A stretch of 64,000 nucleotides of DNA from Planctomycetota bacterium (GTDB lineage: Bacteria; Planctomycetota; GCA-002687715; DRQF01), in NCBI GenBank assembly GCA_036479435.1, contig JAZGFI010000147.1, positions 1 to 64,000 of the forward strand, read 5' to 3'. Both the position numbers and the translations under genes were made by a program. This document shows positions 1-64,000 of the stretch, piece after piece. The notes below the pieces were generated by a model. The model made no database searches, was not told the origin of the DNA, and saw nothing but the letters and a program-made list of their open reading frames with translations. The first letter of the stretch is position 1. Each line of letters begins with the position of its first letter.

Positions 1-11
1 ATCAAGCATCG

Positions 12-74
12 TTCCCCCATGGGGGAAGCCGCCTACGGCGGCGAAGGAAGAGCCCTGCAAAGAGCTTCGCTCTT
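12..74. repeat. Cluster of three short hairpins/palindromes
   Basis: TTCCCCCATGGGGGAA (12-27), GCCGCC-TAC-GGCGGC (28-42), AAGAGC-TTC-GCTCTT (60-74). Confidence 0.5.
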
Positions 75-155
75 CACCGGGGCCCACCGACCTTAGATCA
101 GGGACAACTATTCTGACACCGGGGGGACGTCGGCCGTGGCCCCTAAGATAGAACA

Positions 156-1070
156 ATGGATCAACGACTGTATCACTCTTCAGGTGAGTTGGGGGCCGAC
201 CCCACCAAGCGATTGGCAGCCCGACCCGCCGAACACACGGTCATGATGGTGGCGCCGACTTTTTTCGAGCTGAAGTACGTCATCAATCCGCACATGGCGG
301 ACCCGTCTGGGAAACCCCATGAGGTCGATCCCCTTTTGGCGCGGGAGCAGTGGCGCAAGTTGCGCTTAGCTTACGAAGATCTCGGTTTTGAAGTGGAAGT
401 GGCACCCGGCCTACCGGGACTGCCGGACATGGTATTTGCGGCCAATCAGTCTTTTCCCTTTGCCGCTCCCGATGGCCAACGATGCGCTGTGATGTCTCGA
501 ATGCGAGCCGAAGAGCGGCGAGCCGAGGTCGAGCCCATCGCTTCTTTTTACCGGTCGCGAGGATTCAAGGTTTTTGACGCTCCCGCCCGTGCCGATGACG
601 AGTTCTTAGAAGGCGGTGGAGATCTGCTTTGGGTCCCCGGCCGGAATCTTGTGTTTGCGGGCTATGGCTTCAGGACGAGCTTGAGCCTACTTCAGTTTTT
701 GCCCGACTTGATCCACGCCCCGGTCGTGGCTTTGAAGCTTGTCGATCCGGATTTCTATCACCTCGATGTTGCCTTGTCATTTTTGAATCAGGACACCGCC
801 TTTTGGCACCCAGCGGCCTTTGATCCCGAAAGCCAGCAGATCCTGCGGGATTTGCTGCCAAACCTCATCGACCTCCCCGAGGATGAAGCCAGGGAGGCAT
901 TCGCCGGGAATGCTCATTGCCCCGACGGCCGTCATGTGCTGATCGACCCCGAAGCCGCGAAAACGATCGCCGTCATCCAAGATCTCGGGTTTACCCCCGT
1001 CGAGGTCGATACTTCCGAGTTTCGAAAGGCGGGCGGAAGCGTGTTTTGCCTGAAGACGATGCTGCCCTAA
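156..1070 (+). CDS. Amidinotransferase / dimethylarginine dimethylaminohydrolase (pentein) family protein
   Basis: Motifs YVINPHM, PDMVFAAN, EGGGD, FYHLDVA and C-terminal GGSVFC (catalytic Cys). Confidence 0.85.
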   Translation: MDQRLYHSSGELGADPTKRLAARPAEHTVMMVAPTFFELKYVINPHMADPSGKPHEVDPLLAREQWRKLRLAYEDLGFEVEVAPGLPGLPDMVFAANQSFPFAAPDGQRCAVMSRMRAEERRAEVEPIASFYRSRGFKVFDAPARADDEFLEGGGDLLWVPGRNLVFAGYGFRTSLSLLQFLPDLIHAPVVALKLVDPDFYHLDVALSFLNQDTAFWHPAAFDPESQQILRDLLPNLIDLPEDEAREAFAGNAHCPDGRHVLIDPEAAKTIAVIQDLGFTPVEVDTSEFRKAGGSVFCLKTMLP

Positions 1071-1212
1071 GGGGAGCGGTTCTCGAACGGAGGCCTGGCG
1101 AACGACTTAGAGCGAGTTTCGAACCGGCCTTTTTGGCGAGTTCGTGCCGCTATAGTCGTTGTAGGGCATCGGGCGCGGTGATAGCCTTCCGGGCCCCACG
1201 GAAGAGCAAATC

Positions 1213-3015
1213 ATGACTAACATTCGCAACATCGCCATCATTGCCCACGTCGACCACGGAAAGACGACTTTGGTCGATCGCATGATCGACTTCGCCGGCC
1301 TTTTTCGCGACAACCAAAAGATGGCCGAGTGCGTCCTCGACAGCAACGATCTTGAGCGTGAACGGGGAATTACGATTCTCTCGAAGAACATCTCGATCCA
1401 GTACGGCGACACCAAAATCAACATCATCGACACGCCTGGTCACTCCGATTTCGGTGGTGAGGTCGAACGCGTCCTGAAGATGGCCGACGGTGTCTTGCTG
1501 TTGGTGGATGCCTTTGAGGGGCCGATGCCGCAAACGCGTTTCGTGTTGCGAAAAGCCCTTGAACTCAATCTGAAACCGATCGTCGTGATCAACAAGATTG
1601 ATCGCCCCGATTGCCGGCCGGACGAAGTCCTTGACCTGGTTTTTGACCTCTTCGTGGCCCTTGATGCGAACGATGACCAACAGGACTTTCCCGTCATCTA
1701 CGCCTCTGGCCGCAGCGGTTATGCCCGCTACGAACACGAAGACGACAACGACGATTTCGTGCCCTTGATGGATACCATCGTCAAGCACATTCCTGCGCCG
1801 GCAGAAAGTCCTGATGACCCTTTCCAGATGCTGGTTTCGAGCGTCCAGTACAGCGAGTTCACGGGCCGCGTTGCGGTCGGACGTATTTTTGGCGGCACCG
1901 TCAAACTCAATCAACCGATAGCCCTCGTTCGGCCCGATGGCAGCAAGCTCAACGTCACCGCAAAGAAGGTGACGCTTTTTGAAGGTCTCGCGAGCCGCGA
2001 AGTTGAAAGCGCTTCGGCGGGTGATATCGCTGCTCTCGAAGGCATCGCAGAAGTAGAAATTGGTGACACTCTTTGCCACCCGGAACACGTTGCGATCATC
2101 GATTCGCCGCCGATTGAAGCGCCCACAATTTCGATGCTCTTCAGTGTCAATAGCAGCCCTTTTGCGGGTACTGAGGGCGATTTCGTGACTTCACGGCAGG
2201 TGAGGGCGCGCTTAGAACGTGAGCTCGAAAAAGACGTCGCGCTGCGGGTAGAGTCCACGGACCGAACCGAAACTTTCAAAGTTTCAGGCCGTGGCTTGCT
2301 TCACTTGGGCATCCTCATCGAGAACATGCGGCGCGAGGGCTACGAGTTCGCGGTTGGCAAACCCAGCGTCATCATGAAGGAAGTCGATGGCAAACGGCAT
2401 GAGCCCATGGAAACATTGGTTGTTGATTGTCCCGAAGAAGTCGCGGGGCGCGTGATTGAAGAAGTCGGAAAACGTCGCGGCGAGATGGGGGATATGAAGA
2501 TCCGTCACGGGCTGACGAGTCTTGAATTCCGCATCCCTTCGCGCGGTATTATCGGCTTGAAGACACGCTTGTTGAACTTGACGGCAGGCGAAGCGACCAT
2601 GAGTCACTTATTCGACTGCTACGAACCCCACAAAGGCCCGCTGCCGGGACGGGCCCTCGGGGTGATGGTGTCGGCGGCGGCGGGGCAAGCGGTAGCTTAT
2701 GCTCTGTTTAACCTGAAGGATCGCGGGCCATTCTTGGTCAAGCCGACCACCGCCGTGTACGTCGGAATGATCGTCGGCGAGCATTGCAAGGACAACGACC
2801 TCGACGTCAATATTTGCAAGGAAAAGAAGCTAACGAACATGCGCTCATCGGGCGCCGACAAGAAGTTGCTTTTATCTCCGCCCAAGATCCTCAGCCTCGA
2901 AGAAGCTCTTGAGTATATCGAAGAAGACGAGCTGGTCGAGGTGACGCCGCAGTCGGTCCGATTGCGAAAAATCGCCTTGGTCGCGAAGCGCCGCAAGAAA
3001 ACGCAGCCCGTCTAG
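1213..3015 (+). CDS. typA: Translational GTPase TypA/BipA
   Basis: [27 protein letters not shown]-terminal [10 protein letters not shown] and [18 protein letters not shown]; 600 aa. Confidence 0.97.
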
Positions 3016-4001
3016 GATCATTTAGGGCTTGGTGATCCATTCGTGTCCCCGAGTCGCCGTAGGCTCCTGAAGGTAGAGGGACGACCAAACTAGGCTATTC
3101 CCAGGTTGGGACCGGCTTGAGCAAAGTCCCACGATTCTCGTTCCCCCAAAATTGAGAGCGTCTGAGGCCAGCACTTTTGCTGACAAAAGTCCTTGAGGGC
3201 AGCCTAAGGCCATCGTTATAGAGGCACAGCCAGGGACCTCGGAATTCGAGTTTTTTGCGGCATCTGGTCGCAAGCCAGGCCCTGAGGGGCTGGATGAGGG
3301 CGAAATCCCCTCGATTCGAAGGTTGTCCTTCGGCCCATGTGGGGCCAAAGAACCCACCGAAAAGCCCTTTTGAGGCGCGAAAGCAAAGCGAGGGCGAAAA
3401 AGCACCCTCGAGTGGCGTTCATGGAACGTCTGGACTTCTCGCCGATGGCTACGCCCCGAGAGCAGGAAAGAGTAGACTCCAGTCATGGTCGCGAGCAAGG
3501 GCCCTGTGCCTTTTCGTAATTGCGACTGGACCCACGGAGATGTCCAAGACATCTGCCCCGAGGTCACCCGATTCCGCTCTCCCTAACACTGACTCTGGTA
3601 CACCGCTGGCGGCGTACCTCGCACGACTGGTTTGTTTTGATGCCGGTTTGGCTTTTTCGGCCAACAGGGTTGAATGCCCAGCGGCGGCACGGCAGCAATG
3701 ATGTTGTGCAGCTCGGTTTGGAGTGCGCTCGGCAATTTGATTTTTGCGAGTTCAGAATTTGACTCGCTTGGAATGGACCCCCAAAAAAACGGGGTGCCGT
3801 ACCTCTCGTCACCAGGAATGGTGAAGTCGGTTTTGATCTGACGATTGAAATCGGCGAATGGACCGAATGCGTTCGCGGCTCAGGATAAAGAGGCATCGCG
3901 AAGCTATTCGACCACTCTCCTGACGAAGAACCCTCCGTGCCATTATTCGGGCGGCGGCGACATGAGTCACGAAGAGATTCTCTTATGGATCGAGGAATTT
4001 A

Positions 4002-5765
4002 ATGCAGGAAAACGACCGGAGCCACGGTCGCGAACCACGACGTCAGCGTGCAAGCGAAGGATTTAGCCAGCGCGACGACGATCGAGGAGAAGAGCGTCAA
4101 GAAAAGCGAGACGGCGGCCCAAGTCGAAGCCGCCGCCGCAGTCCGAGCCGCGGCTCGCGTGACGGCGGGCGAAGCCGCCCCGACGAAAGTCGCGAAAGAA
4201 CGCGCGATGACCACCGCGATCGTCCGAGAGACGATGACCGTGGTCGTTCGCGAGATGACAACCGCGACCGTCCGAGGGACGACAATCGGGATCGTCCGCG
4301 AGATGACAACCGCGATCGTCCGAGGGACGACAATCGGGATCGTCCGCGAGATGACAACCGCGATCGTCCGAGAGACGATGATCGTGGTCGTTCGCGAGAT
4401 GACAACCGCGACCGTCCGAGGGACGACAATCGGGATCGTTCGAGAGATGACAACCGCGACCGTCCGAGAGACGATGATCGCGGTCGTTCGCGAAACGACA
4501 ACCGCGACCGAGGCCGCGGACGCGGCTCCTCCGATCGCAATCAGGGCGGTGGCCAGGGCGGACAACGTTCTTCGCGCCCACCGCGCCGCCGTCGCAGCCG
4601 CGGGCCCCGCCACGAAGAATTCGACCCGATCGCCCTCGCCGATCGCGAAACGGAAGTTCGCGAGGGCTTGCTAGAGGTGATGTCCGAAGGGTTCGGATTC
4701 TTGCGCTTCGCCGACCATTACTACCGGCCCCATGATGGTGACGTGCACGTTGCTGCCAGTTTGATTCGCAAATTTGACATCAGACCTGGCTCCATGGTGA
4801 AAGGTGATGTCGCAGCACCCGCTAAGCGCGGCCAAAAGCCCACTTTGGTGCAAGTACAGACGATCAATGGCAAAGATCCTGAACTTCACCGAGTAGAAAT
4901 GCCCTTCAAAGATCTCACGGCTTGCGACCCCGATGAGCGTCTTATTCTTGAGGTCGAAGGCGAACCTGATCCCTCGATGCGGATCATCGATCTGCTGACG
5001 CCAATTGGCAGGGGGCAGCGGGCTCTTATCGTGGCCCCGCCGCGCACCGGTAAAACGGTCATCATGCAAAAGATGGCCAATGCGATCGCTCACAATCACC
5101 CCGAGATCGTGATCATTGTGTTGCTCATTGATGAGCGTCCCGAAGAAGTCACGGATATGAAACGCAATACGAAGGCTGAGGTCATCGCATCGTGTTTGGA
5201 TGAAGGCACGGCCAATCACGTCCGCGTGACAGAGAGTGTCCTGGTCAAAGTTAAGCGACTGGTCGAGGCGGGCGTTGATGTCGTTTGTTTACTCGACTCG
5301 ATCACGCGATTGGGTCGCGCTTACAACAACGAAACCAAACACAGTGGCCGAATTTTATCCGGTGGTGTTGACGCGAAGACGCTCGCAAAGCCCAAGGCCT
5401 TCTTTGGCGCGGCGCGGAATATCGAAAATGGCGGGAGCTTGACGATTATTGCGACGGCGTTGATTGATACCGGAAGTCGCATGGATCAAGTGATTTTCGA
5501 GGAGTTTAAGGGCACCGGTAACATGGAGTTGGTGTTGTCGCGCCAGCTGGCTAACAACCGGACCTACCCGGCCATCGACGTTGCATCGTCGGGTACTCGC
5601 AAAGAAGAGAAGCTCTTCGATGCGGATGATCACAAAAAGATCAACGTCTTGCGGCGCGTGCTCAATCAGCTGCCCCCGACCGAAGCCATGCGCTTACTCA
5701 TCGAACGCATGGAGAAAACGGGAAGCAACGCCGAGTTCTTGTCGAGCTTTGACCCCGCGGGATAG
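4002..5765 (+). CDS. rho: Transcription termination factor Rho with long Arg/Asp-rich N-terminal disordered region
   Basis: GFGFLR RNA-binding motif, PIGRGQRALIVAPPRTGKT, IDERPEEVTD, LDSITRLGRAYN, FEEFKGTGNMEL. Confidence 0.97.
   Translation: MQENDRSHGREPRRQRASEGFSQRDDDRGEERQEKRDGGPSRSRRRSPSRGSRDGGRSRPDESRERTRDDHRDRPRDDDRGRSRDDNRDRPRDDNRDRPRDDNRDRPRDDNRDRPRDDNRDRPRDDDRGRSRDDNRDRPRDDNRDRSRDDNRDRPRDDDRGRSRNDNRDRGRGRGSSDRNQGGGQGGQRSSRPPRRRRSRGPRHEEFDPIALADRETEVREGLLEVMSEGFGFLRFADHYYRPHDGDVHVAASLIRKFDIRPGSMVKGDVAAPAKRGQKPTLVQVQTINGKDPELHRVEMPFKDLTACDPDERLILEVEGEPDPSMRIIDLLTPIGRGQRALIVAPPRTGKTVIMQKMANAIAHNHPEIVIIVLLIDERPEEVTDMKRNTKAEVIASCLDEGTANHVRVTESVLVKVKRLVEAGVDVVCLLDSITRLGRAYNNETKHSGRILSGGVDAKTLAKPKAFFGAARNIENGGSLTIIATALIDTGSRMDQVIFEEFKGTGNMELVLSRQLANNRTYPAIDVASSGTRKEEKLFDADDHKKINVLRRVLNQLPPTEAMRLLIERMEKTGSNAEFLSSFDPAG
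4203..4514 (+). repeat. Coding tandem repeat, 13 x 24 nt (RDDNRDRP / RDDDRGRS) within rho
   Basis: Contiguous units such as CGAGATGACAACCGCGATCGTCCG with no spacers. Confidence 0.95.
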
Positions 5766-5789
5766 CCCTGATCAGGAACTCTCGTCAGG

Positions 5790-5844
5790 GCGGGGCTGAA
5801 ATGACTTTTGAGCCGCTGGGCTCAAAGGGCCATTTCAGCCCCGC
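5790..5844. terminator. Long inverted repeat downstream of rho, between convergent rho and rpmH
   Basis: GCGGGGCTGAAATG-ACTTTTGAGCC-gctg-GGCTCAAAGGGC-CATTTCAGCCCCGC. There is no clear U-tract. Confidence 0.5.
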
Positions 5845-5882
5845 GTCCCTAGATCTCAGATCGGCTCTATTGTTGATGCCAT

Positions 5883-5919
5883 AAAAAACCGGCCCTTGCA
5901 GCATGCTGCTAGGGCCGGT
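5883..5919 (-). terminator. Intrinsic terminator of rpmH
   Basis: The minus strand reads ACCGGCCCTAGCAGCATGCTGCAAGGGCCGG-TTTTTT, about 20 nt after the rpmH stop. Confidence 0.8.
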
Positions 5920-5938
5920 CTCTTGTCAGTTTTCGCGC

Positions 5939-6076
5939 TTAGTTCTTGGGGCTGAGCTTTTTCCCGATGCGGCGGCGGCGGCGGATAATGGCGCGGCCAC
6001 CACGAGTTTTCATGCGGGTGCGAAAGCCCACCATCTTTGAGCGTTTGCGGGCACTGTTACGAATTCGCAGCTTCAT
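5939..6076 (-). CDS. rpmH: 50S ribosomal protein L34 (not in the ORF track, 45 aa)
   Basis: Manual translation gives MKLRIRNSARKRSKMVGFRTRMKTRGGRAIIRRRRRIGKKLSPKN, with the L34 signature GFRxRMxTxxGR. Confidence 0.92.
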   Translation of the reverse strand: MKLRIRNSARKRSKMVGFRTRMKTRGGRAIIRRRRRIGKKLSPKN

Positions 6077-6528
6077 GGCGATTTTTCCTTATACATCCGC
6101 GCGGTCTAAACCGCGGTGCGGGCGGGAGTATAGCAGGGCACTGAAGGCGATCAACCGCTTTGAATGGACCGGACCCAGCCAGCCGGAGCAGCCCAAATGA
6201 GCCCTCAGAATCGCCGCAAGCTGATCTAAGTAAGGTGAAGCAAAGGCGTTCCGCGGCCTGGCTAAATCTATATATCTTAAGTGAGTATTTTTGTCCTAAA
6301 TGCTAAAGTCGCAGGCTGATTCGAGTGAGTGAAAGTCGATTCCCATGCGCCTGAAAAGTATTGCCCTCCTGTTGCTGCTGATCGGCTGCCTCACCATTTG
6401 GTTTGGCACTCGCCTTATCTGACCTCAAGTCAAGCTCGCCCCAGCCCCGAATTTGCGTTTTTCCCTTTACCTTTCCGCCTCACCCGCGTCTCCTCCATGG
6501 AGCCCCGCGACAGAGGAGTTGGACCCGG

Positions 6529-7107
6529 ATGGCCAGCGCGCGCAAAAATCGAACCGCGATAGGAGCCCTGGGAGCTTGTGGCCCCGAGGGAGGCAGAGAT
6601 GCTCACCGTCTCGATGCTCTGATCAATCTGCACGCCCGCGAAATACAGCTCTTTCTCTACAAACTCTGTGGAGACCACCACGATGCCGAGGAGCTGGCGC
6701 AAGATGTCTTTGTCAAGGCCTTTCGCCGGCTTGAGAGCCTTCGCGAGCCCGCCGCGGCACGTCGTTGGCTCTACGCCATCGCCGTCAATCATTTCAATGA
6801 CTGGTTGAAGCCGCAGCGCCGTCGTTTTCTTAGAGCTCAGTCCTCCTTGGAATCGCGCGATGTCGCCGCAGCGATTTCGGAAAAGCCGGTCAAAGAAACC
6901 TTGGCGCGCGAGTTAAGCGATACGCTGATGTCTTGCGTTCAAGACTTGCCAAATCGTCAGCGCGTCGTGCTCTTAATGTACTCAGCCAAAGGATTCGGAT
7001 ACGCCGAGATAGGAGAGGCTCTCGGAATTACGGCCGATGCGGTCAAGATGAGTCTCTTTTATGCTCGCGAGAAGTTGCGTGGCCAGATCGAAAAGCTAGT
7101 GGACTGA
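6529..7107 (+). CDS. ECF RNA polymerase sigma-70 family factor
   Basis: Region 2 DAEELAQDVFVKAF...WLYAIAVN; region 4 LPNRQR...YAEIGEALGITADAVKMSLFYAREKL. The ATG at 6529 follows GAGGAG. Confidence 0.92.
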   Translation: MASARKNRTAIGALGACGPEGGRDAHRLDALINLHAREIQLFLYKLCGDHHDAEELAQDVFVKAFRRLESLREPAAARRWLYAIAVNHFNDWLKPQRRRFLRAQSSLESRDVAAAISEKPVKETLARELSDTLMSCVQDLPNRQRVVLLMYSAKGFGYAEIGEALGITADAVKMSLFYAREKLRGQIEKLVD

Positions 7108-7113
7108 TTCTGA

Positions 7114-8712
7114 ATGCTCCGTTGTCCCGACCAACCGACGCTCTACTCCTACCTTGATGGCGAAGTCTCCCCAGACTTGTTTCATCTGTTGGATGTGCAT
7201 GCGCGAAGCTGTAACTCCTGCCGGCAGCGTCTTGAAGATCTTTCGCGAGTGCAGGGTCTTTTGTTTGAGCGGCCGCGCACCATCGAACCCGTTCACTTCA
7301 ACGACAAATTCAAAGAGCGCCTTTTGCACCGCCTCTCAACTGGCGACGAAATACGGCGCTCGATTCGGCGGTCTCGATACTATCGAATGGGCCCTTCGGC
7401 AACTGCGGCTGCGGCCGTCGTGTTCTTGGCGCTTGGGGCGCTGATCTACAGCCTTTGGGTTGACCCCGTGCTTAATCCGGGCCATCACTCGTCGAGTTCA
7501 TCGTTTGGACGCGGGACGGTGGCCCTCGCCGATGCCGACGAACCGGGCGCCGCTGGGTTCGCAGAGTTGAAGGCAGCGCTTTGGCCCAACCGCAGTGTCT
7601 TGAGCCTTAAGGCTGCGACTGAGTTTGAGGGCTACAAGCGACTGTTCTCGGGTTCTCGAATGGCGATGATGACCATGATCGCGCATCTTTTGGATGCTCA
7701 CTCGCCCGGGCTGCGGCAAGCAGCCGTGCAACTGTTGGGTCGAAGGAGTGAGCGGTCAAGCTCCGAGTGTTTGCGACGATTTTTCGAAAGAGACGAGTTA
7801 GCGCAGGATGAGCGTAACGAAGCTCTCTTGGCTTACGTCGGGCGTCGCGGACTAAAGAATGTTTCGGCGGTGTTGCAGGAACTTGAGCGCGGCTACGCAC
7901 CCGACGAAGCGGCCGTGATCCTGAGAAAATTGGAAACTCCACGGGGTTGGCGTGCCTTGCGCAAACTGGCGAAAAAGTCTCGGGGGGATTCCCTGCGAGA
8001 TGTTTTGTCCATCGTTGCTGACAGCTCGCGTCACGAAGCTGATGATCTCCTTCGTCAAGCGTATCTGGAAGGCTCGCAGTCACAGTTCCTCATTGAGTTC
8101 TTGTCGAAAAGAAACTCGACCGCCCCTTGGGCCCGAGCTCTGTTGCGTGGGCGTCGCGGTAGCGGGAAGGAGATCCAAGGGCTCATTAGGCTTCTAGGAA
8201 GTTTGCGCGATGAAAAGAGCATCGAGCTCATTGTTCGACGCCTTGATCAAAACCTGCTTTTCGATGAATGCGTCAAAGCGCTGGCGCGAATTGGAAGTCC
8301 CGGTGCGCTGGATGTGCTTGTCAACCGAATCGACATGGGTCCGAAACGAAGCCCCGATCTTGCCGATGACCGCATGGCTGGTGTTCTCAAGGGGATCTTG
8401 AGTTTGCGCGGCGGTCGTGATGTCGATTTGTTTTTGTCGCGAGCCACGGCCGAGCGGGGGCTGAAGGGGCGGCGCTATCTTGTCGCCGCTGGCTGGGCTG
8501 GAGGCGGCATCCATATCCCGGCGCTTGAGAAACTAGCCGAACGTGACCGCTACGAGGCCGTCGCGGTGGAGGCGATTGCCCAGATTGGTGAGCATCGATC
8601 CGAAGATCGCGAGCTATCCCGTGAGGCCCTGGTGCGGCTGAGCGAAAACCGCGATCCCAGCCTCCGTAAGACCGCCCGAAGGCGCTTGCGTCGGGACCAT
8701 CGAAAAAGGTAG
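7114..8712 (+). CDS. Zinc-finger (ZAS/zf-HC2) anti-sigma factor with TM helix and HEAT-like repeats
   Basis: N-terminal C...LYSYLDGE...HARSCNSC; one hydrophobic helix near aa 97-117; C-terminal HEAT-like units (ALARIGSPGALDVL). It lies directly after the ECF gene. Confidence 0.8.
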   Translation: MLRCPDQPTLYSYLDGEVSPDLFHLLDVHARSCNSCRQRLEDLSRVQGLLFERPRTIEPVHFNDKFKERLLHRLSTGDEIRRSIRRSRYYRMGPSATAAAAVVFLALGALIYSLWVDPVLNPGHHSSSSSFGRGTVALADADEPGAAGFAELKAALWPNRSVLSLKAATEFEGYKRLFSGSRMAMMTMIAHLLDAHSPGLRQAAVQLLGRRSERSSSECLRRFFERDELAQDERNEALLAYVGRRGLKNVSAVLQELERGYAPDEAAVILRKLETPRGWRALRKLAKKSRGDSLRDVLSIVADSSRHEADDLLRQAYLEGSQSQFLIEFLSKRNSTAPWARALLRGRRGSGKEIQGLIRLLGSLRDEKSIELIVRRLDQNLLFDECVKALARIGSPGALDVLVNRIDMGPKRSPDLADDRMAGVLKGILSLRGGRDVDLFLSRATAERGLKGRRYLVAAGWAGGGIHIPALEKLAERDRYEAVAVEAIAQIGEHRSEDRELSREALVRLSENRDPSLRKTARRRLRRDHRKR

Positions 8713-8790
8713 GTCCGACACGGCGTCGGAGAATCAAAGCCCGGCCACGAAATATCTCCAATTAGACGCGTATGCGCTATCATATGCTCG

Positions 8791-9192
8791 GTGAGCACTG
8801 TGGAGCCCTTGTCAATGACCAGCCAACTGGACGATTCTGCGGCGCTGCCCTGCGCTCACTGCCGGGTCGAGTTTGCGCGGCCGGAGCTCATTGCCGTCGC
8901 CGAGTATCCCCTTTGCAAGCCCTGTCTGGAGACCCTGGCCCGAGATCTCCCCGCTTTGCGGCCGGCGAAGAAGCAGCGTTTCTACAAGATTCGTAAGGGC
9001 AAGGAGATCGAGGGCGTCTGTGGCGGGCTTGCCGATGCCTTCAACATGGATCGAGACAATGTTCGGGTGCTCTCAGCACTGCTGATCGTCCTTACCGGCA
9101 TCGTGCCCGGCCTGGTTGTCTATGTGGTCTTGGCTTTCATTCTCCCGCTCGATCCCTCTGAGTCGGTGCCCGAGCCAACAAAGACCTCCTGA
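8791..9192 (+). CDS. PspC-domain membrane protein with N-terminal CxxC-CxxC zinc finger
   Basis: CAHC...CKPC, then the PspC motif IEGVCGGLADAFNMD..VRV and a hydrophobic C-terminal part. Confidence 0.8.
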   Translation: MSTVEPLSMTSQLDDSAALPCAHCRVEFARPELIAVAEYPLCKPCLETLARDLPALRPAKKQRFYKIRKGKEIEGVCGGLADAFNMDRDNVRVLSALLIVLTGIVPGLVVYVVLAFILPLDPSESVPEPTKTS

Positions 9193-9356
9193 GCGAATAC
9201 CCACATCAGGCATTTGAACCTAATTCTCGACGTTTTCTTAAGTTCTGAGCCACAGGGGCCTGTTGCCCAAGCCCTTTGAAGGGTGTTTCGGCGGACGGAA
9301 GTGCTTTGATAAGCTCCCTCGTCCCCCGGATTTGTCGCTTGGATAGAGATTTCACC

Positions 9357-10643
9357 ATGTTCATTTCGAATGCCAATCGGTCGCCTCGAGCTTCTTCATG
9401 GTTGAGGATTTCGCGTCCCTCGAGTGTTGCCACGTTACTGCTTACCGTTCTCTTGACGGCGGCAGCCGCCTGCGGCCAAGGCCTGCCCAAGAAAGACCTG
9501 CCCAAAAAAGACGCGACCAAGAACGCGTTCCTGATGCATCGGGGCGATCTCCACAACACCGGTCAGTCGCCTTCGGCGACCGATGCGGTCGAGGGGAAAG
9601 TCGAATGGACTTTCACGGTGGCGAGTCAGGTGGCGGTGAGCCCGCTGTCTGAGGGCAACATCGTCTACTTCGCAGACACCCTGTCAAAAATCTACGCCGT
9701 CGATATTGAGAAGCAAGAAATCTTGTGGCAAACGAAACCTCGTGCTGCCCGAGCCAAGACGATGATCAAGGGCGCCGGCCCGAAAAAGGTTGACATGACC
9801 AATCCGGTCAGCCGAAACTTGGCGGACCAGTCCTTCGAATTCTCAGCTCCGGTCATCGCCGGCGATCGGCTTATCGGGGCGACTCGTCAGGGCACCTTTT
9901 TCGCGGTCGACAAAAAGACCGGCGAGATCCTTTGGGAAAAGGACCTGGGCGCTGAGATCTATTCTTCGATGCGCTACGCCGACGGCAAGATCTTGTTCGG
10001 GACTCTCGACAAGTACTATTACGCAGTTGATCCCGCGGACGGCTCGATCATCTGGAAGTACGAATGTGGCGATATCGTGGGGTCTACGCCAGCGATCAGT
10101 GTACGCGGGCGCAAGATCTACTTGCTCTGCTACGACAAGAACTTGCACATCATCAACCTCAAGACCGGCAAAGGCATTGAGGTCATTCGCATCGGCTATC
10201 GCAGCAACTCGAGTGTTCTTTTGGCTGAGGGTTGCCTCTTCTTCACGGCGACGGGGCACAAGTTCATTTGCTTCGACCTTTACGAGAAGAACAAACGCTG
10301 GGAGCATGACTCAGTCACCTTGACTCAACACGGAATTGGATACCAGCGAGGGAAAGGAGTTATCTTCATCACCCTCAGTAACCGGTTCAGGTGCTATCGG
10401 ATCGGCGACGGCGGGTTGGTTTGGGAAATCGTCATGCGGGATAAGAGCGGGAACTCTCCTTGCATCGGAAAAGAACTCGTCTATTCGGTCGACAACTCCG
10501 GGAAGATCTATGCCGCAAACATGAAGACCGGAAAGGAAATCTGGACCCAGTCGATGGAGAAAGCCAGTTCGGCCGCTCCCATCCTGGTCAACGGTCGGCT
10601 CATCGTGTGTGATGCCAAGGGTCGTATCTACGTTCTGAAATGA
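9357..10643 (+). CDS. Secreted PQQ-binding-like beta-propeller repeat protein (BamB-like)
   Basis: Signal/lipobox-like LLTAAAACG, HRGD, repeated AVDxxTGxxxW blades. The start codon is approximate. Confidence 0.85.
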   Translation: MFISNANRSPRASSWLRISRPSSVATLLLTVLLTAAAACGQGLPKKDLPKKDATKNAFLMHRGDLHNTGQSPSATDAVEGKVEWTFTVASQVAVSPLSEGNIVYFADTLSKIYAVDIEKQEILWQTKPRAARAKTMIKGAGPKKVDMTNPVSRNLADQSFEFSAPVIAGDRLIGATRQGTFFAVDKKTGEILWEKDLGAEIYSSMRYADGKILFGTLDKYYYAVDPADGSIIWKYECGDIVGSTPAISVRGRKIYLLCYDKNLHIINLKTGKGIEVIRIGYRSNSSVLLAEGCLFFTATGHKFICFDLYEKNKRWEHDSVTLTQHGIGYQRGKGVIFITLSNRFRCYRIGDGGLVWEIVMRDKSGNSPCIGKELVYSVDNSGKIYAANMKTGKEIWTQSMEKASSAAPILVNGRLIVCDAKGRIYVLK

Positions 10644-10930
10644 ACGAGCCCTCTCCGGAAAAAATGGTATCTGCGACCGTGCATGGTCGCGTCCAGGGCG
10701 TCGGTTTTCGCTGGGCAACTCGCGAGCGGGCTCAGAGTCTTGAATTGCGGGGATGGGTTCGAAATGATCCCGAGGGAACCGTGAGCCTAGAGGCCGCTGG
10801 TTCCCGAACCGCGTTGACAGCTTTTCATGAGTTCTTGCGGCAAGGGCCGCCAGGTGCAGATGTCGTGAGGGTCGATTGGGAGCCAGGGTTTTCCATCGAT
10901 GCTGCGATGAATTTTGTCATTCGAAGATGA
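10640..10930 (+). CDS. acyP: Acylphosphatase
   Basis: VHGRVQGVGFR and GWVRNxxxGTV signatures. Confidence 0.93.
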   Translation: MNEPSPEKMVSATVHGRVQGVGFRWATRERAQSLELRGWVRNDPEGTVSLEAAGSRTALTAFHEFLRQGPPGADVVRVDWEPGFSIDAAMNFVIRR

Positions 10931-10933
10931 GCC

Positions 10934-11968
10934 ATGCTTGAGATCAAAGACCTTCACAAATTCTACGGTTCGTTTCATGCGGTGAAGGGCATCAGTTTTG
11001 ATGTTCAACCCGGTGAGATTGTGGGTTTTCTCGGTCCCAATGGGGCAGGGAAGACGACGACAATGAAAATCATCGTCGGCTACATGTCGATGAGTTCTGG
11101 CGACGTGCGAGTGAATGGCTCGAGCGTCGTCGATGACTCTCTCGCGGTTCGCGAGTGCATCGGCTACTTGCCGGAGCATGCGCCAATCTACGAAGACATG
11201 ACCGTTCTCGAGTACTTGTCTTTCATCGCGTCGATGCGTGCACTGAAAGGGTCGAGACGCAAAGAGCGTATTGAATACGTCATCGGCGTCTGTGCCCTGC
11301 AGCCCAAGCGTCGAGCGAGCATTAAGACGCTGTCCAAAGGCTACCGTCAAAGGGTGGGCTTGGCGCAAGCGATCATTCACGAGCCGAAGCTCGTCATCCT
11401 CGACGAACCAACTGTCGGTCTCGATCCCAATCAGATTATCGAGATCCGCGAACTGCTGCGGGCGATCGGCGAAAAGAACACCGTGGTCCTTTCGAGTCAC
11501 ATTCTCTCGGAGGTCGAGGCGACTTGTAGCCGAGTCATCATCGCCGCGGACGGCCGCATCGTCGCTCAGGGTACACCCAAGGACCTCGAACGCGAGCATG
11601 CGCATCTCTTGCAGTGGCAACTTCGAGTTCGAGGTGAGAACGCGGACATCGCAGCCGCTTTGTCTGGCTTGCCCGGAGTGATCGGCGATGCGACAAGTGT
11701 TTGCAGCGACGGTGTCGCGACGATTCAATTCCAAAGCGATCACAGCGAGGGTGAACAGGGGTTCGCACCTGGCCTCAAACGCATCACCATCGAAGGAAAC
11801 CTGGTGGTCGAAGAGTTGAGAGCTGAAAGGCCAACTCTCGAAGATGTATTCAAGACACTGACCGCACCCGCTGCCACGACATCGGCGGCCTTCGCCGCGG
11901 AGGAGGCAACTTTGGCGGCAGCACTGGATGAGGCCCCCATTGGCGGGGACAAGGAGAACCAGGAATGA
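10934..11968 (+). CDS. ABC transporter ATP-binding protein (GldA-like)
   Basis: GPNGAGKTT, LSKGYRQRVGLAQA, ILDEPTVGLDPNQI, SSHIL. Confidence 0.92.
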   Translation: MLEIKDLHKFYGSFHAVKGISFDVQPGEIVGFLGPNGAGKTTTMKIIVGYMSMSSGDVRVNGSSVVDDSLAVRECIGYLPEHAPIYEDMTVLEYLSFIASMRALKGSRRKERIEYVIGVCALQPKRRASIKTLSKGYRQRVGLAQAIIHEPKLVILDEPTVGLDPNQIIEIRELLRAIGEKNTVVLSSHILSEVEATCSRVIIAADGRIVAQGTPKDLEREHAHLLQWQLRVRGENADIAAALSGLPGVIGDATSVCSDGVATIQFQSDHSEGEQGFAPGLKRITIEGNLVVEELRAERPTLEDVFKTLTAPAATTSAAFAAEEATLAAALDEAPIGGDKENQE

Positions 11969-12723
11969 CGCGGACGCTCGCGATTTGGCGCAAAGAGCTG
12001 AAAAGCTATTTCAACTCTCCTATCGCCTACGTCTTTATGGTGTTGTTTTTGTTGTACGCGGCGGCGAAGTTCTTCATTTGGTCCTCGCCAGGGCCATACG
12101 GTGCTTTCCGGGGCAACTTCTTTATCCAAGGGGAGGCGTCTTTGACGGACTACTTCTCGGTCTTCCCGCTCGTGTTGGCGTTTTTGGTGCCCGCACTTTG
12201 CATGAGACTATGGCCCGAAGAGTACAAAAGCGGCACCGTCGAAGTGCTGATGACTCTGCCCGTCAAACCCTGGCAAGTTGTCTTTGGCAAGTTCTTCGCC
12301 ATGGTGACGATCTTGCTCTTCACCTTCGTCCTTTCCTTTTCTGTTCCCTGGGCCGTCAACCTCATGGCGGTCGACGGGCTAGATTGGGGCCCGGTGATTG
12401 GGGGCTACGTCGCTGCCTTTTTGATGGGTACCGCCTACTGTTCCATTGGTCTCCTCACTTCGGCCTTCGCGCGCGAGCAAGTCGTCGCCCTGTTGGCGGC
12501 CTTGTTCATCTGTCTACCTTTGGCGGTGGCCGGGACGCCCGACATCGACCTATTCACGCCGACTTGGTTGTCGCCCTTCGGTAAGTTCATCGGTTTCTCG
12601 GTGAGGTTCGAGAGCATCGAAAAGGGCGTGTTAGATGTGCGAGACATGCTCTACTTCACGAGTTTCACCGGGCTCTTTGTGTTCTTGAACATCGTCGTCG
12701 TCGAATTTCGACGCCTGCGTTGA
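11965..12723 (+). CDS. ABC-2 type permease (GldF-like)
   Basis: KELKSYFNSPIAY, EEYKSGTVEVLMTLP, GVLDVRD; six TM segments. Confidence 0.88.
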   Translation: MTRTLAIWRKELKSYFNSPIAYVFMVLFLLYAAAKFFIWSSPGPYGAFRGNFFIQGEASLTDYFSVFPLVLAFLVPALCMRLWPEEYKSGTVEVLMTLPVKPWQVVFGKFFAMVTILLFTFVLSFSVPWAVNLMAVDGLDWGPVIGGYVAAFLMGTAYCSIGLLTSAFAREQVVALLAALFICLPLAVAGTPDIDLFTPTWLSPFGKFIGFSVRFESIEKGVLDVRDMLYFTSFTGLFVFLNIVVVEFRRLR

Positions 12724-12735
12724 GGAGGGTTTGTC

Positions 12736-14625
12736 ATGAACGTAAAAAAGCCGCTTTCCATTCTCTCCGTGCTGCTCACTGCCGTCTTGGTGTTCGGCAA
12801 CATCGTGGTCTTAAACTTGCTGTGCCGAAAAGTCGACCAGCGTTGGGACCTCACCGAGGACAAGCGATATGAACTCGGCGAGGGCACAAGTAATATTCTC
12901 AGCCGCCTCGACGACACGGTTTCGGTCAAGGCTTATGTTTCGAGTAACTTGCCGAAGCGTTACGCACCTTTGGAGCGGCTTCTAATTGAGAAGCTCCAGG
13001 AGTACGAAAAAGAAGCTGGCGGCAAACTCATCTTTGAGTTTGTGGATCCTGATATCGACAAGAGCGCCAAACAAGAATGCGATGACCTCGGCATTCAGCC
13101 GGCTCGGCTCAACGAGTTCGAAAGAACGACGAGCCAGGTCGTCACGAGCTACATGGCGATAGTCTTTCGCTACGGCGATCGCAAAAAAGTCGTGAACTTC
13201 TTCATCGACTTGCGTACGTCCCTGGATGACCAAAATCGATTCGTTTCGGATCTTGAGTATCACCTCACGCGCGGAATTCAGTCGATCTCCACCGACAGAA
13301 AAACCGTGGCGATCCTCGCGAACACGCAGATGGTTCCGTCAGATCCGCGAAACCCCAAAAGTGAAAAGCGCCCCTACCAGGGTTTGACCAACATCAAAGC
13401 CACGCTCGAACGTTCCTTTGACGTTTTAGAGTTGGACATCAAGGAAGTGAACCGCGGCGTCAATCTCCCCGAGAACCTTGATGCCATGCTGGTGCACGGC
13501 ATCCCGGAGACGACAGAAGTCGGTCGCTACATTATCGACCAGTTTATCATCGGCGGCGGCAACGTGCTGTTCATGGTGGATGCGGGTGCGGTCGACAGTC
13601 AGCCGAAACCCAAGGCGACGGTTATCGGCAAGCAGCGCGTGCGAGACTTCGACCTTCCGACATTTAAGGCGGTGGTCATCAACCACGGATTGAATCCATG
13701 GCTCGAGCACTTCGGACTGCGACTTGAGGCAGATTTCATTCTCGATTCTTCTGCCTTCGAGACGGTCTACATCAAAGACCGCCAACTCAAGCGGAATATC
13801 CTGAACCAAGTGGTCGTGCAGCCAGTGACCGATAACGGCCCCTACTTCAACTGGGTCAAGGTGCCAGCGCGCGGCGAGGACGGTGCACTCTTGTCAGAGA
13901 AGCAAGTCGCTCCCGACCAGCTGATCTTCCCGCCCCGAGATACTGTCGTTTTCACATCGGCTTCTCCCCTGACCTTGTTGGAGGACCGCCTCAAGGCTCA
14001 GGGCGCCAAGTCGACGGTCTTGATTCGATCCGGCCCAGGAAGCTGGACCCGGCCGATCAAGGGCGAGTCGTTTTCGCCGGATCCCAAACAGCAGATGCTG
14101 ACCCCCGGAGAGGGGATGTTCCCGATCATGGTGATGCTGAGCGGGAAATTTTCCTCGTACTACAAAGGCAAGGATGTCCCCGCCGTGTTGGGTGCCAACG
14201 GCGAACCGCTTCCGGTGCCACAAGAGCGCAAAGACTGTCGGCGTGACGATGCGGCGGAGGAGGGGACGATCCTCTTTCTTGGGGATGCTGATTGCGCCCA
14301 TGACCGTATGTTGCAGGGGATCATGCAGATTGAGGCCGAAGTCAACAAAGTTGGCAGTCGCTTGCTCGCACAGAAAAAAGCGACGTCGATGGTGAAGCTC
14401 GTCAGCAACTCGATGGATTTGCTTTGCTTCGGCGGTGAAGCGGGCGATTTGTTCGAAGTGAAGAACAAGCTCTTGGTGCGGTCACGGGCCATCAAGTCGG
14501 TTGAGGATCATCCCGACGACAAGAGTCTTATCGACCTCGTCGTCTTTTTTCTCATTCCCGGGTTCGTCGTGGCACTGGGCATCTTGCGATGGATCTTTCG
14601 CCGCGTGACGGCGGTGGCCAGTTAG
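12736..14625 (+). CDS. GldG-family ABC auxiliary component
   Basis: N-terminal TM, WDLTEDKRYEL, IDQFIIGGGNVLFMVD, C-terminal TM; follows GldA/F-like genes. Confidence 0.82.
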   Translation: MNVKKPLSILSVLLTAVLVFGNIVVLNLLCRKVDQRWDLTEDKRYELGEGTSNILSRLDDTVSVKAYVSSNLPKRYAPLERLLIEKLQEYEKEAGGKLIFEFVDPDIDKSAKQECDDLGIQPARLNEFERTTSQVVTSYMAIVFRYGDRKKVVNFFIDLRTSLDDQNRFVSDLEYHLTRGIQSISTDRKTVAILANTQMVPSDPRNPKSEKRPYQGLTNIKATLERSFDVLELDIKEVNRGVNLPENLDAMLVHGIPETTEVGRYIIDQFIIGGGNVLFMVDAGAVDSQPKPKATVIGKQRVRDFDLPTFKAVVINHGLNPWLEHFGLRLEADFILDSSAFETVYIKDRQLKRNILNQVVVQPVTDNGPYFNWVKVPARGEDGALLSEKQVAPDQLIFPPRDTVVFTSASPLTLLEDRLKAQGAKSTVLIRSGPGSWTRPIKGESFSPDPKQQMLTPGEGMFPIMVMLSGKFSSYYKGKDVPAVLGANGEPLPVPQERKDCRRDDAAEEGTILFLGDADCAHDRMLQGIMQIEAEVNKVGSRLLAQKKATSMVKLVSNSMDLLCFGGEAGDLFEVKNKLLVRSRAIKSVEDHPDDKSLIDLVVFFLIPGFVVALGILRWIFRRVTAVAS

Positions 14626-14632
14626 GGAAACC

Positions 14633-15757
14633 ATGAAGAACATCATCCTTGGATTCTTGCTCTTAGCACAGATCACGGTGTGGTTCGTCATCGACCCGCC
14701 CTGGGGCCAACGAAAAGCGCGCACCGACATCGTGGACCAAAAAAAGCTTGAGGCGGTGGCAACCGACCAAGTTGGCCGCATTAGGATTCAGCCACCTGGC
14801 TTGGAGTCTTTGACGCTCGAGAAATCTAAAGACCGGTGGACCATTCGCGAGGCGCAGGGTTTTCCGGCGACGGAATCCACGGTTGCGGCCTTGCTGCTCG
14901 AGATGGATCTATTGGCAAAGAGCGGTTTTCGCTCGCCCAAGTCAGCAATGCATGACACTTACGAAGTCAGTGCTGCCAAGGGAACGAGGCTCACCTTGGA
15001 AACCGCTGATGCCAAGTTGATCGGCAAGTACATCATTGGCAAGCGTGACATCCAGGGCCTGCAGGGGACTTTCATTCGGCTCGATGGCGATGACGATGTC
15101 TACGTGACGCCGGCGAAGAAACTCGCGAGCTTGCTAACGGTAGATCCGAAACGCTGGTACGACCCCGCGATGATGGACGTTGACTATCGCCAGCAAGCCC
15201 GCCTCAGCGAGCTTAGTTCGAACTGCTATCGGCTTGAGATCGAATCGAACGCCCCTGACCCCAAGAACCCAGAGCTGAAAGTTCGCAAGCGATTCGTTTA
15301 CGAAAAAGTCGCGGCCACCGAACCAGGCGGCGAGGCCCAATGGCGAGTGGTCGAACCCAGCGACCAAAAAGAGCTCAAACTCAACGGTCTGTTGGTGAAG
15401 GGTTTGGCTAGCGCCGTCCTCAGCACTCGCGCCGTCAATCTGATCGGGGCGACCACTCAGCCCGAATACGGCCTTGATGATCCCGACGAAATCCGACTTC
15501 GAGTCCGCGCTCGTTTCAAAGACGACAACGAAGAGACGGTTCGAACTTTGGAAATCGGAAACGAGATCCCGCCCATCCAAGCCGGTCGCCCGTCACGCTT
15601 TCGTTACGCAAAGTCCAGCTATCCCGGCGATCAACTAAAGCAGCGCTTTGTCTTTGCCATCTCGAACGTGACCCCGCGTTATTACGAGCGAGGCCCGGCG
15701 GTCTTGGAGCAAAAAGCCGACCCGAAAAAGAAGAAGGCGGCGTCAGCGCCCAAATAG
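14633..15757 (+). CDS. DUF4340-domain exported protein
   Basis: N-terminal TM, two similar halves, YGLDDP motif; usual position after gldG. Confidence 0.7.
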   Translation: MKNIILGFLLLAQITVWFVIDPPWGQRKARTDIVDQKKLEAVATDQVGRIRIQPPGLESLTLEKSKDRWTIREAQGFPATESTVAALLLEMDLLAKSGFRSPKSAMHDTYEVSAAKGTRLTLETADAKLIGKYIIGKRDIQGLQGTFIRLDGDDDVYVTPAKKLASLLTVDPKRWYDPAMMDVDYRQQARLSELSSNCYRLEIESNAPDPKNPELKVRKRFVYEKVAATEPGGEAQWRVVEPSDQKELKLNGLLVKGLASAVLSTRAVNLIGATTQPEYGLDDPDEIRLRVRARFKDDNEETVRTLEIGNEIPPIQAGRPSRFRYAKSSYPGDQLKQRFVFAISNVTPRYYERGPAVLEQKADPKKKKAASAPK

Positions 15758-15949
15758 TCGACGGATCTTAGGGCTCAGTCAAGAATAACTTCACATTCTC
15801 GCCGCTCAGCTTCACGCCATCTTCGGTCCGTGCTCAATCGCGAGAATCTTCGAATTCAGGAAGCATGCTGCGGTTCTCGCTCAATCGCCCGAACTGAATC
15901 TGACGCAAATCTGAGTGCGAACTCTGCGAGCTCATTCTTGACCGAGCCC

Positions 15950-16549
15950 TTAGGTCGGCCAAACGATCTTGAGCGACTTGCGCACCAGATCTTCAAGCTG
16001 CATGGTTTCGCTTTGCCCGGCGAGGATCTTTCGCACCGCCTGAAGGGCGGGTTTTGCGGGGCAGCCCAAGACCTCGAGAGCTTGAATCGCATCGGACTCA
16101 AGCCCCTGGCCGGCGGGTATCCCGGCGGCGGGCAAGTCGCCGACAAGAAAGGGAGCGACTTTATCCTCGAGTTCGGTGATGATCCTCTGCGCGGTTTTTG
16201 GGCCGACGCCTTTCAGGCTCCTTAGATAGTCGACGCGCCCCTCGGCAATCGCCGACGCGATCTCAGGGACTTCTGTCCGCGACAACACCGCGATGGACAA
16301 GGCCGGTCCGACACCGCTTACTTTTTGCAAGAGACGGAACAACTCGCGCTCGGGCTTTGTGCTGAATCCAAATAGACGTTGGTGATCTTCACGGACGTGG
16401 TGATGCGTCCAGATCTGAGCCACGCCGGAACTTGGCAAACGGTTGGCGGTCGACAGAGGAATCGACAAGAAATAACCCACACCCCCAGTTTCGATGACAA
16501 CTGAAGTCGGCTTCTTGTCGCTGATTTCTCCGCGAATGAACTCAAACAT
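15950..16549 (-). CDS. ruvA: Holliday junction branch migration protein RuvA
   Basis: MFEFIRG, GGVGY, VRED..LFGF, two HhH motifs (VSGVGP, LKGVGPKTAQRI). Confidence 0.96.
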   Translation of the reverse strand: MFEFIRGEISDKKPTSVVIETGGVGYFLSIPLSTANRLPSSGVAQIWTHHHVREDHQRLFGFSTKPERELFRLLQKVSGVGPALSIAVLSRTEVPEIASAIAEGRVDYLRSLKGVGPKTAQRIITELEDKVAPFLVGDLPAAGIPAGQGLESDAIQALEVLGCPAKPALQAVRKILAGQSETMQLEDLVRKSLKIVWPT

Positions 16550-16608
16550 TGATTGCCCAACTCCGTCGGTGCTGCTCTTGGTGCCCTGGTCTTCGATCTC
16601 ATCCGCAC

Positions 16609-16649
16609 AAAAAACAAGGCGCCCCGCCGAATGATTCGGCAGAGCGCCT
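16609..16649 (-). terminator. Intrinsic terminator after the TPR-alphaCTD gene
   Basis: The minus strand reads AGGCGCTCTGCCGAATCATTCGGCGGGGCGCCTTG-TTTTTT. Confidence 0.75.
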
Positions 16650-16691
16650 CGATTTTACGTTCGCGCGCGGACAGTCGAAGACGGTGTCGAT

Positions 16692-18119
16692 TCAGCGATC
16701 GACAGTGCGCATGGCAAGCCCCATCGTTTCAACCTGATCGGTGATCTCGCGCAGTGACGTCGCTCCGAAATTCCGCTGGGCCAAGAGCTCATCGGAGGTG
16801 TAGGCGATGAGCGCGCCGACGGTCTTGATATTCAGGTTGGCCAAGCACTTGCGGGAGCGAACCGAGAGGTTCATGTCGCCGCAGAGCATCTGCAAACGAC
16901 TGTCATTGGGGTCCACGCTGAAGGAAGCCGGAGCCGCGACGGGGGCGGTGGTCGCCGCTCCCCCTGGACCGGCCGCCGCTCGCGGTGCCACGGGCTCGAG
17001 TTCGTCTTCGGGACGCATACCGAGGCGAAGGCCCTTGCTGTCCAGGATCTGCTTGATCTCGTTGAGGCTTGTCTCGCCGAAGTTCTTGTAGGAAAGAAGC
17101 TCGGGTTCGGTACGCATCACAAGGTCGGCCAAAGTGATGATGTTCATCTTCGACAAACAGTTACGCGAACGGACGCTCAACTCGAAGTCGCTGACCGGGA
17201 TCTTGAGGATCTGGTTCTTCTTGTCCTGGCGAACTTCCTGATCTTCGTCGTAGTGCATGTTCAACGAAGACTCTGCGTCTTTCAGAAAGAGCAGGGCGCG
17301 CGGGTGGCGCGGGAAGGCCGCGAGCACGCGACGGTAGCAATAGACAGCATCGTGATAGCGGTCGGCGTCTTCAAACAAGACTCCGAGATTGATCAAGGCG
17401 TTGACATGAGTCGGCTGCTGGTTGGCGATACGCTCGTAGAGCGAGATAGCTTCCGAGTCTTCACTCGACATGTCGCGCCGGTAGGCCTTACGGAACAAGC
17501 AGTCGACGTGCAGGGGATTCGTTTTGATTCCCTTTTCGTAGCACTCTTCGGCCTTGTCGTAATCGTCTTCACCTTCGTAGAGCAGGCCCTGGAAGAACAA
17601 CCCGTCGGGAGTTTCGGCATAGGCTTCGCCCGCTTTTTTGAAGGCGGCTTCAGCTTGTTCTAGTTGGCCCGATGCGCGGAGTGCTTTTAGACGCAAGGTG
17701 ATCGCTTCGGGATGCTGCGAACCCGAACTCACCAGGGCTTCGGCGGCCTTGCCGGGGCGGCTCGGACGATTCTCGGTGCCGGTGCCGCCGGCGAAGAGTG
17801 CGGCTTCGGCGAAGGCGAATGCCGTTACGTCGTCGCCGTGGGATTTCTCAAGATAGTCGTAAGCGGTTTGATAATCAGCGCACAACCAGCTCGCAACACC
17901 TTGGAGTTGGCTGGCGTCGCTCTTGCCTGCCGCAACTTCACCGAGCTCTTCGACCTTCGAATCGAGGGCACGGCGCACGTACTTGTTGCTGAGGACGACC
18001 TTCCTGAGGTCGAGCAATTCGCTGAGGTCGAGTTCGTTGGGCTTTTTGCTGTGCCAGCCCCAATAGTCGACGTCGATCGTCTCTTCGATCGTCTCTTCGA
18101 TCGAGTTCTCAGAATTCAT
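16692..18119 (-). CDS. TPR protein with two tandem RNA polymerase alpha C-terminal domains
   Basis: TPR helices ([24 protein letters not shown]), then LSVRSRNCL...[11 protein letters not shown] and LSVRSRKCL...[11 protein letters not shown]. There is no alpha-NTD. The probable start is the ATG at 18119. Confidence 0.88.
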
Positions 18120-18413
18120 ACGAGTGAGTCTCCGGGGACTTGTCTGTCTGGATGGGATCGGCAACTGGCCGACGCTGAGTTTATCCTTGAAACTGGAACG
18201 CTTAAACCGCTATGGGAAAAAGTAGCGGATGGAGTCGATCGAAACCACCGAGCGCAAGCAGGGTGCCTCACGCGGTTTGGCGTCCCTTGTTTCGAGGCAG
18301 CCTCCGAGGCAAGATGCCGGACCAAGGTTCGCCCCAAGGGTGGATTCTGGCTGCCTTAGACTGGTCGACCAGGTCCCCATTTCTAACCGTAAACCGTAGA
18401 CATCAAAGCTTTT

Positions 18414-19877
18414 ATGTTCGATACCCTGACCAAGTCATTCGACTCGATTCGGCAGCGTTTTGCCGGTCGCCAGAAGCTCACTGAGGCCAACATCGGCGAA
18501 GCTCTGCGCGAGGTCCGGGTAGCCTTGCTCGAAGCCGACGTCAACTTTCAGGTTACGAAGAGCTTTATTGCCAAGATCAAAGAGGATGTGACCGGCCAAA
18601 AAGTGGTCAAAGGCGTCAGTCCCGGCGATCAGTTCATCAAGTGCATTCACGACGCTCTGACCGAACTCATGGGCCCCGAAGACCCCCATCTCGCCGAGGC
18701 CGAGTCCGGTCCGACCGTGGTGTTGATGGCCGGCCTGCAAGGTACGGGAAAAACGACCACCTGCGGCAAACTCGCCCTTCGGAGCGTGAAAGCCGAAAAA
18801 AAGGTCCTCCTTGTCGCTGCGGACGTCCAGCGACCGGCGGCTATTGAACAGCTCAAGGTTCTAGGACAGCAAGTCGGGGCCGAGGTGTTCGCGGTGCCGG
18901 GTGGCGATCCTCCGAGCATCTGCCGCGATGCCGTTGAGCATGCAAAAGCCACGGATGTTGACTTGGTCATTCTTGACACCGCGGGCCGCCTGCACATCGA
19001 CGATGAGTTGATGAAGGAACTGACTCTGGTGGCGAAGAACACTTCGCCCCACGAGATCTTTTTGGTTCTGGATGCCAACACCGGGCAGGACGCCGTCAAT
19101 AGCGCGAAGGAGTTTAACGAGTCCCTCGAGCTCACTGGCATCATCTTGACCAAGCTCGACAGCGGCACTCGCGGTGGTGCTGCACTTTCCGTAAAGCAGA
19201 CGACCGGCAAGGTCATCAAGTTCATCGGCGTCGGTGAGAAACTCGACAAGTTCGAGCCCTTCCACCCCGCTCGCATGGCCGATCGAATCCTCGGCATGGG
19301 CGATGTCGTTTCCTTGGTGGAAAAAGCCCAAGAAGCCATCGATGAGAAAGATGCCGAGCACACGGCCAAGCAGCTCATGGCCGGCACTTTCAACTTTGAC
19401 GACTTTTTGAAGATGCTGCAGATGATTAAGGGCATGGGCCCGATGAAGGACCTGATGAAAATGGTCCCTGGCATGAGCAGCAAGATGGACATGCTGGACC
19501 AAGTCGATGAACGTGAGTTTCATCGCAGCGAAGCCATCATCCAGTCCATGACTCCCAAAGAGCGTGTTCACCCCGAGATCCTCAACATGTCTCGCCGCGA
19601 GCGCATTGCCCGTGGTGCTGGAGTTGAGATTGAACAGGTCCACAATCTGATGCGCGGCTTTAAGCAAATGCGCGCGCAGATGAAGGAAATGCGCAAGTCG
19701 GGCATGCTGGGCGGCATGATGGACCCGACGAGGGCTCTCAAAAAACAGAAAGTGAAAGCCATCAAGGACATTGAGAAAGAGGGCGGCAGCGTTCTCGACT
19801 TGCCGGCCTTCAAAGGACTCAGGGCTTCGGGGCGGAGTGCCGTCGCGAAACCGAAAAAGAAGAAGAGGCGACGTTGA
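18414..19877 (+). CDS. ffh: Signal recognition particle protein Ffh
   Basis: ALLEADV, GLQGTGKTT, DTAGR, TKLD, RILGMGD and a Met-rich M domain. Confidence 0.97.
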   Translation: MFDTLTKSFDSIRQRFAGRQKLTEANIGEALREVRVALLEADVNFQVTKSFIAKIKEDVTGQKVVKGVSPGDQFIKCIHDALTELMGPEDPHLAEAESGPTVVLMAGLQGTGKTTTCGKLALRSVKAEKKVLLVAADVQRPAAIEQLKVLGQQVGAEVFAVPGGDPPSICRDAVEHAKATDVDLVILDTAGRLHIDDELMKELTLVAKNTSPHEIFLVLDANTGQDAVNSAKEFNESLELTGIILTKLDSGTRGGAALSVKQTTGKVIKFIGVGEKLDKFEPFHPARMADRILGMGDVVSLVEKAQEAIDEKDAEHTAKQLMAGTFNFDDFLKMLQMIKGMGPMKDLMKMVPGMSSKMDMLDQVDEREFHRSEAIIQSMTPKERVHPEILNMSRRERIARGAGVEIEQVHNLMRGFKQMRAQMKEMRKSGMLGGMMDPTRALKKQKVKAIKDIEKEGGSVLDLPAFKGLRASGRSAVAKPKKKKRRR

Positions 19878-19996
19878 CTAGGGACGGCTGGGATGACTCC
19901 GGCTTCCGCTTCGACGCCTCAATCAAATAAACGTAGTGATCGCGCTCGACCATGATTGGGTCGGACGCGCATCTTGAAGAAAGCGAGAACGCATTT

Positions 19997-20377
19997 ATGG
20001 CAACTGTCATCAGACTGACCCGACGCGGACGGATTCACGCGCCTTTTTACCGCATCGGTGTTTTCGACGCGCAAACTCGGCGTGATGGTGCATCGATTGA
20101 AAACCTCGGGTACTACAACCCGCTGGCGCGCGGCCAGGAGAAGCCTCTAGAGCTGAACCACGAGCGCGCCGCGTACTGGTTGTCAGTGGGCGCCACACCC
20201 AGCGAGACCGTGCGTTCATTCTTGAAGCGCGAGGGCATCGCCTTCGACTTGCGGGAACGTCGTTCGGCGAAAAACCGTAAGCGCTCGCAGAAGCGACTCG
20301 CGGCGGAAAAGAAGTCGGGTAAGCTGCACGGCAAAGCCAAGCAGAAGGCCACAAAGGCCGCCAAGGCCTCGGCCTAG
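19997..20377 (+). CDS. rpsP: 30S ribosomal protein S16 with basic C-terminal extension
   Basis: VIRLTRRG...PFYRI...RDG..IE.LGYYNP...[13 protein letters not shown]. Confidence 0.95.
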
Positions 20378-20556
20378 ATCGATCGTCATCGCTCGCTTGT
20401 CTCCTCGATCCCAGGAGTTTGCTTACTGGGATTTGGGTGGTGGCGAGAAAAGAGCGAGGTCCAACAGGATCGAGCTCGTTACGGCATTGAACTAATGAGA
20501 TCTCGGCTGGCGGGAATGGCGTGATGTGTACGCTGGCCGCAGCCTCGTAAGAAATA

Positions 20557-21960
20557 GTGGGGTCGCGGTTCGTGAGCGCAGCGTTACTGAAGAAGATCTT
20601 TCTTCCGCTGGAGAAGAAGTACGGCGGCCTACGTCGATTGGTCGAGACTGATCCTCTCGATCAACTCATCCTTCTCATCCTCTCGAATGGCACGACTGAA
20701 AAGCGTGCGCGGCAGGCTCTTGATGACCTTCACCGCACCTTCGTCGATTGGAACGAGATCCGGGTCACACCGGTCCATGGGATCGACGAGAGCTTGATCG
20801 CACTCGGGGCCAAAGCGAAAGCCGGCAAGGCGGCGCTTGTTCGTGAAATCCTGGCGATGGTCTATTCCCGCTACAACCGGGTGAGCCTCGACTTTCTGTT
20901 GGATAGATCCGACAAGAACTTTATCCGTAATCGCGATCGCCTCTTTGCCTATCTGGGCGACAAGTCGAGCGCGATTCCAGCCGTCTTTTCGGGTTACATC
21001 AATGGCGGCAAGGGCTCGATTCAGGTCGCTGGAGGTTTGCCCCGACTGTTGACGCGTCTGGGAGTGTTGAGCAAGGGCGGAACTCCCGCAAGCGCGAAGA
21101 AGCTGATCGAGTCTTGCTTTGATGATGAAGACCGACTGGTGTTTCTTTGGGGGGGCTATCACCTCGCCGATGAGAACTGCCACCGCGCGTTGCCCGATTG
21201 TAAGACCTGCCCCCTGCAGCCCGACTGCAAAGCTGCACCTGAAGAGATCAAGAAAGTACGGATCGCCGAGCAGAAGCTGCGCGAAAAGGCAGCCAAAGAA
21301 GCGGCCCGCGAATTAGCAATCAAGGTCGCCGAAGAGAGGGCTCGCAAGAAACAAGAAGAGCGCGAACGAAAAGCCGCCCAAGCCGAAGCGAACAAAAAGG
21401 AAGCGGCACGCAAAAAGGCCGAAGATTTGAGAAAAGCGGAAATCAAAAAGAAAGCGGACGCGAAACGTCAGGTCGAAGCCAAAAAGAAGGCTGAAGCAAA
21501 AAGAAAAGTCGACGCCAAAAAGAAGATCGTGGCGCTGAAGAAGGCGGCTGCCAAAAAGAAGGCCGACGCGAAGAAGAGTGTTGCGGCCAAGAAAAGTGCT
21601 GCGGCCAAAAAGAAGGTGAGCAAGAAGAAAGCCACGGCCAAGAAGAAGTCGACCAAGAAGGCGGCACCTAAGAAAAGAGCAGCACCGAAGAAGAAGGCAG
21701 CAGCAACAAAGAAGTCGACCAAAAAAGCCGCAGCCAAAAAGAAGGTGACGACCAAGAAGAAAGCCGTCACCAAAAAGAAGTCCGCCGCAAAGAAGGTTGC
21801 GAAGAAACCGGCGAGTAAGACCGCAAAGAAAACCGCAAAGAAAACCGCAAAGAAAACCGCAAAGAAAACCGCAAAGAAGGCAACGAAGAAGCCGGCGAGC
21901 AAAACCGCAAAGAAGACCGCGAAGAAAGCCGCCAAGAAGAAGAGTGGACGGCGCCGATAG
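20557..21960 (+). CDS. Endonuclease III-like (HhH-GPD/Fe-S) domain fused to a coiled coil and a histone H1-like Lys/Ala tail
   Basis: DPLDQLILLILS, FVDWNEIRV, Fe-S motif CHRALPDCKTCPLQPDC, then about 230 aa rich in K/A/E. Confidence 0.75.
   Translation: MGSRFVSAALLKKIFLPLEKKYGGLRRLVETDPLDQLILLILSNGTTEKRARQALDDLHRTFVDWNEIRVTPVHGIDESLIALGAKAKAGKAALVREILAMVYSRYNRVSLDFLLDRSDKNFIRNRDRLFAYLGDKSSAIPAVFSGYINGGKGSIQVAGGLPRLLTRLGVLSKGGTPASAKKLIESCFDDEDRLVFLWGGYHLADENCHRALPDCKTCPLQPDCKAAPEEIKKVRIAEQKLREKAAKEAARELAIKVAEERARKKQEERERKAAQAEANKKEAARKKAEDLRKAEIKKKADAKRQVEAKKKAEAKRKVDAKKKIVALKKAAAKKKADAKKSVAAKKSAAAKKKVSKKKATAKKKSTKKAAPKKRAAPKKKAAATKKSTKKAAAKKKVTTKKKAVTKKKSAAKKVAKKPASKTAKKTAKKTAKKTAKKTAKKATKKPASKTAKKTAKKAAKKKSGRRR
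21817..21876 (+). repeat. Coding tandem repeat, 5 x 12 nt (KTAK)
   Basis: AA(G/A)ACCGCAAAG repeated five times. Confidence 0.9.
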
Positions 21961-22543
21961 TCTTTTGGTTCTCGCCTCGGCCTCTCCGCGCCGCACCGAC
22001 TTGTTGCGGGAGTGGGGCGTGGCGCACCAAGTCAGACCCGCGAGACTCGAAGAGGTCATGCCTCGCGGCTTGAGCCCTAGCGCTGCGGTCATCGCCCTCG
22101 CTCGCCAAAAGGCGGCGTCCGTTTGCGCCCAATTGCGTGCCGAAAAATCAACCACCAAGAAAACCTGGGTCCTGGGTTCCGACACCGTCGTCTACTTGTC
22201 GGAGGAAGCGCTGGGGAAACCTCGAGACGATGCCGATGCCCGGCAGATGTTAGCGCGCCTCGCCGGGCGAAAGGTCGACGTTGTGACCGGGGTGGTCCTC
22301 ATGAACGTAAATGGAACCGAGATCCTCGAGGGCTCATGCTGCAGCACCTGCACCATGTGTTCGTACTCTTCAGCGGACATCGATGCCTACGTCGCGACCG
22401 GAGAACCACGGGACAAAGCCGGTTCCTTTGCGATCCAAGGGCTTGGCTCGGCCTTGGTAGCCGAACTAAAGGGCTCGCGGAGCAACGTTATCGGCTTGCC
22501 CAAATCCCTAGTCATGGACCTCTTGGCCAAGGCTGGATTTTGA
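21944..22543 (+). CDS. maf: Maf family nucleoside triphosphate pyrophosphatase
   Basis: LVLASASPRR, GSDTVV, LGKPRD, DKAGSFAIQG, NVIGLP. The GTG start overlaps the upstream gene. Confidence 0.93.
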   Translation: MDGADSLLVLASASPRRTDLLREWGVAHQVRPARLEEVMPRGLSPSAAVIALARQKAASVCAQLRAEKSTTKKTWVLGSDTVVYLSEEALGKPRDDADARQMLARLAGRKVDVVTGVVLMNVNGTEILEGSCCSTCTMCSYSSADIDAYVATGEPRDKAGSFAIQGLGSALVAELKGSRSNVIGLPKSLVMDLLAKAGF

Positions 22544-22582
22544 GCCTTAGGGGCTATCTCGCCGCAGTCGCTATACTCTGGC

Positions 22583-23176
22583 ATGCATTTTGATTCCTAC
22601 TCAAAGTTTTTGGCACTCGCGCTGATCTGCGTTGGCTTTGGAGCTTCTCAATCCTGGAAACCGAATTTGGGTGAGGGGCCGAAAGTGCGCGAAGCGCCGG
22701 TGTTCGGAGGCGGTCACGAGAACCCATGGCAACAGCTTGAGGGCGTGACGGCGATGAGTTTGCGCACCGAGCATGATGCTCAGGTCGTCGTTGCGCTTGC
22801 CGAGAACTTGAAGCCCGAGCAGAAGCTGAGGAACTGGGCGGGGATCGTGGCGACAGAGGTGGAGTTGGAACGCGGCGCTTTGCTGGCGCTTTTTTCGGAT
22901 GCTCGGCGCTATGCCGATGGGCCACCATTTCATCTCCTGCTGGGGCCCGGCGAAAAGATTGAAGCCTTAGGCCGTTGGCGCCGTCAACAGTCTTGGAGAC
23001 TGGACCCTCTTCCCGATCCCGAACTGTGGATTGGCGTGATCTGTTTGCCGGGCGTTTCACCGGCCTTGGTTGAGCGGATGAAGATGTTGTTGACGGCTCC
23101 TGAATGGTCACGCGGCGGGTTCGCTACGCGAAGTGACTTGAGCTCCGAGGCGGTCTTGGTGGAGAAGAGCCGATGA
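22583..23176 (+). CDS. Exported hypothetical protein with degenerate amidase_2/PGRP-like C-terminal segment
   Basis: Signal peptide. FHLLLGPG.KIEALGRWRRQ...IGVICL resembles the amidase pattern YHFVIGNG..IE...RW..Q..GAH...IGICL. Confidence 0.5.
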   Translation: MHFDSYSKFLALALICVGFGASQSWKPNLGEGPKVREAPVFGGGHENPWQQLEGVTAMSLRTEHDAQVVVALAENLKPEQKLRNWAGIVATEVELERGALLALFSDARRYADGPPFHLLLGPGEKIEALGRWRRQQSWRLDPLPDPELWIGVICLPGVSPALVERMKMLLTAPEWSRGGFATRSDLSSEAVLVEKSR

Positions 23177-23757
23177 AACCCACTATCTTTGTGTTTTGTG
23201 CGCTTTGCCTTGGGTTGAGTGCATGCGCGGGCTCGGCGACAGCGGAACCCAAGACCAACTCGGCCGAGTCTCGTCCAGGCATTGCCGCTAAGAGACAATC
23301 GCCGTCGCCCGATCTTGGACGCTCCGCGGTTTTAGTGCCCGATGGCAAGGAGCGGCTTTGGATCGGCGAGCAAGCGATTCTCGTGGAGGTTGCGGCGGTG
23401 CCGGATGCGCGGGCCCTTGGTTTGGGCGGACGCGCGGCCTTGTTGACCGACGAAGGCATGATCTTTGTTTATCACCGTGCGGAATTCAGAAGTTTTTGGA
23501 TGAAGGACTGCAAGATGTCTCTCGACATCGCCTACTTGGGCACAGACCGCAAGATTTTTCAGATCGGCAGTCTTGATCCCCCGGTGGCGGGGTCTTCTTC
23601 GATCCCGAGGTTGGCGAGCGATCGCGAAGCTCAGTTTGTGATCGAAATGGAGAAAGGCTGGTTTGAGCGCAAGGGTCATAAGCCAGGCGTTCAGGTGCGC
23701 TTTTCCAAAGGGCTTATGGATTGGTTGAGCTTGGTGCTCGAATCCGAGGGGGGCTAA
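23173..23757 (+). CDS. DUF192 family lipoprotein
   Basis: Lipobox LSAC; RALGL, GMIFVY, FWMKD..SLDIAYL, VIEMEKGWF. Confidence 0.88.
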   Translation: MKPTIFVFCALCLGLSACAGSATAEPKTNSAESRPGIAAKRQSPSPDLGRSAVLVPDGKERLWIGEQAILVEVAAVPDARALGLGGRAALLTDEGMIFVYHRAEFRSFWMKDCKMSLDIAYLGTDRKIFQIGSLDPPVAGSSSIPRLASDREAQFVIEMEKGWFERKGHKPGVQVRFSKGLMDWLSLVLESEGG

Positions 23758-23761
23758 GCAA

Positions 23762-25078
23762 GTGAAGCGCCAGTACTTTCTCATCTACCTTTCGCCGCTG
23801 TTGCTTGCGTTTTTGGCGATCGCCTTATTTGCGGAACTGCGTTCGCAGCGCAACGACCAGTTGTCTCCATCGGAGACCGGTGAGAATTCCTATCGAGAGG
23901 CCTTCGATCTGATCGAAAACGAGTACGTTGAGGATGTCTCGAAAGAAGACCTCATCTATGCGGCGATCAAGGGTATGACCGATGCTCTGGATCGCCATTC
24001 TCGCGGCTATGATCCCGATGAACTCAGAGAGTTTTTGACCAACAGTGAGGGCAATGATTCGGGCATTGGAATCCGCTATGCCCGAATCAAGGGTGGAACT
24101 TTTATCACTCGCGTCATTCCCCAAAGCCCCGCGAGTCGCGGAGGCCTGCTGGATGGCGATCAAATTCTCGCGGTGGATGGTCGCGAAGTCGACTCTCAGC
24201 TTTCCTCAGGCGACTTGAGACGCTGGATCGTTGGGCCGGAAGGAAGCACCTCTACTTTTCGTGTCAAGGCTTGGGGGCAAAGCGATGAGCGTGAGCAGTT
24301 GGTGAAGCGCGGCCGATACAATCTCGAGAAAACGAGTTTTCGAATGATCGATGGCGACGACCGTATCGCCTACGTGAGAGTCGCTGGATTCAATCAAAGA
24401 ACCGGCCGTGAGTTTCGAGATGCGTTCCGATCTGCGCTGAAGCTAGGTGCTCAAGGCTTGGTCCTCGATCTGCGCGGCAATCCTGGGGGCGGCGTGCAGG
24501 CGGCAGTCGAAGTCGTTTCGGCCTTCATGAAAACGGATGTCGTTTTTAGATCTGTCTCGCGGCGCGAGAGTGAAATCTACGACTCTTTTGGGACCCCCGT
24601 TTCAAGCGAGTTGCCGGCGGTGGTCTTGGTGGACGGGGACAGCGCATCCGCAGCCGAGATCGTCGCGGGAGCGCTGCAGGATCACAAGCGGGCATTGGTC
24701 GTCGGAGCGCGGAGCTACGGCAAGGGCTTGGTGCAAAACGTCTTTGAACTAAGGAGTCGACCCGCCGGTTTGAAGATCACGACATCGCGCTGGTTGACGC
24801 CTTCGGGCCGTTGTATTCAGCGAGGACTTCGCGACGAAGACGGTCAGATCGGACGTGGCGGGATCATCCCCGACTTTCCGATTTCGCTGAGCCGGTCCGA
24901 GCGCGAATTTGTGGAGATTCTGTGGGGTCGGGAACGACTTCGCCCGGACATCTTGGCGTTCATCAACAGCGATGACAGTTTTCGAAAGGTGCCCACAGAT
25001 TTTGTCGATCGCCAACTTCAAGGAGCCCTCGAGTTGTTGGCTGGTCGCGCCTACGCCTCCAGCGTGGCGCTTGAGTAA
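23762..25078 (+). CDS. ctpA: Carboxyl-terminal processing protease, S41 family (PDZ)
   Basis: GIGI PDZ loop, LDLRGNPGG, SASAAEIVAGALQD, SYGKGLVQ, GIIPD. Confidence 0.92.
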   Translation: MKRQYFLIYLSPLLLAFLAIALFAELRSQRNDQLSPSETGENSYREAFDLIENEYVEDVSKEDLIYAAIKGMTDALDRHSRGYDPDELREFLTNSEGNDSGIGIRYARIKGGTFITRVIPQSPASRGGLLDGDQILAVDGREVDSQLSSGDLRRWIVGPEGSTSTFRVKAWGQSDEREQLVKRGRYNLEKTSFRMIDGDDRIAYVRVAGFNQRTGREFRDAFRSALKLGAQGLVLDLRGNPGGGVQAAVEVVSAFMKTDVVFRSVSRRESEIYDSFGTPVSSELPAVVLVDGDSASAAEIVAGALQDHKRALVVGARSYGKGLVQNVFELRSRPAGLKITTSRWLTPSGRCIQRGLRDEDGQIGRGGIIPDFPISLSRSEREFVEILWGRERLRPDILAFINSDDSFRKVPTDFVDRQLQGALELLAGRAYASSVALE

Positions 25079-25100
25079 GCTACTCTAGGAATATGACCTT

Positions 25101-25856
25101 ATGACCTCGCCATGGCTGGAGACTCTGCGGGCCGTCGCTGACGGCAGTGTGAGCCCCGAGCGCGCCCTACAAATTTGGCGTTCTCCCCCTAAGGGCCAGG
25201 GCCTTGAAACCTATCGCCCAGATCTCGATCGTGGGGAGCGCCTGGGTTTTCCAGAAGTCATCTACGGGGAAGGCAAAAGCCCCGAAGTCTTGCGCGCGAT
25301 TGCTGCCGAGATCTTGGCCGTCGATTCACGGCTGCTCATCACGCGAGGGAATCAAGCTCAGTTTGATGCCGTCTTGGATCTTTCACCGCCGCCGCGTTTC
25401 GATGAGGTCTCGAGACTGATCATTTTTGGCATGGCGCCCTCGAAGCCCGGGCCGAGCGTCGGCGTCTTGTGTGCAGGCACGACTGACCTTGGCGTCGCAG
25501 AGGAGGCCGCCCTGACCGCAGAGTTCGCGGGAATATGCGTCGAGCGCCACTACGACCTTGGTGTCGCGGGACTCCATCGACTGCTCAGCCAGCTAAACCG
25601 GCTCCGCGACTGCTCGCTGCTTATCGTCGTCGCGGGCATGGAGGGTGCTTTGCCGAGCGTCGTCGGTGGGCTCTGCCCTCGGCCGATTATCGCGGTTCCC
25701 ACCAGCGTGGGCTACGGAGCCTCCTTTGAAGGATTAGCGGCTCTGTGCGGGATGCTGGCCTCCTGTGCGCCGGGGGTGGTGCTTGTTAATATCGACAACG
25801 GATTTGGAGCGGGATACGCCGCAGTGCGCTGGCTGCAAAACCACGAAGATTCTTAA
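25101..25856 (+). CDS. larB: Nickel-pincer cofactor biosynthesis protein LarB
   Basis: GFPEVIYGEGK, AGTTDLGVAEEA, GVAGLHRL, AGMEGALPSVV, PTSVGYG, VNIDNGFGA. Confidence 0.92.
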   Translation: MTSPWLETLRAVADGSVSPERALQIWRSPPKGQGLETYRPDLDRGERLGFPEVIYGEGKSPEVLRAIAAEILAVDSRLLITRGNQAQFDAVLDLSPPPRFDEVSRLIIFGMAPSKPGPSVGVLCAGTTDLGVAEEAALTAEFAGICVERHYDLGVAGLHRLLSQLNRLRDCSLLIVVAGMEGALPSVVGGLCPRPIIAVPTSVGYGASFEGLAALCGMLASCAPGVVLVNIDNGFGAGYAAVRWLQNHEDS

Positions 25857-25906
25857 GCCCCAAGACCTCATTTCCCCCTTTCTACCGGAGGCCATTCGGT
25901 CCCTAA

Positions 25907-27100
25907 ATGAGAGACCTTTCTCAGCTTTGGAATGCCCGGATTATTCTCGAAGACGGGAGCATCTGGAGAGCGACGTCCTTCGGCGCCGAAGGCGAGACCG
26001 CCGGAGAGCTGGTCTTCAACACCGCGTTGACCGGATATCAGGAAGTTCTCACCGATCCTAGCTATGCCGGGCAGGTCGTCGTCATGACTTCGCCATTGAT
26101 CGGTAATTACGGTGTCAACGTCGACGACGAAGAATCAAGAAAACTGCACCTACGCGGTTTCGTCGTGCGCGAAGCGTCTTTGCTGCACTCGAATTTCCGA
26201 GCCACGGAAAGCCTGGGCGATTACCTCAAGCGTCACCAAATCGTTGCCTTGGAAGGCGTCGATACGCGCGCTTTGACCCGCCGCATCCGCGACTTCGGAG
26301 CGATGCGCTGCTTCATGACCACCCAGGCGATCTCAGACGATGCGCTTGCCGAAAAGTTGAGCGCGGTCCCTGAATTGACCGACCAAGACTTCATTGCCGA
26401 TGTGAGCCGCAGCAAAAAAGAAACCTGGAACGATGGCTTCAGCACTTCGTTTCACGCTGACCTCAAACCGCGCAACCCGAGCAGCAATCCTGCGCTCAAC
26501 CACGCAAACAGCGAGCTTGCGCTCAAAGTCGTGGCTTATGACTTTGGAGCCAAGGACACGATTTTTCGCTCGCTGAAAGCGGTCGGTTGCGACTTGACCA
26601 TCGTGCCGTTCGACACCTCCGCCGCCGATGTCATTGCGATGGCGCCTGACGGTGTGTTTTTGTCCAACGGCCCGGGTGATCCGCGCCGCTTGACGAAGAT
26701 CGTGACGGAGATCAAAGGGCTGGTGGGCAAGGTTCCGATTTTCGGGATTTGCCTCGGTCACCAGATCCTTGCGCTCGCCCTGGGAGCTGACATCGTCAAG
26801 ATGAAGTTCGGCCACCACGGTTCGAATCATCCGGTCAAGAATCTCAAGTCTGGAGCTATCGAGATTACGGCCCAGAATCACGGTTTCGCGGTGACGGCTG
26901 AATCTCTCGAAGCGGTGGGCGCCGAGGCCACCCACATCAATCTCAACGACAATACCGTTGCCGGATTGGCCGCTACCAAGCTCCGGGCGTTTTCGGTGCA
27001 GTATCATCCAGAGGCCTCTCCTGGCCCGCACGATTCCGCCTACCTCTTTGGGCAGTTTGTGGAAGCGATGATCGCGACTGAAGGGCGAGCGACGGCCTGA
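25907..27100 (+). CDS. carA: Carbamoyl-phosphate synthase small subunit
   Basis: GELVFNT, GYQEVLTDPSY, SNGPGDP, GICLGHQ, QYHPEASPGPHD. Confidence 0.97.
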   Translation: MRDLSQLWNARIILEDGSIWRATSFGAEGETAGELVFNTALTGYQEVLTDPSYAGQVVVMTSPLIGNYGVNVDDEESRKLHLRGFVVREASLLHSNFRATESLGDYLKRHQIVALEGVDTRALTRRIRDFGAMRCFMTTQAISDDALAEKLSAVPELTDQDFIADVSRSKKETWNDGFSTSFHADLKPRNPSSNPALNHANSELALKVVAYDFGAKDTIFRSLKAVGCDLTIVPFDTSAADVIAMAPDGVFLSNGPGDPRRLTKIVTEIKGLVGKVPIFGICLGHQILALALGADIVKMKFGHHGSNHPVKNLKSGAIEITAQNHGFAVTAESLEAVGAEATHINLNDNTVAGLAATKLRAFSVQYHPEASPGPHDSAYLFGQFVEAMIATEGRATA

Positions 27101-27146
27101 TGCGAGCTTCAAGCCAAAATCCACTTCTTGATTTGGATATCGACTC

Positions 27147-28391
27147 ATGACCGCGCGTGCTTTGATCGGCCTTCAGTGGGGTGACGAAGGTAAGGGCAAG
27201 ATGGTCGACGTCTTGTCCGCGGACGCCGATTTGGTGGTTCGTTGTCAGGGCGGCAGCAACGCCGGGCACACCGTCAAGGTCGGTGACGTAACGACTATCT
27301 TGCACCTCATTCCGAGCGGAATTCTCAGCGAACGTGCGCGCTGTATCATCGGCAACGGTGTGGTCATCGACCCCGAACAACTACTCAAAGAGATCGCGGT
27401 GCTTGAAGACCGTGGGCTCAAAATGGCGGGGCGGTTGTTCGTCTCAGATCGCGCGCACGTTGTGTTTCCACACCACAAAGAGCGCGACTCCGCTCAAGAA
27501 AAAGCCCGCAAGGGCGCCAAGATTGGGACGACGAAAAAAGGCATCGGCCCGGCTTACGAAGACAAGGTTTCTCGTAGTGGCATCCGTATGTGGGACCTTC
27601 ATGATGAAGCGTCCTTGCGCTTAAAACTAAGGCCGCACGTTGAGGCAACGGCCGCGGGTTTCGAGAAGATCGTCGCTCAGTTTTTGGACTTTGGTCGGTC
27701 CCTGGCGCCATACCGGGCGGACACGGTCGCGATGGTGATCGAAGGGGTTGAACAGGGAAAGAAGCTCTTCTTAGAGGGTGCTCAAGGCAGCCTTCTCGAC
27801 CTCGATCTTGGCACCTATCCCTTCGTGACTTCTAGCAACACGAACCTCGGTGGGCTGCTGTCGGGTTGTGGGCTGCCGCCGCGCGCGATTAAAGAAGTTG
27901 TTGGTGTATCGAAGGCCTATTCGACTCGTGTCGGTTCTGGCCCTTACCCGACAGAGCTCGAAGACGCCGTGGGAGACAAACTCCGCGTGCGGGGCAACGA
28001 GTTTGGAACCACCACCGGGCGGCCCCGGCGTTGTGGCTGGTTTGACGGCGTCGCCATTCGCTTTGCCTGCGCGGTGAATGGGGTGGATTCGATCGCCTTG
28101 ACCAAGCTTGATGTGCTCAGCGGATTCGAGACTCTCAAGATCGCCACGGCTTATGAGATTGGCGGCCACCCCGTGACGCATTTTCCCGCCGATGCTGGCG
28201 ATCTCGAGCGTGCTCAGCCAGTTTATGAGGAGTATCCAGGATGGCAGGACGACATCTCTGAGATTCGTCGTTACGATGATTTGCCCGGCAGCCTCCGCCG
28301 CTACATCGAGGTCGTTGAAGATCTGTCCCGCGCCTCAGTGCGGTGGATTTCGATGGGACCGCGGCGAGAAGATATTATCGAGAGGAACTGA
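27147..28391 (+). CDS. purA: Adenylosuccinate synthetase
   Basis: QWGDEGKGK, GGSNAGHT, EGAQG, GTYPFVTSS, GTTTGRPRRCGWFD. Confidence 0.97.
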   Translation: MTARALIGLQWGDEGKGKMVDVLSADADLVVRCQGGSNAGHTVKVGDVTTILHLIPSGILSERARCIIGNGVVIDPEQLLKEIAVLEDRGLKMAGRLFVSDRAHVVFPHHKERDSAQEKARKGAKIGTTKKGIGPAYEDKVSRSGIRMWDLHDEASLRLKLRPHVEATAAGFEKIVAQFLDFGRSLAPYRADTVAMVIEGVEQGKKLFLEGAQGSLLDLDLGTYPFVTSSNTNLGGLLSGCGLPPRAIKEVVGVSKAYSTRVGSGPYPTELEDAVGDKLRVRGNEFGTTTGRPRRCGWFDGVAIRFACAVNGVDSIALTKLDVLSGFETLKIATAYEIGGHPVTHFPADAGDLERAQPVYEEYPGWQDDISEIRRYDDLPGSLRRYIEVVEDLSRASVRWISMGPRREDIIERN

Positions 28392-29167
28392 TGACTGACT
28401 CTGGCGGCCCCTTAGAGTCTGAGCTCCCCCTGGTTGTGCCAGCTGGTTTACACCACGTTGCCATGATCATGGATGGCAACGGCCGCTGGGCTAGCGCTCG
28501 AGGACTGCCGCGCGCCAAAGGACACCAAGAGGGTGCCAATACGGTTCGCGAATTAACCACCGCACTTGCGGCGTCAGGCCTGGGGCAGCTCACGCTCTAT
28601 GCCCTATCCGTTGAGAACCACAAGCGGCGTCCGCGCACAGAAGTCGATTTTCTCCTCAGCCTCCTGCGCCGATTCTTGGCGAAAGAACGCGCCACGATCA
28701 TGGCGAATGACATTCGTTTCAAGACCATTGGCCGCATCGATGAGTTTCCGCCCAAGTTGATTCGCGAGATCCGTGAACTCGAAGAGATATCAGCTGATAA
28801 CCGAGGCATGATCCTCTGCCTCGCCCTGAACTACGGCGGCCAAAGCGAGATCGCCGATGCGGCGAAAGCTATCGCCGCAAAAGTGAAGAGTGGAGAAGTC
28901 AGCCCGGACGCGATCGACGAAGATCTTTTGGGCTCGCATCTCTACGACCCCGACATGCCGCCTCTTGACTTGATGATTCGCACAGCGGGGGAGATGCGCG
29001 TTAGCAATTTCTTGTTGTGGCAGGTTTCCTACTCGGAGATCTATGTGACGGATTCCTTTTGGCCTGACTTCCACATCGCGGGCGTGGCCCGAGCTTTTGA
29101 GTCCTACGCGCAGCGGCGCCGTCGATTTGGCGGTCTCGAGAATCGTGTCGACGCTCGGACGGACTGA
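28391..29167 (+). CDS. uppS: Undecaprenyl diphosphate synthase
   Basis: HVAMIMDGNGRWA, NYGG, IRTAGEMRVSNFLLWQ. Confidence 0.95.
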   Translation: MTDSGGPLESELPLVVPAGLHHVAMIMDGNGRWASARGLPRAKGHQEGANTVRELTTALAASGLGQLTLYALSVENHKRRPRTEVDFLLSLLRRFLAKERATIMANDIRFKTIGRIDEFPPKLIREIRELEEISADNRGMILCLALNYGGQSEIADAAKAIAAKVKSGEVSPDAIDEDLLGSHLYDPDMPPLDLMIRTAGEMRVSNFLLWQVSYSEIYVTDSFWPDFHIAGVARAFESYAQRRRRFGGLENRVDARTD

Positions 29168-30035
29168 AAAATTGCGCCGAACCCGCTTACTCATTGGCTC
29201 TGGACTCGTTGCCCTTTTGGTTGCGATGGTGGCGATCGACGCCAAGATCGGGTTTCCCGCTCTGGGATTGGTCGTGGCACTCTTTTTGACTCTGGTCAGT
29301 CAAGCAGAGTTGATCCACATGATCCGCGGAAAAGCCCGTCCCGTGACGCGCTTGGTACAGCTTGCGACAGCCGCGATTTTCGTGTCCAAGGCCGTGATGT
29401 CTTATGTCTACGATCGCCCCGCCAGCGCCGAACTAACGCTGGCGATCCTATGCGGAGCCGCGCTGTTGATCTTGACTCAGGCCACCTTGCGCTTGCAGTT
29501 TCGCCAAGGCGAAGCAGCTTCGGAGCATGCCCTCGACGTCGGTGCCGGGCTTTTTGCGCTGGCCTACCTCGCCTTGCCTTTGTCATTCATGGCCGACCTC
29601 GCTTTGCGCTTTGAGGGCGGTGAGGGGACCTTTTTTGTCGCCATCTTGGTGTTTATCTCCAAGTGCGGAGACATTGGAGGCTACTTGGGCGGTAGTACCT
29701 TCGGCAAACGCCGCGTCATGCCTCGGGTCTCACCCAAAAAGTCATGGGAGGGCTCGGCCACGGGCCTCGTCTTGACGATTGCGGCCACATTCGGGTTGCA
29801 CGCGGCATTCCCGCAGTACTTCTTCGGACTAGAGACCCTGCAGCTTGTTATCCTGGCCGTCGTAATCAACTTGGCGACCCAGATGGGTGACTTCTCCGAA
29901 TCCATGGTGAAGCGCTCTTGTGGCGTTAAAGATTCAGGCGCTGTTCTTCCGACCTTTGGTGGCGCGCTGGATATTGTCGATAGCCTTGTGTTTTCAATTC
30001 CAGTCGCCGCGATGATTTTCGCGCTGGCTGTTTGA
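29145..30035 (+). CDS. cdsA: Phosphatidate cytidylyltransferase
   Basis: Polytopic membrane protein with SPKKSWEG and GDFSES..KR..GVKDSG...GGALDIVDS. The start codon is approximate. Confidence 0.93.
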   Translation: MSTLGRTEKLRRTRLLIGSGLVALLVAMVAIDAKIGFPALGLVVALFLTLVSQAELIHMIRGKARPVTRLVQLATAAIFVSKAVMSYVYDRPASAELTLAILCGAALLILTQATLRLQFRQGEAASEHALDVGAGLFALAYLALPLSFMADLALRFEGGEGTFFVAILVFISKCGDIGGYLGGSTFGKRRVMPRVSPKKSWEGSATGLVLTIAATFGLHAAFPQYFFGLETLQLVILAVVINLATQMGDFSESMVKRSCGVKDSGAVLPTFGGALDIVDSLVFSIPVAAMIFALAV

Positions 30036-30054
30036 AGGGAGTTCGCTTCAGAAC

Positions 30055-31062
30055 GTGTCAGACGTCACAATTCCCCTCCGCAACATTGACGAGGAGCGCA
30101 CGCTTCTCGGTCACCTCGACCGCAATCTTCGCATCCTTCGCCAGTCGTTCGGCATCGACGCGACGTCGCGTGCTGGGCAACTCACCCTAAATGGTGATCC
30201 CGGCCGAATTGAAGCCGCGGCGGGCATGGTACGCCGGGCGCTGGACTTGATTCGCGACAATGGCGTCAATTCTACGGATGTCGCCGAGCTATTCGAAGTC
30301 GATGCCCCCAACCACCGCAGCCCCGAAAGCGGCCGTGGAGAGCGCATTAAGTTCGCGGCCTCTCCACGTTCGCCGAACCAGCAGCGCTACATGGAAACGG
30401 TGCTCGAAACTCCAGTGACCTTCGCGCTCGGTCCAGCGGGCACCGGTAAGACCTATTTGGCCGTCGCCATGGCGGTGACCCTCATGAAGACCGAGGAATA
30501 CCACCGCATCATCCTCGTTCGTCCTGCGGTTGAGGCTGGCGAACACTTAGGCTTTTTGCCCGGCGACCTCGAAGCAAAAATCACACCCTACTTGAGACCG
30601 CTTTACGATTCCTTGCAGTCCTTGGTCCCCAAAGGGCTCCTGAAACGCTACATGGACGAAGGCGGCATCGAAATCTCACCGCTTGCTTACATGCGCGGCC
30701 GTACCCTGAATCACTCCATCATCATCTTGGACGAAGCCCAGAATACGACGATGGCACAGATGAAGATGTTTTTGACTCGCATGGGAGACCGCAGCAAGAT
30801 CATCGTCACGGGTGATCCGTCACAAGTCGATCTGCCCGGCAATCAAACCTCCGGTCTTCTTCATGCCTCAAGGGTCTTGAAGCAAGTAGAAGGCGTCGCG
30901 TTCTGCTATTTGAATCGAAAAGACATCGTGCGCCACGAAGTCGTTCAGCGCATTGTCCACGCCTATGGCTCGTGGGAAGAGCGGCTGAAGCAAGAAAAGG
31001 ATGGCGCGCCAAAGCGCTCGCAACCTCCGGGCAAAGATGCGGATCGAAAGAATCGGCGGTGA
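30055..31062 (+). CDS. phoH: PhoH-family ATPase
   Basis: GPAGTGKTYLA, RPAVEAGE.LGFLPG, AYMRGRTL, DEAQN. Confidence 0.95.
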   Translation: MSDVTIPLRNIDEERTLLGHLDRNLRILRQSFGIDATSRAGQLTLNGDPGRIEAAAGMVRRALDLIRDNGVNSTDVAELFEVDAPNHRSPESGRGERIKFAASPRSPNQQRYMETVLETPVTFALGPAGTGKTYLAVAMAVTLMKTEEYHRIILVRPAVEAGEHLGFLPGDLEAKITPYLRPLYDSLQSLVPKGLLKRYMDEGGIEISPLAYMRGRTLNHSIIILDEAQNTTMAQMKMFLTRMGDRSKIIVTGDPSQVDLPGNQTSGLLHASRVLKQVEGVAFCYLNRKDIVRHEVVQRIVHAYGSWEERLKQEKDGAPKRSQPPGKDADRKNRR

Positions 31063-31553
31063 TGAGTCGGATTGCGGTCCGAATTGAAGAGCCCATGGTG
31101 GGAGTATCAGAATCTGGCATTCGCAAGGCGGTGGCCTACACTCTTCAACAAGAATCAGCTGATTTGAATTTGAGTGTTGCGGTCGTCGATGACGCCAAGA
31201 TTCGCGAGCTCAATCTTCGGTATCTAAATCACGACTTCGCTACCGATGTCATTAGTTTCGACTTGCGTAATCACGAGGCGAAGTCGGATGCCGATGTCGA
31301 AATTGATCTCGAGGGAAAGTCAGAATCCGAACGCGAGGAGCACTGGGACGCTGAGATTGTCGTCTCGGCTACCACGGCCCAACGAGAAGCAGCGCTGCGC
31401 GGTCTCGATCCATGTTCAGAGCTCTTTTTATACTGCGTCCACGGTACCCTTCACCTTTTGGGCTACGATGACCACGACGAACAAGACCAGCGACGGATGC
31501 ACCAACGGCAAGCCGAGATCTTGAGAGGCCTCGGCTTTGAGACGCAATCATGA
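31062..31553 (+). CDS. ybeY: rRNA maturation RNase YbeY
   Basis: LN..YL..D.ATDVISF and HGTLHLLGYDDH. Confidence 0.93.
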   Translation: MSRIAVRIEEPMVGVSESGIRKAVAYTLQQESADLNLSVAVVDDAKIRELNLRYLNHDFATDVISFDLRNHEAKSDADVEIDLEGKSESEREEHWDAEIVVSATTAQREAALRGLDPCSELFLYCVHGTLHLLGYDDHDEQDQRRMHQRQAEILRGLGFETQS

Positions 31554-32674
31554 ATAACCCCGCCGGCAGTGAGGCCGACCGCAAGGAGCACGAAAAGCTC
31601 TACGTCGATATCGCGATCAAAAACGAGATGTTGACCTTCGATCAGATCGCCGACGCGCGCGATATCCAGTTCAAGATTCAAGAACTTGGGATCAACCCCA
31701 AGCATCTCGCCGAGATCCTCGTCGAAAAGGGCTACCTGGAGCTCTCTCAAGACGAAAAGATCCGTAAGCACATTGAGAAACTTCGCCGCGCGACTCGGAT
31801 CAAAGGTTACACGCTTCTAAAAAAGCTCGGCCAAGGCTCGATGGGAACGGTCTATCTGGCGACCCAAGATTCCCTAGATCGCATGGTGGCGGTCAAGGTC
31901 CTGGCCCCCTTCCTCAACAAGAACGAACACTTCGTCAGCCGCTTCATCAAAGAGGCAAAAATCCTCGCGCGCCTTAACCACCCGAATATCGTCCAGTGCA
32001 TCGACGTGGGCAAAAGCGAGAATCAATATTACCTCGCGATGGAGTTTTGCGACGGCCCCACGGTCCTCGAGGTCTTAAAACGCGGCGGCAGCATGGCGCT
32101 TGAACGCGCCACTCTCATCGCTTTGCAAATCGCTCGTGCCCTCGAACACGCCTACGAACACAGCATCATCCATCGCGATATCAAGCCCGACAACATCATG
32201 ATGACCCCCGGCGGCGTCGCGAAGCTCTGTGACCTGGGACTGGTCAAAGATCTCGGCAACTCCGCGGGTTCAACCGATGAGGGTTCTGCGCTGGGAACGC
32301 CGAACTACATTTCACCTGAACAGGCTCGCGGCGAAGAAAATGTCGACCACCGCACCGACATCTACTCTCTAGGTGCATCCTTTTATCACATGGTGACGGG
32401 GCGCGTTCCCTTCGAGTCGTCCAATCCCGCGGTCGTGATGGTGTCGCACATCAACGACATGCCGATTGCACCCAAGGATCGTAATCCCGCGATCGACAAC
32501 GAGACCTCGCGGATTATCATGAAGATGCTCCGCAAAAACCCCGCGGATCGTCATCAATCACCCACCGAGATCCTGCGCGAGCTTGAACGCCTCTACGCCA
32601 AGCGCACCGGCGAACCGGCCCCGGAGTCGGATCCCGTGCTGCAAATTCGAGCCCGCAAGAAGCGCCGCCGCTAG
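31550..32674 (+). CDS. Hanks-type Ser/Thr protein kinase (cytoplasmic)
   Basis: LGQGSMGTVY, VAVK, HRDIKPDN, DLG, GTPNYISPEQ, DIYSLG; no TM segment. Confidence 0.93.
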   Translation: MNNPAGSEADRKEHEKLYVDIAIKNEMLTFDQIADARDIQFKIQELGINPKHLAEILVEKGYLELSQDEKIRKHIEKLRRATRIKGYTLLKKLGQGSMGTVYLATQDSLDRMVAVKVLAPFLNKNEHFVSRFIKEAKILARLNHPNIVQCIDVGKSENQYYLAMEFCDGPTVLEVLKRGGSMALERATLIALQIARALEHAYEHSIIHRDIKPDNIMMTPGGVAKLCDLGLVKDLGNSAGSTDEGSALGTPNYISPEQARGEENVDHRTDIYSLGASFYHMVTGRVPFESSNPAVVMVSHINDMPIAPKDRNPAIDNETSRIIMKMLRKNPADRHQSPTEILRELERLYAKRTGEPAPESDPVLQIRARKKRRR

Positions 32675-32795
32675 GCTATCGACGCACTCCATCAAGGAGC
32701 CGTGAGTTTGTTCAGCTTCTTCTTGAGCCGCCGGCGTCTCCCTCTACATTCAGGGCGCTCAGCTAACCCTTCCCGATTCGGTGTCCAACGGACTA

Positions 32796-32826
32796 CAACT
32801 TCTCTAGGGAGAGCAGTTGTTTTTTG
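32796..32826 (+). terminator. Probable intrinsic terminator of the plus-strand run ending at the kinase
   Basis: ACAACTTCTCT-agg-GAGAGCAGTTG followed by TTTTTT. Confidence 0.6.
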
Positions 32827-32830
32827 GTTC

Positions 32831-32876
32831 AAATCTTGCCGCTGCGAATCCTTCGGGATTCGCAGCGGCAAGATTT
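32831..32876. terminator. Perfect 21-bp hairpin with cTTCGg loop at the kdsA 3' end
   Basis: AAATCTTGCCGCTGCGAATCC-TTCG-GGATTCGCAGCGGCAAGATTT. Confidence 0.65.
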
Positions 32877-33732
32877 ATTCTTGGCTAGCGGCTTCGCGGA
32901 TGCGCAAGAGCTGACGAAGGAGGGGGCCGAAGGCGTCGAGGGGGAGGGCGTTGTCGGCGTCGCTTTTGGCCACGGCCGGGTTTTCGTGGACCTCGAAAAA
33001 GAGACCGTCGATGCCGACGGCGACGGCAGCCCGGGCGAGATAGGGAATCATGGTGCGATCACCGCTGGACTTTTCGCCCATGCCGCCGGGAATCTGGACG
33101 CTGTGGGTGGCGTCGTAAACGACTGGGTAGCCGAGGGCGCGCATCATCGGAATGCCGCGGAAATCATTGATGAGAGTGTTGTAGCCGAAGCAGCTACCGC
33201 GTTCGGTGAGGAGGAGTTTTTCAGATCCCGATTCCTCGATCTTGCGGACGACGTTGCTCATGTCGCCGGGCGAAAGGAATTGGCCTTTCTTGACGCTCAC
33301 GATCTTGCCGGTTTTAGCGGCGGCGACGAGGAGGTCGGTTTGACGACACAAAAAGGCCGGGATCTGGAGGACGTCGGCAACTTCGGCGACTTGGTTTACT
33401 TGTGAGGTTTCGTGTACGTCCGTGATGATGGGAAGGCCAAACTCAGCCTTGACGGCGCTGAAGATGTCGAGTGCCACATCAATGCCGGGGCCACGATAGG
33501 AGTGGATCGACGAGCGGTTGGCTTTGTCGAAGGAGGACTTGAAGACGAGCTGGACCGAAAGGCCGGCGACGGCCTTCTTCAAGGCTTCGGCGTGGCGAAG
33601 CGTGGTGTCACGGTCTTCGACAATACAAAGGCCAGCCATGACACAAAGGTCGGCACCGGGGCCGATCTTGAGGTCGCCTTGTTCGACGAGTTTCGGCTGG
33701 GCTTGGCTATTCACGTTTAGACGGTGGGGCAT
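32875..33732 (-). CDS. kdsA: 3-deoxy-8-phosphooctulonate (KDO8P) synthase
   Basis: FKSSFDKANRSS, QIPAFLCRQTDL, KKGQFL, DATHSVQ. Confidence 0.96.
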   Translation of the reverse strand: MPHRLNVNSQAQPKLVEQGDLKIGPGADLCVMAGLCIVEDRDTTLRHAEALKKAVAGLSVQLVFKSSFDKANRSSIHSYRGPGIDVALDIFSAVKAEFGLPIITDVHETSQVNQVAEVADVLQIPAFLCRQTDLLVAAAKTGKIVSVKKGQFLSPGDMSNVVRKIEESGSEKLLLTERGSCFGYNTLINDFRGIPMMRALGYPVVYDATHSVQIPGGMGEKSSGDRTMIPYLARAAVAVGIDGLFFEVHENPAVAKSDADNALPLDAFGPLLRQLLRIREAASQE

Positions 33733-33814
33733 CGTTTCTTCGACTTTCCTCGGATCGAGTCAGCCCTCACTGATTAAGGGCGCAACGCTGTTTCTTATTG
33801 TCTAGATCTGGCGG

Positions 33815-34741
33815 TTAGGCTTCAAGGTGTTGGGGTACCAAGATCTGAAGCGGGACTGCCGCCATTTTTGCCCGAAGGGGGGTGAACCCGACGTCATCGC
33901 CGTCGATTTGAACCGCTTCGGGTTCGCTGGATCGGATCTCAAACGAGCGTACGCGGCGGTATTCGGCATGGGGCGAGGCGTCTTCTCGGCCGCGTTTCGC
34001 GCAGAGCAAGTGCCTTAGAATGGCTCCGCGACCTCGGCCAAAACGGATGCAGAGGTCCATACCCACAGCGAAGAGATCCGCCTGCGGGGTCAAAGTCATG
34101 ACGCCGCCGTAGTTTTTGGTGTTGCAGGCTACAAAGGCGCTGGCCTCACGCGCAATTTTTACCCCGTCTATCTGGACCTGCAGTCGCGGCGCGCGCCAAG
34201 CCCAGATCTCTTTCATACCCTGGGGCATGTAACGGTTCTTCGAGAACTTGGCCGGAGACTTGCGGCGGGCGGCCGCCACCCGGTGAACGACTCGAGCGTC
34301 GAACCCGATGCCGACATTGACGATCACCGGGTATTCTCGGGAGTCATCGCTGAAAGTTGCGACGGCGTAAGGCATGGTGCGAGCTTGGGCGCTAGCCAAA
34401 AGCGTTGCGGCGTCGTTGGGCGCCAGTTTTCCGAGCCCCAGCTCCATGGCCAAGACGTTGGCGGTCCCCAGCGGAATGATGCTGAAGGCGGGGGCCTTGG
34501 CGCCGAGGGCTCGGAGGCCGCGTGCGATCTCATTCGCCGTGCCGTCGCCGCCGATGCCGATAATGGCATCAAAATTCCCGCCGCGCTCGACGACGATTTC
34601 CGGCGCGTGATCGGCGCGCTCGGTGAGAGCCAGTTCGACCTCAACGCCCGCAGTTTCGAATCCGCGCTGTGCTTCGGCCGCCGCCGCGGCTCCTTTGGAC
34701 CCGCCGGCATTCGGATTGGCGATCAACAAAAAGCGCTTCAT
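33815..34741 (-). CDS. Diacylglycerol/lipid kinase family protein (YegS/DAGK)
   Basis: IANPNAG, GGDGT, PLGTAN, GIGFDA, QIDGD. Confidence 0.9.
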   Translation of the reverse strand: MKRFLLIANPNAGGSKGAAAAAEAQRGFETAGVEVELALTERADHAPEIVVERGGNFDAIIGIGGDGTANEIARGLRALGAKAPAFSIIPLGTANVLAMELGLGKLAPNDAATLLASAQARTMPYAVATFSDDSREYPVIVNVGIGFDARVVHRVAAARRKSPAKFSKNRYMPQGMKEIWAWRAPRLQVQIDGVKIAREASAFVACNTKNYGGVMTLTPQADLFAVGMDLCIRFGRGRGAILRHLLCAKRGREDASPHAEYRRVRSFEIRSSEPEAVQIDGDDVGFTPLRAKMAAVPLQILVPQHLEA

Positions 34742-34802
34742 CGAGCTAGCGTCTAGCCTCCTATTCTTGACCGCGCCGCGTACACGGGCTGCCCCAAAAT
34801 AA

Positions 34803-34846
34803 CGCGCGCGCCGGACGCTTTCTTATGGAAAGGGCCCGGCGCGCGG
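34803..34846. terminator. GC-rich hairpin after the FGE-domain gene
   Basis: CGCGCGCCGG...CTTTC-ttatg-GAAAG...CCGGCGCGCG. Confidence 0.45.
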
Positions 34847-34875
34847 CCTGAGCTGATGGCTGGGGTTTCCGGGCC

Positions 34876-37080
34876 TTATTTGTAGCCGTTCAAAGCACCC
34901 GGCGCCAACTTCAGCGTGATCTCGGTGACCAGGCCGCGGCGGCTTCTGGTCTTGTGCGTCCAAATGCAGGAGAGCATGTCGAAGCTTTTGTTCTTTGCGA
35001 TCTTTTTTCCGCCCTCTTTTTGGACCGGGGCTCGGCTGATCTCGAACTTTGTCACGCCGGCGAGTTTGGAGTTGGTCGTTTGACTCTTGGCTCTAATCGA
35101 CACCGGAGCGATACCCGAGCGCTTGTTGCGAAAGATGTAGCGATTCGGAACGATGATCTTCTTTTTGGTCTGAGGATCTTTGTAGCGCCAGCCCTTTTTA
35201 TAGCTCACAAACCAAGTGCCGGGCTCAAGCATGGGTTCGAGGATCGGGACGTCGGTGTGAAGGATGCCAATCAAGACAGAGTGGGCGACTTCATCGTCGC
35301 CGTCGCTGGCGCTCTTCAGAGCCTTCTCGGTGCTGATTTCATCCATGCGCCGGTTGGCGATCAAGATCGATCGCGCCGCGCCGGGAACACTGTACTCCTC
35401 GTTCCAATCGAACTTTTCGATCGCGGTGTAACGCTTGGGATCGGTGTCGATCTGGGGGCGGGGGAGTTCTTTGGCTTTCTCGGACCTCAGCAGTTTGTAG
35501 TCCTGTAGACGCGCTTCGAGTTGGCCACCATCGCTGAGTTTCGTGAGGACTTCTTGGCCTGGCGTAGCACTCCGGGCGCGTCGAAAGCCGATCATCTTTG
35601 AGCGTCGGTAGGGGTCAGCCTGAAAGCGCATGACGGCGCTGGCCAAAAGACTGCGGCTGTCGCAATGGCCGCCGCGCACGACGTGCTTGTCGCTGTCGAA
35701 GACGTCTCTCGTGACCCTCTTGTTTTTACTGAACTTGATGGTCTTAAAAGTTGGGCGCGCGACGAAGGGACTAGATGTCATTTCCGCGGCGTTACCGACG
35801 ATGTGCATGATGCCCAAAGGTGAAGCACCGCTGGGAAGGGCGCTCACGTCGATGACCGCGGGCAGTTCAAGATTCTTGGGAACCTTCACGCCGAGCCGCA
35901 CTGCGAGGTCGTGGGCCATCGCGTCATTAACGAGGTGCTTTTGGTATCCCGACTTTTGGAAGGGCCAAAACCGGCCGTCGAACCCGGTTTCGCTCGAACG
36001 TGCGGCAACTTCCCACTCGTCTTCGGTGGGGACGTGCGTGTTTGTCCATCGGCAGTAGTCAACCATGTCCTCGTAACGTAGCCAAGTGATGGGGCGGTTG
36101 TCCCATCCGCTGGGCACGTCGCCGTTGGGCCAGATCGTGGAGAATTCCTTTTTGCCGATCTTTCGATTCATTGAGTACTGCTGCGGCCAACCATCGGGGT
36201 CGCGTTCGGTTTGCGTGCAGAAGTACCAGAACGCGCGATGCGTGACCTCACAACGGTCGATGAGGAAAGTCGCTAACGTCGTCTTGGTCGTGTCCGATCC
36301 GTAGGCGAGCATGAAGTTGTGCTCGGGCTTTTCTTGTTCCGCCTCCGACAAAGAATTGATGTCGTCGGGGGTCAAGCCCAAATACGCATCCACGGCGCCG
36401 GGGACGACGGCCATGTTGCGAGGAATGTTGCCGCGGATACCGGACGTGAGCGAAGCGACCCGATCGCGCTTTTCGCGGACGAGCTTGTCGTAGCTCTCTT
36501 GTTCTTTAGTGACTTTCTGGGCGAGCCTGCTGTGCTTTTTCAAAGTCTTCCACGCGACTTTGAAATCTTTGCCGAAGGCCGCGGCGTAGGCATCGTTGAT
36601 CGTGCGGGCGCAACGCGTGACGGTGGGGTCCATCTTTTCTTCCATGAGCCCTGCGATGCCCTCGACGAGATGCCGCTTGGAAGCGAGGGAAAAAGCCTGA
36701 TCGAGCCCAAAAGCCCTGCGCAGGTCAATCCCGAACTCATCGAGGATGTCTTCCGGTGTTTTCACCGGAGTGTCCAATCCGCAATGACCCTTCAAGAGCT
36801 TGGACAAAGCGGCGCCTGCTTTTGCTTGGCGATCGGCGTCGAAGGCGCGAGCGTGGTGGCGCTTCATCGTCGACTGTTTTTGCTCGAGGTCTTTTTGGAA
36901 GCCCTTGAGTTTCTTCATGCAGGAGACGGCTTTTCGCTCGAGCTTCGCGACTTCCTTGCGGACCTTAAGCGTCTCGGCGGCGCCAATTTGCGCCTGGGTT
37001 TCCGTCGCTATTGCGGCAACAAACAGCCCGAGCATCAAAGCCCAAGTTTTTAGGCTGAACCCCAAGGTTCGTGTGTTCAT
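34876..37080 (-). CDS. Secreted FGE-sulfatase (SUMF1/EgtB/PvdO) domain protein with N-terminal coiled coil
   Basis: Signal peptide, FLIDRCEVT, PTEDEWEVAAR, GNAAEM, VVRGG, IGFR. The start codon is approximate. Confidence 0.8.
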   Translation of the reverse strand: MNTRTLGFSLKTWALMLGLFVAAIATETQAQIGAAETLKVRKEVAKLERKAVSCMKKLKGFQKDLEQKQSTMKRHHARAFDADRQAKAGAALSKLLKGHCGLDTPVKTPEDILDEFGIDLRRAFGLDQAFSLASKRHLVEGIAGLMEEKMDPTVTRCARTINDAYAAAFGKDFKVAWKTLKKHSRLAQKVTKEQESYDKLVREKRDRVASLTSGIRGNIPRNMAVVPGAVDAYLGLTPDDINSLSEAEQEKPEHNFMLAYGSDTTKTTLATFLIDRCEVTHRAFWYFCTQTERDPDGWPQQYSMNRKIGKKEFSTIWPNGDVPSGWDNRPITWLRYEDMVDYCRWTNTHVPTEDEWEVAARSSETGFDGRFWPFQKSGYQKHLVNDAMAHDLAVRLGVKVPKNLELPAVIDVSALPSGASPLGIMHIVGNAAEMTSSPFVARPTFKTIKFSKNKRVTRDVFDSDKHVVRGGHCDSRSLLASAVMRFQADPYRRSKMIGFRRARSATPGQEVLTKLSDGGQLEARLQDYKLLRSEKAKELPRPQIDTDPKRYTAIEKFDWNEEYSVPGAARSILIANRRMDEISTEKALKSASDGDDEVAHSVLIGILHTDVPILEPMLEPGTWFVSYKKGWRYKDPQTKKKIIVPNRYIFRNKRSGIAPVSIRAKSQTTNSKLAGVTKFEISRAPVQKEGGKKIAKNKSFDMLSCIWTHKTRSRRGLVTEITLKLAPGALNGYK

Positions 37081-37787
37081 CTTTGATTCCGAAGGTGCAT
37101 CGAAAGTGCGAGTCATTGACTGATTGCCCCATCGGCCGTCCCGAATTGCGGACGGCCCTTTTCCTTTGCGAAAAGTCACTGGCGATCGAACCGCTTCAAC
37201 CGTCGTTATTTACCAGTACCCGGTGTCGCTATCGCCTTTGCGACCTGCGAGACCAGCTATTGGTACGGACTTTCGTCCGAAACGAGAGTCATTCCCCGCT
37301 GGGGATTTCCTCTCGCTGCGTCTTCTCCTCAAAGGGACCGGAACGGTGTGAACCGGGGATCAGTCGCATGTGGCCCGCCAGGCCTGTTCTGAACCCGGCT
37401 CGGATGGGATCAGAAGAAAAGGGGAAAAACACCTGACGGGTGGCGCGTAGTTTATCAGTTGCCGAGGGACCCTCCCAGGCTCTCAGACGGACGTAAAGGC
37501 AACTTCGTTACGCCAATTGGCGCGCAAGGCCATTCAGACTGCTCAGCGGACCCTACCCGAATGAAGTGTTGATTCTTGAGGATAAAGAGAAAGTTAAGTC
37601 GGTTTGTCCGATTAGGATTGGCGAGAACCCGCAGATTCTGCCTTTTCTGCGATTTGACTGTTGTAACCGTGTATTTTATCTCACCCTCGCTGCTTGCTTG
37701 GTCGAAGTATAAAGGTGCTGCAGCGCCTTGTTTAGAGCCGCCTCGCCCAAGAGGTCACGGTGGAGAGCGAGGCGGATGAGGAACGCA

Positions 37788-38798
37788 ATGATGGTGCAAT
37801 CGGAATTGGATGGAGCGGAAGACGGCCCGCGAGTCCTTAGTGTCGAAGCGGATCGAGCCGGACAGCGCCTCGATGTCTTCGTCAATGAGTTGGCCGGGTG
37901 GCACAGCCGTGGCCGCATCAAAGACCAAATCAAGCTGGGCGGCATCACCGTCAACGGTAAGGTCACCAAACCTTCGCACCGAGTGCGTGAGGGAGACTTG
38001 GTTCAAATCTGCGCCGAACCCAATCCCGACGACTCTGAACTCATCCCCGAGAATATTCCTCTCGAGATCATCTTCGAGGATACGTCCATAGCGGTCTTGA
38101 ACAAAGCGCCCTTCATCGTCGTTCATCCAGGGGCTGGGCATCAAACCGGCACTTTGGCTAACGCCCTCGCACACCACCTAAAAGAACTGTCGGATGTGAG
38201 CGGGCCGCAGCGTCCGGGCATCGTTCATCGCTTGGATCGCGACACGAGCGGCGTCATGTGCGTGGCGAAAACCAACCGCGCGCACTACGCCATCACCACG
38301 CAGTTTCAGGAGCGAACGGTCGAGAAAACCTACTACGCTTTGGTCGACGGGGTCATGGAATTCGATGAGTACAAAGTCGATGAACCCATCGGCCGTCATC
38401 CCGCCCAACCGACAAAAATGGCGATCACGCCGAAGGGGCGACAGGCCTTCACGAAGTTCATGGTGTTGGAACGATTCGACGGTTTCACCTATGTTCGCTG
38501 CCATCCAAGAACGGGGCGAACTCACCAAATCCGGGTCCATCTGGCTCATTTGGGGCATCCGGTAATTTGCGACAAGCAATACGGTCGCCGGCAACGTATG
38601 GACTATGGGGACGTCGCGCATCTTGCGCCGGGACACCCCGAGAACCGAAAGCTGTTGGCGCGGCAGGCTCTGCACGCGGCGACATTAACGTTGAATCACC
38701 CCCTGAAAGGGGAACGCATGACCTTTGAAGCTCCGCTGACCGATGATTTTCAATCGGTCTTGGACGCCCTGCGCGAGACACGGCGGGCGCGGCCTTGA
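37788..38798 (+). CDS. rluD: RluA/RluD family 23S rRNA pseudouridine synthase
   Basis: S4 domain, GIVHRLDRDTSG, TGRTHQIRVH, QALHA. Confidence 0.92.
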   Translation: MMVQSELDGAEDGPRVLSVEADRAGQRLDVFVNELAGWHSRGRIKDQIKLGGITVNGKVTKPSHRVREGDLVQICAEPNPDDSELIPENIPLEIIFEDTSIAVLNKAPFIVVHPGAGHQTGTLANALAHHLKELSDVSGPQRPGIVHRLDRDTSGVMCVAKTNRAHYAITTQFQERTVEKTYYALVDGVMEFDEYKVDEPIGRHPAQPTKMAITPKGRQAFTKFMVLERFDGFTYVRCHPRTGRTHQIRVHLAHLGHPVICDKQYGRRQRMDYGDVAHLAPGHPENRKLLARQALHAATLTLNHPLKGERMTFEAPLTDDFQSVLDALRETRRARP

Positions 38799-38878
38799 TC
38801 TGATCGACTTTAGATCGAGACTCGCGAGGAGACTCAAAAAATAAAGCCGCAAATCTGCGGCAACAAAAGGAGGCTCTC

Positions 38879-40915
38879 ATGGGAGCGGCAGACAAGCTAC
38901 TGTCCTTGGTCCGTGAAGGATTCGATCGCAAGGCCTACCAGGATCTCAACTGGTCCGGCAGTTTTCGCGACTACCTCGCGAAAGTCCATGAGCAGCCCCT
39001 GATCGCTCGCAACGCCTTTCAGCGCGTCTACGACATGATCGTCTCGCAGGGCTTCGATGAGTACACCGAACACAAAGTACAAAAGGTCCGTTACCGGTTC
39101 TTCTCAGATCTCCACGGCGACGGTCGCGATGCGATCTTCGGTCTAGATGCCTCGGCCATGCGGCTCGTCGATGTCCTGAAGTCGGCGGCCTTTGGATACG
39201 GTGCTGAGAACCGCGTCATCTTGCTGCACGGGCCGGTCGGATCGGCAAAGTCGACGCTAGTTCGTCTGATGAAAAAAGGTCTCGAGGAATACTCGAAAGC
39301 CGATGAGGGTGCGCTCTACACCTACTCCTGGAACATGCCAGGCAGCGAGGAGCCAGTTCCCTCGCCGATGAACGAAGATCCCTTGAAGCTCATTCCCGAG
39401 CCCGCGCGTCTGAAAGTCATGGCCGAGCTCAACGAGCGTTGTGACCGCGAATATGATTTGCGCTGCGAAGGAGACCTCAATCCCTTCTGTCGCCGCAACG
39501 TCGAAGAGCTGATGCAAAAGTACGACGGCGATTGGGAACGCATCCTCGGCCACGTCGTCATTCACCGGCTGGTGATCTCAGAAAAAGACCGCCGCGGTAT
39601 CGGCACCTTCCAACCCAAAGACGAAAAAAACCAAGACAGCACCGAACTCACCGGCGACATCAACTACCGCAAACTCGCCGAGTACGGCTCTGACTCTGAC
39701 CCACGGGCCTTTAACTTCGACGGCGAGTTCAACGTCGCGAACCGCGGCATCATCGAATTCATCGAGGTCCTAAAACTCGACGTCGCCTTCCTCTACGATC
39801 TGCTCGGTGCCTCGCAGGAACACTCGATCAAGCCGAAGAAGTTTTCGCAGACTCACATCGACGAGGTCATCATCGGGCATACCAACGAGCCCGAGTACAA
39901 AAAGCTCCAGAGCAACGAACTCATGGAGGCTTTCCGCGATCGCACGATCAAGATCGACGTGCCCTACAACCGCACTTTGCGCAACGAGATCAAGATCTAC
40001 GAAAAGAGCTTCAACGCTGAGACGGTCAGTAAACACATCGCGCCGCACACCATCGAAATGGCGGCCCTATGGGCGATCTTGACGCGTCTGGAAGAACCCA
40101 AGCGTCCAAAACTGACCTTGATGCAAAAGGTGAAGCTTTACAACGGCAAGACTCTGCCCGGCTACACCGATGACACCATCAAAGAGCTCAAAGACGAAGC
40201 CGATCGCGAGGGGATGGAGGGGATTTCTCCGCGCTACATCCAAGACAAAATCTCCAACGCGCTCGTACGCTCCGATGCCAAGCACATCAACCCCTTCATG
40301 GTGATGAACGAGCTTGAAGTGGGGCTCTCTAGCCACTCGCTCTTAAACGACGAAGAAACGCGCAAGCGTTACCGCGAGCTCTTGACCTACGTTCGTCAAG
40401 AGTACGAGGACATCGTTAAGAACGAGGTCCAGCGTGCGATCTCTGCCGACGAAGAGGCGATCTCGCGTTTGTGCCACAACTACCTCGACAATATCCGGGC
40501 CTTCATTCAGCACGAAAAGATCCGCAACACTTACACCGGTGAATCCGAAGAGCCCGATGAACGGCTCATGCGCTCCATCGAGGAGAAAATTGACATTCCC
40601 GAAAGCCGAAAAGATGCTTTCCGTGGCGAGATCATGAACTACATCGGTGCGCTTGCGGTTGAAAACAAACCTTTTGACTACCGCACCAACGAGCGCCTCC
40701 ACAAAGCGCTCGAGCTCAAGCTCTTTGAAGATCAAAAGGACTCGATCAAACTCACATCTTTGGTCTCCAACGTCGTCGACAAGGGCACCCAAGCCAAGAT
40801 CGAAGTCGTCAAGCAGCGCTTGATCGACAACTTCGGCTACGACGAAGAAAGCGCCACCGATGTGCTGCAGTACGTCGCCTCGATCTTTGCTCGCGGCGAC
40901 GTGAAGGAGTCTTAG
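38879..40915 (+). CDS. prkA: PrkA/YeaG family AAA+ serine kinase
   Basis: [50 protein letters not shown]. Confidence 0.95.
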
Positions 40916-40919
40916 ACCC

Positions 40920-42029
40920 ATGGTGCGCCGGATTGAGCAGGATCACTTTCGATTTCGAGAGATTGTGCGCGGCAAAATCAAGAGTGGCCTGAAGAAGTAC
41001 ATCTCGCAGGGCGAGCTCATCGGCCGCATCGGGAAAAAGACTGTCTCGATCCCCATCCCGCAGATCGAGCTGCCGCGTTTTAGATTCGATCAAGGCAAAA
41101 AAGACGGCGTCGGCTCGGGCTCTGGCGAACCCGGCGATCCTGTCGATGGCGAACCTCAAGAAGGCGAAGGAACCGGCGAAGCGGGGGAGGGCGAAGGGCA
41201 ACACGTCTTAGAGGTCGACGTCGACCTCGATGATTTGGCCAAAATCCTCGGCGAAGAGCTCGAACTTCCCAACATTCAACCGCGCGGCGCGGCCGAAGTC
41301 GAAAGCAGTCACTCCCGCTACACCGGGATTCGCCAGGTCGGCCCCGAATCCCTGCGCCACGCCAAGCGCACCTACAAAAACGCCTTAAAGCGCCAAATGA
41401 CATCCGGCGGCTACGACCCCGATGACCCGCGCATCATTCCCATCCGCGAAGACCGCGTCTATCGCGCCCAAAAGCAAAAACAGGAACCGCAATACAACGC
41501 CGCCATCATCTACATGATGGACGTGTCGGGCTCGATGGGCTCTGAACAAAAAGAGATCGTGCGCATCGAGGCCTTTTGGATCGATTTGTGGTTGCGCCAC
41601 CAATACAAAAACATCGAAACCGTCTACCTCGTTCACGACGCCGCGGCCAAAGAAGTCGACCAACATACCTTTTTCCATTTGCGCGAAAGCGGGGGCACCA
41701 AGATCTCTTCGGCCTATGAACTCTGCCAGCAGATCATCGAAGAGCGCTTTGGCAACGACATGTGGAACGTCTATCCCTTCCACTTTTCAGACGGCGACAA
41801 CTGGTCCGGCAAAGACACCACGCATTGCGTGAACCTGCTCAAAGAAAAGCTCCTCCCGCGTTCGAACATGTTCTGCTACGGGCAGGTTAAATCCGCCTAC
41901 GGCAGCGGGCAGTTCAAGCGCGATCTCGATCAGCACTTCGGCCAAGACGAGCGCGTCATCACTTCCGGCATCCCCGACCGCGACGGCATCCTCAATTCGA
42001 TCAAGGACTTTTTGGGGAAGGGCAAATGA
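40920..42029 (+). CDS. yeaH: YeaH/YhbH (DUF444) vWA-domain protein
   Basis: [36 protein letters not shown]. Confidence 0.93.
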
Positions 42030-43504
42030 GACTCACCCCCGAATTAGCGCGCTGGCAAGAAGTCATCGAGCAACACGCCAAAGAGTACGGCCTGGACGGC
42101 TACGAGACTATCTTCGAGCTTTTGTCCTACGACGAATTGAACGAAGTCGCCTCCTTCGGCGGTTTTCCCACCCGCTATCCTCATTGGCGTTTCGGTATGC
42201 AGTACGAGCAGCTCTCCAAGGGCTATGAGTTCGGCTTATCCAAGATCTACGAGCTCGTCATCAACAACGACCCCTGCTACGCCTACTTGATGACGTCCAA
42301 TCCGCTCGTCGATCAAAAGCTCGTCATGTCCCACGTCTACGGGCACAACGACTTCTTCAAAAACAACGCCTGGTTCGCGCCCACCAATCGCAAGATGATG
42401 GACGAGATGGCAAACCACGCCACCAAAGTGCGTCGCCTCGTCGACCGCATCGGCTTAGAAAAAGTCGAAGAGTTCATCGACACCGCGCTGTCGCTCGAGA
42501 ACCTCATCGACCGCATGAGCCCTTACCGCGGTAGCACGCGCTCGGTTCCCAACAAAAACGAGCCTGCGTCCACCGATCCCCACCGCCTACCCAGCAAAGA
42601 CTACATGGAGAGTTTCATCAACCCTCCCGAGGTCATGGAACAAGAACGCGCGCGTCGCGAGCAAGCCGAGGAAGAAAAACAAAAACAGTCTATGCCGCGC
42701 CCCGAGCGCGACATCCTCAGCTACCTCATTGAGAACGCCCCTCTACAATCCTGGCAGGTCGAGATCCTCGAGATCGTCCGCTCCGAGGCCTACTACTTCA
42801 GCCCCCAAGGCATGACCAAGATCATGAACGAGGGCTGGGCGAGTTATTGGCATCAAAAGATCATGACCAAAAAAGTCCTCCAGGACGACGAGGTCATCGA
42901 CTACGCCGACACCATGGCCGGCGTCATCTCGGCCAGTGGGGCCGCACTCAACCCCTACCAGATCGGCCTCGCCCTTTACCACGACATCGAAGAACGTTGG
43001 AACACCGGCCGCCACGGCCTCGACTTCGACAACTGCAGCGACCTTAAGACCAAGGCCGCCTGGAACACCAAAGCCAACGCCGGCCGCGAAAAAATCTTCG
43101 AAGTGCGCCGTCACCACAACGACATCACCTTCATCGACGAGTTCCTCACCGAAGACTTCTGCCACCGACACAAGCTCTTCACTTACGGCTGGAATCCCCA
43201 AACCCAACAACGCGAGATCACCACCCGCGACTTCCCCGCCGTCAAAGAGGGCCTCCTCCGTCAACTCACCAACGCCGGCGACCCCGTCATCGAGGTCGTC
43301 GACGCCAACTTCAACAACCGCGGCGAACTCGTCCTCCGCCACCGCTTCGAAGACAGCGAACTCGAAGCCCCCTTCGCCAAAGCCACCCTCACCAACGTCC
43401 AGTCCATCTGGAACCGTCCCGTCCTCTTAGAAACCGTCATCGACGACCGCCCCGTCCGCTACCGAGCCGAAGAAGGCCGCATCGAACTCGAAAACATCGA
43501 TTAG
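42026..43504 (+). CDS. spoVR: SpoVR/YcgB family protein
   Basis: [48 protein letters not shown]. Confidence 0.95.
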
Positions 43505-43592
43505 CCGCCATTCTGTTGTTCTCGCGAAGTTCGTCCCGGATCATCAATCGCTATTGTGAGTCGATTGAGATGGCCGAACTCTGCGCAGCGAT

Positions 43593-46055
43593 CTAGAGCG
43601 GAGGATTCCCGCCCATCTTGCGGAACAGTTCTCTCATCGGTTCAATGTGGGGGTGGTCAGGTCCCAATTTTTGTACAAGGCCATTGAGTGCATGCTCTTG
43701 GAGTTCTTGAGCGCGTTTCGATTCGCCAAGTTCCCAGAGCACAGCGGCTAGATTGCTCTCAGAATAGAGAATGTCGGGGTGATTTGAAGGGAGGATGCGG
43801 CGTCTGCCATTCAGGGACTGTTCGCAGAGCGACTTCGCGCATCTCAGATGATCTTGATCGGAAAGCGTTGCGGCGAGATTGCTTATCGAAGTCAAGGTGT
43901 CTGGGTCATCTGCGCCAAGTACCTGGCGACGGATCTTCAGGACTTTTCTTTGAAGTTCCTGTGCCTTGTCCAGGGATCCCAACAATCGAAACAATGCGGC
44001 GGCATTGTATATTAGCCTGAGTTCCTCACGTTTCGTTTTTCCCTTTATTGCAGGCAGTACTTCCAGGGCCAATTCGAGGGTCTCAAGGGCTTTTTTGCTG
44101 GCTCCCAGGTCCATTTGAACGACGAGTAGACTGTTTAGTGTCGCCAATGTGTGTAGATGGCAATCACCGAGTCTGCAACGCCGGATGGACAAGATCTCTT
44201 CGTGAGTCCTCTTCGCTCCTTCAAAGTCTCCCATTAGCCGAAAAAAGTCAGCTTGGTTGTGTCTCGCTGTTAGAGTGACATCGTGTTCCGCGCCGTGAAG
44301 TGTGCGAGTCGCGGCCACCAATTTTTCATGGATCGTCTTTGCGCTCTTGAGACTTCCAGCTTCGCTTGCCTGCCGTCCAATCCAAGACAGAACCAGGATC
44401 TCTTCATCGGTCGAAGCAGCTTTGGCTAGGTGTCGCGCATGCTCGAATTCATCGCCAATCTCATCGTGTTTTCGGCCGTCTTCGACGACCCGGAGTTCCT
44501 CGCCGAGAACCCCAAGAGCGGCGTCCCGAAAGGCGGCCGTCTTGCCTTTTTCCGAGTCGCGGAATCTCACGGCTCGAGAAATAAGAGAGTGTACCGACCA
44601 AGACTTAGCACTCGCCTTTCGGGCGAGGCTTAGATCTGAGGCGTTCACTATCCCGCGGTCCCCATCTTTGTCGATCAATCCATCGATGCAAGCGAAAACG
44701 GACCTCACAAACTTGATCGGAATGGGATGCTCGCCCAAAACTGAGGCGAGTCTAAGGAAGTTGCGACCCTGCTCATTCAATCGCTCGACGGATTCGAAAA
44801 GCAAGTTCGTTACATTGGCTACCTGTGCATGTGGCATGTCGTCCGAGAATTCAGCCGCGAAATCGAGAGCGTCTTCATGAGGTTGAGCCAAATCAGCTCG
44901 AACCTCCTCGGGAGATTTTCCGGAGAATTTCATCCACGCACCCACAACCTCGCAAGCAAGAGCGTGACGACCAAGGTCATCAAGGAGCGCCACGGCAGCA
45001 GGCTCTTGGGTTTTGGCAATCTCAACATGCGCGCATAGTAGTGTCATGGCGTCGAAGCGGCTCAGAGATTCGAGGGGGATTTCCTTTTTGCCTACAGCGT
45101 GCCGCTGGCTTTTCGTTGTGAATAGGGTCCCGCAGAGCGAGTTGGGACCAAGCCAAGCGTTCAGTTCAATCCTGGAAAGGCCTCCTGGCAAGTCATCGAC
45201 GACCCACAGGCATGGTGCACCCTTCGAGTGGATTTTCTCGCTCAGCGCGGCGAGAATTCGATCGGTAGTTAGATTCCGGACATCGATGCCTTGCTGTTCT
45301 GCGAGTCTCCTAAGCTGAACGCTCCTGATGGCTTCTTGCTCGTCAGAGTCAGGGGAACCCGTTGCTTTGAGCCAAAAGACTCCGCCAGGATACGCGCTTC
45401 CAAAGCGTAAAGCGTATTCCTCAGCAAGAAGTGTTTTTCCTACCCCTCCAAATCCGGAAATAAGCGCGACGTTTCCTGGCTTTCCATGGCTGCCGACAGT
45501 GTCGCGCGCTTTCAATAGTGAGTGAATTCCCCACATCTCATTCAGGCGGCCGACGAATCGTGGCCATTCTGTTGTCCGTTCTGGGTACCACTCTGGCGGT
45601 CCAAGTTTTTGGAGTTCTCCGAATGTCTTTTGGATGCTGCTGATATGCCCAGCAACGTCATCCGCTGCTTTGAGATGGTCATTATCTGACTCTCCGTCCA
45701 GCGATTTGTAGATGTTGTCGCGAAGAACGGAAGGTATGTGGTGATGGCTCGAACACGGATTGATGACGAGTACCCGGTTCTTTGCTCCGCCTTCGCATTC
45801 AATTTCGGCGGCGAGATAAGCGCTTGTCAGCTCCCACTGACAGATTCGGCTCTTGACGTAATTCTCTGAATAGAACGCCATAAGGGTCTTGGCGTGGCGA
45901 AGCCCAAATTCAATTGAGCGAGTGATACTCTCAAAAGTGTCGATTTCTTTACGGTCGAGCCAAACGGTGAGGCCTCTTGTTTGAAGGGCTCCAGCCAACC
46001 GAAGCGCGTTCTTTGAATCCGCCCACGGGTAGCTAAAGAACACATCATATAGCAT
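43593..46055 (-). CDS. TIR - NB-ARC/STAND NTPase - TPR (NLR-like) protein
   Basis: TIR YDVFFSY...SRICQWEL; Walker A GFGGVGKT; Walker B WVVDD; wHTH VHSLI; kinesin-light-chain-type TPRs (LGADDPDTLTSISNLA, HPDILYSESNLA). The probable start is the ATG at 46055. Confidence 0.9.
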   Translation of the reverse strand: MLYDVFFSYPWADSKNALRLAGALQTRGLTVWLDRKEIDTFESITRSIEFGLRHAKTLMAFYSENYVKSRICQWELTSAYLAAEIECEGGAKNRVLVINPCSSHHHIPSVLRDNIYKSLDGESDNDHLKAADDVAGHISSIQKTFGELQKLGPPEWYPERTTEWPRFVGRLNEMWGIHSLLKARDTVGSHGKPGNVALISGFGGVGKTLLAEEYALRFGSAYPGGVFWLKATGSPDSDEQEAIRSVQLRRLAEQQGIDVRNLTTDRILAALSEKIHSKGAPCLWVVDDLPGGLSRIELNAWLGPNSLCGTLFTTKSQRHAVGKKEIPLESLSRFDAMTLLCAHVEIAKTQEPAAVALLDDLGRHALACEVVGAWMKFSGKSPEEVRADLAQPHEDALDFAAEFSDDMPHAQVANVTNLLFESVERLNEQGRNFLRLASVLGEHPIPIKFVRSVFACIDGLIDKDGDRGIVNASDLSLARKASAKSWSVHSLISRAVRFRDSEKGKTAAFRDAALGVLGEELRVVEDGRKHDEIGDEFEHARHLAKAASTDEEILVLSWIGRQASEAGSLKSAKTIHEKLVAATRTLHGAEHDVTLTARHNQADFFRLMGDFEGAKRTHEEILSIRRCRLGDCHLHTLATLNSLLVVQMDLGASKKALETLELALEVLPAIKGKTKREELRLIYNAAALFRLLGSLDKAQELQRKVLKIRRQVLGADDPDTLTSISNLAATLSDQDHLRCAKSLCEQSLNGRRRILPSNHPDILYSESNLAAVLWELGESKRAQELQEHALNGLVQKLGPDHPHIEPMRELFRKMGGNPPL

Positions 46056-46612
46056 TGGGAACAGCTCCGCGCATTCGAGGACTATTGGAACATTGGTGCG
46101 TTGAATCGCTGATAGACTCGCGACGAAAGCCGACCGTGGCTGCCACCAAATCATTGGGCAATACCGCCTTCAAACTCCCAATCGTTCGCTGGCGACGCCG
46201 TTTTGGATTCTAACAAGCCGGTCGGTCGTGATCCGACATTGTCGTCCGTGGATCGAAAAGTGGCGACGAACCTTGGGCACGAATTCAGATGTGCGATCAG
46301 CGATCTTTGTTCTCGAGATCGATCGACAAGTACACCGATTCTCTCCTGTAATTTGGGGAATTGGGTGGGTTAACTTTGGCGTACCGCTTCCAGACGGATG
46401 CGCAAGTATCTTGAGCACGAGGTTCTGTTTCGGTTTGCGCGTGGATTCTGCGTCACCAGCACTTTTGAGTTATCGACCTTGAGCCAGCGCTTGGCTCGTG
46501 CATCAGTTTTGAGAAGGTGCTGGCGCGCCACTTGGCAATTGGAACGTGTCCCACCCACCGAGTTGTGGCCACGAAGATCGGCCGCACCCGGCGCTATGCC
46601 AATCGCGGCTAT

Positions 46613-46744
46613 CTAGTCGAGCACGTCGGCATTTCGTCGAACCAAGCGTGGCTTCCCTACTTGTCGAGCGCCTCGGACCTTAAGGGGTTTGCGTCGTTCC
46701 TTGGTCGCCCAATTCTTGAGATATGTCTCCGCCTCTCTCCTCAT
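46613..46744 (-). pseudogene. N-terminal fragment of an AAA_14 (DUF4143-associated) ATPase
   Basis: MRREAETYLKNWATKERRKPLKVRGARQVGKPRLVR followed by a stop; matches the family start LxxW...RKPL.lrGARQVGKT. Confidence 0.7.
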
Positions 46745-46915
46745 CCCAATTCTCGCAGCGTGACAAATATGGGGGTGATTGCGGCCCCATTTGCGCCAAA
46801 TGCAAGGGTAAGGTCGCCATGAATCCGACAAAACCAAGGGTCACTGTCCCAATCCTCGGACCCGTCGATTCTCATTAAGGGCCAATCTGGCTGCTGCGAA
46901 CCATCAAACTCGGGC

Positions 46916-47056
46916 CTACTCCGGATTGCCCACCAAGACCCAACCCGCCCAATCCTTCGGGCCGTAGACCGCTTTGCCGGCCCGAGGATTCTTCTCGTTC
47001 CGCAGTTGTGACTTGGCATGCCACAAGGCCTCATGTTTGCTCATGCCACGTCGCCA
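46916..47056 (-). pseudogene. C-terminal fragment of a CHAT (caspase-like) domain protein
   Basis: WRRGMSKHEALWHAKSQLR...YGPKDWAGWVLVGNPE* matches the CHAT terminus AL..A...L.....WA.f.L.G. The catalytic His/Cys region is absent. Confidence 0.65.
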
Positions 47057-47069
47057 ACTCCACGGTGAT

Positions 47070-47113
47070 TTATCCTTGTAAATGCGGAATCGATTCCGCA
47101 TTTGCGAGGATAA
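47070..47113. repeat. 44-bp palindrome with 24-bp perfect core
   Basis: TTATCCTTGT-AAATGCGGAATCGATTCCGCATTT-GCGAGGATAA. Confidence 0.9.
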
Positions 47114-47141
47114 TGACCGATCGAATGAACACCGACACCCT

Positions 47142-47378
47142 TCACAAGCTGGGGAGAGGGCGGAAGTCGATCTTGTTTTGGAGAACTCGGATCGAAAGAA
47201 GGTCATCGCCGTCGAGATCAAGCGAACCCTTGCGCCGAAACTTGGTCGCGGATTCACTGAAAGTGTCCAGACGATAGGCGCCACTAAGGGCTATGTCGTC
47301 ATTCCCAAAGGGGAGGCCTTTCCGCTCGCAGAGTCTGTCACGGCGATGAGTTCGCCGGAGTTTCTTGGCCGGTTCTAG
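47142..47378 (+). pseudogene. C-terminal fragment of a DUF4143 / PD-(D/E)xK-like domain of an AAA_14 ATPase
   Basis: AEVDLVLE...AVEIKRTLAPKLGRGF; no upstream ATPase part in frame. Confidence 0.7.
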
Positions 47379-47421
47379 GTCTTAGGGGGCCTTGGGCCCG
47401 ATCTTGCTATCTTCGGCGACC

Positions 47422-48384
47422 ATGGAAGCCCCCGCGACACCCTCAATATCGGAGCATCAAGCCGAACTGGCTGGTGCGCCTTGGCTCTGGCCGGTGGATT
47501 ATTGCCACCTGTTGGCCCATGGTGCTTCGATTGTGCTGCTGATCATGTTTCGGCACGAAGCTACGGACGTCGGTTTTTGGTGCGTTTGGAACGTGTTTGT
47601 CATTGGGCTGGTGCTGGGCGTGGCGCGGAGCTTGCGGCGGCGTTCTTTGCGGACCGGGGCGCTCACTCGGCTGTGCATGGCCACTGTCATCATCCCGATC
47701 TATTTCACTGAACTTGGGGCGCTGGTCACCTATGTGAATCCGGCGAACTGGGAGCAGCGGCTTTTTGATTTTGATCTTTGGCTGTGCCGGGGGAATCCAC
47801 TGGAGGCCATCGAGAGGGTTTCGGCGTCTTGGTTGACGGAGCTTTTGCAGTGGGTCTATGACTTTTACTACTTCATCCCGCTGTTGTTGGGCGTCGCGGT
47901 CTGGAAACAGAAGCGGACGGTGGATGTTTCGCGGATGATCTTCGCCTTGGCCCTTTGTATTTACTTGTCTTATTTGGGCTACTACTTGGTGCCGGCGACC
48001 GGGCCCAACATTGACAAGTTTGGGCTTTATGATTTTCAGGGGCCGATTCGGGGCCTTTTTTTGGCGGCGGAACTGCGGGAAACCCTGTTTGCCATCGAAA
48101 AGATCAAACACAACTGCTTTCCGAGCGGACATACTGCGGTGTCGCTGCTTTCGCTCATGCTGGCCTGGAGGTTTGCGCGGCCCGTGGTGCCGGTGCTGCT
48201 ACCTTTGGTGGCAGCACTGATCTTCTCGACGCTCTATCTGCGATATCATTATGTCGCAGATGTCCTGTCGGGTATTCTGCTCGCGGTGGGCTCTTATGCC
48301 CTGGCGCTTTGGCTCCATCGCTTTTTTGAACTGAAACACTTTTCCGATCCGACTCTTTGGAGTGAGCATGGCGACCCGAACTGA
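47422..48384 (+). CDS. PAP2 superfamily membrane phosphatase/phosphotransferase (Aur1-like)
   Basis: PATGP, CFPSGHT, STLYLRYHYVADV; multiple TM segments. Confidence 0.9.
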   Translation: MEAPATPSISEHQAELAGAPWLWPVDYCHLLAHGASIVLLIMFRHEATDVGFWCVWNVFVIGLVLGVARSLRRRSLRTGALTRLCMATVIIPIYFTELGALVTYVNPANWEQRLFDFDLWLCRGNPLEAIERVSASWLTELLQWVYDFYYFIPLLLGVAVWKQKRTVDVSRMIFALALCIYLSYLGYYLVPATGPNIDKFGLYDFQGPIRGLFLAAELRETLFAIEKIKHNCFPSGHTAVSLLSLMLAWRFARPVVPVLLPLVAALIFSTLYLRYHYVADVLSGILLAVGSYALALWLHRFFELKHFSDPTLWSEHGDPN

Positions 48385-49162
48385 GCGTGTAGAAGAGGCC
48401 CTTAACCAGTTTGAATCGCATCAAGACCTGATTTGGGCTATGGCTTTGAACGAAGCGCCGGTGCGCCGAAGCTACCTTGAAGAAGTCGCTGGACTCGATC
48501 GGCGCACTGCGGTGCGGACTTTGGCCAAGATGGCGAATGCTGGAATTCTGGCGGCCACTGAGGGCCTGGAATTCGAGATCGATCGCAAGGCCTATGTGAA
48601 CGAGTTTCGCGACCGCGTCCCCGCGGAACGGGCGGTCGAGATTCACGAGCGCAGTCTTGACTGGGCCGAAGCCCAAGAGGGTATTGGGGATGAGTTTTAT
48701 TTGACTCATCAACTTGGTGCCCGTCGTTATGAAGTTGTAGCGGATGCGGTGGCCGACCGCATTCGGGAACGCGCGGCGGCAGAAGAATCGCCGCGGCGGC
48801 AGGATCTGATGTTCGCCAAACGCAGCCTGTTGGGACTGATGGAAGCGCCGAAGGACAACAAGGCGCGCCTTGTCGAGCTTGGGCTTTTGACTTTGCAGTT
48901 CGGCCGTTCGGTCTTGCGACCCATGGAATGGAAGAACTTGGCGATCTCTTTACGCGAGCTAGGTCTCAACAAATCTGAAGAACAAGGCTTGGTTGGGCTT
49001 GAGGATCGAGTCAAGGCCGAAGCCAAGGATCGCCGCCGGGCCAAGGCGCAGGGCGAGACTGAAGGCGAAACTCAAGCCACAGTGGCCGAAGAAGAGAATT
49101 CTGAAAACGGCCTTGTAGAAGACGCGGCCGCCGTTGGCGACGATGCCGCGGTGGCGCCTTAG
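48368..49162 (+). CDS. Hypothetical protein (winged-helix/helical, acidic tail)
   Basis: Overlaps the PAP2 stop. The N-terminal half resembles the post-NTPase wHTH segment of STAND ATPases. Confidence 0.65.
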   Translation: MATRTERVEEALNQFESHQDLIWAMALNEAPVRRSYLEEVAGLDRRTAVRTLAKMANAGILAATEGLEFEIDRKAYVNEFRDRVPAERAVEIHERSLDWAEAQEGIGDEFYLTHQLGARRYEVVADAVADRIRERAAAEESPRRQDLMFAKRSLLGLMEAPKDNKARLVELGLLTLQFGRSVLRPMEWKNLAISLRELGLNKSEEQGLVGLEDRVKAEAKDRRRAKAQGETEGETQATVAEEENSENGLVEDAAAVGDDAAVAP

Positions 49163-49207
49163 TAGCCTCCCGAACTAAGGGAGAGAAAAAGTGACGAGGG
49201 ATTGACG

Positions 49208-50716
49208 ATGTCAGCTCGTATTTTGATCATCAGCACGGTTGCCATCGGCATCTTGAGTTTTGCTGCTCCCGTTTTTGCGCAGGATTGGCTTCGGCTGCAC
49301 TCCAACAAGACCATCCGCGGCGAGTGCCTCGAAGACGGTGAGAAGTCGGTGAAGATCATCGACGGCAACGCCGTCATTCATGTCGTGGACAAAGCCGACA
49401 TCAAGCGACTCAAGATTCGACCGCTCAAGAAGCCCGTGGCGGCGAAACTTGCGGCGATCGACGCTAACGATCCGGCCGCGATGCTCGAAGTTGCGGAATG
49501 GGCGGCTGGCAACAAGAAGCTCGCCAAAGACTCTTTGCGCATCGCCTTACGCATCTTGGCTCTCGATCAGTCACACGCTGCCGCTCGCGAAATGCTGGGG
49601 CACGTCCAGATCCTTGCGGTCTGGTACCGGGATTCAAAATCCGCCCAAAAGGCCCTCGCGGAAAAACTAACCGCCGACGGCTTTGTGAAAGTCGAAGGCG
49701 GCTGGATCAAAGCCGACCAAGAAGCGCTCTACAAGGTGAACCCCGAAGCGTGGATGCTCGTTGAGAACGTCTACTGGCGTCTTATCGACGACGTCATGAA
49801 GGAACGTGGTTTTAAGAAGTTCGAAGGCGAGTGGTATGCGAAGAAAGACCACGATCTCGTCAAACATCTTGAATACATCAAGAGCGAGTTTGATGAGGTC
49901 CTTCACGCCGCCCGCGAAGGGTCGATCTCGGTGTTTTCTGTTCTCGGGCGAGAGTCAGCCCAAGAGCACTTAGAAAACCTCAGCAAAGCTAGGGCTTGGT
50001 TCGTGGAGACCTTTTGCGTTAGCGAAAAGTCGAAGGAGCTGCTGGTCAAACCGCATTGCCGCAAGTACATCCTGACGGATGTGTCATCGCTGGATCAGTT
50101 CGCGGGGGTCTTTGCCAAGAAATATAAGATCTCCGGAGACGCCGCGGCGTTTGCCTTAAGTGCGGGCCATCTCACTTGGGTGGGCCTGGGCCACGCAACT
50201 TCGTTGCGCCATCCTTTGTGGACGCCTTTGCTTATTTCGCAAATTGGCGGCGACATGCTCAACTACGCCTGGAAGGGCGACATTGACGTGCCGCCGTGGC
50301 TGTGGGTGGCCTGTGCGCACTCCGCTGAATTCAACATCTTTGACCAAGCGCGGGTGCAGTACATCGGGCAAGATCCCTACGGACGCAAGACCGATCCGCC
50401 GAAACTCAAGGGCCGCAAGTTCCGTGACATCAAGTCGGATTTACGGGATCACTACCGGGCCAAAGAAGTTCCAGCTCTGCAGGTCTTGTTTATCCGCAGT
50501 TTCAACGAGTTGAACGGTCCCATGAACATCATGGGTATCGTGTTGATGCGCTACCTGCTTGAGAAACACAAAGAGCAGCTCCTGGCGTTTATCGGGGGTA
50601 AACCCGCAGGTCCCATGAAGCAGCGCTTCAAGCACTACTTCAAGACGAGTTTTACCGCCATGGATCACGAGTTCCGCACTTGGGTTATGGACAAAAAGAC
50701 CGATCCCAAGAACTGA
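49208..50716 (+). CDS. Secreted hypothetical protein (planctomycete-type, degenerate peptidase-MA-like C-terminus)
   Basis: Signal peptide ending VFA-QD; ILALDQSHAAAREMLGH and G...eG.W repeats; no HExxH. Confidence 0.65.
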   Translation: MSARILIISTVAIGILSFAAPVFAQDWLRLHSNKTIRGECLEDGEKSVKIIDGNAVIHVVDKADIKRLKIRPLKKPVAAKLAAIDANDPAAMLEVAEWAAGNKKLAKDSLRIALRILALDQSHAAAREMLGHVQILAVWYRDSKSAQKALAEKLTADGFVKVEGGWIKADQEALYKVNPEAWMLVENVYWRLIDDVMKERGFKKFEGEWYAKKDHDLVKHLEYIKSEFDEVLHAAREGSISVFSVLGRESAQEHLENLSKARAWFVETFCVSEKSKELLVKPHCRKYILTDVSSLDQFAGVFAKKYKISGDAAAFALSAGHLTWVGLGHATSLRHPLWTPLLISQIGGDMLNYAWKGDIDVPPWLWVACAHSAEFNIFDQARVQYIGQDPYGRKTDPPKLKGRKFRDIKSDLRDHYRAKEVPALQVLFIRSFNELNGPMNIMGIVLMRYLLEKHKEQLLAFIGGKPAGPMKQRFKHYFKTSFTAMDHEFRTWVMDKKTDPKN

Positions 50717-50953
50717 CCTCCACGGTGGGCCGAGCCTCTTGGTTTTGCCGTGACCTTTGGCTCCAGTACGGCTATATTGTTGTCGGAGCGGGGAAGGTCG
50801 CCGGAGAACGGCTGGACCTGTCTGCGTCTGCATGGGCATAACTGTCCCTTACTCAGCCAACCAGCCCAAACCCTCTCATTGGCAACCCGCAAAACCGTCT
50901 TAGACCACCACGGCGTCCGCAGAAGCTGCGCCAAGGCATTTGAGGGTCCCTAT

Positions 50954-52897
50954 ATGTCCCGTTCACGATTGTTCATCTTGGCCGTCGGCACTTTTGTTTT
51001 GTTGGGTTGGCTTGGCAGCGACCTATTCGCCCAAAAACGGGGTGGGGCGCGATCGGGCGGCGGCAGGTCGTCTGCAGGCCGTTCCAGCGCCGGTCGCTCC
51101 AGCGCGGGCCGTGCTTCGCGGGGACCGAGCCGCTCGAGTGTTTCACGCCGATCGGCTTCGCCGCGGTCGACTCGATCGGCTTCGCCGCGGTCGACTCGAT
51201 CGGCTTCGCCGTCCAGAGGGTCACGATCAAGGTCACGAGCACGCACACCCTCACGCTCGCCTTCGCGGTCGTCGGCTCGTAGATCAAACCCGCGTTCTGC
51301 AGGAACAAGATACAACGGCGGCGGGGGATCGAACCGCTCAAACTCTCGCCAGCCCTCGCGGTCTTACAACGGTAGTCGCAACAACGGCGGGTCGAGCGCT
51401 AGCTCAAATCGCTACGGTTCGGGCTATCGAAGTTCGTCGCGATCTAACCGCGGTTCTTCGCGCGCGACGCGCTCTTACCGCTACGGAACCAACAGCAATG
51501 GCCTGCGCCTTGCGCCGACCCGCAAGGGGGTCTCTTCGGCTCGTAATTCGTCGAGAAGTGGATCGCGATTGGCAACTCCCTCGAGATCCGGTCGCTCCTC
51601 TTCTAAGGCCAGCCTCGGGCGAGGGAAGGGCTCCGCTAACAGCGCGCGTTCCGGCGGGCGCCTTGGTAACCGTAAGAACAGCCGCGGCAGCATTCGACCG
51701 AACAAGAGTAGTCGTTCGTCGAGTGACTACCGAAATACTCTGCGCAACCGCGTCAACGGGAGTTCCAAAGGCGGAAACCTCAACAGCCTGAACCGTCGCG
51801 GCACGCGCCCTGGCGTCACCCGTAACTTAGGTTCCGCCACTAAGAGCACGCGATCGAAGAATGGCCCACGCACCTCGCCTTCCACCTACAGCCACAAGCC
51901 CGGCGCGAAGGGCAAGGGTCGCCCGAACCTGAACACCGGTGGCAACTACGTCGGCAGCAACTATGACGGTTGTGGCTACGGTCATGACTACGACTATGAT
52001 TATGGTCACAACCACCACCGCCATCATCACCATCGTTACGGCTGGGGATTCCATTTTGGTTTCGGCATCGGGCTCGGCTATTTCAGCCACTACGGCTACT
52101 ACTACCGACCCTGGTACTACCCCTACTTTCGCCATTCCTATTACTACCCCTGGTACGGTTACAGCCACTACCCCTACTACTGGTCCTACAGCAACTACGC
52201 GTCGAGCCGCTACCTCGGCGACTGCGATTACATCAGCTACGCAAACGACAACTATTACGGGGACGCCTTGGGATACAACTCCGATCCCTACCTCGAAGGT
52301 AGCGGCGCGAGCCTGAGTCCCGAGGTCGTTGATGAATCGGACGAAGGCTTTTTGCCTTTCGGCAACAACCAGGGCTTGACGCTCGCTCCCGAGGGTTCTT
52401 TGTCGCGTCCTTTGGCGACCGGGGTTCAGGTTGGGGCGAACTACTCCGAAAAACTCGGTTCGGCCAAGCGCTACATGCAAAGCGGGCAACACTTAAAGGC
52501 GGCCGAGGCTGCTCGCCTCGCCTACATCGACAAGCAAACTCCGGAAGCGTTGTTGAAAGTTGGTCTTTCGCTGCTCGCCGCCGGTGACTACCCTTTGGCG
52601 TCTTGGAGCTTTGTGCAGGGGCTGCAAGCCAACGAAAAGAACGTCTTCGACACCACGGTGTGGTTGAACGATTACGTCGGCGGCCCCGCTACTTCGCGCT
52701 CGCTGCGCGGCTTGGAGGGCTATCTCGTTGACAACCCCAACGACGAAGCATCGAGCTTGTTGTTGGGTAGCCTCTACATCATGACGGGGCGCGACTACGC
52801 CGGGCACATCGTCTTGTCGGAACTCGAACAGAAAAACTACGAGACGGAAACGATTGGGCTCTTCATCAGTCGGGCTCGCCAAAACCTCAAGCGCTAA
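50954..52897 (+). CDS. Secreted low-complexity protein (R/S/G-rich, then Y/H/G-rich, then TPR-like)
   Basis: Signal peptide ending LFA-QK, long RS tract, HHRHHHH and YYYRPWYYPY block, helical C-terminal domain. Confidence 0.75.
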   Translation: MSRSRLFILAVGTFVLLGWLGSDLFAQKRGGARSGGGRSSAGRSSAGRSSAGRASRGPSRSSVSRRSASPRSTRSASPRSTRSASPSRGSRSRSRARTPSRSPSRSSARRSNPRSAGTRYNGGGGSNRSNSRQPSRSYNGSRNNGGSSASSNRYGSGYRSSSRSNRGSSRATRSYRYGTNSNGLRLAPTRKGVSSARNSSRSGSRLATPSRSGRSSSKASLGRGKGSANSARSGGRLGNRKNSRGSIRPNKSSRSSSDYRNTLRNRVNGSSKGGNLNSLNRRGTRPGVTRNLGSATKSTRSKNGPRTSPSTYSHKPGAKGKGRPNLNTGGNYVGSNYDGCGYGHDYDYDYGHNHHRHHHHRYGWGFHFGFGIGLGYFSHYGYYYRPWYYPYFRHSYYYPWYGYSHYPYYWSYSNYASSRYLGDCDYISYANDNYYGDALGYNSDPYLEGSGASLSPEVVDESDEGFLPFGNNQGLTLAPEGSLSRPLATGVQVGANYSEKLGSAKRYMQSGQHLKAAEAARLAYIDKQTPEALLKVGLSLLAAGDYPLASWSFVQGLQANEKNVFDTTVWLNDYVGGPATSRSLRGLEGYLVDNPNDEASSLLLGSLYIMTGRDYAGHIVLSELEQKNYETETIGLFISRARQNLKR

Positions 52898-52905
52898 CGC
52901 CATCG

Positions 52906-52955
52906 GCGTCAGTCCTCCATTCCATCCCTGCCGGGAAAGGGGGCTGATGCTTTTT
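52906..52955 (+). terminator. Probable intrinsic terminator
   Basis: GCGTCAGTCCTC...GGGGGCTGATGC followed by TTTTT. Confidence 0.55.
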
Positions 52956-53086
52956 GGTGTCAACTCGCCTGCATCTTTATTCTCAGTTGAATTCAGGGGC
53001 GTTATCTAAAGTCGTCGATCGTGATCGCTCGATGGCTTTAAGTAGCGCTTTTTCCTTGCGGACCTGAACTTTAACGAGAAAAAACC

Positions 53087-53644
53087 ATGCCCCTAGTCGA
53101 AGCACCGCCGCAGATTGCAGCCGAGGAAATCGAGTTCACGCACGGCGATCCGCCGGTGGTGCCCAAGACGGGGCTCAGTGCTTGTTCCGAAAAGAAAGTC
53201 AAGCAGTTGTGGCAGGACAGTCGCAATATCAATGGTCTCGGAGTGCTTTGGTCATTTACCAGTTTGGTTCTGGTTGGCTTGGTTGTCTTGATGAACATCG
53301 GAATCAGCGGCGCAAGCGAAGCCCTTCCGCTGGAAGGCCTGTTGGGTGGGGCCGTGCTTGGCGCGCTTGGATTTCTACATGTGTACGGCGCGTATGTGGC
53401 TTTCGCGCGTCCGGCCAGTGGACAAACTGGAGTGATCGTGCTTTCCACGATTTCGCTAGCAAGCTTTCCGGTCGGCACGGCGGTGGGGGTCATCGGACTC
53501 ATTGCTTCGACCCGCTCCAAAGAACTCTTCGGTATCGAACGCTTTCGCTCTTTTGAGATCAACAAAGAATGGAAGCAACGCAAGAAAGACGCGAAGCTGA
53601 AGAAGAAGGAATTGAAAAGGGCGAGGAAAGAAGGCCGCGCCTAA
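53087..53644 (+). CDS. Hypothetical membrane protein
   Basis: Three to four hydrophobic segments, FPVGT motif, basic C-terminus. Confidence 0.7.
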   Translation: MPLVEAPPQIAAEEIEFTHGDPPVVPKTGLSACSEKKVKQLWQDSRNINGLGVLWSFTSLVLVGLVVLMNIGISGASEALPLEGLLGGAVLGALGFLHVYGAYVAFARPASGQTGVIVLSTISLASFPVGTAVGVIGLIASTRSKELFGIERFRSFEINKEWKQRKKDAKLKKKELKRARKEGRA

Positions 53645-53676
53645 AGGCCGCGCGGATCCCTTCCTCTGTTTCTGAA

Positions 53677-54309
53677 TTAGCCTTCGGCGCTGCCTTCCAT
53701 CGCGCGGTTGTCGAACTTGTTGATCGAAACTATCTCTTCAAGATTGTAAAGCCCGAGTCGCGGCCAGGCGGCCTCAATTCCCTTACCCACGGTTACCAGC
53801 ATGAGCGGCGGCATTTCGGCGCTGAGGCCCACGATCTCTGCGACTTGTTGGGGATCAAAGCCGATAAGCGGGCAGGATTCGTAGCCGAGATCCTGCGCGG
53901 CCAACATCAAGTTCATGGCCGCCATGCCCACCGAGCGACAGGCTTCGTCGCGGATGAGCTCGTCTTTTCCTTCGTAAAACTGCCCAATCATGGGCGTGAA
54001 CATCTCACGCACTTTCTCCGGCGCGGTACGAAGGAACTTCTTTGGCGTCTGGTGAGCTTTGAAGTTCCCGGCCACCACGATGACGACGGAGGCGTCGCCA
54101 ACGTGCTCTTGGTTCCAGGAAGCCGCTTTTAACTTTGCCTTAACGGCAGCATCTGTCACGGCTACAAATTGCCGGTTTTGCATGTTGAAAGACGTCGGTG
54201 CCAAAGCGCCCGCGGACATGAGTTTCCTCAAGTCGCCATCCGGGATCTCGAAGTTGGCGTCGAAGTGTTTGACGGCGCGACGATTCTTGATGGCTTCAAT
54301 AACGTTCAT
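53677..54309 (-). CDS. Nitroreductase family protein
   Basis: AIKNRRAVKHFD, APTSFNMQN, MLAAQDLGYESCPLIGFD. Confidence 0.93.
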   Translation of the reverse strand: MNVIEAIKNRRAVKHFDANFEIPDGDLRKLMSAGALAPTSFNMQNRQFVAVTDAAVKAKLKAASWNQEHVGDASVVIVVAGNFKAHQTPKKFLRTAPEKVREMFTPMIGQFYEGKDELIRDEACRSVGMAAMNLMLAAQDLGYESCPLIGFDPQQVAEIVGLSAEMPPLMLVTVGKGIEAAWPRLGLYNLEEIVSINKFDNRAMEGSAEG

Positions 54310-54389
54310 GAGAACTCCCTTGCGCCGCTTTGAGCGGCGATCGTTGTGAGTAGCCTAGTGTCTCAGAGAATTTGTCTTGGGATCTTGTT

Positions 54390-54404
54390 AAAATGTATAT
54401 ACAA
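54390..54404. promoter_or_regulatory. Putative MarR operator 1 (TGTATATACA palindrome)
   Basis: AAAATGTATATACAA lies between the divergent nitroreductase and marR genes, with an identical copy at 54910. Confidence 0.75.
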
Positions 54405-54424
54405 GTAACCTTGGAGGTTCAAGA

Positions 54425-54874
54425 TTGAAAGACGCGAAAACAACTCGTTTGACGAAGCGGATAGCGACGGAGTGTATTGTCGTCCGTCTGCGTGCGCTCA
54501 ACCGAGCCGTGTCGAAGATTTACGATGACGCCTTGAGACCGTTGGGTCTAAGAGTCAGCCAAATGAATATTCTGGTCGCAGCGGGTGTTGTGGGTGAGGC
54601 GCGTCCCGCGGACGTCTGCGCGGCGCTCCATCTTGACCTCTCCACGCTGAGTCGCAACGTCGAGCGGATGAAGGCCAAAGGATGGCTTGAAGTGATCCCC
54701 GACGACGATGGCCGAGCCCAGCCTTTTCGTTTGACGCGAAAAGGGTCCGCTCTGCTTAGCGATGCCGCGCCAGCCTGGAGTAAGGCACAATGCCGCGCCA
54801 AGTCAATCCTTGGGGGGCAGTCTTTGGATTTTTTGGACCGAGCCATGAAAAGGCTGAATGCCGCATCGAGTTAG
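54425..54874 (+). CDS. MarR family transcriptional regulator
   Basis: C..VRLRALNRAVSKIYDDALRPLGL..SQ, DLSTLSRNV, DGR...LTRKG; TTG start after GGAGG. Confidence 0.92.
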   Translation: MKDAKTTRLTKRIATECIVVRLRALNRAVSKIYDDALRPLGLRVSQMNILVAAGVVGEARPADVCAALHLDLSTLSRNVERMKAKGWLEVIPDDDGRAQPFRLTRKGSALLSDAAPAWSKAQCRAKSILGGQSLDFLDRAMKRLNAASS

Positions 54875-54909
54875 GAACCTGGCGTCGGTCGGTCTTTTTT
54901 TTGACCATA

Positions 54910-54924
54910 AAAATGTATATACAA
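54910..54924. promoter_or_regulatory. Putative MarR operator 2
   Basis: AAAATGTATATACAA, 20 nt upstream of the 54945 ATG. Confidence 0.75.
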
Positions 54925-54944
54925 ATAAATGAAAGAGGTCGCTC

Positions 54945-56285
54945 ATGAAACTCTCAGATCATCCCACGGTGAAGCTCATGCGTGGGCACGAAACTCATCC
55001 CGCCCCGCTAACAAGTCATGAACCGCTCAAGAGTGAAGGGCTGCGACAACTCGTCCTGGACGCCGGCGCCGATGATGTCGGTTTTGTCGATATTGGCCGG
55101 CCAGCCCTCGACGATCAAAGGGCGGACATCCTGAGAGCATTCCCGCGCACGAAGGCCTTGATCAGTTTCGTCGTGCGCATGAATCGGGAGCCCATCCGGT
55201 CGGCGGCGCGCAGCGTGGCCAACCTAGAGTTTCACCGTGGCACAGATGGCGTCGGGGAGGTCGGCCACGCGGTCGTTCGGGCGCTTGAAGATCGCGGCGT
55301 CGCGGCTCTCAATCCGGCTCCGGGCTTTCCGATGGAGATGGACAAGTTCCCCGGCCGGACTTGGATTGTGTCGCACAAGCCGGTGGCGGTAGCGGCAGGG
55401 CTAGGAAAGATGGGCATTCACCGCAACGTCATCCACCCCAAGTTCGGCAATTTCGTTCTGCTGGGCACGATCTTGGTGGATACGGCCATTTCGGACTACG
55501 GTCAAGCCATCGATTACAACCCCTGCCTTGAGTGCAAGCTCTGCGTCGCTTCTTGCCCGGTGGGCGCGATTTCGCCCAATGGCGACTTCAACTTCTCCGC
55601 TTGCTACACACACAACTATCGCGAGTTCATGGGGGGTTTTAGCGATTGGGCGGGGAAGATCGCTTCGAGCAAGAGTGCTTTGGGTTACCGGGCGAAAGTC
55701 AGTGAATCGGAGTCGGCCTCAATGTGGCAGAGCCTGTCTTTTGGCGCGAACTACAAGGCGGCCTACTGTCTCTCCGTTTGCCCCGCCGGTGAAGACGTCA
55801 TTGCTCCCTACTTGGATGATCGAAAAAGTCACGTTGAGCAGCACCTAAGGCCGCTTCAGGCCAAAGAGGAAACCATCTACGTCCTGAAAAACTCCGACGC
55901 CGCAGACCACGTCGCCAAGCGTTTTCCTCACAAGGACATCAAGCAGGTCGAGAACAGCCTGCACTCGCGCACGGTTGATGGTTTCATGCAGGGCCTTGGT
56001 CTGGTGTTTCAGCCCGGAAAGTCGGTGGGGATCGAGGCGACCTACCACTTTAGTTTTGTAGGTGCTGAGAACCGTGAGTTGACGGTTGTGATAAGAGATC
56101 GAAAACTCCAAATTACCGAGGGCCACCAAGGCAAAGCCGAGCTCAAAATTCGGGTGGACACCAAGACTTGGTTTGGGTTTTTGGCGAAAGAGAAGAGCTT
56201 GGTTTGGGCCCTCCTAAGCCGCCGGATTCGCCTGAGAGGTTCGCCGAAGTGGTTGCTGGCTTTCGGCAAGTGCTTCCCGCAGTAA
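54945..56285 (+). CDS. QueG/reductive-dehalogenase-like 4Fe-4S protein with C-terminal SCP2 sterol-carrier domain
   Basis: GADDVG, SHKPVAVAAGLG, GNFVLLGTIL, CLECKLCVASCP, CLSVCP; the last ~110 aa are SCP2-like. Confidence 0.8.
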   Translation: MKLSDHPTVKLMRGHETHPAPLTSHEPLKSEGLRQLVLDAGADDVGFVDIGRPALDDQRADILRAFPRTKALISFVVRMNREPIRSAARSVANLEFHRGTDGVGEVGHAVVRALEDRGVAALNPAPGFPMEMDKFPGRTWIVSHKPVAVAAGLGKMGIHRNVIHPKFGNFVLLGTILVDTAISDYGQAIDYNPCLECKLCVASCPVGAISPNGDFNFSACYTHNYREFMGGFSDWAGKIASSKSALGYRAKVSESESASMWQSLSFGANYKAAYCLSVCPAGEDVIAPYLDDRKSHVEQHLRPLQAKEETIYVLKNSDAADHVAKRFPHKDIKQVENSLHSRTVDGFMQGLGLVFQPGKSVGIEATYHFSFVGAENRELTVVIRDRKLQITEGHQGKAELKIRVDTKTWFGFLAKEKSLVWALLSRRIRLRGSPKWLLAFGKCFPQ

Positions 56286-56298
56286 GAAATCACGTTCT

Positions 56299-56356
56299 GT
56301 GCCAGGCACCCGTCCGTCACTCTGGCACCGCAGAGTGACGGACGGGTGCCTGGCAC
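56299..56356. repeat. Perfect 26-bp inverted repeat (REP-like)
   Basis: GTGCCAGGCACCCGTCCGTCACTCTG-gcaccg-CAGAGTGACGGACGGGTGCCTGGCAC. Confidence 0.85.
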
Positions 56357-56943
56357 TTCTTGTGCAAGATGAGGTTTCGGGTGCTGATGATGGGCACGAG
56401 TGCGGTGCCGGCAATCCAGACCGGGTCTTTAGTGGCAAGGGCGTAGGTAAATAAAAGCGTGCCGCCGACGAGGGAGATCCAAAAGAAGGTGGGGCTTAGG
56501 TGGGCTTTGCCCGCGCGCTCGCTGAGGTGCCACTGGATGGGAAAACGCGCCAGCCAGATCAACTGACCGACAACCCCGAGGTAAAACCAAAGGCCGCGAT
56601 TTTCGGCGTAGATGTCGCTCGTGGCGAGGTACACCATGAGGTTTAAGAAGAGCATCGTCGCGCCGATCTTGACGGTGGCGTGAAGAGTTGTGCGACCGAC
56701 ATCGAGCATGATGTGCCGGACGTAGAGAAAAAGGTTGGCAAGGCTGCCGAAAGTGAAGATGAGGCTTTCGCGGTGAAGGGCGTAGACCAAAAGGCAGAGC
56801 GACCCGAACAAAGACAGCCACCAAAAGGCCTTCGGAACCGTGATGCTCTTGGCGCGTTCGCTGGCGATCCACTGGATCAAAAAGCGGAGAAAGAAAAACC
56901 CCTGCCCAATCCACCCGATTGCCGTGAACACATCAAAGGGCAC
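56317..56943 (-). CDS. Lipid-A-disaccharide synthase N-terminal (LAB_N) duplicated-domain membrane protein
   Basis: Two copies of GQ..F..RF.IQW..SERA.K...P..FW..SL.G. Confidence 0.88.
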   Translation of the reverse strand: MPFDVFTAIGWIGQGFFFLRFLIQWIASERAKSITVPKAFWWLSLFGSLCLLVYALHRESLIFTFGSLANLFLYVRHIMLDVGRTTLHATVKIGATMLFLNLMVYLATSDIYAENRGLWFYLGVVGQLIWLARFPIQWHLSERAGKAHLSPTFFWISLVGGTLLFTYALATKDPVWIAGTALVPIISTRNLILHKKCQAPVRHSAVPE

Positions 56944-56952
56944 GTGCAGGTC

Positions 56953-59367
56953 CTACTTCACGGCAATCGTGATCATGCGGCCCGGGATATAGCGAAAGAC
57001 CTTCATCTCTTTGCCTTCGACGTAGGCCTGCACGCGCTCATGCGCGAGGGCCAAGGCCTTCAGCGCGTCCTCTTCGATGTCGGCAGAAACTTTGAGTTTG
57101 GCGCGGACCTTTCCGTTGATTTGAACCGGGATTTCGATTTCATCCTCGATGAGGAGCGCCGGATCGGCGGCCGGAAAACTGTGGCGGATAAGGCTTTCCT
57201 GGTGGCCCAAGCGTCTCCAGATCTCTTCGGCAATGTGAGGGGCATAGGGCGCCAACAACAACACGAAGGGCTCCATGATGGCGCGCGGTCGGCGCTCCAT
57301 CTTCCCGATCTCGTTGACGAAGATCATCATCTGTGAAATCGCGGTGTTGAAGCGCAGGTTCTCGGAGTCGCGATCGACCTTGTCGATGGTTTGGTGCAGG
57401 ACTTTGAGAGCGTTTGCTTCAGGTGCGGAGTCATCGACGATGGCGTGGAGTTGATCGTCCTCGTCGAAAAAGAGGCGCCAGACGCGGTTCAAAAAGCGCC
57501 GCGCGCCGTCGAGTCCCGTGTCGCTCCAGGGCTTTTCTTGTTCGATCGGGCCCATGAACATCTCGTAGATGCGCAGGGCATCGGCGCCGTGCGAAGCGAC
57601 AACGTCGCTGGGGTCGACCGAGTTGTCAAAGCGCTTGCCCATCTTGCGGCCGTCATTGCCGAGGATCATGCCCTGGTTGACGAGCTTGGCGAAGGGCTCA
57701 TCGACGGGGCAGACGCCCAGGTCATAAAGGAACTTCGTCCAAAATCGCGAGTAGAGCAAGTGACCAACGGCGTGCTCGGCGCCGCCGAGGTAAAGATCGA
57801 CGGGTAACCACTTCGCGGCCCGGATCGGGTCGCACAATACCTGGCTGTTCTCAGGATCGATGAATCGCATGAAGTACCAAGAGCTCCCGGCGGAACCGGG
57901 CATGGTGTCGGCTTCGCGCTGGCCCTGGGCACCGTTCTCAAGATCGACCTCAATCCACTCGGCCATGGATGCCAGCGGAGATTCCCCGGTGCCGGTGGGC
58001 TGGTAGTTTTCAACTCTGGGAAGGGTCACCGGTAGGTCGCCATCCGCCACGGGATGAGGCTTGCCGTCGGCGTCGTGCACGATGGGGATCGGTTCACCCC
58101 AGTAACGCTGACGCGCAAAGATCCAGTCGCGCAAGCGGTAGCGGACGATGCGTTGGCCGACTTTGTTTTCGACCAGCCAGTCGATCATCTTCGCGATTCC
58201 GTCTTCTTTGCCCAAACCGTTGAGCCAGTCTGAATTGACATGGGGTCCGTCGCCGGTGAAGGCGGCCTCATCGACCTTGCCACCTTTCAGCACTTCGACG
58301 ATGGGCAAGCCAAACTTTGTGGCGAAGGCCCAATCGCGCTCGTCGTGACCCGGCACGCACATGATGGCGCCGGTGCCGTAGCTCATCAGTACGTAGTCCG
58401 CCACCCAAATTTGCACGGGTTGCTTGGTGACCGGGTTGATGGCGAAGGCGCCGGTGAAGACCCCACTTTTTCCGGCCTCGGTTCCTGTACGTGCGATCTC
58501 TGACTTTGCCGCTGCCTCTTTGCGATAGGCGTCGACGGCCTTTTGGTATTCGGCGGTAGTGATGTGGCCGACGAAGCTGTGCTCGGGTGACAGAACACAA
58601 AAGGTCGCGCCGAACATCGTGTCCGGGCGGGTGGTGAAGACCTCGAGTTTCAACTCGTGGTCGACGATGGCGAAGGTGGCGTCCGCACCTTCCGAGCGGC
58701 CAATGCGATCGCGCTGCATCGCCTTGATGGACTCGGGGAAGTCGACGCGCTCTAAACCTTCCAACAGGCGGTCGGCGTATTCGGTGATGCGCAGCATCCA
58801 CTGTTTCATCGGCTTGCGCTCAACCGGATGGCTGCCACGTTCGCTCTTGCCGTCGATGACTTCGTCGTTGGCCAAGACTGTGCCGAGGGCAGGGCACCAA
58901 TTGACGAGGGCTTCAGACTGGTAGGCGAGGCCCTTTTCGAAAAGCTTCAAAAAGATCCACTGCGTCCAGCGGTAGTAGTCGGCGTCGTAGGTGCCGAACT
59001 CACGGTCCCAATCGTAGGAGAAACCGACGAGTTTCAACTGCTTGCGGAAGGCATCGACGTTGGCCTTGGTCGAAACCTCGGGATGGACACCCTGTTCAAT
59101 GGCGTATTGTTCGGCGGGGAGACCAAAAGCATCCCAACCCATGGGGTGCAAGACCTCAAAGCCCTTCATTCTTTTGTAACGGGCAACAATGTCGCTGCCG
59201 GTGTAACCCTCGACATGTCCGACGTGGAGGCCCGAACCGGAAGGGTAGGGGAACATGTCTAGGACGTAATAGCTGGGCCGCTCCGAATCGGTATCGGTGC
59301 GGAAGCTGTCGTTGGCTTCCCAGTGCTTTTGCCAGCGCGGTTCGATCGTCGAGGGATCGTAGGCCAT
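56953..59367 (-). CDS. leuS: Leucine--tRNA ligase
   Basis: MFPYPSGSGLHVGH, GWDAFGLPAE, FTTRPDT, GTGAIM, RQRYWG, GGAEHA, KMGKR. Confidence 0.97.
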   Translation of the reverse strand: MAYDPSTIEPRWQKHWEANDSFRTDTDSERPSYYVLDMFPYPSGSGLHVGHVEGYTGSDIVARYKRMKGFEVLHPMGWDAFGLPAEQYAIEQGVHPEVSTKANVDAFRKQLKLVGFSYDWDREFGTYDADYYRWTQWIFLKLFEKGLAYQSEALVNWCPALGTVLANDEVIDGKSERGSHPVERKPMKQWMLRITEYADRLLEGLERVDFPESIKAMQRDRIGRSEGADATFAIVDHELKLEVFTTRPDTMFGATFCVLSPEHSFVGHITTAEYQKAVDAYRKEAAAKSEIARTGTEAGKSGVFTGAFAINPVTKQPVQIWVADYVLMSYGTGAIMCVPGHDERDWAFATKFGLPIVEVLKGGKVDEAAFTGDGPHVNSDWLNGLGKEDGIAKMIDWLVENKVGQRIVRYRLRDWIFARQRYWGEPIPIVHDADGKPHPVADGDLPVTLPRVENYQPTGTGESPLASMAEWIEVDLENGAQGQREADTMPGSAGSSWYFMRFIDPENSQVLCDPIRAAKWLPVDLYLGGAEHAVGHLLYSRFWTKFLYDLGVCPVDEPFAKLVNQGMILGNDGRKMGKRFDNSVDPSDVVASHGADALRIYEMFMGPIEQEKPWSDTGLDGARRFLNRVWRLFFDEDDQLHAIVDDSAPEANALKVLHQTIDKVDRDSENLRFNTAISQMMIFVNEIGKMERRPRAIMEPFVLLLAPYAPHIAEEIWRRLGHQESLIRHSFPAADPALLIEDEIEIPVQINGKVRAKLKVSADIEEDALKALALAHERVQAYVEGKEMKVFRYIPGRMITIAVK

Positions 59368-59493
59368 GATGAATCTCTTTTTGGTCTTCGAGAGCTTTGG
59401 CGCGGATTCTAACGGTTGCAGCGACGCTCCTCTATGCGAAACCTTGACTTCGCCAGGGAGGCCTTCAAGGGCGCGGCGTCGCCCTCAGGAAAG

Positions 59494-60666
59494 CTATGTC
59501 GCCCTTAGGAGCGAGCGCGCGTACTCATATTCGCGCGCGATATCGGCCACGAGATCCTCGTCCTGAGCCTGAGCCGCGGCACCAGGGATGGCGTGCCACG
59601 AGTAGGTCTCGATCTCGAAATGCTCGACAGTCCCGAGTTCGAGCGCGGTCTTAGTGGCCGCTTCGAGGTCTGGCCGCGTGGTCAATAGACCCTCGCCGGC
59701 CTCTGCCCAGTAGATGGGGACGTGGAAGTGGATACGCGCTTCGGCGTCGTCGCGTGAGTCGATCAGCTCAAGATACTCGGGAAGATCCTCAAAGGCGTCG
59801 AGCAAACCGTCATGCCGTTTGGCGATGACTTGGTGCAGGTAGCGAGGCTCGGCGTAGCCGGCAAGCCTTTCCACCGCCACCGCGCGGTCGCCCGGACGTT
59901 CGAGCCGCAAGGCCGTCGACATCTGCATCTTGGCGATTCGAATCCCTGCGCTTTTAAAACGACGAAGGGACTCATCGGCGTCTTCGAATTCGACGGCCTG
60001 ATGGCAGGTGTCGTAGCAGGTGCCAAGGTGCCTGCGGATTCGATGTTCCTCCGAGCGCGTGCTGAGCAGAGATTGAAAAAAGTCAATCCACTCTCGGCTG
60101 GTTTCGAAAGCGCATCCAGGTTCGGGCTCGACGGCAAGAACGATCTCACGCCCGGTGTCTTTTTCGATGCGTTCGAGCCCTTCGGCTGCGAGCCGGAGAT
60201 TTTTTGCGATCAACTCGTAATCAACGCTCTCGAATTCCTTGTAGGAGCCGGGGAGAGTGCTGACCGACTGAAAAGTTGAGCGCGTCGGAAGATGCGCCAT
60301 GATCTGCGCTACCCGCAGCGTATAGCGCAGCCGCTCGCCTTGTTGCCAATCCGGGCGATAGACTTCGGTCTTGACGCGGGCTGCATGGAAATCGCCCAGC
60401 GGAAAGGCGTTGGCGGTCAGAGCGTAGGCGTTCAGGGTATCGAGAGTGCTGCGCAGTCGGGCGAGAAGTTTGGGCTGTTGCACGAACTGCTTTGCGGCAT
60501 CCCCGCCGAAGAACAGTCCCATCGCTAAAGGTTCAGTGCTGCCCAACTTGGCGCGCAGTGGCGGCACGAAGCGTTCGAGATTGGCGATCAACTCTTCGGC
60601 GGACGCGGTCGGATGAACGTTGCCGCAGTAGGTCAGGTGCCGAGGAGGTGAATTGGCGATTTCCAT
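59494..60666 (-). CDS. eboE: Metabolite traffic protein EboE (TIM barrel)
   Basis: HLTYCGNVHP, NAFPLGDFH..VKTEVY.PDW, EPEPGC, CYDTCHQAVEFE, HFHVPI, EIETYSW. Confidence 0.88.
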   Translation of the reverse strand: MEIANSPPRHLTYCGNVHPTASAEELIANLERFVPPLRAKLGSTEPLAMGLFFGGDAAKQFVQQPKLLARLRSTLDTLNAYALTANAFPLGDFHAARVKTEVYRPDWQQGERLRYTLRVAQIMAHLPTRSTFQSVSTLPGSYKEFESVDYELIAKNLRLAAEGLERIEKDTGREIVLAVEPEPGCAFETSREWIDFFQSLLSTRSEEHRIRRHLGTCYDTCHQAVEFEDADESLRRFKSAGIRIAKMQMSTALRLERPGDRAVAVERLAGYAEPRYLHQVIAKRHDGLLDAFEDLPEYLELIDSRDDAEARIHFHVPIYWAEAGEGLLTTRPDLEAATKTALELGTVEHFEIETYSWHAIPGAAAQAQDEDLVADIAREYEYARSLLRAT

Positions 60667-60743
60667 GTTCTCTAGATAGCAGAATAGATGCTCTGGGCCC
60701 TAAGATCTCTTCTCAGCCGAGTCTTGGGCCGGCCCAACTCTGT

Positions 60744-62753
60744 TCAGAGGACGAAGTGATCGATGTGCCGCAGGGGACTCATCATCGCCGCGGGTTCGGC
60801 GAGTTCCATGAGCTCGGGCGAACAAGGTAGGGTAGTGTGCCCTTCGGTGATCGAGCGCCACAAGGCGACCGGCTTGGACTTTTCGAGGAAAGCCTCGCGG
60901 TCGCGCCGTCTGCGGAAAGAAACCACGATGGGGCCGCAACCGACCTCATCCGCGAGATAGCGGAAGAGGAGATCTTCGTCGGTTTCGCTCAGGTTGATGC
61001 CCGGATCAACGTAGATGCGGGCGAAAGCGCCATCAACCGTCAACGCCGATTCCAAGCGATGAACCGCATAAACGAGAGCATTAGTCGAAGCGCTAGGCCG
61101 CGTCTCGTAGACCGGATTGAGCAGACCGTCAAAGCGAAGCGGCGCCCTTTCGGCCATGATGCCCTGCAAGGTTGGGATGAGTGATTCGTTGAGCTGAGCG
61201 GCTAACGCTGCCTCAGGCGCCACGGCATCTGCGCTTGCTGTTTGCCGTTCGGCGGCGCCCACCCGGCGGTCGAGTTCGCGCTCGGCGTTTTTCAGTTGGC
61301 GAAGGGTTCGGCTCATGAGGTCGATTTCGACGTCGCGCCGAATCTCGGCCTCTACCTGTTCCGCCAGATTCTCTCGGTTTGAAACGAGCGCCTTGGTCCA
61401 CTGGCCAGCGATGGCAAGTGCCGCATGGGTGGCGCGAATGAGGGGCACCTCTGGCGTGCCGCCGCCGCTGCTTCTTGTGGTTTGCCCCAAGGGTCGTTCG
61501 AGGTTGACGAGTAGTTGCTCAAGCTGGGCTTTCTCGCGCGGATCATCGCGGTAGGGGGCTAGCCACTCCGCGACTTCCTTGCCGGCTTCGCGCGTGGCGA
61601 CCCGGTCGACGACGCGGCGAAGACTTGTCGAGTCGATTTCATCTAAGTCGGCGGGGGCCCCGACCCGCGCGATACGCTTCAGGCCTTCCTCGCGAAGATC
61701 GGTGAGTTTGCGACGGGCGATGGTGAGCGCCTTGGCGCGGCGAAAAAGGCCCAGGCCGCGCAAACCGGCTCCGATAAGGCTGGCGATCGCTGCAATTGAG
61801 GCAACGGCAAGCCCAAACTCTGCAAGCGCTTGACTAAAAAGCCATAGGCCAAACGCAAAGAGTGCCAGACCTGCGGTACAAGTCGCCGTCGCCACGGCCA
61901 TGCCGATGAAGCCATCGCCGCGGCGGCGCGTGTGTTGACGTAGACGTTCGTACTGACTCTCTGCGTTTTCGAGCTGCCCGGCGAGCGTCTCAATTCCGCT
62001 CAATAAGGCGGCTACGGGAAGTCGTGAATCCGAGCGAGTGGGGGCAAGCTTACGACCCATGTCATCCAAAAGCTGGATACGGCGGCGCAGCAGTCGGGCG
62101 TCGATCTCGCGGGCCTGATTCAGAGACTCGAGCAACTCCCCGACGGCCGGGGGATCGATCGGTTCGACATGGTCGCCGCCCGATTCTTCTTTGAGTGTCT
62201 TTAGAGCGGCTTCAACCTGGCTCCGGCGGTCGCTAATGGCCGATTTTTCTTCGAGCAAGACATCGAGGTCTAGCTCATTGCTGTTCACCTTCGGCAGCTC
62301 GGCTCGAAGTCGCCGACCCAAAGACTTGGGATCGGCCGCGTCGTCTTTCCCAGGCTGTTCGCGATCGTCGAGGCGATAGCGCTTTTCGAAGGCTTCGCGA
62401 TTTAGTCCCAGGATCTCATGGCCGAGGCTCTGATGACAGGTTTGGGCCGACTGCCCCGGATAGGTCAACCTAGTTTGCCGGGTCACCCAATCTCTAGATG
62501 CAGTCGTCACCTGCCCCTTGGGGCCGCGAAAGGTCAAAGCCGCGGATACCAGCTGTGATGGGGTTTCATCGGAGTAGAGAATTCTCGTCAACAGATCGCC
62601 CAGATCCGCAGATTCGAGGCCTTTCGGCAAATCAACCAAGGTTAACTGGTCTTGGCCCAACTCGACCGCCACGGGTTCTTCACCCTCAAACTGTAGGTGA
62701 ATAGACTCGAGTCTGAGAGAGCCGTTTCGGATTAGATCAATCGTCGCGGGCAT
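60744..62753 (-). CDS. Degenerate SMC/YhaN (AAA_27)-like coiled-coil membrane protein
   Basis: Head-coil-2TM-coil-head layout; Walker A, signature and Walker B motifs are eroded. Confidence 0.55.
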   Translation of the reverse strand: MPATIDLIRNGSLRLESIHLQFEGEEPVAVELGQDQLTLVDLPKGLESADLGDLLTRILYSDETPSQLVSAALTFRGPKGQVTTASRDWVTRQTRLTYPGQSAQTCHQSLGHEILGLNREAFEKRYRLDDREQPGKDDAADPKSLGRRLRAELPKVNSNELDLDVLLEEKSAISDRRSQVEAALKTLKEESGGDHVEPIDPPAVGELLESLNQAREIDARLLRRRIQLLDDMGRKLAPTRSDSRLPVAALLSGIETLAGQLENAESQYERLRQHTRRRGDGFIGMAVATATCTAGLALFAFGLWLFSQALAEFGLAVASIAAIASLIGAGLRGLGLFRRAKALTIARRKLTDLREEGLKRIARVGAPADLDEIDSTSLRRVVDRVATREAGKEVAEWLAPYRDDPREKAQLEQLLVNLERPLGQTTRSSGGGTPEVPLIRATHAALAIAGQWTKALVSNRENLAEQVEAEIRRDVEIDLMSRTLRQLKNAERELDRRVGAAERQTASADAVAPEAALAAQLNESLIPTLQGIMAERAPLRFDGLLNPVYETRPSASTNALVYAVHRLESALTVDGAFARIYVDPGINLSETDEDLLFRYLADEVGCGPIVVSFRRRRDREAFLEKSKPVALWRSITEGHTTLPCSPELMELAEPAAMMSPLRHIDHFVL

Positions 62754-63043
62754 GGGACCTTCTCTGGAGCGGGTAGACTTTCATGACTATCTTCGGATCA
62801 GGAGGGGCTGGGACTTTATGCCGCAGCGGGTTTTTATTCAGTAACCTTCCCTCACTCGCGGCTGATCGGCTTGCGGTCGCTTGAGGGGGAGGAGAGTTGA
62901 CTTTGGATTTGAAAGTGTAGTGAAAAGCGTCTGACGCAATTGTTGTGGGTTTGTTTTGGTGTTTGGGATTGTTGGCTTGGGTTCTTTTCGTTCGCGGCTT
63001 ATCCGGTCAAATCACTGGAGTGTGAGGCCCAAAGGAGTGTCTT

Positions 63044-64000
63044 TTGCGGCTAGAAGGTCAAAAACTCATGAGCGCGGCGACGCGGCTGGCGGCGGCAGAA
63101 GGTCTTGAGCCAGCCGGGGGGCTGGCCTTGTCGGAGATCGGTGACGATCGCTTTGAGGCTTGGCTCGAACGTGGCTTTGATGGTGAGATGGGCTACTTGC
63201 GTCGCTATCGCGATCGCCGGTTACGTCCATTGGAGTTTTTTCAGCCCTACGTCGCGGTGATGACTTTCTTGGCGCCCTACGAGCGCACACCGGCTTCGGA
63301 TGATCCTCAGATCGGAGATATCGCCCGTTACGCCCTCGGCGACGACTACCACGAAGTCCTAAAAGCCAAACTTCGACGCGTCGTCGAGTCGTTGCAAGAA
63401 CTAGACCCAGACTTTGAGGGCCGTCCGCTCGTCGACACGGCTCCGATCTTGGAAAAGCTCGCCGCCGCTCGCGCCGGATTGGGCTGGCAGGGAAAGCACA
63501 GCAACCTTATTCGCCAAGATCGCGGATCTTGGTTTTTCCTCGCGGAGCTTTTGGTGAACCGGCCGCTGCCGTTGCCGCCGGCGGAAGCGTCGCCCAACCG
63601 CTGCGGAACTTGTGTCGCCTGCATCGATGTCTGTCCGACTCAGGCTATCGTTGAGCCCTACGTCGTCGACGCCCGGCGCTGCATTTCGTATTTGACCATC
63701 GAACTGCGCGGTCCCATCCCCCACGAGTTTCGTCCTTTCATCGGCAATCGCATCTTCGGCTGTGACGACTGCCAAGCTATTTGCCCTTGGAATCGTTTTG
63801 CCACGGAGTCTCCCATTGCGGAGTTTCGAGCGCGCCCCGGGCTGCGCAATCGCACCTTGACCGAGTGGCTAAAGATGTCGCTTGAGGATTGGCGCGTCAC
63901 TTTTCGGCGCTCGGCTGTAAAGCGCGCCAAGTATGCTGGTTTTAAGCGCAACGTCGCGGTGGCTCTGGGATGTGCGGCCGATGCGGCGACAATCCCGGAC
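63044..64000 (+). CDS. queG: Epoxyqueuosine reductase QueG (3' end beyond window; not in the ORF track)
   Basis: Manual translation gives GEMGYL, IARYALGDDYH, VDTAPILEK, AGLGWQGK, GSWFFL, CGTCVACIDVCPT, RRCISYLTIE, FGCDDCQAICPWN. The start is either TTG 63044 (after AAAGGAG) or ATG 63068. Confidence 0.95.
   Translation, partial: MRLEGQKLMSAATRLAAAEGLEPAGGLALSEIGDDRFEAWLERGFDGEMGYLRRYRDRRLRPLEFFQPYVAVMTFLAPYERTPASDDPQIGDIARYALGDDYHEVLKAKLRRVVESLQELDPDFEGRPLVDTAPILEKLAAARAGLGWQGKHSNLIRQDRGSWFFLAELLVNRPLPLPPAEASPNRCGTCVACIDVCPTQAIVEPYVVDARRCISYLTIELRGPIPHEFRPFIGNRIFGCDDCQAICPWNRFATESPIAEFRARPGLRNRTLTEWLKMSLEDWRVTFRRSAVKRAKYAGFKRNVAVALGCAADAATIPD

Follow-up and report, generated by a model that had tools for sequence, protein, structure and literature searches.

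A near-universal core gene of the phylum Planctomycetota encodes a TPR protein that carries two RNA polymerase alpha-CTDs, and we tentatively read its product as a housekeeping adaptor that would lend a conserved partner, most likely RNA polymerase, DNA contacts of the alpha-CTD type in trans. Few control points of bacterial transcription have been studied as well as the alpha-CTD, which has been treated as part of alpha. Here a whole phylum carries two more copies on a scaffold of their own; one of these is better conserved than the copy on alpha, and the gene is probably essential. We describe this gene in a window of 64,000 nucleotides of a Planctomycetota genome (assembly GCA_036479435.1, contig JAZGFI010000147.1), whose relevant features are collected in Table 1.

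Table 1. Coordinates of the TPR-2x-alpha-CTD gene, its domains and its flanking features in the window.
Feature	Position	Strand	Details	Basis
TPR-2x-alpha-CTD protein CDS	16692..18119	-	475 aa, stop codon 16692-16694	ORF list
TPR-like helical repeat domain	17262..18062	-	residues ~20-286, 15 helices	AF2 model, Pfam, Foldseek
Connector from TPR to CTD1, first part	17229..17261	-	whole connector is residues 284-305	
Alpha-CTD copy 1 (CTD1)	17016..17228	-	residues 298-368	Pfam, genome scan, alignments
Pro/Ala-rich acidic inter-CTD linker, disordered	16905..17015	-	residues 369-405	
Alpha-CTD copy 2 (CTD2)	16704..16904	-	residues 406-472	Pfam, genome scan, alignments
Terminator-like hairpin and T-run	16605..16651	-	between stop codon and ruvA; 17-bp stem, 11 G-C pairs	hairpin 16651..16615
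ruvA	15950..16549	-	co-directional downstream neighbour, 142-nt gap	Pfam RuvA_N, HHH_5, RuvA_C
ffh	18414..19877		divergent from the TPR-2x-alpha-CTD gene	

The product is acidic and cytoplasmic, and its ATG start codon is supported by a 50-sequence alignment; an alternative TTG at 18164 would add 15 residues. Pfam matches RNA_pol_A_CTD (PF03118) to the protein in two stretches with an E-value of 1.6e-38 and 130.6 bits, against a gathering cut-off of 23.8, and a whole-genome scan finds the same family at 17040-17228 and 16728-16898 with 78.0 and 62.6 bits, respectively. Many TPR families (TPR_1, TPR_2, TPR_14 and others) also exceed their cut-offs in Pfam, confined to residues ~145-280. A sequence search of the PDB returns alpha-CTDs from many RNA polymerases, while Foldseek relates the helical repeats to consensus TPR and OGT TPR superhelices with probability 1.00; none of the Foldseek PDB matches listed combines TPR and alpha-CTD in one solved structure, all being TPR-containing proteins or TPR domains. 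The NCBIfam rpoA models (TIGR02027, NF003513) cover residues ~280-371 only, below their cut-offs (144.5 vs 302 and 129.5 vs 227.8), and an alpha-NTD is missing from the 475-aa protein. An earlier note, made from the letters of the window, had described TPR repeats, two complete alpha-CTDs and a Pro/Ala linker without an alpha-NTD, and had proposed an HMM scan as a check; with both the RNA_pol_A_CTD and the TPR models above cut-off, Pfam and NCBIfam confirm this layout.

The AF2 model of the whole protein has a pLDDT of 90.3, and each alpha-CTD copy is modelled with four helices at pLDDT >90. The two copies are attached in different ways. CTD1 follows a connector modelled as a helix at residues 292-305 (pLDDT 85-96), which is 22 residues long in 50 of 50 sequences, has 59% identity and aligns with the end of the rpoA interdomain linker (E. 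coli residues ~241-256). The linker that tethers CTD2 is disordered and of variable length, resembling in this the linker of the rpoA CTD: pLDDT falls to 41-46 at residues 383-400, family members have between 23 and 61 residues in it, and identity is 18%. Segment by segment, the protein carries charges of -12, -6, -2, +1, -3 and +1 and is strongly acidic overall.

Phyletic profiling, also suggested in the earlier note, covered 151 Planctomycetota genomes with a completeness of 90% or more. In 146 of them the full architecture is present, with the family profile extending over both CTDs, and at least three PF03118 matches occur in 145; the gene is mostly single-copy. Two genomes (G101 and G114) have a single CTD only, so that bivalency is not obligatory. 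Of the 33 loci from a genome-contig search, all are from Planctomycetota except one from an unlabelled 'bacterium', and the nearest ESM-Atlas clusters shown are all from this phylum as well. Our full-text literature searches found no paper on the family, in keeping with the earlier statement that no functional characterisation was known. The note had gone on to name it as its best candidate for an undescribed regulatory system; it is undescribed in that nothing has been found in print, but it looks like a housekeeping component.

Constraint is distributed unevenly along the protein. Comparison within one set of 21 genomes gives a mean pairwise identity of 0.67 for CTD1, against 0.56 for the rpoA CTD and 0.44 for CTD2; as judged from these alignments, CTD1 is shown to be constrained more strongly than the rpoA CTD of the same genomes. 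It is the best-conserved part of the protein, CTD2 being less conserved, and conservation is poor over residues 1-140, which average 22% identity to the query and are missing in about a dozen genomes. In the tree, CTD1 separates cleanly as a group, and so does the rpoA CTD (support 0.89), and the duplication is therefore older than the sampled families.

The genome has a separate, intact rpoA on another contig, as the earlier note had asked to be checked. Its 361-aa open frame, with a protein of 349 aa, holds the NTD (PF01000) and the CTD (PF03118, 86.5 bits) together, and PF01000 in this genome matches this true rpoA only; NTD and CTD likewise share one frame at each of 30 further rpoA loci examined in the phylum. 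CTD1 and CTD2 are 46% and 49% identical to the genome's own rpoA CTD. The idea of a split alpha subunit, in which an rpoA without a CTD would be complemented by the TPR-2x-alpha-CTD gene, is therefore refuted and has practically no chance of being right.

To compare residues, we numbered both copies through alignments to the E. coli alpha-CTD (1coo_A; 10ma_G numbering), where CTD1 residue p corresponds to E. coli p-52. In CTD1, R317, N320, N346, G348, E349 and T350 correspond to R265, N268, N294, G296, K297 and K298; in CTD2, R421, K424, G452, A453 and T454 correspond to R265, N268, G296, K297 and K298. LSVR and NxG are thus retained in both copies, and the KK pair becomes ET in CTD1 and AT in CTD2, as the earlier note had reported. 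The DNA contacts of the E. coli alpha-CTD (the '265 determinant') are R265, N268, N294, G296, K298, S299 and E302. Six of these seven residues are retained in CTD1 and five in CTD2: R265, N294, G296, S299 and E302 in both copies, and N268 in CTD1, position 268 being K/R in CTD2. Across the 50-sequence alignment, R317, N320, C321, N346, G348, T350 and E354 are invariant in CTD1, as are R421, G452, T454 and S455 in CTD2. CTD1 also conserves acidic residues at 259 and 261 together with E286/E288, positions that are protein-contact determinants of the E. coli alpha-CTD.

From the loss of the KK pair the earlier note had concluded that DNA contact is weakened, which is unsupported as stated. Position 298 is T in both copies and also in 20 of 21 planctomycete rpoA CTDs, where it is normal, and the mean net charge over 21 genomes is slightly higher in both copies (+1.4 for CTD1 and +1.7 for CTD2) than in the rpoA CTD (0.0), with R/K gained at position 267 in 21/21 genomes for CTD1 and 19/21 for CTD2. 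Because T298 is common to the lineage's rpoA, K297-to-E is the sole CTD1-specific change of the pair, at the level of these alignments: at position 297 of CTD1, 49 of 50 aligned sequences have E (E349) and 20 of 21 genomes E/D, while CTD2 mostly has Q. Lying beside the DNA-contact residues, E297 could disfavour DNA, and with CTDs that are only weakly basic in a protein that is acidic as a whole, strong DNA binding would not be assured.

The neighbours in the window are ruvA, ffh, rpsP and an ABC-auxiliary/DUF4340 pair. The gene is divergent from ffh, and a terminator-like hairpin with a T-run lies 3' of its stop codon, both as first described; a terminator consensus scan gives 1 site vs 3.4 expected in shuffles, a count not significant in itself. 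No sigma-70-type promoter was found by a promoter scan of 15800-18600, and there are no tRNA genes in 14000-22000, so that a tRNA-Thr linkage noted for another genome does not apply here. The description of the gene as monocistronic may hold for this genome but not for the family, in which ruvA is the usual co-directional downstream neighbour. Of 50 loci with room for it, 31 have ruvA directly downstream in the same orientation (17/30 genome-contig loci and 14/20 genomes drawn evenly from different families); the gap has a median of 16 nt and is at most 60 nt in 24 of the 31. The linkage is absent from 16 loci, inverted in 3, and absent from all six loci of one family (f7). Apparent upstream fusions at five loci (L071, L075, L079, L084 and L089) are Arg/Pro-rich non-coding read-through and were rejected. 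A search for fusion partners with query residues 284-475 gave one match among 2469 proteins of 833-2375 aa, of unrelated architecture, with Sigma70_r4 beside two alpha-CTDs and no TPR.

Evidence on essentiality comes from Planctopirus limnophila. In the source data of PMC10632474, Plim_0602 is the second gene labelled COG0202 and has an insertion index of 7.4e-4, vs 3.96e-3 for rpoA and 0.13-0.146 for Plim_0598-0601; the essential-gene heatmap of that paper includes it as a row. Its COG label and the phylum-wide pattern suggest that Plim_0602 is probably the orthologue, and on this inferred orthology the TPR-2x-alpha-CTD gene is probably essential for growth. Orthology pipelines place the gene in COG0202 ('RNA polymerase alpha'), and in PMC10632474 the likely orthologue is therefore listed under a universal COG and not as phylum-specific. 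The ruvA of P. limnophila, Plim_2446, belongs to the essential set (insertion index 0.0032) and lies far from Plim_0602, which in the published order is followed by Plim_0603, a Clp-type ATPase. Neither a Clp ATPase nor ruvA was found beside the gene in the six f7 loci (23 of 37 ORFs scanned), which is uninformative on the orthology of Plim_0602.

Taken together, these observations point us, with due reserve, to an adaptor that acts with the transcription machinery. CTD1 and CTD2 would bind the DNA minor groove as alpha-CTD does, because six of the seven determinant residues are retained and the seventh, K298, is T in the lineage's rpoA too. The TPR domain, the fixed-length connector and CTD1 may form one conserved surface that holds a protein partner, most likely the holoenzyme of RNA polymerase or one of the factors that it binds. 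With DNA-binding CTDs and such a surface, the protein would supply extra promoter-proximal alpha-CTD-type contacts in trans, or would tether its partner to DNA. A bolder form of this proposal is possible but doubtful: an essential, phylum-specific accessory subunit of RNA polymerase or general transcription factor that docks through TPR/CTD1, offers a third and fourth alpha-CTD for promoter DNA and, given the pairing with ruvA, may couple transcription to fork or junction processing. For the RNA polymerase of planctomycetes, our literature search turned up neither experiments nor pull-downs nor a structure.

The sole conserved genomic partner, ruvA, is a recombination and not a transcription gene, which counts against the adaptor, as do the acidity of the protein, E297 of CTD1 and the single-CTD forms in two genomes. 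Gene order kept across a phylum usually reflects a functional link, and the short gap to ruvA at most loci could mean that the protein works with RuvA in recombination, replication restart or the nucleoid; its alpha-CTDs would then be plain helix-hairpin-helix binders of branched or stalled-fork DNA, or act where forks meet transcription, and the TPR domain would recruit RuvA/RuvB or another repair factor. We consider this unlikely, even with RuvA itself in the essential set of P. limnophila (PMC10632474). The linkage is missing from 16 of 50 loci, all six f7 loci lack it, and at 3 of the 50 it is inverted; the presumed orthologue and ruvA are far apart in P. limnophila, a terminator-like hairpin separates the two genes in the window, and the acidic 259/261 and E286/E288 kept by CTD1 would be needless for a mere DNA binder. 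Complex prediction with RuvA scored 0.00 in two runs, which is no answer and weighs neither way. It is quite unlikely that the protein is an architectural, nucleoid-associated factor independent of RNA polymerase, with two minor-groove binders ~35 disordered residues apart that bridge or bend DNA and a self-associating TPR domain, contributing to a condensed nucleoid. Two modules of DNA-binding type on a flexible tether and the phylum-specific, near-universal gene would suit such a role, and planctomycete DNA is described in PMC10632474 as highly condensed, probably via DNA-binding proteins; yet its strong acidity sets the protein apart from typical nucleoid proteins, CTD1 is not free but anchored on the TPR domain, and single-CTD forms occur.

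The earlier note proposed a titrator, a bridge or a decoy, in which free alpha-CTDs with weakened DNA contact soak up class I activators or alpha-targeting phage proteins, or bridge them to RNA polymerase. The conserved protein-contact surfaces of CTD1 and its K297-to-E change would fit, but we hold this very unlikely: the lineage's own rpoA has T298 too, both domains are more basic than the rpoA CTD, and a core, mostly single-copy, probably essential gene in a housekeeping context of ruvA, ffh and rpsP is unlike a defence gene or niche regulator. The sole PADLOC match is weak and local, 52 residues of CTD2 against the HhH part of PglW (E 6.7e-6), with no full-length defence-protein match and no defence-island context, and neither a phage decoy nor an activator titrator finds evidence here.

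Should the adaptor prove to work with RNA polymerase, it would rank beside CarD/RbpA or GrgA as a lineage-specific general factor, and would offer a first way into the organisation of transcription in the Planctomycetota, whose cell biology is unlike that of model bacteria. Both of its alpha-CTDs are clear homologues of that of RpoA (PF03118; PDB 1COO, 1LB2, 3K4G), with PDB E-values of 1e-17 for CTD1 and 2.4e-10 for CTD2, and the homology reaches into the end of the alpha linker. Unlike RpoA, the TPR protein has no alpha-NTD and therefore cannot join core polymerase the way alpha does; it has two CTDs per chain behind a TPR superhelix, the first on a fixed connector in place of a flexible linker, and departs from RpoA at positions 297 (E in CTD1), 268 (K/R in CTD2) and 267 (R/K gained), with CTD1 in a clade of its own apart from the phylum's rpoA CTDs. 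More than one kind of alpha-CTD is likewise found in the RNA polymerase of Francisella tularensis (PDB 6WMP, 'alpha 1' and 'alpha 2'), whose alpha 2 gives CTD2 its best PDB match; both Francisella paralogues are full-length alphas (323 and 317 aa) that have an NTD and form part of the enzyme, whereas the extra CTDs described here belong to a TPR protein. The alpha-CTD fold also occurs outside alpha, without TPRs, in the BREX kinase PglW (NF033442, PDLC02512) and the 95-aa PRK07758 family, and a metagenomic protein of 899 aa (P0121) joins two alpha-CTDs to Sigma70_r4 without a TPR in a single, unrelated architecture; matches to such non-RpoA proteins are weak and local (E 1.8e-6, 6.7e-6 and 2.6e-8). 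CarD and RbpA of Actinobacteria and GrgA of Chlamydia are lineage-specific, essential general transcription factors. Should the adaptor reading be right, the likeness to them would be one of function only, that of a phylum-restricted, essential housekeeping protein that adds DNA or holoenzyme contacts at promoters, with polymerase binding putative here and without kinship in sequence or fold.

The protein carries TPR repeats followed by two complete alpha-CTDs, CTD1 and CTD2, as the earlier note had read from its sequence: an HMM scan matches PF03118 (RNA_pol_A_CTD) in two stretches (E 1.6e-38, 130.6 bits against a Pfam cut-off of 23.8) and several TPR families between residues ~145 and ~280, and both C-terminal modules are PF03118 members at domain level. 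The NCBIfam rpoA equivalogs cover residues ~280-371 only and score under their cut-offs (144.5 against 302; 129.5 against 227.8), in line with the claim that there is no alpha-NTD; the protein is not RpoA. Two sets of entries match in a PDB sequence search, one made up of the alpha-CTDs of many RNA polymerases and the other of TPR domains (consensus TPR, OGT); the Foldseek matches listed are TPR-containing proteins and TPR domains only, with no entry joining TPR and alpha-CTD among them. An upstream TTG could add 15 residues, yet the ATG position is the start in all 50 aligned relatives (alignment A1).

A confident AlphaFold2 model from the 50-sequence alignment (mean pLDDT 90.3, pTM 0.67) predicts fifteen helices in a TPR-like repeat between residues ~20 and 286. 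One more helix spans 292-305, and CTD1, of four helices, ends at ~368; then comes disorder (pLDDT 41-46 at 383-400), with CTD2 beyond as a second four-helix unit. CTD1 is joined to the TPR via a connector of invariant length, and CTD2 is loosely tethered, like the CTD of rpoA.

Features of the window and segments of the TPR-2x-alpha-CTD protein (identities are means to the query within A1; residue pairs give protein = E. coli alpha)
Feature	Position	Strand	Detail
TPR-2x-alpha-CTD CDS	16692..18119	-	475 codons from ATG, open frame
ABC_transp_aux/DUF7088 protein, then DUF4340 protein	12736..15757	+	
Ribosomal protein S16	19952..20377	+	Lys/Ala-rich C-terminal extension; Pfam S16 = residues 24-84 of 141
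467-aa ORF	20557..21960	+	no Pfam match
N-terminal segment	residues 1-140		22% identity
TPR	residues 141-283		42% identity
Connector	residues 284-305		59% identity; 22 residues in 50/50 sequences
CTD1			79% identity
Inter-CTD linker			18% identity; length 23-61
CTD2			46% identity
CTD1 map, part 1			R317=R265, N320=N268, C321=C269, N346=N294, G348=G296
CTD1 map, part 2			E349=K297, T350=K298, S351=S299, E354=E302, D311=D259, E313=E261
CTD2 map			R421=R265, K424=N268, G452=G296, A453=K297, T454=K298, S455=S299

PF03118 has three matches in the assembly that holds the window (5.47 Mb, 299 contigs, 92% complete), two of them inside the studied gene. The third, on contig C198, shares a 361-codon frame with the assembly's only PF01000 (alpha NTD) match; this frame gives a 349-residue RpoA, with rplQ next. 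A separate, intact rpoA with its own CTD is therefore present, and a split alpha subunit is refuted by the occurrence of both domains in one frame.

Across 151 evenly drawn Planctomycetota genomes (at least 90% complete, 69 families), 145, of which 121 have exactly three, carry at least three PF03118 matches; those with fewer are G006 and G105, with one match each, and G047, G101, G111 and G114, with two. A profile of the family matches 150/151 genomes at E <= 1e-20, and its best match spans both CTDs in 146; G047 matches in the TPR part only, G006 weakly, and G105 not at all. In about a dozen genomes the protein is shorter, beginning at profile position ~126-166 without the variable N-terminal third. 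CTD2 is dispensable in some lineages, because the orthologues at G101:C1:1874084-1875193 (a one-contig genome; open frame of 387 codons) and G114:C58:8605-9678 stop after CTD1. Six genomes have 6-7 PF03118 matches rather than three (G018, G044, G097, G112 and G126 in family f21; G034 in f37), and therefore probably hold further alpha-CTD paralogues.

Locus labels, ESM-Atlas clusters and database names suggest, indirectly, that the family may be specific to Planctomycetota. Among 33 loci in species-representative genomes, 32 are labelled Planctomycetota, Planctomycetia or Phycisphaerae and one just 'bacterium', and the nearest ESM-Atlas clusters, among those listed, are all Planctomycetota. A word-index search scored 7771 of 8000 candidate proteins at E <= 0.001, many of which may be TPR-only; within the best 120, such source names as are given are domain labels or, for JGI records, 'DNA-directed RNA polymerase subunit alpha'.

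Both the studied gene and rpoA were drawn from each of 21 genomes of different families for comparison. In pairwise comparison CTD1 averages 0.67 identity, the rpoA CTD 0.56 and CTD2 0.44, so that purifying selection on CTD1 appears stronger than on its copy source. A FastTree of the 63 domains has a clean split each for CTD1 and the rpoA CTD (support 0.89), with CTD2 as the remainder; the split into three kinds therefore predates the divergence of the sampled families.

We assume the usual assignment of E. coli alpha-CTD positions to DNA, sigma or CAP contact. Numbering follows alignments to E. coli alpha-CTDs (1coo_A, 3k4g_A; full-length chain 10ma_G), ungapped across the domain, with an offset of + 52 from E. 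coli to CTD1 and an equivalent map for CTD2. The earlier reading that LSVR and NxG are retained while KK becomes ET and AT is exact; its corollary, a weakened DNA contact, is not supported in that form. On these alignments loss of K298 belongs to this lineage's alpha in general and does not mark the paralogue, since the genome's own rpoA has NFGKTS and T stands at 298 in 20/21 planctomycete rpoA CTDs. Position 297 is K/R in 20/21 rpoA, E/D in 20/21 CTD1 and, for the most part, Q in CTD2. At position 267 both CTD1 (21/21) and CTD2 (19/21) have R/K where rpoA varies, and 268 is R/K in CTD2 (19/21). Because R265, N294, G296, S299 and E302 are retained in all three domains, and mean net charge is higher in CTD1 (+1.4) and CTD2 (+1.7) than in the rpoA CTD (0.0), these changes point to an altered rather than weakened contact. 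Over its full length, the protein is acidic.

The gene and ffh-rpsP diverge in the window, as had been noted, and on its other side ruvA comes next in the gene's own direction, after a gap of 142 nt that contains a 17-bp hairpin with a T-run; the terminator scan found 1 site against 3.4 in shuffles, so that hairpin quality, not site number, counts. Linkage to ruvA was scored in 50 loci: ruvA lies downstream on the same strand in 31 (17/30 genome_contigs loci that have 700 nt or more of downstream sequence, three with too little being left out, and 14/20 from evenly drawn genomes), on the opposite strand in 3, and is absent in 16. The stop-to-start gap has a median of 16 nt and is at most 60 nt in 24/31, an operon-like spacing, so the description of the gene as monocistronic stands at most for this genome and not for its relatives. 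A Pfam scan that covered 75 of 133 submitted ORFs bore out RuvA in the loci it reached; the linkage is missing from six loci of family f7. ffh adjoins the gene in L005-L007, the loci closest to the query, and in some that are more distant. The ABC_transp_aux/DUF7088 and DUF4340 pair recurs beyond ruvA in L007. The 467-aa ORF has a Cys cluster (C-x6-C-x2-C-x5-C) in its N-terminal ~230 residues; the roughly 230 residues after them form a Lys/Ala-rich tail, histone H1-like in look. Its product may bind DNA or belong to the nucleoid.

The gene is probably essential. Most model bacteria can do without ruvA, so its place in the essential set of Planctopirus limnophila is unusual. In the part of the TraDIS study available (PMC10632474), COG0202 labels two genes, Plim_0499 (rpoA; insertion index 3.96e-3) and Plim_0602 (7.4e-4), the latter beside Plim_0598-0601 at 0.13-0.146, with cut-offs of 0.013, 0.022 and 0.25; RuvA (Plim_2446, 0.0032) shares its essential set and is not adjacent, and that part of the text does not mention Plim_0602. 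By COG label and phylum pattern Plim_0602 is very probably the orthologue, since the studied gene is the sole non-rpoA alpha-CTD gene in most sampled genomes (121/151).

Our tentative preference is for an adaptor that serves the transcription machinery, most likely the RNA polymerase holoenzyme, by bringing it DNA contacts of the alpha-CTD type in trans: the two CTDs would bind the DNA minor groove, and the TPR and CTD1, held by the fixed-length connector, would offer a partner protein a conserved surface. Positions 259/261, which are acidic, and 286/288 are protein-contact determinants in E. coli, and CTD1 retains them; the domain was copied along with the end of alpha's linker; and a near-universal, probably essential gene suits a component of a core machine. 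The conserved operon is the ground for the main rival, in which the protein would work with RuvA in recombination, in fork processing or in conflicts between transcription and replication; it seems to us unlikely. A nucleoid protein independent of RNAP is less likely still, and the decoy or titrator of the earlier note is more doubtful again. The note's observation holds as a real feature and its interpretation in part.

A literature search found neither a description of this family nor a purified planctomycete RNA polymerase. Francisella (PDB 6WMP, itself among the PDB sequence matches) also has extra alpha-CTDs, but on two full-length alpha subunits, and BREX PglW and the PRK07758 family have weak alpha-CTD-like segments, all without the TPR scaffold. 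The metagenomic protein P0121 (899 aa, low-GC) places two canonical alpha-CTDs (NFGKK, NFGRK) before a Sigma70_r4 motif, without TPR, and appears to be another free tandem alpha-CTD architecture, in a single instance. The studied gene, uncharacterised, phylum-wide and probably essential, puts a well-known domain to a variant use.
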